Program-made: the position numbers and the translations under genes
Assembly (NCBI GenBank): GCA_965649205.1
Contig: CBFGJV010000020.1
Location: forward strand, 1 to 40,446
Length of the DNA: 40,446 bases
Direction of reading: 5' to 3'
Origin: a candidate division WOR-3 bacterium
Lineage (GTDB): Bacteria > Hydrothermota > Tepidihabitantia > Tepidihabitantales > Tepidihabitantaceae
Part shown: positions 1 through 40,446 of the stretch, piece after piece
Position numbering within the stretch: position 1 is the stretch's first letter
Layout of the letters: the number at the start of each line of letters is the position of its first letter
Notes under the pieces: model-generated
Told to the model about the DNA's origin: nothing
The model's input: the letters and a program-made list of their open reading frames with translations, nothing else
Databases searched by the model: none

Positions 1-20
1 CGTACTCACTACTCACTGCA

Positions 21-141
21 AGGAAGTGGCCGGAGAGGGAGTAGCCAGAAAGGGAGTAGCCGGAAAGCCGGAGAGGGAGTGGCCGGAGAGGGAGTAGCCG
101 GAAAGGGAGTAGGTAGAAAGGGGATGACCGGAAAGCCGGAG
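21..141 (+). repeat. Purine-rich ~15-bp tandem repeats (AGGGAGTRGCCRGAR) upstream of cas1
   Basis: Units at 21, 36, 51, 74, 89, 104 and 119 plus two 8-bp partial units; same unit family as 2644-2733; pyrimidine-rich, partly complementary tract at ~168-205. Confidence 0.9.
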
Positions 142-211
142 GGCTGACCGACGAGCCAGCCGTTGAACTACTCTCTACCATCTGCTCCCTACTACCTGTC
201 TCCCCAGCAAT

Positions 212-1201
212 ATGGCTACACTATACGTGACTGAACAGGGCGCAAAGCTCACCCGCGAATCGCGGCGGCTTCTGGTCGTGCGCGATGATGCGGTTCTGCT
301 TGACATACCAACCATCAAGGTTGAACGGGTGCTCATCTTCGGCTACTGTCAGATTACCACGCAGGCACTCGAACTACTGCTGTCCGAAGGTATCCCGACT
401 GCATTTCTTTCAATGGAAGGCCGACTCAAAGGTACGCTGGAACCCATCCGCTCCAAAAATATACCCCTGCGCGTAGCTCAGTACGAACTCTGCCGCAAGC
501 CGGACTTCTGTCTGGCTGTTGCCCGGCGCATCGTTGCGGGCAAAGTCAGGAATCAGCTCCGGCTGATACAACGCTTTGCCCACAATCGGCCCGAATGCGA
601 CTTCACCACCGCCCAACGCGACCTGAACCAGTTACTTGCCCAAGTTGACCACAAGACTGCGGCGGGCGGGCTTCTGGGGCTAGAAGGCCGGGCGACAGCG
701 GTCTACTTCGACGCCTTTCGTCGGATGTTTCGTCGGATGTCCTTTGAGCGTCGGGAGCGCCGGCCGCCGCCCGACCCGGTGAACTCGCTCCTGAGTCTCG
801 GCTATACGATGCTGGCGAATGAGTTTCTCTCGGCTGTTTCGGCAGTCGGACTTGACCCCTATCTCGGCTTCTTTCATACCACAAGCTACGGTCGGCCATC
901 GTTGGCGCTCGACCTGTGCGAGGAGCTCCGGCACCCGTTGGTGGACATGCTTACTCTCGACCTTGTAAACCGGGGAATACTGAAAGAACAGGACTTTACG
1001 CAGGACGAATGTGGCTTCATTCTTGTGCCGGAAGCCCGAAAACGTTACTTCAGCAAGTACGAACGACGGATGACAATACAATTCAAACATCCTCGCACAG
1101 CGCAGAACACCAACGTCCGGTCTATTATTCGCGAACAAGCCCTGAAAATATGTCACACCATTCAGGAAGGAGTGCCGTATGAACCGTTCTTCATCGGATA
1201 G
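212..1201 (+). CDS. cas1: CRISPR-associated endonuclease Cas1
   Basis: N-terminal TLYVTEQGAKL, GLEGRA..YF, RRPPPDPVNSLLSLGY, DPYLGFFH and SLALDLCEELR motifs; adjacent to cas2 and the array. Confidence 0.97.
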   Translation: MATLYVTEQGAKLTRESRRLLVVRDDAVLLDIPTIKVERVLIFGYCQITTQALELLLSEGIPTAFLSMEGRLKGTLEPIRSKNIPLRVAQYELCRKPDFCLAVARRIVAGKVRNQLRLIQRFAHNRPECDFTTAQRDLNQLLAQVDHKTAAGGLLGLEGRATAVYFDAFRRMFRRMSFERRERRPPPDPVNSLLSLGYTMLANEFLSAVSAVGLDPYLGFFHTTSYGRPSLALDLCEELRHPLVDMLTLDLVNRGILKEQDFTQDECGFILVPEARKRYFSKYERRMTIQFKHPRTAQNTNVRSIIREQALKICHTIQEGVPYEPFFIG

Positions 1202-1478
1202 CTGGTTTGTAGTCATAAGCTACGACGTCAAGAGCGACAGACGCCGCAACCGGGTGTGCAAAGCTCTAAAGGACTACGGAGAACGGGTCCAGTACAGCGT
1301 ATTCGAATGCCTGATAGACGAGCCGACCGCCGTGCGCCTAGAAGCCCGTCTTGCCTCGCTAATCAAAGACGACGAAGACACAATTAGAATGTACCGTCTA
1401 TGCGCGAAGTGCAGCGGTAGAGCGAAAGCGATAGGCACTGGCACGCTAACGGAAGAGGAAGATGTGTATGTCGTATGA
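1179..1478 (+). CDS. cas2: CRISPR-associated endonuclease Cas2
   Basis: VVISYDV..DRRRNRV.K.LK.YG.RVQYSVFEC motif; overlaps the cas1 3' end; start codon uncertain. Confidence 0.96.
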   Translation: MNRSSSDSWFVVISYDVKSDRRRNRVCKALKDYGERVQYSVFECLIDEPTAVRLEARLASLIKDDEDTIRMYRLCAKCSGRAKAIGTGTLTEEEDVYVV

Positions 1479-1570
1479 ATCTGGGTTGACTCAGAAGTGC
1501 CTCGTGACTTGGGTCTCGACCCATTTGACACAGCTAACACCTGAAGCCATAATGGGCTACACGGACGAGG
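1479..1570 (+). promoter_or_regulatory. CRISPR leader with sigma70-like promoter TTGACA(1525-1530)-N17-CATAAT(1548-1553)
   Basis: Lies between the cas2 stop and the first repeat; near-consensus hexamers; the degenerate repeat is at the opposite end of the array. Confidence 0.7.
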
Positions 1571-2641
1571 GTCTGAAACCTGTCCCTGATGAAAAAGGGA
1601 TTGCGACCAGCTTCTTCGCCTGCACCCAGCCGAAAGCCAGTCGATTACGTCTGAAACCTGTCCCTGATGAAAAAGGGATTGCGACGGCAAATAGCCGAAC
1701 CCACCTCCGAATTGTTGTTTTTTGGTCTGAAACCTGTCCCTGATGAAAAAGGGATTGCGACTTCTCTATTCCAGACGAAAATTACAGGTTGGATATTTCT
1801 CGTAGTCTGAAACCTGTCCCTGATGAAAAAGGGATTGCGACGCATCTATAGCGGCCCGGAATCTGTCTCCCCCCCAATACTCTCCGTCTGAAACCTGTCC
1901 CTGATGAAAAAGGGATTGCGACGCGATAGCCGGGCCGAGCTCGGCGAACTCCCCTCCCTCCGTTCGTCTGAAACCTGTCCCTGATGAAAAAGGGATTGCG
2001 ACGCCGCCCCAATCAGCACTTTCTCCGCGTCGGATGCTTGCGCTAGCGTCTGAAACCTGTCCCTGATGAAAAAGGGATTGCGACGAATTTCTCTTCCCCC
2101 CAGTACTCTCCGAGCTCGTACCCGGCGTCTGAAACCTGTCCCTGATGAAAAAGGGATTGCGACGAACCAGATGGGCATACCATTATCATCAGCAAGCAAC
2201 TCTACGTCTGAAACCTGTCCCTGATGAAAAAGGGATTGCGACACGAATAGTGCGCCAGAGCTATTGCTATGAATTTTTCTGGGTCTGAAACCTGTCCCTG
2301 ATGAAAAAGGGATTGCGACGATCCTTGACTCTCTCAAAGCCGCAGACGCTCGCAAACTCATCGGTCTGAAACCTGTCCCTGATGAAAAAGGGATTGCGAC
2401 TGCCGATTATCGTCCAGAAAGCCGACGACTGGCATCAGCTGGATCAGTCTGAAACCTGTCCCTGATGAAAAAGGGATTGCGACGGTATTGATTATTTCAT
2501 CGTGCGAAGCAACGATATCCACTCCGTCTGAAACCTGTCCCTGATGAAAAAGGGATTGCGACATTACTATAAATTTTTCTGGGGACAAAAATTGCCCCCA
2601 GAGGGTCTGAAACCTGTCCCTGATGAAAAAGGGATTGCTTG
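1571..2641 (+). CRISPR. CRISPR array: 14 repeats of 37 bp (GTCTGAAACCTGTCCCTGATGAAAAAGGGATTGCGAC) and 13 spacers of 39-46 bp; probably type III-associated
   Basis: Repeats start at 1571, 1649, 1725, 1805, 1886, 1966, 2048, 2127, 2206, 2283, 2364, 2447, 2526 and 2605; the last diverges in its final 3 nt. Internal TCCCT/AGGGA hairpin. Long variable spacers and the ATTGCGAC 3' end suggest type III (inference; no effector genes in the window). Confidence 0.98.
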
Positions 2642-2643
2642 CT

Positions 2644-2733
2644 AGGGAGTAGCCAGAGAGGGAGTAGCCAGAGAGGGAGTGGACAGAAAGGAAGTGGACA
2701 GAAAGAGAGTGGACAGAAAGGGAGTAGACAAGA
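2644..2733 (+). repeat. Six tandem 15-bp purine-rich repeats (core heptamer approx. RGAGTRG) abutting the terminal CRISPR repeat
   Basis: AGGGAGTAGCCAGAG x2, AGGGAGTGGACAGAA, AGGAAGTGGACAGAA, AGAGAGTGGACAGAA, AGGGAGTAGACAAGA. Confidence 0.92.
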
Positions 2734-2761
2734 AAGGAGCAGGGAGTGGTAGTGACAGGCG

Positions 2762-2790
2762 TTGACGTTTGTTTAGAACCCGAGTATGCT
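2762..2790 (+). promoter_or_regulatory. Putative sigma70 promoter TTGACG-N17-TATGCT for the four-helix-bundle gene
   Basis: Hexamer match; GAGGT SD-like sequence before ATG 2810. Confidence 0.55.
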
Positions 2791-2809
2791 GCAGCAGTGA
2801 GGTTCAAAT

Positions 2810-3169
2810 ATGAACGATAAGCCTCACCGCCGGCTGCTGGTGTGGCAGGCTGCAGTGGAGCTCGTGACCAAGGTTTACAAGCACACTCGCACTTTCCCAC
2901 AGGCTGAGCGGTACGCACTTGTGGCACAGATGCGGCGCGCCGCCGCATCAATCCCGAGTAACATTGCCGAGGGTGCAGCCCGAAAAGGCCGAAAAGAGTA
3001 TGTCCAGTTTCTTCATACCGCACGCGGTTCACTGAGCGAGCTTGACACCCAGCTGGAAATAGCCTTCCGTCTCGGCTACCTAAATGAGAGGTGCCGGGCA
3101 GAGCTTCAGTCCCAGTTGGACTGCGTTGGTCGAATGCTGAGTGGACTGATCAGTTCCCTCAATCACTAG
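2810..3169 (+). CDS. Four-helix-bundle protein (23S rRNA IVP / TIGR02436 / Avd-like family)
   Basis: L.VWQ.A.EL...VY..T..FP..E.Y.L..QMRRAA.SIPSNIAEG..R....EY.QFL..ARGSL.EL.TQL.IA..LGY signature. Confidence 0.93.
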   Translation: MNDKPHRRLLVWQAAVELVTKVYKHTRTFPQAERYALVAQMRRAAASIPSNIAEGAARKGRKEYVQFLHTARGSLSELDTQLEIAFRLGYLNERCRAELQSQLDCVGRMLSGLISSLNH

Positions 3170-3170
3170 A

Positions 3171-3212
3171 CTACTCTCTACTCCCCACTCCCTACTCTCC
3201 ACTCCCTACTCC
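3171..3212 (+). repeat. Six tandem heptamers CYACTCY, reverse-complementary to the cores of the 2644-2733 repeats
   Basis: CTACTCT CTACTCC CCACTCC CTACTCT CCACTCC CTACTCC immediately after the stop codon at 3169. Confidence 0.9.
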
Positions 3213-3240
3213 CTAATCCGAGGTGCGGTTGAAGAAGTGG

Positions 3241-4756
3241 TTAGCGGAAAATCAGTATTCCGCCGTCTTCGAGGAAGGCGAGTTCCTCCAGCTCAAAGTG
3301 CTGGCCCAGTTCTGCCACACTGTAAAGGTAGGGACGATGGAGGTACACAAACCACACCAGATAGTCGCCCGGTTTGACTTCTGCCTGCCAGAGGGGCTTG
3401 TCTTTTGCCGGGCTCATACGGCAGGGACGACCGGTGACCGAGTACACCAGAGCGGGGTCGTTGCTGTAAACTATGCCGTTGAGGGGGTTGAGTTTGAGCC
3501 ATTGTACCGTGTTGTAGTTCCGCACAATGTCGCCGTCGTAAACTCCAGCGCCGAATTGATGCCATCTTACGACGCTGAGTGCGGCTTTGCGTGCCGGATA
3601 TACTAGCCACAAAAGAAGAAAAAAGCTTATGAGCGCCGTGCCCAGCCGGGGTTTGTGCATCCGGCGACCCAAACTTTCACCCAGAGGAGCAAAAATACCA
3701 AGTGCGGGCGCCAGGGTGAGAGGCACGACCGGAGCGAGCATCCGGTCAAAGGAGCTTACGCCGACCCGAATAGAGAGAAGGCAGAGAGCGAGAACATAAA
3801 CACATGTAACGATGTAACCTGTAACCTGAAACAAGGGGAGCGGAGGCGAGTTCTGAGGTTGCTGCGGCTGTTGTGAGGCCAGGCACAGGTTTTCCCAGCG
3901 CTGGAGAAGAAGGAGCGCCAGCGCCAAGCCGAGAGCCAGAAGACCGACAAGAAGTACCCACCGGCTGGCAGGAAGGAATGAGCGGGGAAAAAACCAGACA
4001 AGTATGGTTTCCGCGGCAGTCTGCAGAGCGGCGAGGAAGCTGAGGTAAGGAGTGCTGTGCCGGCCCAGAGCGTTGACCCCCTGCAGATGTCGGTACGCAA
4101 TCCAGAAGAGAAGAGGCAAAGCCGAGGCAGTGGCCAGAAGCCCAGCGTAGAGAAGACGTCGCCAGAATCGTTGCTGGCTGAGCATAAGGAGTGCAACCAC
4201 AGCTCCGCCGACTATGAAGACGCCAGCGTACCGTTGCAGGACGCCGGCTGCGCCGCAAAGGCAGGCTAGGATAAGCCAGCGCGGGCGCACCGTACGCAGC
4301 CAGCGAACCAGGCTGGCAACCAGGCCGAGCACAAGCAGGGTGAAGACCGGTTCGCTCCAAGCGGTTGCCGAAGTTTTGAGCAGAGGCAGAGAGGTTAGTA
4401 CGGCAAGCGAGCCGATGACTGCCAGGGGCCGGAATCGGGTTTCTGCGGCCAGAAGCAGGCCGAAGAGGAAGACGGTGGCGCCAAAGGCAAAGGCATTGAG
4501 GAATCTGGCGGTCTGGGCCGGGTCCAGACCCATGGTTCCGGGCAGAGCCAAAAAGAGCGGGAAGAGAGGCGCATAGCCGCTGTAGGGGGGCATCGTCGAA
4601 TCCCCGCATGCCTTTGCCCGCGATCAGGTTACGGGCTGCGGCCAGATAGTGGGCTGAGTCGTGGGTGAGGCCGGGACCGTAAGGCCCGGTAGCCCAAAGA
4701 ATAACGATAATCGCCAGGATGCCAGCCGCAAGAATTGCCCAGTACTCAGGCCTCAC
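3241..4756 (-). pseudogene. GT-C fold (ArnT/PMT-like) integral membrane glycosyltransferase, frameshifted at a G6 tract (4585-4590)
   Basis: The N-terminus MRPEYWAIL...GPGLTHDSAHYLAAARNL..GKG.RGFDDAP (ORF from 4756) joins YSGYAPLFPLFLA...WSEPVF (ORF 3241-4593) if one base is removed; many TM segments. Confidence 0.75.
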
Positions 4757-4857
4757 GGCTCAGGATAGAGAGTAGAGGAAAGCTGTCAAGGTCAGTTTGA
4801 CCCGCAGGGCTGAATGAGTAAAATAACCCTTTAGCCGTCAGGCGGAAAGGAATCCGA

Positions 4858-6054
4858 ATGCATACTCAGGAACATATCAATTTGGCCGAAAGATATAGCG
4901 CCCACAATTACAAGCCTTTGCCTGTAGTGCTGACCAGAGGCGAGGGCGTGTGGGTGGAGGATGTGGAGGGAAGACGTTATCTGGATATGCTTTCCTCCTA
5001 TTCTGCCCTGAATCAGGGACACCGCCACCCTAAGATTATCGCCGCCCTGAAGGAGCAGGCGGACCGTCTGTGTCTTACCTCGCGGGCGTTTTACCATGAT
5101 GTTTTTGGGCCGTTCTGCGAGCTGGTGACCCGGGTGTGCGGATACGACCAGATATTGCCGATGAATTCGGGCGCAGAAGCGGTGGAGACTGCCATCAAAG
5201 CCGTGCGCCGCTGGGGGTATTTGCAGAAGGGAGTGGAGAAGGATCGGGCCGAGATTATCGTGTGCGAGGGAAATTTTCATGGCCGCACCACCACGGTGGT
5301 GAGTTTTTCCACCGAGAATCTGTACCGCGACGGGTTCGGGCCCTTTACTCCCGGGTTCGTCATCGTCCCCTATAATGATACCCGAGCGCTGGAGAAGGCA
5401 ATTACGGCAAATACGGTGGCGTTTCTGGTGGAGCCGATTCAGGGTGAAGCCGGGGTGCATGTGCCGGCGGCCGGTTATCTGGCTGAGGCGTATCGTGTCT
5501 GCCGCGAGCACAATGTGCTGTTTGTGGCCGACGAGATTCAGACCGGTCTGGGCAGAACCGGCAGGTTGTTCTGTTGCGAGTACGACGGAGTGAAGCCGGA
5601 CATACTTATTGTGGGCAAGGCTCTGGGCGGCGGCGTGATTCCGGTTTCGGGCATTCTGGCGTCCAGAAAGATGATGAGCGTTTTTGTGCCCGGCAATCAC
5701 GGTTCCACCTTCGGCGGAAATCCCCTGGCCTGCGCGGTAGCCAAGAGGGCGCTGGAGGTGATTCTGGAGGAAGGAATGGTGGAAAACGCCTTCCGGATGG
5801 GCGAGTATCTGCGGGCCAGGCTAAAGGAGATACGTTCTCCGCATGTGCGGGAAATCAGAGGCCGGGGATTGCTCGTGGGCGTGGAAATCAAGCCGGAGTC
5901 GGGCAAGGCGCGCAAGTTCTGCGAAAGGCTGATGGAACTGGGGGTGCTGGCCAAGGAGACGCACGAGACCGTAATCAGGCTGGCTCCGCCGCTAGTTATC
6001 ACGCAGAAGGAGCTGGACTGGGCTCTGGAACGTATCGCTGCGGTATTGCAGTAG
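4858..6054 (+). CDS. rocD: Ornithine--oxo-acid aminotransferase
   Basis: AHNYKPLPVVL.RGEG.WV.DVEG..Y.DMLSSYSALNQGH.HP, MNSGAEAVETAIK, EPIQGEAG, DEIQTGLGRTG, GKALGGG. Confidence 0.95.
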   Translation: MHTQEHINLAERYSAHNYKPLPVVLTRGEGVWVEDVEGRRYLDMLSSYSALNQGHRHPKIIAALKEQADRLCLTSRAFYHDVFGPFCELVTRVCGYDQILPMNSGAEAVETAIKAVRRWGYLQKGVEKDRAEIIVCEGNFHGRTTTVVSFSTENLYRDGFGPFTPGFVIVPYNDTRALEKAITANTVAFLVEPIQGEAGVHVPAAGYLAEAYRVCREHNVLFVADEIQTGLGRTGRLFCCEYDGVKPDILIVGKALGGGVIPVSGILASRKMMSVFVPGNHGSTFGGNPLACAVAKRALEVILEEGMVENAFRMGEYLRARLKEIRSPHVREIRGRGLLVGVEIKPESGKARKFCERLMELGVLAKETHETVIRLAPPLVITQKELDWALERIAAVLQ

Positions 6055-6164
6055 TACCAGAGTTGACACTGAAACGAACTGAAATAGACTTCAGGCTAGG
6101 AAAGAGCTGGCGGCAGACGCCCGTGAGGAGAGAGCGCGGGCAGACAGGAGTAGCACTTACCTTT

Positions 6165-7232
6165 ATGCAGACGTCCACAAAGGAAGTAATTGCCGTTACG
6201 CCAGAACTTCTGCAAAAGATGGCGGAAGGAGTCTGGGTGGCGGATAAAAGCGGCGCCATTGTGTTTGCCAATCGGGCTCTGGCCCGGCTGCTGGGCCGCG
6301 AGCCGTCGCAGCTTACCGATCAGCACTGGCGAAAGCTTCTGGCTGGCGCCGAAGCGAAGCAGCTACCTTTGTCCGACCTGCGCGAGGTGCGCTTGGCGCA
6401 CAGTAATGGCCAAGAGCTGGAGGGCGAGTTGCAGGTGATACCGGTGGAGCTTGCCGGCCGGCCCGCGCAGCTGTTCATCTTCCGGGACCTGTCGCGCCTC
6501 TGTCGCCAGTCGCCCACGCAGGCTGACTTTCTGGCCACTGTTTCTCACGAGTTGCGCACTCCGCTTGCCGCCATCCGCGAGGCTATGGCCCTGCTGGCAG
6601 AAACAGCCGGACCGGCCCTTTCCTCCCGACCGCGCCGTTATCTGGAAATCGCTCAGGAGGAAATAGACCGGCTGACCCGCATGATTACCAACCTGATTGA
6701 GTCTTCCCGGATGGAAACAGGCCGGGTAACCCTGAAGCCGGAACCGCTGGATTTGCGTCATACAATTGAGCGGGCCTTGAATAACTTGTCTTTGCTTATT
6801 GCCAGAAAGAATCTGCAGGTGGAAAAAGTATTCCCTTCTGTTCTGCCGCCGGTGCAGGCTGATCAGGACCGTCTTTTGCAGGTGCTGCTCAATCTGCTGG
6901 ATAACGCCATCAAGTATTCGCCCCCCGGCAGCACCATCCGGGTGGCCGCCCGCCTGCTGCCTGCCGGCAGTCCGGGCACCGACCCGCTGCCGGGTACGCC
7001 CTATGTGCAGGTAGATATCTCTGATGCCGGCCCGGGCATACCCGCAGAATTCCAGGACCGGATATTCCGCAAGTTTGAAAGACTGGACCCGCATGGCCCG
7101 GGCATTGGACTTGGTCTGCACATTGTGCAGTCTTTAGTGCAGTTGCATCACGGAAGAGTATGGGTCAGTTCCCGTCTGGGAGAGGGAGCTACCTTCAGTT
7201 TCACTATTCCCGCAGGAGAAGAAAATGGCTGA
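6165..7232 (+). CDS. Cytoplasmic PAS-domain sensor histidine kinase
   Basis: PAS-like (GVWVADKSGAIVFANRAL), H-box VSHELRTPL, N-box NLLDNAIKYS, DAGPGI, GIGLGL. True start is probably ATG 6165, not 5574. Confidence 0.9.
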   Translation: MQTSTKEVIAVTPELLQKMAEGVWVADKSGAIVFANRALARLLGREPSQLTDQHWRKLLAGAEAKQLPLSDLREVRLAHSNGQELEGELQVIPVELAGRPAQLFIFRDLSRLCRQSPTQADFLATVSHELRTPLAAIREAMALLAETAGPALSSRPRRYLEIAQEEIDRLTRMITNLIESSRMETGRVTLKPEPLDLRHTIERALNNLSLLIARKNLQVEKVFPSVLPPVQADQDRLLQVLLNLLDNAIKYSPPGSTIRVAARLLPAGSPGTDPLPGTPYVQVDISDAGPGIPAEFQDRIFRKFERLDPHGPGIGLGLHIVQSLVQLHHGRVWVSSRLGEGATFSFTIPAGEENG

Positions 7233-8184
7233 AAAACTGCGCATTCTGATTGTTGAAGACGAACCCAGCATCCGCGAGCTTACGCAGGCCCGGCTGGAAC
7301 AGGCCGGTTACGAGGTGCAGTCTGCGGCTGACGGATACCGGGGTCTTTCTCTGTATCGCACCTTCCAGCCTGACCTGGTGCTTCTGGACCTGATGTTGCC
7401 GAAGCTGGACGGCTATACCATCTGCCGGATGATGAAGGCCAGTGGTCATGAGCCGGTGCCTATCATTCTCTATTCTGCGCGTTCTGCGCCTGAAGATGCG
7501 CGTCTGGGCATCGAACTGGGCGCCGACGCCTTTGTGAGCAAGGCCGGCGACTTCGCCACCCTGCTGAGCAAGATAGAAGAACTGCTGAAGCCGAAACTGG
7601 ACGCGCTGCGCGCCGCCACAGGCACTGCCGCCGGCCCGCAACCCGCTGCGCCGCAATCGGCACCCGCCGCTGCCGCACCGACGACTGCGGCTGTGTCCCC
7701 GCCTGCAGAACCAGCTCCGCAGGCAGAGCCGGCCGCTCCGCAAGAAACCAAGCCCGCAGCTGAGGCGACAACGACTCCCGCACCGCCTGCCGAGCCAGCT
7801 CCTGTCGCTTCTGAACCTACTGCGACCACAACCTCTCCTCTTCCGGAGACTAAGCCTCAGCCGGCCGCAACAGCCGCTGTGCCAGAGCCGCAACCGGCAG
7901 GCCCGGCCGCTGCTACAGTCTCGGCTGCACCAACCGCCGCTGCGGCGACTGTATCCCCTGCTCCAACTGCCAAGCCAGCAGAGCCGGAAGAGCCAAAACC
8001 AGCCGCAGCACCGCCCCAAGCAGAAAAGCCCCGACCCGTAACCCCGGCAGAGCTGAGCGCCCGGGTGAGACCGCCTGCGCCGGAAGCTACCGCCGAATCA
8101 GCCGCAGCCAAACCGGAGACAAAACCGGGCTTCTTCGCCCGTCTTTTCGGCTGGGGCAAGAAAGAAAAGAAGAAGGAAAACTAA
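7225..8184 (+). CDS. Response regulator receiver domain with long Pro/Ala-rich tail and C-terminal amphipathic motif
   Basis: RILIVEDE, PDLVLLDLMLPKLDG, GADAFVSK; then a ~175-aa low-complexity tail ending KPGFFARLFGWGKKEKKKEN. Confidence 0.9.
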   Translation: MAEKLRILIVEDEPSIRELTQARLEQAGYEVQSAADGYRGLSLYRTFQPDLVLLDLMLPKLDGYTICRMMKASGHEPVPIILYSARSAPEDARLGIELGADAFVSKAGDFATLLSKIEELLKPKLDALRAATGTAAGPQPAAPQSAPAAAAPTTAAVSPPAEPAPQAEPAAPQETKPAAEATTTPAPPAEPAPVASEPTATTTSPLPETKPQPAATAAVPEPQPAGPAAATVSAAPTAAAATVSPAPTAKPAEPEEPKPAAAPPQAEKPRPVTPAELSARVRPPAPEATAESAAAKPETKPGFFARLFGWGKKEKKKEN

Positions 8185-8197
8185 CCGGCGTTCTGTC

Positions 8198-9067
8198 TTG
8201 CGCCCGCAACAACTGCTCCGCTCTGAACCCGCAGGCCGCAAGCTGGATCAGCTCATAAGGGCCGCTCTGGCCGAAGACATCGGCTCCGGCGACATCACCT
8301 CAGAACTGACTGTGCCCGCCCGGCTTACCGGTCAGGCGGCAATAGTGAGTCACGCGTCCGGCGTGCTTGCCGGCATCAAAATCTGCGGCCGGGTGTTCTC
8401 TCTTCTGGACAGACGGCTGCAGTTTCGGGCTCTGCGTCAGGACGGAACTGCAGTTGCCCCAGACGACAAGGTGGCGCTTATCCAAGGCCCGGTGCGCTCC
8501 CTGCTTGCGGCTGAACGCACCGCTCTCAATTTTCTCTGCCGGCTTTCCGGCATCGCTACCCTGACCCGGCGGTATGTCCAGGCCGTAGCCGGCACCGGCG
8601 CGGCAATCTACGACACGCGCAAGACCACGCCGGTCTGGAGATTTCTGGAAAAGTATGCGGTAAGGTGCGGCGGCGGTCACAATCACCGCTTCGGCCTTTA
8701 CGATATGGTGCTGGCCAAGGACAACCATATAGCCGCAGCAGGCTCGGTGACCGAAGCCCTGCGGCGGTGTCAGTATGCCAGATTGCCGGTGGAAATAGAG
8801 GTCAAGAACCTGCAGGAACTGCGCCAGGCCCTGGCCGCAGGCGCCCGGCTGATAATGCTGGATAATATGACGCTGGCGCAGATGCGCCGGGCTGTAGAAC
8901 TGACTGCTGGCCGCGCCTGTCTAGAGGCTTCCGGCAGCATCACTCTTTCTCGCGTCGCCCGCATCGCCCGCCTCGGCGTAGACCGCATTTCGGTAGGTGC
9001 GCTCACCCACTCCGCGCCCGCCCTCAATTTTTCGCTGGAACTTCTGCAGACAGACCGGCCGGCCTAA
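8198..9067 (+). CDS. nadC: Nicotinate-nucleotide pyrophosphorylase (carboxylating)
   Basis: ALAEDIGSGDIT, ERTALNFL, DTRKTTP, HRFGLYD, KDNH, EIEV, MLDN, EASG, ISVGALTHS. Confidence 0.96.
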   Translation: MRPQQLLRSEPAGRKLDQLIRAALAEDIGSGDITSELTVPARLTGQAAIVSHASGVLAGIKICGRVFSLLDRRLQFRALRQDGTAVAPDDKVALIQGPVRSLLAAERTALNFLCRLSGIATLTRRYVQAVAGTGAAIYDTRKTTPVWRFLEKYAVRCGGGHNHRFGLYDMVLAKDNHIAAAGSVTEALRRCQYARLPVEIEVKNLQELRQALAAGARLIMLDNMTLAQMRRAVELTAGRACLEASGSITLSRVARIARLGVDRISVGALTHSAPALNFSLELLQTDRPA

Positions 9068-10151
9068 GCCTGCCGCACAAACAGTTTGCCCGGCAGTTGC
9101 CTGACCAACCCCTGCATTTCCAGTTGCATCAACGTGCCCAGCAGTGTCGCCACCGGCACCTTCAACCCTGCGCAAATCTCGTCCACGTGCGCCGGGTCGC
9201 CGGAAAGAAAGTCCAGCACCCGGCGCTGCTCGGCGTCCAGTACCGCGCCGCATCCCTCTGCGCTTCGTCTCGCCACGCCCAGACATTCCAGAATATCGGT
9301 CACGTCAGCCAGCAGCCTGGCTCCCTGCTGCAACAGCCGGTTGCATCCTGTGCTGGTCTGGTCCGTAATGCGACCAGGCACCGCAAAAACCTCCCGACCT
9401 TGACTTTTTGCCCAGACCACCGTGTTCAACACTCCTGACCTCTCTCCAGCTTCCACCGCCACCACCACACCCGCAAGCCCGGACACAATGCGGTTGCGCC
9501 GGGGAAAGTTCATCGGCACCGGCCCCACGCCCAGATTGAATTCCGAAAGCACAGCTCCCCGGCTGGCTATTTCCTGCAGCAGTCTGAGATTTTCCGGCGG
9601 ATAGCATATATCAATCCCGCTGCCCAGCACCGCCACCGTCCGACCTCCACCTTGAAGAGCTCCGCGATGCGCGCAGGTGTCTATGCCTCGGGCCAGCCCG
9701 CTGACCACCGTAACGCCATTTTCCGCCAGCTGCCGGGCAAGTTTTTCTGCCACCTGCCGGCCATAGGCGCTGGGTCGGCGCGTGCCCACCACCGCCACCG
9801 CGGGCCAGTCATCTGGGACAAGCTCGCCCTGGCCGAACAGCACCGGCGGACAATGGCGCAGCTCTGCCAGCCCTGCCGGAAAATCCGGTTCGTTTGAGGC
9901 CAGGGTCCATACTCCGGCCGCTTTCGCTTCCTCTATTCTGCGGTTCAACTCCGCACTGCGCCGGTAGGAACGCACGGCCCGGGCCAGCTCCTCATCTATT
10001 CCTTCCACTTCCCGCAGTTCGGACTCAGAAGCAGCGAAAACGCGCTCCGGCTCGGAAAAACGCGCCAGCAGATTCCGCAGCCGCGCCTCGCTCATCCGCG
10101 GAATGGCGTACAGGTCTACGTACGCCTCTCTTAGTCCACGCGGCATCAGCA

Positions 10152-10152
<1 letters not shown>
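9064..10152 (-). CDS. dprA: DNA-processing protein DprA
   Basis: AVVGTRRPSAYG, VSGLARGID..AH, SEF, FPRRNRIVSGL, VEA..RSG; C-terminal winged helix. Confidence 0.95.
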
Positions 10153-11736
<1,584 letters not shown>

Positions 11737-11738
11737 TC

Positions 11739-12269
11739 TCACGCTTTCCTCCTCAGAACAGTGACCCAGCTCTCGCCATAATGGGCCTGCTTCTCCACTA
11801 TCCATTCTCCGGCCGGGTCCGGCTGCTCCTTGCGGCTGTGCTCCATCACCACCAGCCCCTCGGCCCTCACCAGCCCCTGCCGGGCTATCTCCCGCAGCGT
11901 AGCCTGCACCAGACCCCGGTCATAAGGCGGGTCGCACAACACCAGGTCAAAACCGGTCTCCAGCCGCCGGATAACCCGCAACACATCTCCAGGCACCACT
12001 CTGGCACCCGCCACCTCCCGCACATTCTCGCGCAAGAACCTCAGCACCGCTCCCCTCTGCTCCACAAACACCGCCTCCCGGGCTCCGCGCGACAAAGCCT
12101 CCAGTCCCAGCGCTCCTCCGCCGGCATAAAGATCGCACACCCGCGCGTCCCGCACGCTCTCCCCCAGCATATTAAAAATAGCCTGCCGGGTAATATCCTT
12201 TGTGGGTCGCACCCCGCCAGCAGGATAACGCAGAACTCTGCCTCGGTATCTCCCGGCGGCAATCCGCAT
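11739..12269 (-). CDS. rsmD: 16S rRNA (guanine966-N2)-methyltransferase
   Basis: MRIAAG..RGR.L, RPT, DLYAGGGALGLEALSRGA, DPPY. Confidence 0.92.
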   Translation of the reverse strand: MRIAAGRYRGRVLRYPAGGVRPTKDITRQAIFNMLGESVRDARVCDLYAGGGALGLEALSRGAREAVFVEQRGAVLRFLRENVREVAGARVVPGDVLRVIRRLETGFDLVLCDPPYDRGLVQATLREIARQGLVRAEGLVVMEHSRKEQPDPAGEWIVEKQAHYGESWVTVLRRKA

Positions 12270-12364
12270 CACAGCACTATATTACACCTTCTCAACCTGT
12301 CAACCGGCACCGCCGCCCCCTTTTCCTATTGACGCGGCCTGTGACCGGCTTAGACTTGGGACAA

Positions 12365-14563
12365 ATGGCCGGCACTCGCCGACGTCTGCTCGCAGGTATC
12401 CGGAACCGGATAATATTCTGGCTCCTCGTTCTGGGCGTCCTCCCCGCTCTGATCCTTTCTCTGCTCGGCCACCTGCAAATGTACCGCTCTGCCTTGCAGG
12501 ACGCCCGGGCCAAACTGCTCGCCGAATCCGGCCGGGCCGCAGCCATAATCGACGCGCGCATCCGCGAACGCATCCGCGGACTGGGCCTGCTTGCCGAACG
12601 CTACGAACTCGCCGCACCTGCTCTCACCCGTTCTCCCACACTCGGACAGAAAGCCCCCAACGCCGAACTCCAGCGCTTCCTGCAGGAAAACCCGGACCTG
12701 TTCGACCTTGTGGCTCTCACCGACGCCCAAGGCACCATTCTCGGCTGGGCCGGAAAACCGGAACTGCTCCCAGAACCAGCCCCGACCTCCGCAACAGAAA
12801 AGCCCCGACCCGGCGTAGAACTCAAATATCTGAAAGAAGTCAACGTCCTGGAATTCAGCGCTCCGCTCCGCAATGCCTCTCCTCCCCTACTGGTACGCGC
12901 CCGCACCCGCATCGCCGCTCTGGCTTCAATCTTGGCAGACGTGGAAATAGGCCGCACTGGCTATCTGGCCCTCCTCTCTAGCCGCGGAGAAGTAATAGCC
13001 GGACCCGACTGGCTCACCACCTCCCCTTTGGCCTCGCCCCGCATTCAAACCATTCTCTACTCCAGCTATCCTACTCTTGCCGAAGCGCCCGGTCTAGCCG
13101 ACCGCGCGCCCGCCCTTTTGGCGGTAACACCCCTGCCCTCCACAGCCGGCCCCAGCGCGGCCAGCCTCGGCGGCGCCTTCTGGCTGATTTTGGCCGAACA
13201 GAGCAAAGCGGAAATCCTGGCTGTTCCCCATAACTTCGGTCGCCTCGCCGTCTCGGTGCTCCTCTTCACCGCGGCCGTGGTGCTCATCGTCGCCTACTAC
13301 CTATCCGAACGGATTATCCTGCCCCTGCGCCGGCTGCGTGACGGCGTCCGCGAAATCGCCGCCGGAAAACTGGACCTGGAACTCCGACTGCCCACCGGCG
13401 ACGAAATCGAAGAACTGTCACTGGAATTCACCAATATGGCCCGACGCCTGGCCGCCTCTTATCACGGCCTGGAAGAAAAGGTGCAGACCGCCACTGCCGA
13501 ACTCAATCAGCGCAAAGAATCTCTGGAAGCCATACTGGCGGCGATGAACGAAGGCGTGCTTGTCCTTGACGCGGAAGGCAACATTGTCCTCTGGAACAAC
13601 GCCGCCGAAAAAATGACCGGATTCTCCGCTCCTGCCGCCCTCGGCCGCAAATGCGCAGAACTTCTCCGCCCGGCTTCTCCCTCTGCGCCCACGCTCTGCG
13701 AAATTGCCCGTAGAGCGCCGGGCCCGGCCACAGCGACAACCAGCTCCCGCACCACCCTGCTCGCTGCGGACGGCCGCGCGCTCCCGGTATCTGTAAGCGC
13801 CGCTCCCCTGCTCGATGAAAAAGGTAACCCCGCCGGTTCCGTTGTGGTACTGCGCGACCTCAGCCGGGAACAGGAACTGGACCGCTTCCGCGCCGATGTG
13901 GTCTCCATCGTCTCCCACGAACTCCGCACCGCCCTTGTCCCCCTGCTCGGCTTTGCCGAAATGCTCCAGGACCAGAACCTGCCGCAGGAAAAACGCGAAC
14001 ATTACCTCAACATACTCCTAGAACAGGGTCGCCGTCTCTCCGCCCTGGTGGAAAACTTCCTCACCATGTCTCAGCTGGAAGCCGGCAGATTTGAACTCCA
14101 CTTGGAAGACACCGACCTCCGCCGCCTCACCGACGAAGTACTCGTTCTGGAAACTGCCCGCAGCCTCCTGCACAAACTGGAAAACGCCATTCCGGCAAAC
14201 TTCCCGCCTGTGTGCGTGGACCCCGACCGGATCCGTCGCGTCATCCACAACCTCGTCTCCAATGCCATAAAATACTCCCCTGCCGGCAGCAAAGTCACGG
14301 TTGCCGCCCGCGAACTCAACGGCATGGTGGAAATCAGCGTCACCGATCAGGGTGTCGGCATCCGCCGCGAAGACCTGCCCCAGATAACCGGCAGCGGACT
14401 CGGACTCTCCATCTGCAAAAGCATAGTGGAACAACACGGCGGCACCATTGGTGTGCAATCCCGCTACGGCAAAGGCAGCACCTTCTACTTCCGCCTGCCC
14501 AAAACCGGCCCGGCCACCGCATCCGCTCCCTCCGGCCAGACACCTCCCCCAACTGCTCCCTGA
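12365..14563 (+). CDS. Membrane sensor histidine kinase (Cache-like/HAMP/PAS/HisKA/HATPase) with apparently shortened ATP lid
   Basis: Two TM segments, HAMP (PLRRL...GDEIEEL), PAS (EGVLVLDAEG.IVLWN.AAE), VSHELRT, NLVSNAIKYS, DQGVGI, GSGLGL. Confidence 0.9.
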   Translation: MAGTRRRLLAGIRNRIIFWLLVLGVLPALILSLLGHLQMYRSALQDARAKLLAESGRAAAIIDARIRERIRGLGLLAERYELAAPALTRSPTLGQKAPNAELQRFLQENPDLFDLVALTDAQGTILGWAGKPELLPEPAPTSATEKPRPGVELKYLKEVNVLEFSAPLRNASPPLLVRARTRIAALASILADVEIGRTGYLALLSSRGEVIAGPDWLTTSPLASPRIQTILYSSYPTLAEAPGLADRAPALLAVTPLPSTAGPSAASLGGAFWLILAEQSKAEILAVPHNFGRLAVSVLLFTAAVVLIVAYYLSERIILPLRRLRDGVREIAAGKLDLELRLPTGDEIEELSLEFTNMARRLAASYHGLEEKVQTATAELNQRKESLEAILAAMNEGVLVLDAEGNIVLWNNAAEKMTGFSAPAALGRKCAELLRPASPSAPTLCEIARRAPGPATATTSSRTTLLAADGRALPVSVSAAPLLDEKGNPAGSVVVLRDLSREQELDRFRADVVSIVSHELRTALVPLLGFAEMLQDQNLPQEKREHYLNILLEQGRRLSALVENFLTMSQLEAGRFELHLEDTDLRRLTDEVLVLETARSLLHKLENAIPANFPPVCVDPDRIRRVIHNLVSNAIKYSPAGSKVTVAARELNGMVEISVTDQGVGIRREDLPQITGSGLGLSICKSIVEQHGGTIGVQSRYGKGSTFYFRLPKTGPATASAPSGQTPPPTAP

Positions 14564-14945
14564 CCAGCCTGGCCGGCAACTCACAGACCGGCCTACTCAG
14601 CCACTCCCCAGGCTACCCGCTAAGCCCCTCACCCAGCCGCCCCTGGGACAATCCTCCCTTCCATTCTCCCCTCTGCCTGCCAACCGGCCCTCTGAACAGT
14701 TCTCCAGACCACCCGCCGGCCAGCCTACTCCCTGACCCCACCCCCGACCCGGCAAACTACTCACCAAACCGCCCGCCTCACCGCCCGGTATTCTGCTCCC
14801 AGAACAACCCGCCAGACCGCCTACCCAGCAGTCCCCCCGGCGACCCCCATACGAAAAAGCTTCACTTACAACACCGCTCCACCACACTTACCAACCGTAC
14901 CACCCCTCTGCCGCACACACTTTTACGAAATTCCCTCCCCACGGC
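14564..14945. repeat. C-rich low-complexity intergenic tract with degenerate short-period repeats
   Basis: Recurrent CAGACCG/CAACCGGCC/ACCGCC words; no credible ORF. Confidence 0.5.
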
Positions 14946-15323
14946 ATATAAAACTTATAGAGGTGAAAAATGAAAAACATCCCCCTCCGCGCCGAAACCA
15001 GATAACTCCTCGCCCGCATCCGCACCGAAGAAAACCTCCTCAACCTTGACGACCTTGACTTACCCGACTCCAACTCAACCAATACCGTTTGGAACGAAAG
15101 AACTGCAATCGTGACAACAAGAGCCCGCGTGAAATACTGGCCGAGGTTGCGCCGCACGTGGACCAAACTATCCTCCTGCTGCCAGCACTCGACGAGTTGC
15201 TGGCGCTGCGGATATCATATGAGGCGTCCAAGTACGAAGCAAGGGGGCACGATGTACCCTGGCTGGCCCCGAAAGTCGGGGTTGCTGCTTGCCAGCAAGT
15301 TACCGCCTGGTAAGATAAGTCTT

Positions 15324-16217
15324 ATGCCGACCGTCGACAATCTCCGACGCCAAAAATCGTCCCTCCTTATCTCCATAGGCCTCAACCTCGGTTTTGCCTT
15401 GGCCGAACTCATCTTCGGTCTTGTCGCCAACTCGCTTCTGTTGGTAGCCGATTCTCTGCATGACGCCGGCGACGCGGTAGCTCTTGGCCTTTCCTATTTC
15501 GGTCTACATCTGTCCCAGCTAGCGCCGAGCCGTCGTCGGACGTTCGGGTACAAGAAGGTGCGTATTCTCACTGCCTTCCTCAACGCCCTGTTTCTCATCG
15601 GCCTTACCGGAATTGTCATTCGTGCCGCCCTCATCCGCCTCCTTCATCCGGAGCCGGTAAAAAGCCCACTACTTATTGCTCTGGCAGTAGCAGGTCTGTT
15701 CGTAAACGGACTCGGTGTTCTCATCCTGCGCCGGGACAGTCAGGCCCTTGACATTCGCTCGGCGATGTGGCACCTGCTGGAAGATTTCTTCGGCTGGATT
15801 GCAGTACTGGTCGGCGGCATAGTGATGAGACTCACCGGTTGGCACATAATTGACCCCATTCTGTCCCTTGTGGTCAGTATCTTCGTACTACGGGGAGCCT
15901 GGACTGTGTTCCGAGAATCTACCAGCATTCTCATTGACTCAACTCCCAAAGATTTATCCTTTGATGCGGTACGCAGTTTCATACTTGAATTTGACAAGGC
16001 CATCCTCGGCATTCACGACCTCCACATCTGGACTCTAGGACAAGGCCAGCGGGCCCTGATGGCTCACCTCATCGTGCCAGACCAGAACCTTTCCGACTTC
16101 TATCCGCTTCTCACCCGATTGGAATGTGCCTTGCGCGACAACTTCAGGATAGATCACGTCACTCTCGAACTGGAATGTGATCATTGCAAGTCTGGAGACC
16201 GGGTATGTCTCAAGTAA
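15324..16217 (+). CDS. Cation diffusion facilitator (CzcD/ZitB-like) transporter
   Basis: SLLLVADSLHDAGD, RTFGY, SAMWHLLED, DPILS, IHDLHIW, HVTLELE. Confidence 0.93.
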   Translation: MPTVDNLRRQKSSLLISIGLNLGFALAELIFGLVANSLLLVADSLHDAGDAVALGLSYFGLHLSQLAPSRRRTFGYKKVRILTAFLNALFLIGLTGIVIRAALIRLLHPEPVKSPLLIALAVAGLFVNGLGVLILRRDSQALDIRSAMWHLLEDFFGWIAVLVGGIVMRLTGWHIIDPILSLVVSIFVLRGAWTVFRESTSILIDSTPKDLSFDAVRSFILEFDKAILGIHDLHIWTLGQGQRALMAHLIVPDQNLSDFYPLLTRLECALRDNFRIDHVTLELECDHCKSGDRVCLK

Positions 16218-16245
16218 CAGGACGAAAGTCAGCCTGCGGCGGGCA

Positions 16246-17295
16246 CTATTCTGACTTTAGTGGTCTGATAGCACCGGTGCTATCCACCCTCGCATTCAGC
16301 GAAAGGGCAGACAGACTGCGGAATATGGCCTGCCTGCCGACCTGGTCTGTTTCCAACTCTGGTCTGAACATATGGATGCGACACGGTATAACCGTAGCCG
16401 AAACCAAACTGTCGCCTGCAAACGTCGTCCGCAGAATCATACTCGGCCGACCATCCCGATTAGTGAAAACGAAATTGCCCAGACTATAGGCGATCAGCTT
16501 GTCCTGGTAGAATTCAAAACCCCGCAGTACATGAGGGTGGCTTCCGACCACTAGGTCAGCGCCAGCTTCGATACAACGTCGCGCCAAGGCCCGGACATAA
16601 TCCTCCGGCTGGGTCAACTTCTCCTTGCCCCAGTGCAGATATACACAGACCAAGTCTGCGCTGTCCCGTGCCTCAGTGATGCGCTGCAAAAGAAGCCAAG
16701 GATCTAGACATCCAGCAACGCCCGGACTTGCTCTCCCTGCCTGCCACCCTGCAGGCACCACCCGGCTAAAACACAAAACCGCCACCCTTTGTCCCCCAAT
16801 ACTTACATACACCGGAGCCGCAGCGGCCGCAATATCTGCTCCGGCTCCACCAAAAAGCAGTCCAGTCGCGCGCAAATGCTCTAGCATCTCCAACATCGCC
16901 TGTTTGCCAAAATCTAAACTATGGTTGTTGGCTAAGGAAAGAAACTCGATTCCGTTTATGCGCAGACCGGGCAGAAGCACCGGCGAGGCCTGAAAAGTGT
17001 ACTCTTTTCCTTGCTCTGGTTGACCCGACCTTGACACCGAGCACTCCAGATTACCCACAGTCAAGCTATCAGCCAGAAGAGAATCCCTTACATCCGCCAA
17101 GACGTAATCCATTCCCCGCAATATACCTAATTCGCCGACAGACTGACCCAGATGGATGTCGCCCACCCATGATATCACTACCGGCGGACGGCTCTTCTCC
17201 GCTAGTAAAATAGAAGTATCAACTACAGAATCTTCTGTCCCAGCCAAGGCGAAACAGAACCCTAGCCCCAGAAGAACAAGTAGCATTTTCGTCAT
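16246..17295 (-). CDS. CapA-family metallophosphoesterase (PGA_cap), secreted
   Basis: Signal peptide; VGD, GNLE, LANNHSLDFG, LHWG.E, GADLVVGSHPHV, AYSLGNFVF. Confidence 0.9.
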   Translation of the reverse strand: MTKMLLVLLGLGFCFALAGTEDSVVDTSILLAEKSRPPVVISWVGDIHLGQSVGELGILRGMDYVLADVRDSLLADSLTVGNLECSVSRSGQPEQGKEYTFQASPVLLPGLRINGIEFLSLANNHSLDFGKQAMLEMLEHLRATGLLFGGAGADIAAAAAPVYVSIGGQRVAVLCFSRVVPAGWQAGRASPGVAGCLDPWLLLQRITEARDSADLVCVYLHWGKEKLTQPEDYVRALARRCIEAGADLVVGSHPHVLRGFEFYQDKLIAYSLGNFVFTNRDGRPSMILRTTFAGDSLVSATVIPCRIHMFRPELETDQVGRQAIFRSLSALSLNARVDSTGAIRPLKSE

Positions 17296-17406
17296 AGAAG
17301 ACAAGCCTACACAAGGTACTTCATTCTGCAACTGTCGCCGCCGTTCTCCGTCCCTTAACCGGCTAGTGTTGACACTACCTTTCTGCGTCCTATACTCGAA
17401 CTCCCG

Positions 17407-18462
17407 ATGGGCAACTGGCTAGTCTCCCTTGCTTGCCTCCTGGCCCAGCTTTCTCCTGTTGTCCCTCCTCCCAAGGACTCAGTTCGCCACGACGTAGGCA
17501 TAAGGGCTATCATTGAACCCGGTCCTCTGGTTGCTGCCGGTCACCCACTACAACCTGCTGTAGACGTCGTCAACCTGGGAACAGAAACTGAAAACTACTT
17601 TGATGTTCGCTTCCGCATTGACGGCCTGTATGACGAAATCCGTACCGTGGAAAGTATCAGACCCGGCACGAGTGTACGCGTGGTTTTCCCGGAATGGGTT
17701 GCTGCCGCCGGTACTTTCCTGGCCACTTGCTCTACCATGTTGGCCCGCGACTCCAACCCGACAAACGATACCGCCCGCTTGGTTTTTACCGCAGTGCGTC
17801 CTCTGCGCTTACAAGTGGGCGACAGCCTGTCTGCAACCATGCGCCGGAAAGAAACCAAAGATTTTATTTTCTATGCCAGATTATTGGGTGATACCGGGGC
17901 TACAGTTGATTTGGCTGCAACTTCCCCCCCGCCCGGCTGGACTGTTTCGCTACGTGACTCTACTGGCCGGCACGAAATAACCGGTCTTGGCCGACTCTCT
18001 CCCGGGCAGAAGAAGCAATTTCGCCTCCGACTCACCGCGCCCGATTCTTTCTCCTTGGGCCACTCCGCGCCAGATCCTGTTACGTTGGCAGTCCGCGCCT
18101 ACTGCCCGGGGGATAATTCTGTAGCAGACGAGGCTCATTTAGAAATAATTCCTATGCCCGACGAGCCGGACGTGCACAACTTTCCCAACCCTTTTCAGAG
18201 AAACACTGTCTTCCAACTGAACCTGCCTCAGGATGGCATCGTCAGCCTTACTGTTTATACTCGCGCCGCCGAACTTGTAGCTACCGTCATCCCCCGTCAG
18301 CGCCTGCCTGCAGGCTATCACTTCTTCTCCTGGGCCGGTCGTAACGACGCTGGTGAATTCATAGCGCCGGGCATCTACCAGTATCTTTTGGAATACTCCA
18401 GCCATGGCCGGACCAGCCGCATAATCAAAAAGTTGGTCAAGACCGCGGGGGCCTGGGAATGA
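17407..18462 (+). CDS. Secreted Ig-fold protein (CARDB-like) with FlgD/T9SS-type C-terminal domain
   Basis: HDVGI..I..P, V.NLG...E, D.NPTND; C-terminal HNFPNPF..NT.F..NLP..G.V.L.VY...W.GRND.G....PGIY. Confidence 0.75.
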   Translation: MGNWLVSLACLLAQLSPVVPPPKDSVRHDVGIRAIIEPGPLVAAGHPLQPAVDVVNLGTETENYFDVRFRIDGLYDEIRTVESIRPGTSVRVVFPEWVAAAGTFLATCSTMLARDSNPTNDTARLVFTAVRPLRLQVGDSLSATMRRKETKDFIFYARLLGDTGATVDLAATSPPPGWTVSLRDSTGRHEITGLGRLSPGQKKQFRLRLTAPDSFSLGHSAPDPVTLAVRAYCPGDNSVADEAHLEIIPMPDEPDVHNFPNPFQRNTVFQLNLPQDGIVSLTVYTRAAELVATVIPRQRLPAGYHFFSWAGRNDAGEFIAPGIYQYLLEYSSHGRTSRIIKKLVKTAGAWE

Positions 18463-19925
18463 AAACCGCCCGCAGCCAGTTGACGCCCCATCGTTCTTTT
18501 GTCTTCTTTCTGGTCTGTATCTTCGGCTTTTCGACCTTCGGTTTTTCTCTTCCTCCGCTCTCCTGGTACGGACCCGGCACCTCTGCGTTCTACCTGTTGC
18601 GGGTGGGTCAGAGTGTCCGGACTGCATCCCTGGCCGATGCCTCCCTGGCTTTGACCGGAAACGTCGGTTGCATCAGCTCCAACCCTGCAGGACTGGCAGG
18701 CATTTCCGAGTTCCAGTTTGCCTTTGCGCACCAGCAATGGCTTTCCGGTCCGAAAAATGAAGTAATTCACACTGCTCTGCCTACTCGTTCGGGCTGCTTA
18801 GGTCTGGGAATTACATACAGCGGTGATTCTGAGATCGAGGGCTGGGATGAACACAACCGCCCCCTACCTCCGTTCAACACTCATGAAGCCGCCGCTACAC
18901 TAGCCTATGGCGTGCGACTAAGCCATCCCGTCTGGGTGGGCTTCTCTGGCAAAGCCCTCTGGCAGAACCTGGCTGCACAATCTGGTTATGGAGCAGGCGG
19001 GGACCTGGGGATTTTCTGGCGGCTGCCGCGTTCATTCTCGTTGGGGCTGGGGGCTCGTAACCTTGGGCTGTTCTATCAGATGGACGAAAAATTTTCGCTT
19101 CCTTCCGAATTAGGACTTGGCATCAGTTGGTTCAGCCCCCGCTTCGCGGTAGCCACCGACTTCTTCTACCCTTTGGATTCGCGGCCGAATTTACGAGCGG
19201 GCATAGAGTATCTACCGTTCCGGCAACTGTCCCTGCGCCTCGGCTACCGCACCGGCCCTTCTGACATCACCTCCCTTGGCTGGATCGCAGGACTCACTAC
19301 CGGAATCGGTATCAATCTAGCCGGCTTCAGCCTTGACTACTGCTTCGCTTCCTACGGTAAACTCGGCCCTGCACACCACATCGGCGTAAGCTTTCGCTCC
19401 CACAGCATAAATCGCGGAGAATTACTCATCACCGTCACCGACGCTCAGACGCACGAACCCCTCTTGGCCAGCCTCTTTTTGTCTGGCGTAACCCAACTGC
19501 GAACCGAGACTAACTCTTCCGGCCAGCTCCGGCTCTCCTCGCTTCCTGCGGGCGTGTTGGTCATCCGCACCAGTCGGGAAGGCTACGAAACCCGCATAGA
19601 CACTATGGAAATAACAGGCCACTTTCCCCAGCGCGCCAATCTTGCTCTGTCATCGCTGGCGCGGGGAGAAATTTGGGGGGGTCTCTACGACGCCCAGACC
19701 GGTCGCACTCTCAGCGGTACCATATTCTACAAAGGTCCGCTATACGGGGAACAACAGGTTGATGCCAAACAAGGCAGTTTTGTGCTCAAGCATCTTCCTG
19801 TCGGCACCTATGAACTGACAGCTTTCGGACCCGACAGCACCTACTCTCCTCAGACCTGTACGCTGCCGGTGATAAAAAACCGCATCACAGAAAAACTCTT
19901 CTATCTGTATCGCTCTCCTCGCTAA
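18459..19925 (+). CDS. PorV/PorQ-family outer-membrane protein with C-terminal carboxypeptidase-regulatory-like domains
   Basis: FYLLRVGQSVR..SLADA..A......NPAGLA, F.H.QWL, beta-strand pattern, LDY.F..YG.LG..H; then ITVTDA.T.EPL.A and V.....GY repeats. Confidence 0.75.
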   Translation: MKTARSQLTPHRSFVFFLVCIFGFSTFGFSLPPLSWYGPGTSAFYLLRVGQSVRTASLADASLALTGNVGCISSNPAGLAGISEFQFAFAHQQWLSGPKNEVIHTALPTRSGCLGLGITYSGDSEIEGWDEHNRPLPPFNTHEAAATLAYGVRLSHPVWVGFSGKALWQNLAAQSGYGAGGDLGIFWRLPRSFSLGLGARNLGLFYQMDEKFSLPSELGLGISWFSPRFAVATDFFYPLDSRPNLRAGIEYLPFRQLSLRLGYRTGPSDITSLGWIAGLTTGIGINLAGFSLDYCFASYGKLGPAHHIGVSFRSHSINRGELLITVTDAQTHEPLLASLFLSGVTQLRTETNSSGQLRLSSLPAGVLVIRTSREGYETRIDTMEITGHFPQRANLALSSLARGEIWGGLYDAQTGRTLSGTIFYKGPLYGEQQVDAKQGSFVLKHLPVGTYELTAFGPDSTYSPQTCTLPVIKNRITEKLFYLYRSPR

Positions 19926-19980
19926 AGCCAAGTAACGCCAGGAAAAATCGCTGACTTCCTTCGCACAACACAATTTTATC

Positions 19981-20008
19981 TTGACAACAAAAATAGAAAT
20001 CATATTAT
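19981..20008 (+). promoter_or_regulatory. Sigma70-like promoter TTGACA-N16-TATTAT
   Basis: Near-consensus hexamers in AT-rich context upstream of the small ORF. Confidence 0.75.
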
Positions 20009-20034
20009 CACCCCGTAGCAACAAAGGAGGTCCG

Positions 20035-20097
20035 ATGGCGTGCGCAAAAAGCACCAAGAAGGTCGCTAAGAAGAAGGTCGCTAAGAAAAAGAAGTAG
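20035..20097 (+). CDS. 20-aa Lys-rich small protein MACAKSTKKVAKKKVAKKKK
   Basis: Strong SD AAAGGAGGT just upstream of the ATG; own promoter and terminator; below the ORF-track length cut-off. Confidence 0.8.
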   Translation: MACAKSTKKVAKKKVAKKKK

Positions 20098-20114
20098 CTT
20101 AGCGTCCATCTACA

Positions 20115-20146
20115 AGAGAGGGGCCAAGAGCCCCTCTCTGTTTTTT
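20115..20146 (+). terminator. Rho-independent terminator
   Basis: Perfect 10-bp stem AGAGAGGGGC/GCCCCTCTCT with 5-nt loop, followed by GTTTTTT. Confidence 0.9.
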
Positions 20147-20193
20147 CTTCCCGTTTCTTGACTTCGGCCTCCTCGCTTTTATGCTTCACCCCG

Positions 20194-22107
20194 ATGAATT
20201 CACTTGTTCAATCCTTCCGTTTGCACTTGGGTCGTAAGGAATACGACCAGCTGGATACTATTTGGCTCGAACTCATCGACCAGAATGTAGACACGGAGGA
20301 ACTGTTTGAACTGGTGGAACTCGTCGAGCGTTATGCCCCGGCTGGGAAAGCTGAGGAATTTCTCTGGATCCTAGCCGACGCCCTGAAAGCCAAGAAAAAA
20401 TGGGAGCCGCAGTTTCAAGCCCTGAAGCGCTTGGTGCGTCTGAGTGAGAAGGAAAGCAAGCTTGCCTCCGAACTGGCCGCAAACCTCCGTCAAAGTTATG
20501 GCCACGTGCCGGAGCTGGAAAAGCTGCTGCAGAAATCAGGGCTCACCTACGGTCAACCCTTGAAGCAGGCCCTCAACACCATGGAACGTTACATTCACCT
20601 GCTGCCCGGTTCCTGGCTCTACTGTACAGAATGGGGCGCATGTCGGGTGGCAAAACTAGACCTACTTTTAGGTCGTGTGACGGTCAGCTGTGCCGGTCTC
20701 ACCGAGTACACCCTCAATCTAGACTCGGCCCTAATGCGACTCCGCCCTTTGCCAGCCGGGGGATTTTTCCAGCGGTTGCATGAAAACAAAAACTCGCTCT
20801 TGCTCCTAGCCGAAGAGAATCCGGCTGAGCTGGTAGCCCTGTACCTCAGGGATACAAAGGAACCGGCTGGCAGTAAAGAATTGAAGTCGGCGCTGGCCGA
20901 GCTGGTCCCAGAACAGGCTTGGGAAGGATTCTGGAGCCGGGCGCGCCGGGAGCTGGAAAGCCACCCGCACGTGCTCGTGCGTACTCGACCGCAGAGAACA
21001 TACCAATGGTCGGATCAGCGCATACCTCGGCAAGAAGAAACCAGAACGCCCCCCAAGACGCCCTCGCTCAAAATCGAGCTACCTCCGCCGGAAGAAACTG
21101 CCAACCTGCCCGAACAAGAGCTACTCGAAAAATACAAGACTCTGAGTAATTCCGCCCAAAGACGCCAGCTGTTGGAAGCTGTGCTCAGAACTCGGCCCGA
21201 GCTTCTACCCCGATTGTTCGTCTCAGGTAAGGATAACAAGATACGCGCTTGGCTGCTGCGGGAACTGGAAAATACCGGTCAACGCCAGACGGTTTCAAAT
21301 CTCCTGGAGGCAACGCTTACCAGCTATCGCGAATACCCGGACGCCTTTCTCTGGCTGGCAGACTATGTTACTGACCATGCGCCTCACCTGACGCCGGCGG
21401 TGGTTACTCGTTTACTTGACCTGCTTGAATCTCAGACATTTCGCCGACGCTGGCCTGCCTTTGAGCACGCACTCGCCGCCCAAGAATACCGCCTGCTCCG
21501 AATTGCTCTAGAGACCCTCTCTGAACCGCAATTACGCGCTCTCTACTTACGTCTTACCCGGCTGCAGTCAATAGAAAACTTCCGCCAGGACGAAATCCGC
21601 CAGCTTTTCGCCGCTCGACTGCCCGACCTAGCTCGCCCCGAGACAGAGAACGTAGTTCTTTCGACCGCTGCCGGTATCGCTCGAGCAAAACAAGAACTGG
21701 CCAGACTCACAAATGAAGAACTCCCCCGCCTAGCCGAGGAAATCGGACGGGCTCGCGCCCACGGAGATCTGTCAGAGAACTATGAATACAAGGCTGCAAA
21801 GGAAAAACAGGCCAGATTGATTCAACGTATCAATCGTCTGCGCGCCGAACTTGCACAGGCACGGCCTATAACCACAGTAGATTGCTCTCAAGTTTCTGTA
21901 GGCTGTAAAGTAAAATTGATTGATGAAAACGGCACAACAGTAGAGTACGCTCTTCTTGGCCCTTGGGATTCTGACCCCGAACAAGGAATTATCTCCTACC
22001 TTGCTCCTCTAGGACAAAAACTGCTAGGACGTAAGCTGGGAGAATCGCTGGAATTGGAAGGTCGCATACACACCATCAAGGAAATTTCTGCCTTACCCCT
22101 AGTCTGA
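20194..22107 (+). CDS. GreA/GreB-family elongation factor with large N-terminal extension
   Basis: C-terminal T..G.....EL..L, ARAHGDLSENYEYKAAKE.Q, V.VG.KV, GPWDSDPE.GIISY.APLG. Confidence 0.88.
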   Translation: MNSLVQSFRLHLGRKEYDQLDTIWLELIDQNVDTEELFELVELVERYAPAGKAEEFLWILADALKAKKKWEPQFQALKRLVRLSEKESKLASELAANLRQSYGHVPELEKLLQKSGLTYGQPLKQALNTMERYIHLLPGSWLYCTEWGACRVAKLDLLLGRVTVSCAGLTEYTLNLDSALMRLRPLPAGGFFQRLHENKNSLLLLAEENPAELVALYLRDTKEPAGSKELKSALAELVPEQAWEGFWSRARRELESHPHVLVRTRPQRTYQWSDQRIPRQEETRTPPKTPSLKIELPPPEETANLPEQELLEKYKTLSNSAQRRQLLEAVLRTRPELLPRLFVSGKDNKIRAWLLRELENTGQRQTVSNLLEATLTSYREYPDAFLWLADYVTDHAPHLTPAVVTRLLDLLESQTFRRRWPAFEHALAAQEYRLLRIALETLSEPQLRALYLRLTRLQSIENFRQDEIRQLFAARLPDLARPETENVVLSTAAGIARAKQELARLTNEELPRLAEEIGRARAHGDLSENYEYKAAKEKQARLIQRINRLRAELAQARPITTVDCSQVSVGCKVKLIDENGTTVEYALLGPWDSDPEQGIISYLAPLGQKLLGRKLGESLELEGRIHTIKEISALPLV

Positions 22108-22123
22108 CAACACTTTCGCACTT

Positions 22124-22780
22124 GTGATACTACGCTTTGACCCCACTCATCCAGAATCTGATTTCATCGTCAAAGCCGCAAATATTGTCTCACAGGGCGG
22201 TACTGTAATCTTTCCTACCGAAACTGTGTACGGCATTGGCGCAGACCTCCGCGTCCCTGAAGCCATAAAAACTGTATTTCTTCTCAAACACCGCCCTCTC
22301 CACCAATCGCTGCTGGTACACTGCTCTCGGGTCTCGCAACTCACACTGCTGGTAACCGAAATCAGTCCCCTCGCCCGGCTTCTGATGGAAAAGTTTTGGC
22401 CCGGTTCCCTCTGCTTGGTATTCAAAGCCAACCCTGCTTTGCCCCCGACAGTCATCGGTCCAGGCCATACTGTCGGCATCCGTATGGTTGCTCACCCTGT
22501 AACCTGTGCACTCATAGACCAGATTGGCTCACCTTTAGCCGGAACCAGCGCCAACTTGCACGGACAACCCGCTACCAGTGATCCATCTCGGCTGGACCAG
22601 AATCTGCTCTCCCGCGTTGACGTAGTCCTGGACTCCGGAATCTGCGGAACTGGTAAGGCTTCAACCATTCTGGATGTTACGGTAGAACCGCCTCGTCTCG
22701 TCCGCTTGGGTGCGGTATCCTTGCGAGAAATTGAAGCAGTGATTGGTTACCGTCTACCGGTAAACCAGTCCAAAACTTAA
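22124..22780 (+). CDS. tsaC: L-threonylcarbamoyladenylate synthase (TsaC/Sua5/YrdC)
   Basis: FPTETVYGIGA, LK.RP, FWPG.L, TVGIRM, TSANLHG, STILD. Confidence 0.9.
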   Translation: MILRFDPTHPESDFIVKAANIVSQGGTVIFPTETVYGIGADLRVPEAIKTVFLLKHRPLHQSLLVHCSRVSQLTLLVTEISPLARLLMEKFWPGSLCLVFKANPALPPTVIGPGHTVGIRMVAHPVTCALIDQIGSPLAGTSANLHGQPATSDPSRLDQNLLSRVDVVLDSGICGTGKASTILDVTVEPPRLVRLGAVSLREIEAVIGYRLPVNQSKT

Positions 22781-22787
22781 CTGTCTC

Positions 22788-24386
22788 TCAGTAACGGTAC
22801 TCAACCTTCAAGCCAAAATCCAGTCCTGTCTTATTTTGCCCGATAACTCCCTTATGATTCTGGCTGGACCAGAACCATAACGCGACTGAAAGATACAAGT
22901 CCTGCAAGACGTACAGTTCCATCGTTGGCCCCAGTCGCCAAGTCTTATCCACCTCCTCAATAACCGTATCCGGCTCCGCACTTACATCCCACCCTCGTGA
23001 AGGAAACTCAGTATGGTGTCTCAAGTAAAGGGTATCATCTGGATTCTTGTAGCTCTTCCGACGATAGTCTCCCCGATTATGGTAGCCTCTGCGTGTAAAA
23101 TCAGCCGCCAGATTGAACTGAAGTTTTGCCGAAGGTATGAGACTCGTCACAAGCAAAGCCTGGTCTGCATCCGGTCCCAGCGGATGACCCAAAGATGCCC
23201 CGTAGTTGTCATACAGGAGCGAATGAATGTGATTATAGTAGGTAAAAGGCATGATGCGGGTATATTCCAAACGCCAGGCAACCGGCAGATTCGGTGCCCA
23301 ATACAGTCCCATTTGAGAAGCAGTAGCATTAGGTGCACTTCTGCGGGCATTAAACTCATAGTTGTCCAGAAACAGCTGCGCGTACAACTTCGTTCGAGGG
23401 AGGTATAACACTGCATCCCATCCCACTAGAAAATTCCCTTCATGACCGCTATTCGCTTCGGTGAAGTAGAGAGGAATGAGTGGATTCAATAGTCCGCCCA
23501 ACTGGCTGGGTTGATACTCATCCCACGAGGAAACGGCCAACATAGCTCCTCCTAGGGTCAACCGCTGAGCAAAAGACAATTCCAGCCGCTGGCCAGCGAG
23601 CAAACGCTGTTTCAATCCCCAGCGAGAAAGCAATGACACAAAAGACAAGAACTTAAAATTCTGATAAGAAGCAGATAGCTGCAAATGATCCAAGGCGGCA
23701 GCCGCGTCCGACAGCATCACCGACCCGGAATACCCCGGACCCCAGACAAATTCATCCCGACCCAGCTCTAGGCGCAACCAGGGAATCTTAAATGCCAAAT
23801 ACGCCAACTCTGTCTCCAATGTCACTCGATTCCTCCAGGGAAGCACCCGTTTTCCTGGTATGTGTCGGCCGGCAGAATCCCGCACAATAGATTCTTCCAG
23901 TATCGGCGGACGCCAAGCTGTGAACTCAAACTTTTCGTAGAAGGCGAAGACGTCTCCCGGTCGGTTATTCACCACTCCACCTACCGACAACCGCTGCGTA
24001 TCTCTATCCGCCAGCAGCCCAGAAAAACCATCCCCCTGTACAAAAGCATCAGCCAGACCGGGCACAGCTACATCCATCGGTTTTCGGCGTCGAGGCTTCC
24101 CAGACGCAGACCCGGCGAGTGCTTCGGAGAACTCGCTCCGCAGACGCTGTAGCGCACCAAGTTGGCCGGGCCCCGGTTTGACAATGGCCGCCACCGACTC
24201 TGCTTCGTCCACCAACCGCCTCACCTCGGCCCGGGTCCAGGGCTTACTGGTAGAAGGCAATGAAACTATGAAACCAGAAGTCTTGAGCAGGTCCAAGTCC
24301 CGATAGAACCGGGAACTGAGGGGCAAGTTCTCTAGACTGGCAAACCCCAAGGCACACCAAAGCCAGCTCAACAAAAGGATGCGCAC
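22788..24386 (-). CDS. Wzi-like (capsule assembly family) outer-membrane beta-barrel
   Basis: Signal peptide, helical N-terminus (KPWTR.E), GRD...WGPG.SGS..LSD, LGH.LGPD, terminal VEYRY aromatic strand. Confidence 0.75.
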   Translation of the reverse strand: MRILLLSWLWCALGFASLENLPLSSRFYRDLDLLKTSGFIVSLPSTSKPWTRAEVRRLVDEAESVAAIVKPGPGQLGALQRLRSEFSEALAGSASGKPRRRKPMDVAVPGLADAFVQGDGFSGLLADRDTQRLSVGGVVNNRPGDVFAFYEKFEFTAWRPPILEESIVRDSAGRHIPGKRVLPWRNRVTLETELAYLAFKIPWLRLELGRDEFVWGPGYSGSVMLSDAAAALDHLQLSASYQNFKFLSFVSLLSRWGLKQRLLAGQRLELSFAQRLTLGGAMLAVSSWDEYQPSQLGGLLNPLIPLYFTEANSGHEGNFLVGWDAVLYLPRTKLYAQLFLDNYEFNARRSAPNATASQMGLYWAPNLPVAWRLEYTRIMPFTYYNHIHSLLYDNYGASLGHPLGPDADQALLVTSLIPSAKLQFNLAADFTRRGYHNRGDYRRKSYKNPDDTLYLRHHTEFPSRGWDVSAEPDTVIEEVDKTWRLGPTMELYVLQDLYLSVALWFWSSQNHKGVIGQNKTGLDFGLKVEYRY

Positions 24387-24399
24387 CAGAACGAGCCGA

Positions 24400-25032
24400 C
24401 TATTGATGAATCACTCCCAACCAGTCTCGCAACAGGAACTGCAACCGACCAATAAGGAGCGACATACGGGCCATAACCGTGTAACCGAACGAAGCTCCAA
24501 ACCCGACCATCAGAAATACGATGCCGACCTCAGACGCAAGCTTCAGCGCACCTTTTCGCTCCCTTGAGAAAAAGAAGTAAAAAACCGAGCAGATAACGCC
24601 GACAAAAGAAATCAACCCCCAGAGCAACGCATCCCAGCGAGAGAATAGAGCAGGGGTCAACAAAGTGCCCTGAATCTGCTTCATGATGTTCGCCTGGAAA
24701 AATGCGGGTATAGCCACGCCAGAAGCCCAGCCCAGTACAAAAGCCATGGGAAAACGCACCAGCCAAGAAACTTGAGGAATAAACCGACAGAAATAGCACA
24801 ACCCCAGTACAAAGGGAATAATGTAAAGTAACTGTCCCTGGCGGAAAAGCGGAGTGATAAGGTCCGGATACACCGCATTGTACCAAGTCAAAGAAATGGA
24901 ATAACCAACTGAAACCCCCACGAACAAGTGCTCGCAAAACTTGTAGAAAGGGTTGTCCTTCCACAAAAAAGAGAAAATGCCAAAAGTAAGAATGACGGCA
25001 ATCCAGGTCAAAATATTAGTTGAGATATGCAT
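24400..25032 (-). CDS. Uncharacterised integral membrane protein (~6-7 TM)
   Basis: Hydrophobic; LT..IFSFLWKDNP.YK..EH.FVG and FLM.GFGA.FG.TVM.R.SLL..RL motifs; operon context. Confidence 0.85.
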   Translation of the reverse strand: MHISTNILTWIAVILTFGIFSFLWKDNPFYKFCEHLFVGVSVGYSISLTWYNAVYPDLITPLFRQGQLLYIIPFVLGLCYFCRFIPQVSWLVRFPMAFVLGWASGVAIPAFFQANIMKQIQGTLLTPALFSRWDALLWGLISFVGVICSVFYFFFSRERKGALKLASEVGIVFLMVGFGASFGYTVMARMSLLIGRLQFLLRDWLGVIHQ

Positions 25033-25060
25033 ACTTAGTCTCCCTTATTCTTCTTGCTTC

Positions 25061-25906
25061 TCACGCCCTTTTTCTCTTTCTGGTCACAAAGAAGGCAATA
25101 TTACCAATAACCACTAGGAGAAGAATGACTACGTGTGCAAGGGACTGTGAATCCATTGCTGCCACGGCCGGCATATAGGCATGGGAATATCCCGCCTTCG
25201 CCACCATCGCTTCATACTCGGCAGCTCCTTTCATGCCGGCCAGAAGGCCGGTCAGTTGTCCGCTCTGCAGATATGGATAAGCATCGGCAGCCGAAACAGC
25301 TGTCACGCCTGCTCCCACTTTCAACCCGTAACGCGACTGACCGTACAGTACCCAGTCGCCATAGCCCGGTGCCCCAGCAGATAACGAAATTGCCAGAGGA
25401 ATGTCCCGCAACTTCTGTATCTCGTTCATCATGGGTAAGGACTCCAGAGGATGTCCATAGTAGTCTGTGGGGTAAACGGTCTTGATATTCTCTCCCATAC
25501 CCAAAATCACCGCATCCACTCCAGCCTTCCAACCCAGATATACCACATCTTCGCCATACTTCTTGCCAAACTCGGGCGCAACCGTTGATACCGCCTGATC
25601 TGCCAATCCTGAACCCGGCAGCCATAAACCGCACAAGAGCACTTTCAGGTTACGGGCAAAGGCATGGCGCATCAGGGCCGTCAACATAGGATACAACTCG
25701 GGCATAGAGCTGGGATCAAAATCCACGGAAATAAGCAGAGCTCTGCCTTCTGGAATCGCCTCCACAGCCCGGAACAGAGCCGTAGCACGAGGACCAGACG
25801 TTACTCCCAGACCAAGAGGTTTGATCAGCGGCACAATCACGAATACCGCCATCACCAAATAAATGATGCGGCGATCAATGCGCAACAAAGCTTGAAAGAA
25901 CTTCAT
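25061..25906 (-). CDS. Uncharacterised membrane protein (N- and C-terminal TM, central alpha/beta domain)
   Basis: DRRIIYL, DFDPSS.PEL.P, YG.D.VYLGW, AYPYLQSGQL.GLL.G.KGAAEYE, MD.QSL.H. Confidence 0.85.
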   Translation of the reverse strand: MKFFQALLRIDRRIIYLVMAVFVIVPLIKPLGLGVTSGPRATALFRAVEAIPEGRALLISVDFDPSSMPELYPMLTALMRHAFARNLKVLLCGLWLPGSGLADQAVSTVAPEFGKKYGEDVVYLGWKAGVDAVILGMGENIKTVYPTDYYGHPLESLPMMNEIQKLRDIPLAISLSAGAPGYGDWVLYGQSRYGLKVGAGVTAVSAADAYPYLQSGQLTGLLAGMKGAAEYEAMVAKAGYSHAYMPAVAAMDSQSLAHVVILLLVVIGNIAFFVTRKRKRA

Positions 25907-25949
25907 CTCGCCCTCCCCTCACCGTGACCTTTGACAGACGTTATTCTCC

Positions 25950-26579
25950 TCATGACTTCCCTCCTCCCAGCCAGCCCCGTTCAATCCCCAAAATCACCTT
26001 CAGAGAAGTAGCAATACCACCCAAGGCTACTCCAAAAAGAATTGCCCGTTTAGCCGCCATGTTCGGCACCGAAAGCACCCACTCGGCTACTTCCGGCAGT
26101 TTGTGCCAGAGAGCGTTGCCTACCGGCACCATACCTAGCATGACAATGAAGGCGGCCAGAAGCAACAGCGCCGCTTCCTTAGTGCGAGCCCGGAAGGCGC
26201 GATATGCTGCCGAAGCCATATAGAATGCCAGAATGGCGAACATGGAAGCATTCAAGGGAACCAGAATATTGGAGAATATGATATTCTGCAGTATGGAACC
26301 AGGTTTCACTCCCCCGCCCAAGCCGATGATTGTAGTAATTGCAGCCGCCACCAACGTTACTATGGAATAGTACCAACCCTCCCGACGGCGCCGTAGTTTA
26401 TCAGTATGATACAGAACTAGACTGCCGGTGCCCAGAACCAGAGCAAAGGCTGCCACGATTCTTATCCACTTAGTCGTCAAATCGTAGAAGCCCACGGACA
26501 CCGGATGCGGCACGAAAAACTGTACCATCATGGCTATGCCCATAATGAGGCATATTGCCAGCGGCAAACTTCGTTTCAT
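25950..26579 (-). CDS. Uncharacterised integral membrane protein (~6 TM)
   Basis: GGAGG SD; PL.ASMFA.LAFY.ASAAYRAFR.RT.EA.LLL, A.RAI..G..LG, LG.ER. Confidence 0.85.
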   Translation of the reverse strand: MKRSLPLAICLIMGIAMMVQFFVPHPVSVGFYDLTTKWIRIVAAFALVLGTGSLVLYHTDKLRRRREGWYYSIVTLVAAAITTIIGLGGGVKPGSILQNIIFSNILVPLNASMFAILAFYMASAAYRAFRARTKEAALLLLAAFIVMLGMVPVGNALWHKLPEVAEWVLSVPNMAAKRAILFGVALGGIATSLKVILGIERGWLGGGKS

Positions 26580-26588
26580 TTTAACCTC

Positions 26589-27743
26589 CTAACTCGCACT
26601 GAAGAAACCCAGAATCTTGGCAAAGAAACTAAGCTGGGGAATTCTGCTCAGAAGTAGCAGAACAGAACCTAGGGTAACCACGCCTAATATGATCATCTTT
26701 CCCCAGTCTTGACCTTTAAGCGAACCCAGCAGCAGAGGTTCACGCGACAAATACGCGGAGGCCGCATACAGCTCTTCGCCAATAAGAGTGTAGTCACACG
26801 CCGTGATGAAGAACGGCAGCTGGAATACCGAATCAGTTCCTGCAATCTGGATAGCGCCAGTAGTGGCTCCAGTCTCCGCCAGTATCAGAGATTCGGCCCA
26901 GAAGGTACCCAAAAAGAAATTTGTGGCAGGCTTTTCTCTCACCATCAAGCCGTCGACTGCCGCGGCATAAGCAAACTGCTGGTCAGTGACAAAGAATACG
27001 TTATCAGACCTAAACGCATCTGGCCTTCCTGCTTTCGTATAAGCCTCTTTCACCACCTCCCGGACCACAGTGTATACAATCGGATCCCGGTTCGGGACAA
27101 GCAAAGCAGAATCGTACTGAGCCGTCTTCTTGGCTACTTCTCCCAATATGTTAATGGAAGCGATAGTGGCAATATCTGAAACCCCACCCAGACCCGGAAC
27201 ATAGACTATGGGCTTGCCCATCTCTGTCGCCCGGCCTACTGCCTCTTCTACCGCGTCCAGACCGGCGATACGCCGGACAAACAAGTTTTTCCCCGACCGC
27301 GCTGTTTCGATGAAGTATATCACCAACGCAAAGAAAACTATCATCGCAATCAATATGTTGAGACGGTTGGTATTGAAAAACTGAGGCGAGCTGGCCACCG
27401 GGTTCGTGAATTCTGACCAAGCAGTATCCGCTCCGGCAATCGCCGCTACTCGATAACGATAGGGTATCCTGTCTCTAACTTCTTCATCTGTATAGCTGTG
27501 CTCACTCGCCTTCACTCTAGCTACTACTACTGGTTCACTGTCCGGACCGGTCCGCTCCACCAACCATGCCTCCACCTCCGCATCCGTAGCCGGCTGCCAG
27601 CACAAGGTGATACTCTTACCTTTATCGTTGGGAGTATCCCAGGCCCTGACTCCCCGCGGGGATATTAACGGAGGCGGCGGCGATGAATCAGCCGGAGCTG
27701 CCGTTGACGCCAGCATCGTCAGTACAAGTGCTATGGATATCAT
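26589..27743 (-). CDS. FN3-like plus DUF6754-like membrane protein, paralogue B
   Basis: GGAGGT SD; signal peptide; DTPND.G.SI...W, Y.YRV.A; IAGLDAVEEAVGRATEMG, AESLILAETG, DYTLIGEELYAASAYLS. Confidence 0.85.
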   Translation of the reverse strand: MISIALVLTMLASTAAPADSSPPPPLISPRGVRAWDTPNDKGKSITLCWQPATDAEVEAWLVERTGPDSEPVVVARVKASEHSYTDEEVRDRIPYRYRVAAIAGADTAWSEFTNPVASSPQFFNTNRLNILIAMIVFFALVIYFIETARSGKNLFVRRIAGLDAVEEAVGRATEMGKPIVYVPGLGGVSDIATIASINILGEVAKKTAQYDSALLVPNRDPIVYTVVREVVKEAYTKAGRPDAFRSDNVFFVTDQQFAYAAAVDGLMVREKPATNFFLGTFWAESLILAETGATTGAIQIAGTDSVFQLPFFITACDYTLIGEELYAASAYLSREPLLLGSLKGQDWGKMIILGVVTLGSVLLLLSRIPQLSFFAKILGFFSAS

Positions 27744-27804
27744 AAACCTACCTCCTCGGCTTCCAAAAGTTACCCTTCGTCTATCTTCACTGATATTTTT
27801 CTAT

Positions 27805-28938
27805 CTAATCCGCTCCAAAGAACCCGGCAACATGCGAAAGAAAACGCAGCGCCGGGAAGCGGCTGAGCAAAAGTAAAATCGAACTCAAGCTTACCACAAC
27901 CAGAATAATGAGCTTGCCATAGTCCTGCCCCTTGAGCGAACCAAGAAACAGAGGTTCGCGGGACAGATAGGCTGAAGCTGCGTACAACTCTTCCCCGATT
28001 AAGGTATAGTCGCAAGCAGCGATGAAAAAGGGGAGCTGTCCGGCTCCGTCTGTTCCTGCAATCTGAATAGCTCCAGTCGTAGCTCCGGTCTCGGCGAGTA
28101 TCAGCGATTCCGCCGCAAAACCGCCCAGAAAGAAATTGGTAGCCGGTTTTTCTCTTACCATCAGACCGTCCACCGCAGCTGCGAATGCAAACTGATGATC
28201 GGTAACAAAGAAAATGTCCTCTGGTCTGTATGCGTCAGGCCGGCCCGCCCGGGTATACGCCTCTTTTGCCACCTCACGCATAACTGTGAATACTATCGGG
28301 TCAGCGCACGGCACAATCAGCCTGGAATCATATTGCGCCACCTTCCTCGCCACTTCGCCCAGAATATTGATGGAAGCAATAGTGGCTATACCATCCACAC
28401 CTCCGATACCCGGAACATAAACTATGGCCCGGCCCATCTCTGTAGCTCGACCGATGGCCTCTTCCACTGCATCCAGACCGGTAATACGACGTACAAAAAG
28501 CTGTTTTTTTCCGGCTTTCGCCTGATTGATATAGTAAACAACCAGAGTAGAAAAAACGAGTATGCCAATCAGTATGTTGATGCGGCTGGTGTTGAAAAAC
28601 TGGGGCGAACTCGCAACCGGCGCCGTCATTTCGCTCCAAATGGTGTCTGGACCATAAACCCCGCCTACCCGGTACTGATACTGTTGTCTATCCTGTGTTC
28701 CTTCATCCCGAAAGCTTGTGGCTCCCGCCGGGACAACTTCAATTACTGTTGTATCTGCAGCGAGTTGGGTTCGTTGCAGAAGCCAAAAGTCAGGTTCTGT
28801 CGGATTATCACTCTGCCACTCTATCGTTATTGAACCTCCCTTGTCGTTGGGAGTATCCCAAGCCTTTATTCTTATCGGTAGCACAGTCATCTGGTCGGCC
28901 GCAAACAAAACAGCAAGAATTGACATAACGGTACTCAT
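27805..28938 (-). CDS. FN3-like plus DUF6754-like membrane protein, paralogue A
   Basis: Collinear with and highly similar to 26589-27743; start ATG 28938 lies just after the mazG-like stop. Confidence 0.85.
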   Translation of the reverse strand: MSTVMSILAVLFAADQMTVLPIRIKAWDTPNDKGGSITIEWQSDNPTEPDFWLLQRTQLAADTTVIEVVPAGATSFRDEGTQDRQQYQYRVGGVYGPDTIWSEMTAPVASSPQFFNTSRINILIGILVFSTLVVYYINQAKAGKKQLFVRRITGLDAVEEAIGRATEMGRAIVYVPGIGGVDGIATIASINILGEVARKVAQYDSRLIVPCADPIVFTVMREVAKEAYTRAGRPDAYRPEDIFFVTDHQFAFAAAVDGLMVREKPATNFFLGGFAAESLILAETGATTGAIQIAGTDGAGQLPFFIAACDYTLIGEELYAASAYLSREPLFLGSLKGQDYGKLIILVVVSLSSILLLLSRFPALRFLSHVAGFFGAD

Positions 28939-28942
28939 TCGT

Positions 28943-29227
28943 CTACTCTTTACAGGTACAGGGAATCTGGTGACATTTGGGGCAACCAGCAGCATATTTG
29001 GCGCATGCTTGCTCCAAGTCCACCCCTTCCAGAGTAGCCAGACTTACCAGCCAGGCGAAAACATCTGCGAACTCTTCCCCCTTGCCTTGAGCGTCTCGCC
29101 GACGCATAGCCTTAGCCAGCTCCCCTACTTCTTCCACCAACCAGCGAAAAGTACCATCGCTGCCCCTACGGCTGTCTTTAGTATAGTATATCTCCTTTAT
29201 CAGACGTTGAAATTGCGCTACTGTCAC
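28943..29227 (-). CDS. MazG-like nucleotide pyrophosphohydrolase
   Basis: WLVEEVGELAKA, EEFADVFAWL.SLA...GVDL; C-terminal CP.C...PC.C. Confidence 0.9.
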   Translation of the reverse strand: MTVAQFQRLIKEIYYTKDSRRGSDGTFRWLVEEVGELAKAMRRRDAQGKGEEFADVFAWLVSLATLEGVDLEQACAKYAAGCPKCHQIPCTCKE

Positions 29228-29389
29228 CGTGCCAGTATGGCTAAAAACCCGTTCTAGTCAAGACAGACTCCGTGCAGGCTTGACTCTCTCCTGCCCTGCC
29301 CTATGCTAGACAAAAATGACAAAACAACCACTCTCCCCTGTTGTCCTTTCTTACCATTCCTGTTACGGAAACAAAGAACCGGTCGCCGT

Positions 29390-30346
29390 ATGAACAGACC
29401 GCCTTCGGGCGAAACCAAACTTATCCAGCTCATCAAACGCACAGTAAAAAGCCGAGGACACTTGCTGGTGGGTATCGGCGACGATGCGTGCGTTCTCCCA
29501 GACGGAACAGTAGTTACCACCGACGCATATGCTGAAGAGGTACATTTCAGCTTTTCCTACATGAATCATACTCAAATAGGAGAACGATGTGCCTGTGCAG
29601 CTCTTTCAGACATTGTGGCCATGGGAGCAGAACCAGAAGTGTTGTTAGTCGCCCTTGCCCTACCCACAACCCCGGATTCTACCAACATCAGGTCCCTCTA
29701 TCAGGGCATTGAACGAATTTGTGCCGAACTGGGCTGCGAAGTTGCAGGTGGCGATATCATCAGATCCCCCGTTCTGACACTTACTCTGACAGCGTTGGGC
29801 AAGACAACTCAACCCTTGCTCCGTTCCTCGGCCCGACCCGGTGACTGGTTGTATGTTACCGGCTATATGGGCAGTGCCGAAGCCGGGAGGCTAGTGCTCA
29901 AAAACAGGCTGCCCAGACTACCTTGCAGAAGGTTGTTGACTCGCCACCTACGCCCCCTGCCCCGGCTGAAAACCATGTTAAAACTCAAGCCTGTAATCCA
30001 CGCTCTCATTGATACCTCTGATGGTATTGCCACTGATGCTTGGCATCTAGCTCAAACTAGCAAGGTAAAAATCGTAATTAGTCCCCGGCTATTCCCTTTG
30101 TTGCCGGAAACAAAGAGCGTCTGCAGGCGACTGGGCATCGACCCTTACCACTTTGCCCTCTGCTCTGGAGAAGATTACGAACTTCTTTTTACCAGCCCAG
30201 CACTGCTTCCCAAAAAAGTTGCTGGCGTAACCGTAACCCGCATAGGCCGGGTCGAGAAAGGAAGCGGACTGTACACAGAAGACAAAGGAAGAACTGAAGC
30301 AGTTGTATTCACCGGCTACGACCATTTAGCCAGCAGTCTCACCTAG
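29390..30346 (+). CDS. thiL: Thiamine-phosphate kinase
   Basis: GIGDDAC, TTD...E.VHF, LSDIVAMGA.P, GGD, IDTSDG, GEDYELLFT, GYDH. Confidence 0.93.
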   Translation: MNRPPSGETKLIQLIKRTVKSRGHLLVGIGDDACVLPDGTVVTTDAYAEEVHFSFSYMNHTQIGERCACAALSDIVAMGAEPEVLLVALALPTTPDSTNIRSLYQGIERICAELGCEVAGGDIIRSPVLTLTLTALGKTTQPLLRSSARPGDWLYVTGYMGSAEAGRLVLKNRLPRLPCRRLLTRHLRPLPRLKTMLKLKPVIHALIDTSDGIATDAWHLAQTSKVKIVISPRLFPLLPETKSVCRRLGIDPYHFALCSGEDYELLFTSPALLPKKVAGVTVTRIGRVEKGSGLYTEDKGRTEAVVFTGYDHLASSLT

Positions 30347-30461
30347 GCCGTTTTTCTGATACATTCGCCCTTTTTGTTGTAATATTGCGACGACGGGGCG
30401 CCGTGCACAACAGAAATGTTTTCATAGAGTTACAAAATCTTGGCTAGACATTCATATTATA

Positions 30462-30489
30462 TTGACACATCAGCCTATCGTGGTATAAC
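30462..30489 (+). promoter_or_regulatory. Putative sigma70 promoter TTGACA-N16-TATAAC with TGn extension for nrdD
   Basis: Hexamer match in an AT-rich intergenic region. Confidence 0.6.
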
Positions 30490-30570
30490 TCCCAGCGTCG
30501 CCATTATGAAGCATCCATCTTGTAGTCTTAAAGCTGAAGGGTACAGAAACCAAACCCAAAGGGGGGAACT

Positions 30571-33048
30571 TTGCTCTACGAAAATGACGACGTAAACAGA
30601 AGGGAAACGCCCGACTCCGAACTCACAGCTGACGACACAAAAAAACATATTCCGCCAGAAGAAACCAGTTCGGAGCCGATTATTAAATTTATCAGAAAAC
30701 GCAATGGTCAGGTTGTTCCTTTCGATGTAAATAAGATAACCTCGGCCATATTCCGGGCTGCTGCTTCTGTAGGTGGTAAGGACCGGGAGCTGGCCGCCCA
30801 GCTCGCCACAGAGGTGGTGAGAAATCTCTACCGGGAGAAGGGAGAACATATCCCCACGGTGGAAGAAGTGCAGGATGCGGTGGAGCGCGTACTGGTGAGT
30901 CGTGGTCACGCCCGCACAGCCAAGGCGTACATCCTGTATCGAGAGAAACGCAATCAGGCCCGCATTAAGAAAATGCTCTCTGCTCAAAAAGAGGCCACAG
31001 ACTTCGCCCTCTTCGTACGGGGCAGCTCTGACAGTATTCACAAATGGGACCGTAGTCGTATCTTTAGAGCCCTGATACGGGAAACCAACCTCGTTCCGGA
31101 AAAAGCGGAGAAGATCGCTGCCGAGGTAGAAGAGGTAATCATTCACTCCGGAGTGAAACACATCACCGCTAACCTCATTCGCGAAGTGGTGAATACCAAG
31201 CTGATTGAACACGGCTATGCAGAACAGCGCAAACGGCATATGCGACTGGGCGTACCTCTTTACGATGTGGAACGTATCTTGTTTTTCAAGAACAAGGAAA
31301 ACGCCAACATACCGCATAACCCGGAAGCCACCAATATGACCTTGGCCGAATGGATAAACAAGCAGTTCGCCCTTTCTGCCGTCTTCGAACCGGATGTGGC
31401 CGACGCCCACACTCGAGGGGATATTCATCTGCATGACTTGGGCTTCATCAATCGTCCGTATTGCTCCGGCCAGTCGCTGGAATACGTAAAGAAATTCGGC
31501 CTGTCCCTGCCCAATGCGCTTTCCATGGCTCGACCTGCTCGTCACCCGGAAACACTCCTGGCTCATATGGTGAAATTCTCTGCTGCACTTCAGGGCCACT
31601 TTGCCGGCGCCATTGGCTGGGATGCCGTCAATCTGTTCATGGCCCCTTATCTCACCGGTATGAGTGACCGTGAACTGCACCAGCTGGCGCAGATGCTGGT
31701 ATTCGAATATTCGCAGCAGAATGTGGCCCGCGGCGGACAGGCAATATTCTCCGACATCAATTTATATTGGGAAGTGCCTCAGCATTTTGAGCAGGTGGAC
31801 GCCATCGGCCCGGGGGGAGAATATACAGGCAAGAAGTACGGCGAATACCTTAAGGAAGCTCAACGTTTTGCCTGGGCCATATTTGACATCTACCGGGATG
31901 GCGACGCCTGCGGGCGACCTTTCTTTTTCCCCAAACCGCTCGTGCATATGACGGAAAGGTTCTACCAGACACCAGGCTGGCAGGATTTTCTCTATCATAT
32001 CTGTGATGTCGCTGCGGAAAAGGGCAACACTTATTTCGTTTTTGACCGCTCTGCCACCAAAATAAGCGAATGCTGTCGGCTCAGTTTCAAACTGAATGCC
32101 CAGGACCTTAAGGATGCCCAAACACCTTGGAAAATGCGTTACTGCGCCCTACAGAATGTAACATTAAACCTGCCTCGACTGGCTTATAGGGCCAATCGCG
32201 ATGACGCTACTCTTCAGGAACTGTTGCGTGAACATATGGAGCTGGTGGCTCGCGCCCATATACAGAAGAAAACCTTCCTGGAAAAACTATTGGCCCTGAA
32301 GGCAGACGGCCCCTTGGCGCTTCTCACTATGGAAAGAGACGGTGAACCCTACCTGCGTATGCACCGTGCCACCTATCTGGTGGGTATTCTCGGCCTGAAC
32401 GAAATGGTGCAGTATCATCTGGGGCGACAGTTGCACGACACCGATGCTGCCTTTCGTTTTGGTCTGAAGGTAATAGCGTTTCTAGCTCAGGAATGTCGGC
32501 GCCTCTCAGAAAAATACAATATGCGTTTCGTTCTGGAGCAAACACCGGCTGAATCCACCGCCTATCGTCTGGCCAAGCTGGACCTGGAGTACTACCACGA
32601 CCATGCCAGTCAGGTAGTCAAAGGGAATATCGACGACGGCTCCACCTACTACACCAACTCCACATACATAAACGTGGGAGAACCAATAGACCCCATCGAG
32701 CGTGTATATCGGGAAGGAAAGTTTCACGATATGATTGAAGCGGGTGCGCTCACCCACGTGTGGCTCGCCGACTCCAGGCCTCCAAAGGAATCTGTGGCCA
32801 ACTTTGTGATGAAAACCTACGAAAAAACTCGCAACGCCCAGATAGCCTTTTCGCCGGAATTCACGACCTGCGCCAACTGCCGACAGACTTTCCGCGGGCT
32901 GCACGAAGTCTGTCCCCACTGCGGCAGAACTGATGTGGACTTCATTACCCGGGTGACCGGCTACTTCTCCCGTGTTTCCGGCTGGAACGCCGGAAAAAGA
33001 GCCGAGCTTATAGACCGTTACAAACCCGGTCTAGGTAATATAGATTAA
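30571..33048 (+). CDS. nrdD: Anaerobic (class III) ribonucleoside-triphosphate reductase with two ATP cones
   Basis: IRKRNG.VVPFD.NKI cone and a second cone (VRGSSD...WDRSRI); H.RGDIHLHDL, ECCRL, EQTPAEST, YYTNST, CxxC..CxxC, RVTGY glycyl-radical motif. Confidence 0.95.
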   Translation: MLYENDDVNRRETPDSELTADDTKKHIPPEETSSEPIIKFIRKRNGQVVPFDVNKITSAIFRAAASVGGKDRELAAQLATEVVRNLYREKGEHIPTVEEVQDAVERVLVSRGHARTAKAYILYREKRNQARIKKMLSAQKEATDFALFVRGSSDSIHKWDRSRIFRALIRETNLVPEKAEKIAAEVEEVIIHSGVKHITANLIREVVNTKLIEHGYAEQRKRHMRLGVPLYDVERILFFKNKENANIPHNPEATNMTLAEWINKQFALSAVFEPDVADAHTRGDIHLHDLGFINRPYCSGQSLEYVKKFGLSLPNALSMARPARHPETLLAHMVKFSAALQGHFAGAIGWDAVNLFMAPYLTGMSDRELHQLAQMLVFEYSQQNVARGGQAIFSDINLYWEVPQHFEQVDAIGPGGEYTGKKYGEYLKEAQRFAWAIFDIYRDGDACGRPFFFPKPLVHMTERFYQTPGWQDFLYHICDVAAEKGNTYFVFDRSATKISECCRLSFKLNAQDLKDAQTPWKMRYCALQNVTLNLPRLAYRANRDDATLQELLREHMELVARAHIQKKTFLEKLLALKADGPLALLTMERDGEPYLRMHRATYLVGILGLNEMVQYHLGRQLHDTDAAFRFGLKVIAFLAQECRRLSEKYNMRFVLEQTPAESTAYRLAKLDLEYYHDHASQVVKGNIDDGSTYYTNSTYINVGEPIDPIERVYREGKFHDMIEAGALTHVWLADSRPPKESVANFVMKTYEKTRNAQIAFSPEFTTCANCRQTFRGLHEVCPHCGRTDVDFITRVTGYFSRVSGWNAGKRAELIDRYKPGLGNID

Positions 33049-33091
33049 GGAACCCACCGTCCGTCGCCGTGAAGCAGCCAAGCATCAGCCC

Positions 33092-33319
33092 TTGCGCGTA
33101 AGAGTAGTTGTCAAGCCCGGCAGCCATACCGAAGAAGTAAAGCAACAGGACGATGGCTCTCTTTTGGTCCGCGTACGCGAACCAGCCCAGAACGGCAGAG
33201 CTAACCTGGCCATGCTTGCCGCGGTGGCTCGCTTCTATGGTGTACCGAAAAGCTCTGTTGTCATCCGGACCGGTGCCTCTAGCCGTCGTAAAATTCTGGA
33301 AATTTTCCCGCCCTGCTAA
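33092..33319 (+). CDS. DUF167/YggU family protein
   Basis: V.VKPGS, L.VRV.EP...GRAN, V.I..G.SSR.K. Confidence 0.88.
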   Translation: MRVRVVVKPGSHTEEVKQQDDGSLLVRVREPAQNGRANLAMLAAVARFYGVPKSSVVIRTGASSRRKILEIFPPC

Positions 33320-33333
33320 CCAAGGGCAGCTTT

Positions 33334-34821
33334 TTACTCGTACTCGGTCAGCAGCTTAAAATCAGTAGGCTGCAACTGGTAGTCTGTCTTTACATCTATG
33401 GCCAGTTCGTAGCGCCGGGCAAATTCGCTCAGACGTTCGTACCAATCCGTAGTAAGAAAGTCCGTCATCCAGGGTGCGGCGAGGATACGCAGTCTCTTCC
33501 CTCGGATTTTGGACAGGCGGGCGATGATGGCCCGTTCTATCTTCATGGCTATTTCCGATCGGGAACGCACCCGGCCGGAACCTTTGCAGGTCGGACAAGT
33601 CTCTTGCATTGCATACATCATACCAGGTCTGGTACGCTCCCGAGTCATCTCTAGCAGACCAAATCTGCTCATTTTAGAGAAGTCTGACTTGGCACGGTCG
33701 TTAGCCAGTTGATTCTTCAACTCAGCGATTACCCGCTCAGTATTCTTCGGGTCCTCCATGTCAATGAAGTCTATAATCAACAACCCGGCCAAATCCCGCA
33801 GTCGTATCTGCCGCGCTATCTCTGCTGCTGCCTCCAGATTAGTGGAAAGAATCAGCTTCTCCGGGTCCTCCTCCCGGGCTGAACGCCCCGTATTCACATC
33901 AATCGCCACCATGGCTTCCGTCTGATCTATGGTGATGAATCCTCCCGAAGGCAACCACAACCGTTTCTGGAATACCCGCTCCAGCTCCTGTTCTATGCCT
34001 GTATGCTCCAAAAGCGGAACCTCGCCTTGATATCTTTCCACTCTCCGTTTGAGCTTGGGTGCAATCTTGCTTAAGTACTCGGTAATCTCTCGGTAACGCT
34101 TTTCGTCATCCACCAGCACCTTCTCCACATCAGCCGTGAAAAGGTCCCGTACCAGCTTCACGCCGATGGATGGCTCTTCATACAGCAGAGCAGGCGGTTT
34201 TACCTGCTCTGCCCGCTTTCTCAATTCTTCCCAAGTTTTCTCCAGTTCCCGGTACTCGAACTCCAGTTCTTCTGGCTTGGCATCCTGGGCCACGGTTCTG
34301 ATGATAAGACCGGCATGCGGGCTTTTGAACTTCTTCACTATCGCCCGCAACCGACTCCGTTCCTTTCTGTCCCAGATTCTTCGTGATACGCCAACCTTCT
34401 CCGCGTTAGGAAAATACACTAGATACCGGCCTGGTATGGAGATGTAGGAACTGAGCCTGGCTCCTTTCTCTGCAAAAGGGTCCTTCACTACCTGTACCAG
34501 TACTTCATCTCCTTCATTCAGACTTATGGTGCGGGGCTGTGGCGTCTCAGCCCGTTCTGGCTCTGCTTCGTCCGTCTCCAAAGAATCAAACTCGGTTATT
34601 TCTGTCAGAGGCAGAAAGCCGTTCTTGCGCAGTCCTATATTCACAAATGCTCCGCGCAAACCTCTTACCACATTCTCCACCCGCCCCTTGTATATTCTTC
34701 CCACCAGATTCTTGCTTTCCTCTCGTTCCACATAGAACTCAACTAGCCGGTCATTTTCCAGAATACCAACCCTGGTTTCCCACTCATTAGCACTTACTAC
34801 AATCTTAGTTTTCACCTTCAC
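33334..34821 (-). CDS. rng: Rne/Rng family ribonuclease (RNase G-like)
   Basis: GRIYKGRV.NV..G..AFVNIG, QV.KDP...KGARL, L.SGG.I.IDQTEA..AIDVNTG, RLRDL.G.IIIDFIDM; GTG start after GGAGG overlaps the upstream stop. Confidence 0.92.
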   Translation of the reverse strand: MKVKTKIVVSANEWETRVGILENDRLVEFYVEREESKNLVGRIYKGRVENVVRGLRGAFVNIGLRKNGFLPLTEITEFDSLETDEAEPERAETPQPRTISLNEGDEVLVQVVKDPFAEKGARLSSYISIPGRYLVYFPNAEKVGVSRRIWDRKERSRLRAIVKKFKSPHAGLIIRTVAQDAKPEELEFEYRELEKTWEELRKRAEQVKPPALLYEEPSIGVKLVRDLFTADVEKVLVDDEKRYREITEYLSKIAPKLKRRVERYQGEVPLLEHTGIEQELERVFQKRLWLPSGGFITIDQTEAMVAIDVNTGRSAREEDPEKLILSTNLEAAAEIARQIRLRDLAGLLIIDFIDMEDPKNTERVIAELKNQLANDRAKSDFSKMSRFGLLEMTRERTRPGMMYAMQETCPTCKGSGRVRSRSEIAMKIERAIIARLSKIRGKRLRILAAPWMTDFLTTDWYERLSEFARRYELAIDVKTDYQLQPTDFKLLTEYE

Positions 34822-37259
34822 ATATCCTCCAGAGGTGTAACAATTCCTTTTGTCGTCTCTACCAGACAATCCATTCGTATCACATCCAGAGTACGTACCT
34901 CTGTTGCGGTCAGTCCCAATGTGCGCTCCAGAATTTCAAAGAGGCGCACACCCGCACCAACCGCCAAATCCAGTTCCAAACTGTTGTCGGACCTGACTAC
35001 AGCCTCACGCACACCGCCGACAGTCCGGGCTTGCTCCGTCAACATCTTCACCTGCGACCGCAGCCTTTCCGGTATGAGCACCCGGTACCGGGCCCGATTG
35101 ATAATCCGTCCCAGTGCGGGCCAATGCTGTGGAATAGCACGGCCAGAAATCAAGCGCAGTCCACGAGGCATGAACGGAGACAGCTCCCTTACCGGGTCTT
35201 GGGAATACTCCAGACTGGTAAACAGATCAAAATATTCGCCCTCTGACAGAACGCCCACTGGCAGTGGCGGTCCCAGAGAGAGCATCGGTTTAGGTGCAAA
35301 ACCTTTTGTATAAATTATGGGCAGCTCACTCCGCCGCAATGCCCGATACAAAGCCCGCACTCTGTCCAAATGCGCCGCATAGCGATAAGGTTCTTCCACT
35401 GCGTACTTGAGCCGGAACCTTATCTTCAGCTCGGCCAGACGTCCCGGCCATGACCGACGCGACAGACTCGCGGTCAACTGAGTCTTCTCCGGTTTAGACG
35501 GTGGTTTACCATCTACGCAGGCACCGCAACCGCTGCAACCCGCTCTACCGCAGTCCGGAGTCGCTTCCCCTTGCATGGCCCGATTGTACTCTGCCACCAG
35601 AAACTGGCGACTAACCCCCACGTCCACAAAATCCCAGCTCAGCGGTTCCTGTATATCCTTTGCTTTGGTGAAACTTTCCGGGTTAACCCCCGCTTCCTGA
35701 CACGCCTGAATCCAAGTCTCATAGCGGAAATACTCCGACCACTCCTGAAAGACACCGCCCTGCCGGTAAACTCGCTCTATCACCCCAGCCAGTGTTTCGT
35801 CGCCCCGTGCCAGCAAAGCCTGCACAAAGGAACTCTCCGGGTTTTCCCACTTCACCTTGATGTTACGCCTCACCAAAGTCGCCTTAAGCCTTTCCATCTT
35901 GGCCCGCAAACTCTCCACGCCCGCGAAACCCGCCCACTGCAGCGGCGTATGAGGTTTGGGCACAAACGGACTTAAACTGCACCGCACCGCCCGGTTCCGG
36001 CAGAGTCGGGCTATCTCATTCACGAACCGGCCTATTTCATCCAAATCTGCATCTGTCTCCTGCGGCAGCCCTATCATGAAATAAAGCTTCACCCCGTTCC
36101 AGCCTGCATCCAGCGCCGTCCTCACTGACTCCAAAATGGTAGCTTCGGAGATATTCTTGTTCACCAGCGCTTTCAGCCGACCGGAAGCGGTCTCGGGAGC
36201 AAAGGTAAGTCCTGCCTTTTTCACCTCCTGCAGATCAAAAGCAAGCTCGGGAGAAAACTCTTCTCCACGGGTAGAAGGCAGAGAAAGAGAAACTCGCCGG
36301 CCACGCAGAGTAAGATTCAACTGCCGCACCAGATACAAAATATCCGGATAGTCCAGAGCCGATAACGAAAGCAGGGATACTTCTTCCCAGCCGCTTGCCC
36401 TTATGCCCCGCTCGGCCAGTCGCACTATCTGCTCCACCGGCCGAAACCGCACTGGTCGGTTGATGATACCGGCCTGACAGAATCGACACCCCCGGGTACA
36501 TCCCCGCGAAATCTCCACTGTCAACCGATCATGCGTAATCTCGCAGATAGGCACAAGCGGAGGTAAAGGAAAATCTTCTTCGCGCAGCTCTGCTACCACC
36601 CTTCTGCGGACCACCGATTTCGCCTGCAAACTGCTGCTTCTTGTCCCCTGTCTGCCTGGTACGAACACCCCCTCAATCTTGGCCAACTCATCCAGCAGGA
36701 CATCCCTGCTTCTACCCTTTTCCCCTTTTACCACTTCGCTGATTTCCTTCACTACTTCCTCGCCGTCGCCCACAACAAAAGCATCCACAAACTCAACCAC
36801 AGGTAGGGGATTGACCGTGCAGGGCCCACCAGCGACAACCAACGGGTCACGGTTGGAACGTTCAGAACTGCGCAGAGGAATCTGGCTCAGCTCCAACAAA
36901 TAGAGCAGATTTGTATAGCAAAGCTCGCTTTGCAAAGATACGCCCAGTATATCGAAGTCTCTAATCGGCCGCCGCGACTCCAGGCCGAACAACGGCATAC
37001 CGCGGCTGACAAGCTCTTTGCCGAAATCTGGCCACGGACAATAACATCTGTCACATGACACGTCCTTCTGCCGATTGAGAATGGAATAGAGTACCCGCAG
37101 ACCATAGTTGGACATCCCTAGCTCGTACACATCAGGCATGGCCAACACCCAGCTCACTGCCGACTTCCCTGCGCTCTTATACAGGGCGTTGTACTCGCTG
37201 TTCGTGTAGCGTACAGGTTTGGTAACGAGGGGTAGAACCTCGCCTAGACGGTCAAACAT
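34818..37259 (-). CDS. TIGR03960-type B12-binding-like radical SAM protein fused to DUF2344 (TIGR03936) domain
   Basis: V.KP.RY, PDVYELGMSN.G, EISRGCTRGCRFCQAG, TFAPE, KLYFMIGLP, FVPKPHTP.QW; C-terminal HLD...RA.RR..LP..Y.KGF.PKP; typical position upstream of rng. Confidence 0.9.
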   Translation of the reverse strand: MFDRLGEVLPLVTKPVRYTNSEYNALYKSAGKSAVSWVLAMPDVYELGMSNYGLRVLYSILNRQKDVSCDRCYCPWPDFGKELVSRGMPLFGLESRRPIRDFDILGVSLQSELCYTNLLYLLELSQIPLRSSERSNRDPLVVAGGPCTVNPLPVVEFVDAFVVGDGEEVVKEISEVVKGEKGRSRDVLLDELAKIEGVFVPGRQGTRSSSLQAKSVVRRRVVAELREEDFPLPPLVPICEITHDRLTVEISRGCTRGCRFCQAGIINRPVRFRPVEQIVRLAERGIRASGWEEVSLLSLSALDYPDILYLVRQLNLTLRGRRVSLSLPSTRGEEFSPELAFDLQEVKKAGLTFAPETASGRLKALVNKNISEATILESVRTALDAGWNGVKLYFMIGLPQETDADLDEIGRFVNEIARLCRNRAVRCSLSPFVPKPHTPLQWAGFAGVESLRAKMERLKATLVRRNIKVKWENPESSFVQALLARGDETLAGVIERVYRQGGVFQEWSEYFRYETWIQACQEAGVNPESFTKAKDIQEPLSWDFVDVGVSRQFLVAEYNRAMQGEATPDCGRAGCSGCGACVDGKPPSKPEKTQLTASLSRRSWPGRLAELKIRFRLKYAVEEPYRYAAHLDRVRALYRALRRSELPIIYTKGFAPKPMLSLGPPLPVGVLSEGEYFDLFTSLEYSQDPVRELSPFMPRGLRLISGRAIPQHWPALGRIINRARYRVLIPERLRSQVKMLTEQARTVGGVREAVVRSDNSLELDLAVGAGVRLFEILERTLGLTATEVRTLDVIRMDCLVETTKGIVTPLEDM

Positions 37260-37576
37260 CAGTTTGGATTGGGGAATGTTATACTTTCCTCTGCCCAAGT
37301 CAACCAGTGCACCATGGTCACAGACTCTCTCGAATCTGCTCCTGACTGCCTCCCCAGTTCCAGATAGAGAACAAAACTTACGCTCTGACTTGTTTTCAGC
37401 ATGTCGAATTACAAGCCGTTGCAGGTGTAAAGGATATCTGCACTACAGCACAGTGAAGAAGTTTCCTCGTATCAAAGTTTCTTAGTGAACATGGACAGCT
37501 CCGCTCCCGCCGCCCTGCTCAGGACAGCTTCCTCTAGCCGTCAAACTCTGACCGCTGCCGATTCAGCCCGGCTATC

Positions 37577-38143
37577 TCAATGTCCAGATACGCCAGCGTC
37601 CGGGAAGTGTTTGTCCAGGATGTCCGGCAAAGGCACCACTATCTTCTCTTGAATCACCTTATCCATAGCTGCCTCGTCCGGGCAGTTTCTGTCGCTGAAG
37701 GCATCAAGCGGGACGAAAAAGCCGCGGAAACTCTCCTGCTTCTTTTCGCTATCGGTGCCGGAGAAGGACATACCATCGTCACTTGGTTTGTACTCGCAGT
37801 TCCCATCGAGAATCACGCTGGTGATGCGCCACCGTTCTTCACCATTGTAAGCCATCACCATCAACAAGGGTTCCTTCTGGGGAATCTCTTCATTGTCCCA
37901 CTGACGCCCCAAGAGAGCGATCGCATGAATACTGGATAGTTCTTGGTTCTCTCGGTAGAAGTAGACACCGGAATAACGAGTCATCACCGGTCGGGCCTTC
38001 TTCGACTCGAAGGTCTGCCACACCTTGTACTCTTTTGGCAGAGCGGCTTTCACCCTGTCAGCTAACAGGTACTCAAGGTCTTTGAAAAAGCGCAGGAACC
38101 ACTCGTGATTCTCGTAGAAGTTCTCTGCCATCTCGGCGTCCAT
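37577..38143 (-). CDS. Hypothetical protein
   Basis: Strong SD (GAAAGGAG) before ATG 38143; globular-looking 188-aa product; no family recognised. Confidence 0.7.
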   Translation of the reverse strand: MDAEMAENFYENHEWFLRFFKDLEYLLADRVKAALPKEYKVWQTFESKKARPVMTRYSGVYFYRENQELSSIHAIALLGRQWDNEEIPQKEPLLMVMAYNGEERWRITSVILDGNCEYKPSDDGMSFSGTDSEKKQESFRGFFVPLDAFSDRNCPDEAAMDKVIQEKIVVPLPDILDKHFPDAGVSGH

Positions 38144-38997
38144 GGTTGTCTCCTTTCCTTGTACACAGTCTGAATCTCGGCGCGGTGCCGAGTTCCCCAA
38201 AGCGGGATAGTCGATTATTTGCTGTTGGTGAACCTGCTGCGGCTGTCCGCAGTCTGAAGTCGGGAAGCGGCTCAAGACTGGCGAAGTGAAACAGCCCGCC
38301 GCGCTCAGACTTAGTTCTTATGTTCGCCAGCCTGAAGCCCGGCACGCCCCTCAGGTCTCCGAAGTGGAAGCCTTTGAACAGCCGGTAACCAAATTCTGCA
38401 AGGAACCCGATGAAACAGGACAGGGATGTACTTGCGCTCGTGGTGGTTTTCTTTCTGCGCGAACTGCAATTCCTGTTCCACCACTTTGAGCACGTCCTGC
38501 CAGGTCAAGTCAACCCTGTGCACATCTGCGGCGTCCATACCAAACCACCGTCTTGCGTGACGCTGTAGCTGTTCTGGGACGATCTCATTGCCGCCACGCT
38601 TGCACTCAATCAGCAGGCAATACTCGCATCTTTCCTTGTCGACTATCCAAGCATCAGGGATTGAATCGCCATCATTGTCTAATTCCGCCGCACCACTGTC
38701 CATCTCCTCTTCCGGTTCGTGAGTGGCGATTGTGATGATGTGCTTGCCGGCGCACTTCTTGCTGACGGCATCGTCCATATCATCCTGAAGAGCAGTCTCG
38801 GCTCGTTCGTAGTCGTAGGAAGTCAGCGTAGCCGACTCCGGACGGCTGCTGAAAAGCGAGCGAAGCAGGCAGTTCCGAACCGGACCTGACAATGCCCGCA
38901 AGACCTGGATGAAGGCTCGGGTGAGGTTGTTCTCGATGAACTCAGCTTCCCTGCTCTAGTTGTATGAGTAGAAGAGGTTCAGATGCCTGTCTGCCAT
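38073..38997 (-). pseudogene. PD-(D/E)XK nuclease-family gene disrupted by a nonsense codon and a frameshift
   Basis: MADRHLNLFYSYN*(TAG 38956-38958)SREAEFIENNLTRAF...PDAWI...LLIECK; frameshift near 38423-38425 continues as LSCFIGFLAEFGY... Confidence 0.7.
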
Positions 38998-39279
38998 TTG
39001 TGGAAACATATGTGTCCGGGGAGTGGGGTCAAGCAGAATAGATACGTCCGGAACAGCCATTAGAAAGGTGAATCGCCCGCCGTGGAGGTCATTACACTGG
39101 CAGCGAATAGTGGTTGGCGGAATAGCGTGTCAGAGGTAACTAGCGGCAGACGTTCGAATAGAGCTTACGCCGCAATCAGGCGGTCAGCGTCTTTTTCTCC
39201 CTTCGTTCAGTACTCAGAACTCATCGCTCAGCGTTTCCGTGAAGAGCGCAGCACCTGACCCCGTAGGCCTAGTGAAGTG

Positions 39280-39561
39280 CTATCCCGACAACTCCCAGAT
39301 GAACTTTCCTGTCTTGTCAATGTAGACCCACTTGCCACCGATCTCGACAACTGCCAGCTCCTCGGAGAAACTCCCTGCTTTGTCAAACTGCGGGTTGATG
39401 ACATACTTACCAGTCTTGTCGATGTATCCATACTTTCCGTTGACATTGACACACAACAAGCCGGTGTGCCCTTTCTTAGGTTGCCCGGTCGGCGACTTCG
39501 GGTCTTGACCGTACGACAACAGTGCCAACAGCGCAAGCATGGTGACGTATATCCGTTTCAT
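39280..39561 (-). CDS. Short secreted WG-repeat (KWG-type) protein, possibly truncated
   Basis: AAGGAGG SD; signal peptide; GKYGYIDKTGKYVINPQFD.AGSFSE.LA.V..GGKW.YIDKTGK. Confidence 0.8.
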   Translation of the reverse strand: MKRIYVTMLALLALLSYGQDPKSPTGQPKKGHTGLLCVNVNGKYGYIDKTGKYVINPQFDKAGSFSEELAVVEIGGKWVYIDKTGKFIWELSG

Positions 39562-40103
39562 AATACTATGCCTCCTTCTTTTGTTCTGTTCGCGTATTTC
39601 CTCAGGGAACACAATAAGAAACCCCTGTGTCCGCTAGCTGTGGGCGAAGTCTCCGTCTGCTATCGGGAGTGTTAGAGCTGAATTCGGCGGGGTGTCAAGA
39701 AGCGCAAGAAAGTGACTTGGCGACCCAGCAGTCTAGAATCTGACCCAAACATCAAGCCAGAAGGCAAAAGCCAAAGGTCAGAAACTGTCGTTACCAGATA
39801 ACCTTGACGCCGTGGCGACAGAGAAAAGGGGGGTGATATACAGAGCAGATTCAACGCTACCAGGCAGGCCGAATTTACGAGTGATGCGACCACCCCACTT
39901 GGTTCATAGGATGCTCCGAGTGACGGCGTTGATTGCGATACTGCCTGACTGCCGGAACGCATAACCTTCAGTGCGTTATGGATGTTACTGCCCTATAGCC
40001 ACAGGAGGGCTATCGATAAAGCCCTAAGGACAGAACTTGTGGCTGTCTTTACTATATCTGGACAGAATATGGTTGTTACTCTCTTAATTATCTGTCTGGC
40101 GCG

Positions 40104-40446
40104 ATGAAAGTACACACTGGGCCGCCCAGTGCTGTCTTGCAAGAAATACTGGAAACCCTGCCGCAGGGATGCCCAATCTGTCATCCCGTCAGTCGGCATA
40201 CTACACGTTGGATTGATACTATGCTCTATGAACGGGTGAACTACATCAGCACCCAGAAGCAACTGCGCAACTCTCTGGGTTTCTACAACCAACATGCCTG
40301 GCTCATGCGTTCTGCCGGCGACGTACTGGGGCAGACCATCATCTACGAAGACCTCATAAAAGCCGGCAGATTTGAACTCCACTTGGAAGACACCGACCTC
40401 CGCCGCCTCACCGACGAAGTACTCGTTCTGGAAACTGCCCGCAGCC
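40104..40446 (+). CDS. DUF6062-like N-terminus fused in frame to a histidine-kinase fragment; open at window end
   Basis: Manual translation: MKVHTGPPSAVLQEILETLPQGCPICHPVSRHTTRWIDTMLYERVNYISTQKQLRNSLGFYNQHAWLMRSAGDVLGQTIIYEDLIK|AGRFELHLEDTDLRRLTDEVLVLETARS; missing from the ORF track because it has no stop. Confidence 0.65.
   Translation, partial: MKVHTGPPSAVLQEILETLPQGCPICHPVSRHTTRWIDTMLYERVNYISTQKQLRNSLGFYNQHAWLMRSAGDVLGQTIIYEDLIKAGRFELHLEDTDLRRLTDEVLVLETARS
40360..40446 (+). repeat. Exact 87-bp direct repeat of 14079-14165
   Basis: AAGCCGGCAGATTTGAACTCCACTTGG...GAAACTGCCCGCAGCC is identical at both sites. Confidence 0.95.

Follow-up and report, generated by a model that had tools for sequence, protein, structure and literature searches.

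The locus

The window (the whole stretch of DNA that was analysed, 40,446 nucleotides) carries near its start a CRISPR adaptation module, a CRISPR array and, directly behind the array, a small gene between two runs of complementary repeats (the arms). Gene and arms together are called the cassette below. The features are:

20..203, forward strand: gene-less copy of the element before cas1, made of 15-mers (one extra octamer) and a worn complementary heptamer arm
212..1478, forward strand: cas1 (212-1201) and cas2 (1179-1478), between the gene-less and the gene-bearing copy of the element (profile search)
1571..2641, forward strand: CRISPR array, 14 repeats of 37 nt, its leader adjoining cas2
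2605..2641, forward strand: terminal CRISPR repeat, hairpin intact, 5 of the 8 nt of the 3' tag kept (read from the sequence)
2644..2749, forward strand: 5' arm, six 15-mers and then a short tail with one extra core; each 15-mer consists of one heptamer (GGGAGTA type) and one octamer (GCCAGAGA/GACAGAAA type)
2762..2790, forward strand: sigma-70-like promoter TTGACG-17-TATGCT, located in the loop, after the 5' arm and before the ORF (consensus match only)
2799..2803, forward strand: Shine-Dalgarno-like GAGGT (sequence match)
2810..3169, forward strand: ORF of 119 aa, four-helix-bundle protein of PF05635/TIGR02436 (profile search and fold match)
3171..3219, forward strand: 3' arm, six exact CYACTCY heptamers and one worn unit

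The neighbours of the cassette are cas1, cas2, a membrane protein without family match and an aminotransferase; no transposase is present among them, and nothing within the window matched Rfam. We infer that the array is of type III-A from the cas6-cas10-RAMP-csm6 genes on contig C31, and that C31 belongs with the window from an overlap, the end of C31 being a slightly different copy of the window start. The terminal repeat deviates from the consensus in its last 3 nt and would presumably be cut by Cas6 between 2633 and 2634, as in type III processing generally.

On either side of the cas1-cas2-array block lies a copy of the 15-mer arm in direct orientation (20-203 and 2644-3219), and recombination between the copies would delete or circularise the adaptation module together with the array. 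Further downstream, at 3813-3832, three TGTAACC-type heptamers lie inside a convergent membrane-protein gene, TGTAACC being the unit of the cassette on C29; the homologues are too distant to call this stretch an insertion.

The protein

The product of the ORF scored 129.9 bits against PF05635 (cut-off 33.8) and 124.4 bits against TIGR02436 (cut-off 24). Its predicted model (pLDDT 79.5) gave the pentameric Xcc0516 as best fold match (2GSC; E 9e-8, TM 0.77), to which it is 52–53% identical (sequence match E 5.5e-33). The family assignment made in the first-pass annotation is thus confirmed. Avd of diversity-generating retroelements (DGR), to which the first-pass annotation had related the family, has the same fold (Foldseek probability 1.0 at 15–17% identity, Avd being more distant than 2GSC), and the profile scores stay below the cut-offs of both Avd models (43.2 versus 80 for NF033474 and 33.2 versus 40 for PF22296). 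The protein contains 18 K+R versus 11 D+E, and no recognisable catalytic motif was found in it. Avd, itself a basic pentamer, binds a stem-loop by means of bases flipped out between its protomers (10.1101/2023.10.23.563531), and by analogy we infer that the cassette protein is probably a basic pentamer like Xcc0516 and Avd that reads repeat arrays. In a comparison with the three closest homologues, second codon positions were 71–81% identical and third positions 34–37%, which indicates purifying selection on the ORF.

Repeat arms and their predicted folding

The 5' repeat run (2644-2733) consists of six 15-nt units (TRF: 2644-2737, period 15, 6.2 copies, 88% matches) and starts 2 nt past the end of the terminal CRISPR repeat, in agreement with the first-pass description of six 15-bp units at the last repeat. 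The 3' arm is the reverse complement of the heptamer part of the 5' arm, and its six contiguous CYACTCY heptamers (3171-3212) follow directly 3' of the stop codon (3167-3169). The number of heptamers had been given as exactly six; the six are present, but so are a seventh, worn heptamer at 3213-3219 and a seventh core at 2743-2749 on the 5' side. A six-to-six rule does not hold, since the count depends on where one stops, and gene-less copies elsewhere in this genome have other numbers (8 cores and ~6 heptamers on C15, ~7 cores and 4–5 heptamers on C41). Counting both strands, 1124 heptamer cores are present in 4.3 Mb; six cores in tandem are expected by chance at ~1e-22 per site in a crude independent model, and a chance origin of the repeat runs is excluded.

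The octamer alone forms pure arrays at C2:78375 and C21:6494 of this genome, and it is doubled once in the gene-less copy at the window start, which results in a 23-nt step. The 15-mer is thus a heptamer plus an independent octamer, and the supposed bulges are units of a second repeat family that have no partner in the 3' arm.

Pairing of the arms had been proposed to give a long stem with regular 8-nt bulges. In the 6x6 register 39 of the 42 positions are able to pair, with the A/G variants mismatched across the register, and the duplex reaches −37.3 kcal/mol, 17 kcal/mol short of the −54.8 kcal/mol of the most stable fold of both arms. Both energy and register led us to reject the regular 6x6 bulged stem. 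When the whole 2644-3213 RNA was folded, the 3' arm was paired by cores 1–3 only; in the predicted read-through RNA these outer three cores have a pairing probability of 0.75–0.96 with the 3' arm, in a stem that is interrupted every few pairs. The arm duplex was equalled by 49 of 300 dinucleotide shuffles, because the purine/pyrimidine composition supplies most of the pairing, and the whole-region folding z was −1.5. A fixed mismatch position per unit was looked for over 77 loci and none was found.

A class of PF05635 genes with locus-matched arms

Homologues were collected at 189 loci, 187 of them with a match, and 161–164 were usable after dropping duplicates, short flanks and odd lengths. 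Tandem arrays were present on both flanks at 109 of 161 loci (86 with period 7, 22 with period 8 and 1 with period 9; the threshold was set without shuffle control). In the 86 period-7 loci the two arms of one locus agreed at 5.72 of 7 bases, compared to 3.70 between loci. A 6-mer occurring at least three times in each arm was found in 35 of 164 true pairs, compared to 14 of 1640 cross pairs; in direct orientation the count was 11 of 164. The cassette belongs to a widespread class of PF05635 genes with locus-matched inverted arms, and the first-pass view of a repeat-plus-protein unit, for which covariation of the flanks had been proposed as a test, is borne out by the match within loci. Local alignment placed 58 of 161 arm pairs above the 99th percentile of cross pairs; the window's arm pair scores 42, the octamer inserts keeping it below the cut of 45.9.

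The commonest form of the unit across arms is G-T-N4-A. The more alike two proteins are, the more alike are their units, from 2.96 up to 6.0 of 7 bases (Spearman 0.19, the pairs not being independent), and residue–base associations are seen that are uncorrected for kinship, for example His versus Tyr close to the N-terminus with A at one unit position; the window protein fits these partly. Each of the two other PF05635 genes above cut-off in this genome comes with inverted heptamers of its own. At G000:C15:29000-29800 (G000 being this genome) a longer gene, PF05635-like but scoring below cut-off, has 9-nt repeats within and around its coding sequence.

RNA or DNA

In the first-pass annotation the unit was thought to be either mobile or excised at the RNA level. 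In the second case a read-through transcript would fold arm against arm, and the gene would be released by a double-strand RNase, as with the 23S rRNA intervening sequence (IVS) of Coxiella, which is excised by RNase III (PMC4990558) and has the same protein family within complementary borders. The pairing predicted for the outer three cores agrees with such a role. RNase III, however, was not found in this genome (97.95% complete; two models) or in 18 members of its family, including one single-contig and one 100%-complete genome; the search did detect it in 2 of 31 genomes, which both belong to a sister family (short match, 157–175 aa frame), and in 8 of 14 controls. The promoter-like site in the loop (1 found versus 0.3 expected) and the broken stem also argue against excision, as does the base pairing. 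The non-Watson-Crick positions of 58 well-aligned arm pairs comprised 151 G·U, 204 A·C and 464 other, repeat alignments being ambiguous, whereas 44 tRNA acceptor stems gave 12 G·U, 0 A·C and 1 other, and 55 terminator-like hairpins 21 G·U, 14 A·C and 30 other. Having no G·U excess, the gene-flanking arms look unselected for a sense-strand RNA helix. Gene-less hairpins at CRISPR trailers (10, delimited by hand) had 27 G·U, 14 A·C and 42 other; these lean to G·U, which fits an RNA stem. Excision of the RNase III type, as in rRNA intervening sequences, is unlikely at this locus, and we give the RNA-level reading as a whole, including release by some other nuclease, a small probability.

Position at CRISPR trailers

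The repeat family of the array is present in 14 of 272 genomes of the phylum. We examined 24 array ends, 20 of which had enough downstream sequence, and scored an end as positive when a periodic arm was present within 130 nt. Arms were found at 10 of the 20 trailer ends (in 7 of the 14 genomes; 9 of 19 ends without this window). By comparison, they were present at 0 of 22 leaders and in 1 of 29 spacer blocks, and the post-stop intergenic sites gave 15 of 494 and 5 of 57; as genomes and arrays are related, the counts overstate independence. By eye, a few further trailer ends bear worn arms. Docking as pure coincidence was dropped as a reading, and a non-random link between cassette and CRISPR trailer is supported. 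The arm units vary from locus to locus among the docked elements, which points to several independent arrivals at trailer ends.

A gene directly after the repeat was seen at 3 of the 20 ends, namely in this window, at G029:C4 and at G182:C1, the contig end truncating the last of these. Matches were obtained for 20 of 301 genomes in a second phylum, to which G272 belongs; of the 19 stretches taken from it, 6 ran into contig ends, leaving 13 arrays. A gene or gene part touches a repeat in 3 of these 13, and the periodicity score was passed at 1 of the 13 ends. At L278 a PF05635 gene lies ~550 nt from the array on the opposite strand; it was left out of the docked genes. From the side of the gene, a true array lay near 2 of 186 distinct homologue loci, four further flags being arm arrays or other repeats. 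This low number argues against the dedicated role in read-through pre-crRNA that the first-pass annotation had considered, as does the promoter-like site in the loop, from which an mRNA without the 5' arm would be made. Arm- or gene-positive genomes mostly hold PF05635 genes, and the clean-trailer genomes G039, G219 and G012 gave none; exceptions are G223 (hairpins by eye, no gene match) and G026 (PF05635 matches, clean trailer).

Behind the element the repeat hairpin recurs in G029 (two loci), G019, G031, G223, G182 and G324, where the elements lie inside arrays. The recurring hairpin comprises ~18–25 nt of the 3' part of the repeat and is usually 5'-truncated or worn. The repeat remnant behind the window's own 3' arm is not significant, with 15% of random windows scoring equally well.

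The elements of these relatives occupy spacer slots, this genome encodes an RT-Cas1 fusion, and Avd, a distant relative of the protein, is an RT cofactor (10.1101/2023.10.23.563531), as might be expected of an oversized spacer that Cas1-Cas2 or RT-Cas1 had captured and that was gradually displaced to the trailer. The elements measure ~80–570 bp, however, far above the spacer length of the array; the repeat that follows them is truncated or worn rather than a full duplicate, the window cassette (~570 bp) has no repeat behind it, and most cassettes are located in ordinary operons. RT was present in 3 of 10 other docking-positive genomes versus 2 of 5 comparison genomes, so that RT presence does not track docking and RT dependence was rejected. 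Spacer capture is quite improbable. The first-pass statement that no RT is present to explain the unit is correct for the window, but the genome does encode one: the RT-Cas1, on another contig, is its sole RVT_1 match.

Several arrangements at other arrays were noted. Mini-arrays with one or two repeats followed by heptamer hairpins in place of spacers occur at G029:C15 and C7, G220:C18, G182:C411 and G180:C21. An insert of ~300 nt with a small ORF lies between two CRISPR repeats at G223:C2 (L251). A C-rich, seemingly periodic tract is found a few hundred bases past the trailer at G019:C9, G026:C28, G029, G012:C34 and G004:C263. A second array of this genome (G000:C22:1-3042, L263) has an unrelated repeat, a tag-less terminal repeat and a lone GTGACAG-type arm, and downstream of this trailer arm lie the RT-Cas1 fusion and then cas2; the two remaining arrays of the genome have no heptamer arm.

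Signs of mobility and gene-less copies

The number of PF05635 matches per genome ranged from 0 to 31 (31 genomes). The closest homologue, 65% identical and with a related unit, sits behind a methyladenine glycosylase gene. In G029 the loci on C4 and C7 have near-identical flanks and form a filled/empty pair, the difference of ~410 bp containing a promoter-like site and the ORF. Empty sites, for which the first-pass annotation had asked, thus exist in this relative, but an empty allele of the window's exact site was not found among related genomes; the same-genus G001 has a near-identical cas1 and gene-less element on a contig that ends before the array. Of the two alternatives named at the outset, the mobile unit is favoured by copy number, by the homologue at an unrelated locus and by the filled/empty pair, and excision of the RNase III type is not.

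Dispersed gene-less copies were confirmed in this genome, and the 15-mer element occupies non-CRISPR intergenic sites as well. Among 5 genomes searched, 15-mer arrays were found in G001 only; viral contigs contained 0. Near-identical copies before cas1 have 6 (window), 3 (C31) and 6 (G001) cores. The assembly also holds near-identical, distinct stretches that differ in repeat number (window 1-400 and the end of C31; C15:5800-6500 and C41:1-600). These amount to two cas1 starts and two Cys/Met-enzyme-bioY junctions, and may be strain variants or duplications. At G001:C90:9080-10075 (L010/L243) the gene-less element and cas1 start are nearly identical to those of the window but stand beside another upstream gene, which suggests that the adaptation module was exchanged recently. 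In housekeeping operons, single heptamer arms placed immediately ahead of start codons (G000:C15:11422-16662 and C2:71318) resemble the TAACTGA arrays described in PMC4679880.

Gene-less arrays of the same unit stand between genes and just before start codons, and a regulatory role has been proposed for the TAACTGA arrays (PMC4679880). Both would suit a non-mobile regulator, transcriptional or post-transcriptional, with the arms as autoregulatory sites and the gene-less arrays as a regulon (cas1, metabolic genes). The genes next to the arrays are functionally unrelated, though, near-identical copies differ in array count (3 versus 6 cores), and the number and location of cassettes vary widely; we consider a regulator of this kind the least probable of the explanations weighed here.

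A domesticated CRISPR accessory deserves somewhat more weight, and is still unlikely. The trailer hairpin, with or without the protein, would then terminate or cap the pre-crRNA or block an extraneous crRNA from the terminal repeat. This would account for strong enrichment at trailers with none at leaders and for the G·U lean of the gene-less trailer hairpins; furthermore, terminal repeats of Cas12a arrays are selected against extraneous crRNAs (PMC6610086), and a cluster with a 23S rRNA IVP gene and DUF2325 is listed as CRISPR-adaptation-linked (PMC10910872). On the other hand, half of the trailer ends are negative, and tag-less terminal repeats without any arm exist (G039 twice, G026, G219). 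The trailer proteins do not form a single lineage (those of the window and G029 are 32–34% identical), the closest homologues of the window protein are not at CRISPR arrays, and the same 15-mer element is found at intergenic sites away from CRISPR. Overall, the cassette is likely a mobile passenger that has settled where crRNA cutting would leave an insertion harmless, and not a CRISPR component.

Proposed mechanism

The reading that we prefer, with a probability slightly above one half (about 0.55), is that the cassette is mobile, that its protein recognises its own arrays and that host enzymes carry out the chemistry. The PF05635 protein would bind its own repeat units, probably in the form of DNA sites. 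Since the protein has no recognisable catalytic motif, strand transfer would be carried out by host recombination or repair. The repeat hairpin may be duplicated at insertion or through later repeat-to-repeat recombination, so that crRNA processing survives and Cas6 would free the insert from internal array positions. Slippage would let the copy number of the arms drift, loss of the gene between arm units would leave gene-less hairpins, and transcription of the window gene would start at its own promoter and not depend on the pre-crRNA.

The Cas6 step follows general knowledge of type III processing and the presence of cas6-cas10 genes on C31. The cassette likely persists behind the array because of the Cas6 cut expected in the array RNA shortly before it. 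The trailer would be a favoured home because insertion behind the last Cas6 hairpin would cost no crRNA, and because the trailer end of arrays is seldom deleted (PMC8047081).

A bolder version, which we put forward only tentatively and think rather unlikely in its full extent, treats PF05635 genes with inverted heptamer arms as a transposase-free mobile class and as the source of both heptamer repeats and ORF-bearing rRNA intervening sequences. Such elements would actively target RNA-processing hairpins such as CRISPR repeats and duplicate the Cas6 hairpin at insertion, so that Cas6 snips the insert from the pre-crRNA; they would spread without RNase III, and the sequence of a modular pentamer would set which heptamer is read.

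For the common PF05635 family structures have been solved but no function has been assigned, and heptamer tandem repeats have long been noted in bacterial genomes without a mechanism; the cassette connects the two. Repeated lodging of unrelated cassettes behind Cas6-type hairpins would let selfish DNA inhabit CRISPR arrays harmlessly, and trailer-lodged cassettes can mislead CRISPR-association searches and spacer callers. Spread in a lineage without detected RNase III sets the class apart from the rRNA-IVS model.

Comparison with known systems

REP/REPIN elements and their RAYT genes have one gene between inverted repeats, together with dispersed gene-less hairpins in intergenic DNA. The cassette differs in that it has no HUH transposase and in that its arms are tandem arrays with a locus-specific unit. 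Of the features of insertion sequences it has the dispersed gene-less copies, but no transposase among its neighbours; as to a target-site duplication, the recurring 3' part of the repeat (~18–25 nt) is seen behind elements in relatives and not behind the window copy. Orphan bacterial heptamer arrays are known from cyanobacteria as STRR. The TAACTGA arrays are orphan intergenic tandem heptamers as well, sporadic and cross-phylum in distribution (PMC4679880), and their reverse complement phases to G-T-N4-A. The cassette arrays differ from them in being inverted pairs around a PF05635 gene; four-helix-bundle or IVS proteins are not mentioned in that paper.

With DGR Avd (4DWL, 8UB-series) the protein shares its fold, and Avd can serve as a model for the reading of periodic sites; PF05635 has been called Avd-like (PMC10053308). 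The cassette protein differs by its score below the Avd cut-off (43 versus 80 bits) and by having no neighbouring RT, and no long repeat pair of the TR/VR kind was found in window 1-5000 besides the CRISPR and the arms. The cluster '23S rRNA IVP + DUF2325 + RT sometimes' of PMC10910872 resembles the cassette in that a PF05635 gene is statistically linked with CRISPR loci. It is a candidate gene association, and the accessible part of the paper has nothing on repeat arms, trailer position or gene-less copies; in PMC5524665 a PF05635 gene is merely tabulated. No description of heptamer-armed PF05635 cassettes or of trailer lodging was found in the literature searched, which consisted mostly of non-subscription papers, bioRxiv supplements aside.

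Closest are the 23S rRNA intervening sequences with an ORF (Coxiella S23p, Leptospira; PMC4990558). They have the same protein family and complementary borders around the ORF, are sporadic and horizontally acquired, and lie in a transcript from which processing separates the insert. The cassette, in contrast, is not located in rRNA, its arms are tandem 7/15-nt arrays, it has a promoter-like site of its own, and its ORF is intact and apparently under purifying selection rather than decaying. Its borders are complementary, and the pairing predicted for them does not exceed that of shuffles; the class has no G·U bias. Place and the absence of detected RNase III in its family set the cassette outside the rRNA intervening sequences proper; in its manner of working it is like an ORF-bearing intervening sequence that has shifted from rRNA to operons and CRISPR arrays.

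Follow-up and report, generated by a model that had tools for sequence, protein, structure and literature searches.

Which gene, if any, lies in the short interval in front of greA on this contig of a WOR-3 bacterium, and what might its product do? The window, i.e. the whole stretch of 40,446 nucleotides that was analysed, contains at this place a compact unit whose reading frame comprises only 20 codons. Its elements and their immediate neighbours are as follows:

18459–19925 (+): upstream gene (context), with a UPF0164-like N-terminal part and a carboxypeptidase-regulatory-like domain
19981–20008 (+): sigma-70-type promoter TTGACA-N16-TATTAT, 11 of 12 consensus matches
19981–19986 (+): -35 element TTGACA
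20003–20008 (+): -10 element TATTAT, separated from the -35 element by a spacer of 16 nt
20023–20031 (+): Shine-Dalgarno sequence AAAGGAGGT, 3 nt 5' of the ATG
20035–20097 (+): 20-codon ORF plus stop, MACAKSTKKVAKKKVAKKKK; an M-A-C head followed by pentamer-like repeats of Lys, Ala, Val and Thr
20041–20043 (+): codon of the conserved Cys3, which is found in 51 of 56 family members
20056–20085 (+): tandem 15-nt duplication, which gives two KKVAK units
20115–20149 (+): intrinsic-terminator-like hairpin (stem 20115–20139) with a T-rich tail
20158–20185 (+): promoter-like site of greA itself (context, outside the unit), of the leaderless type, 8 nt 5' of the greA ATG at 20194

The encoded peptide contains 10 Lys and neither Asp nor Glu, which results in a net charge of +10. 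The stem of the hairpin is made up of 10 pairs, seven of them G-C, and the T-rich tail follows it. Promoter, Shine-Dalgarno sequence, ORF, a doubled repeat and the 10-pair hairpin had all been named in a preliminary description of this DNA, and each was found in its place. That description had also ranked these expression signals as the strongest in the window; the rank was checked for positions 15000–25000, where a promoter at 17369 matches the consensus equally well (11 of 12). On the opposite strand, an ORF of 149 codons (19740–20189 of the window) overlaps the unit. It is probably a shadow ORF, whose Phe/Leu-rich middle mirrors the Lys codons.

The combination of features is rare within the genome of 2.15 Mb. 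Among 679 ORFs of 8–70 residues that are preceded by a Shine-Dalgarno sequence, this is the only one with a Lys content above 22% (50%), and among 45 combinations of promoter, Shine-Dalgarno sequence and start codon genome-wide it is the only one with a product of 10–86 residues. Terminator-like sites as a class are not enriched (10 found, compared to a mean of 11.1 in shuffled sequences); the weight of the hairpin therefore rests on its conservation. The 16-nt spacer is the preferred one in this genome, with 190 TTGACA-N16-TAnnnT sites versus 56 with a spacer of 17. At 80 of 338 sigma-70-type promoter sites, an ATG that opens an ORF of at least 80 residues follows 5–11 nt downstream, which suggests that the genome has many leaderless mRNAs, greA among them.

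The downstream gene codes for a GreA of 637 residues (20194–22107). Approximately 490 of these precede the GreA domains and gave no Pfam match above the cut-off; this long form is conserved across the order. The preliminary description had pointed to the DNA upstream of the long greA as the place where relatives might carry the unit. This neighbourhood is not shared: in 29 loci from relatives, no Lys-rich micro-ORF led by a Shine-Dalgarno sequence occurred within 1.5 kb of greA. As judged by eye and uncounted, the DNA upstream of the relatives' greA is variable, and in most cases the gene is served by a separate promoter that lies a few bases 5' of the start. With a KKxAKK pattern, the unit was traced to other places in 26 of 61 genomes; some of the matches are other proteins. 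The UPF0164-like upstream gene or a paralog precedes it in several relatives. According to HMM searches, the downstream ORF is Mfd in all six same-order loci inspected, and other genes are found downstream at three more distant or second-copy loci.

A census was then anchored on mfd: no motif filter was applied, and the upstream DNA was read genome by genome. Of the 66 genomes of the order, 62 gave an Mfd match; three of these loci are cut by contig ends, which leaves 59 assessable genomes. In 55 of these, the unit of promoter, Shine-Dalgarno sequence and ORF lies directly upstream of mfd. The other four are the source genome, in which the unit precedes greA and mfd is located on another contig, and the genomes G220, G222 and G049, in which the promoter and a Shine-Dalgarno-like site are retained before mfd and the ORF and the hairpin are gone. 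A search elsewhere in these three genomes gave no Cys-bearing Lys-rich copy; each carries a Lys-rich gene of 17–19 codons that is devoid of Cys. The micro-gene can be lost locally.

The start of mfd often lies approximately 35–50 nt 3' of the ORF stop, which leaves no space for a promoter. Because of this proximity, and because the promoter outlasts the deletion of the ORF, the link is most simply read as promoter sharing: mfd would borrow the promoter of the micro-gene by read-through, and no joint function would be involved. The same order of a Lys-codon-rich ORF, a terminator and a close mfd start, together with the three genomes that dropped ORF and hairpin yet retain the promoter, could also be expected of a leader peptide through which transcription into mfd (here greA) would be attenuated in response to Lys-tRNA supply or ribosome coupling. 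We regard such an attenuator as highly improbable, given that the stem begins anywhere between about 4 and 20 nt after the stop, that no consistent antiterminator was seen (the 5' arm is 0.20–0.91 unpaired in 16 units folded with no shuffled control), and that selection acts on Cys3 and on residues other than Lys. Moreover, the unit stays intact before unrelated genes, greA is served here by a promoter of its own, and mfd is unrelated to lysine. Its expression signals are kept in many gene contexts; mfd, greA, tyrS, a gene for NFACT and others are found downstream. A precursor of a ribosomally synthesized, modified peptide (RiPP) is not supported, since the conserved neighbours are housekeeping genes and no adjacent modifying enzyme or transporter is conserved. 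A membrane toxin or antimicrobial was rejected on composition, as the peptide has no hydrophobic segment or export signal.

For the analysis of the family, 56 complete ORFs were used: 53 of the 55 linked to mfd, the one from the source genome, and two at contig ends; the two mfd-linked ORFs left out contain an N gap or a contig break. The peptides have 17–86 residues (median 22), and their length is set by the number of repeats. On average they consist of 49.6% Lys, 17.5% Ala, 9.1% Thr, 5.9% Val and 4.6% Pro, with 0.3% acidic residues, and are nearly free of Arg and of hydrophobic residues. The pN/pS value is 0.136 for 77 within-genus pairs and ranges from 0.00 to 0.29 across 11 genera; these pairs are non-independent, and the repeats make the alignment uncertain. 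Selection acts on the product and not on the RNA alone. A promoter of the TTGACA/TATTAT type precedes 54 of the 56 members, with a spacer of 16 nt in 47 cases, a Shine-Dalgarno sequence is present before the relatives' ORFs, and a hairpin of -10 kcal/mol or better follows 53 of them. In 15 of 24 folded units, the Shine-Dalgarno sequence is less than 50% unpaired (range 0.00–0.97, no shuffled control). The claim of a stand-alone gene is thus borne out: it is conserved, selected, and resembles an H1 tail in composition.

The preliminary description had singled out the only Cys of the peptide, and rightly so. Cys3 is kept in 51 of 56 members, following Ala (MAC, 32 members) or Pro (MPC, 19 members), and is encoded by TGC in 30 and by TGT in 21 cases. 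A second Cys occurs in six of the 56 members. Five primary members have no Cys, and many short second copies are Cys-less, too. All five Cys-less primary members have at least 37 residues, and 49 of the 51 with Cys have at most 31. A general rule that Cys compensates for short length was nevertheless not adopted, because the five represent two genera and there are many short paralogs devoid of Cys. Tandem arrays of micro-genes were also seen, in which a Cys-bearing copy is followed by one or two Cys-less ones (L340, L137, L338, L279, G010:C49); in G010, two matches to the Cys pattern lie 1.2 kb apart.

The family is covered by no family in Pfam, NCBIfam or the PDB. A phmmer search with a 45-residue member gave 5086 candidates and none at E≤0.01. 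Exact look-up in a collection of 15 billion proteins found none of 15 peptides; a 31-residue bS22 used as control was equally missing, so that short ORFs must be under-represented there. Members of 52–93 residues are missing as well, whereas ordinary proteins of 68 and 76 residues are present. The ESM Atlas contains one member of 31 residues, in unnamed clusters; HC2 is annotated on 22% of the members of the nearest named cluster (score 0.85), which is a lead only. A literature search by titles and abstract beginnings, with subscription journals and bioRxiv supplements outside its scope, found no description of the family. Small-protein catalogues (e.g. 10.1101/2024.11.08.622638) may hold members without a name.

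Among known proteins, the closest likeness is to the H1-like proteins Hc2 of Chlamydia, BpH1 of Bordetella and those of Burkholderia, which according to PMC2848022 consist of basic pentamer repeats with Ala, Val, Thr or Pro spacers and without acidic residues, change in length by gain or loss of repeats, and can be dispensable, as is BpH1. The Hc2-type proteins described there condense DNA and also bind RNA. Known members have approximately 150–240 residues, as opposed to 17–86 in the micro-peptides, which differ furthermore in their denser Lys (50%), in the conserved Cys3, and in a charge above the two per five of Hc2. The members of 86 and 66 residues match the hist_H1_lk_Burk and Hc2 models with E-values of 1.7e-4 to 0.09. 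All these matches are weak, lie far under the cut-offs and may be compositional; for example, the 86-residue member reached 19.6 bits (cut-off 40) for PF07382, 18.7 (135) for NF038052 and 21.9 (80) for NF038053, the last being the highest score within the order. The 20-residue peptide itself gave no match to Pfam or to the H1-like models. As even the long members match so weakly, the micro-peptide would at best work like an Hc2-type protein without being a member of that family.

Other systems share single traits. The winged-helix globular domain of canonical linker histone H1 is absent from a low-complexity peptide of 20 residues. H1-like proteins that lack this domain, i.e. kinetoplastid H1 and the 91-residue TgH1-like protein of Toxoplasma, also consist of a small basic tail rich in Lys, Ala and Pro, and function on chromatin according to PMC9769792; they are eukaryotic, nucleosome-linked and four times as long as a typical micro-peptide, and the likeness is drawn from their description only. 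Protamines and the E. coli Tpr, a "small protamine-like protein", are likewise very short polycations. Protamines are rich in Arg, whereas the micro-peptides are rich in Lys, and Tpr is encoded within the tyrT transcript and not by a stand-alone gene; these, too, were compared by description only. Tpr is listed in PMC3141248, and PMC5122968 reports that basic proteins of sperm are cross-linked by disulfides. The C-terminal KPAA repeats of Pseudomonas AlgP and PhaF are disordered, contain Lys, Pro and Ala and bind polyanions (PMC11894788), but they belong to larger proteins, as tails behind a folded N-terminal domain, whereas the micro-peptides are free.

Size and charge are compatible with a small basic protein of the ribosome as well, one that would occupy a pocket in the rRNA or take part in hibernation in the manner of bS22, bTHX or eL41, and the preliminary description had offered a tiny ribosomal protein as an option. 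The bS22/mS38 proteins (AURKAIP1/COX24 domain) are tiny and very basic, and in the WOR-3 phylum they start with M-P-C-G, which resembles the M-A/P-C head of the micro-peptides; descent from a copy of bS22 is possible. In addition, tyrS and the NFACT gene are among the conserved neighbours in other lineages, and the TgH1-like protein associates also with ribosomal proteins (PMC9769792). Nevertheless, identity with bS22 was rejected and the ribosomal option as a whole is weakened. The source genome has its own 31-residue bS22-like gene at C6:95473, right after HU (G000:C6:95179-95568). bS22 contains Arg, His and Leu and is fixed in length and sequence, with 31 residues that are identical in eight of eight genomes of one genus, whereas the micro-peptides vary between 17 and 86 residues with their repeats and occur in tandem and second copies. 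The bS22 of the phylum matches the solved chain 8fmw_V (E 4.3e-6) and found six PDB chains; the profile of 45 micro-peptide sequences found none at E≤10. A role on the ribosome is, in our judgement, unlikely.

A peptide that lacks sequence-reading features could also bind polyphosphate or another non-nucleic polyanion, or buffer charge in place of polyamines, in condensates such as those of AlgP; the latter, which carries H1-like repeats, localises to polyphosphate granules (PMC11894788). This is quite unlikely, as the genome, which is 98% complete, gave no match to PPK1 (PF02503), and the folded N-terminal domain of AlgP is absent from the micro-peptide.

With moderate confidence, we favour a minimal, free polycation for nucleic acid that is similar to an H1 tail and, as a miniature Hc2 or BpH1, would serve to condense the nucleoid or to buffer it. 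Judged from the sequences, binding of DNA by charge is likely and binding of RNA probable, and the product is likely to be abundant and unstructured. The near-consensus signals would ensure strong constitutive expression, and the lysines would neutralise the charge of nucleic acid in a non-specific manner. The H1-like composition proposed in the preliminary description holds, and condensation of the nucleoid is a prediction. Composition alone does not distinguish DNA from RNA, the ribosome or polyphosphate as the target.

Removal of Met1 by methionine aminopeptidase depends on residue 2. All 51 WOR-3 members with Cys have Ala or Pro there; Met1 is therefore presumably removed, which would leave an Xaa-Cys N-terminus. 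Its thiol would be made reactive by the neighbouring lysines, and peptides might be joined by a disulfide or by a shared metal ion; we propose that by such linkage a peptide of charge +10 would gain the properties of a longer polycation that can be switched. This role of the N-terminal thiol in cross-linking or metal binding is the less certain part of the proposal, and the reducing cytoplasm speaks against stable disulfides. Synthetic oligolysines of 20 residues condense plasmid DNA, and Cys residues installed in them stabilise the complexes by disulfides, with resistance to release once these have formed (PMC9096824); this work may serve as no more than a chemical precedent for thiol-linked condensation.

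The conserved thiol can be given more weight than the Lys tail. The peptide would then handle thiols or metals, with an Xaa-Cys site (often CxxC or CxxxC) that binds Zn, Cu or Fe or is modified, and the tail would be a tether to nucleic acid or to the membrane. Cys is indeed the most conserved residue; a second one occurs, besides the six WOR-3 members, in all 28 peptides of the Nitrospirota-labelled class described below, and in the order Lys-rich tails are fused to a Cys domain similar to desulfoferrodoxin-N. Most members, by contrast, have a single Cys, Cys-less versions with complete expression signals are common, and no modifying or metal-handling gene is found among the conserved neighbours. 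This makes a dedicated thiol or metal handler very unlikely.

Head and tail of the micro-peptide are also found on other proteins. The head M-[A/P]-C-x-K starts bS22 and one uS15 and does not point to DNA alone. It occurs, moreover, on a winged-helix protein of 76–79 residues in 17 of 272 genomes of the phylum, which belong to three families. In these 17 genomes the Lys-rich pattern gave no micro-peptide, which counts in favour of a nucleic-acid binder; the complementarity extends to the three families only, and many other families show neither. The winged-helix protein (L091:1513-1746, L314:200-427, L380-L391) matches the Sso10a family weakly, often has its own promoter and terminator, and is a candidate chromatin protein. 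An acidic protein of 76–77 residues likewise begins with M-[A/P]-C, and its gene is preceded by a promoter of its own (L097 in G158; L318:1510-1737 in G161); the one of L318 gave no match in Pfam or NCBIfam. Lys-rich tails are fused to the desulfoferrodoxin-N-like domain in proteins of 57–68 residues (L392:651-854, minus strand; L036:1495-1665), which unites a polycation and a thiol site in a single chain; the domain of L392 passes the cut-off of 23 with 24.5 bits. An enzyme of 415–435 codons with a Lys-rich N-terminal tail (G000:C4 near 56231, minus strand; L045, L050-L053, L058) is presumably similar to asparagine synthetase A. GGGtGRT proteins in Kiritimatiellae and Verrucomicrobia records (L174, L181, L198) start with M-A-C and a two-Cys, Lys-rich tail.

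How far does the family extend beyond the order? A pattern of Shine-Dalgarno sequence plus MACxK matched 49 times, in 48 of the 272 genomes of the phylum, compared to nine times for the reversed control, and 40 of the 49 are Lys-rich micro-peptides. A Cys-free pattern matched 128 of the 272 genomes; 19 of 20 places fetched contain stand-alone Lys-rich peptides of 13–93 residues, with or without Cys. A scan of GTDB that forced Cys yielded complete peptides at 22 of 119 loci among the matches listed, three of them already known. The remaining complete peptides carry the record labels Edwardsbacteria, Nitrospirota, Acidobacteriota, Deltaproteobacteria, Krumholzibacteria, Syntrophorhabdaceae, Thermoguttaceae, Elusimicrobiota and Thermoplasmata or belong to unnamed records.

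As an independent test, tyrS was used as anchor in the class of the Nitrospirota-labelled genome; 51 of 64 genomes matched, and the best 30 loci were read. Without recourse to any motif, a Lys-rich peptide of 21–32 residues was found in 28 of these best 30 loci. In all 28, Cys3 follows Ala, Ser, Gly or Pro, and two or three Cys are present; Cys3 is thus seen again in a class independent of WOR-3. Among 201 genomes of Thermoplasmata, a motif-free pattern matched six, five of the six peptides being Cys-less and only the seed containing Cys. Five viral loci have such ORFs, three of them directly before a DUF2213 gene (assigned by HMM for one). In phage-like contexts, MAC-K ORFs of 11–17 residues were seen (L418, L420, L421; also L136, L141, L206, L229), which lie before the DUF2213 gene, after a gene for a phi29 tail knob, or before an M23 peptidase; these are possible DNA-packing peptides of the virion. 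Sequences this short do not discriminate between shared ancestry and convergence of these lineages. It is a tentative idea, which we hold with considerable doubt, that an overlooked prokaryotic class of protamine-like genes of 13–30 residues exists in several bacterial phyla, archaea and phages, and that its Xaa-Cys members condense DNA under the control of redox state or metal ions. Such peptides would polymerise on the nucleoid via their N-terminal thiols and be released upon reduction.

In summary, the unit before greA is a real gene for what is probably a novel, minimal kind of H1-like basic protein with a cysteine tip. Pfam, NCBIfam and the PDB thus lack a gene that is under selection, occurs almost throughout the order and has expression signals close to consensus. 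Should its product coat nucleic acid, a whole size class would be missing from the known chromatin proteins of prokaryotes, one that would escape both trypsin-based proteomics and gene callers. The family is also relevant to the proposal that linker histone H1 had its origin in a bacterial lysine-rich DNA binder. If the reading as a thiol-switched condenser is true, the micro-peptide would be the H1 tail in its minimal, free-living form, and the cysteine-cross-linked protamines would have a bacterial counterpart.
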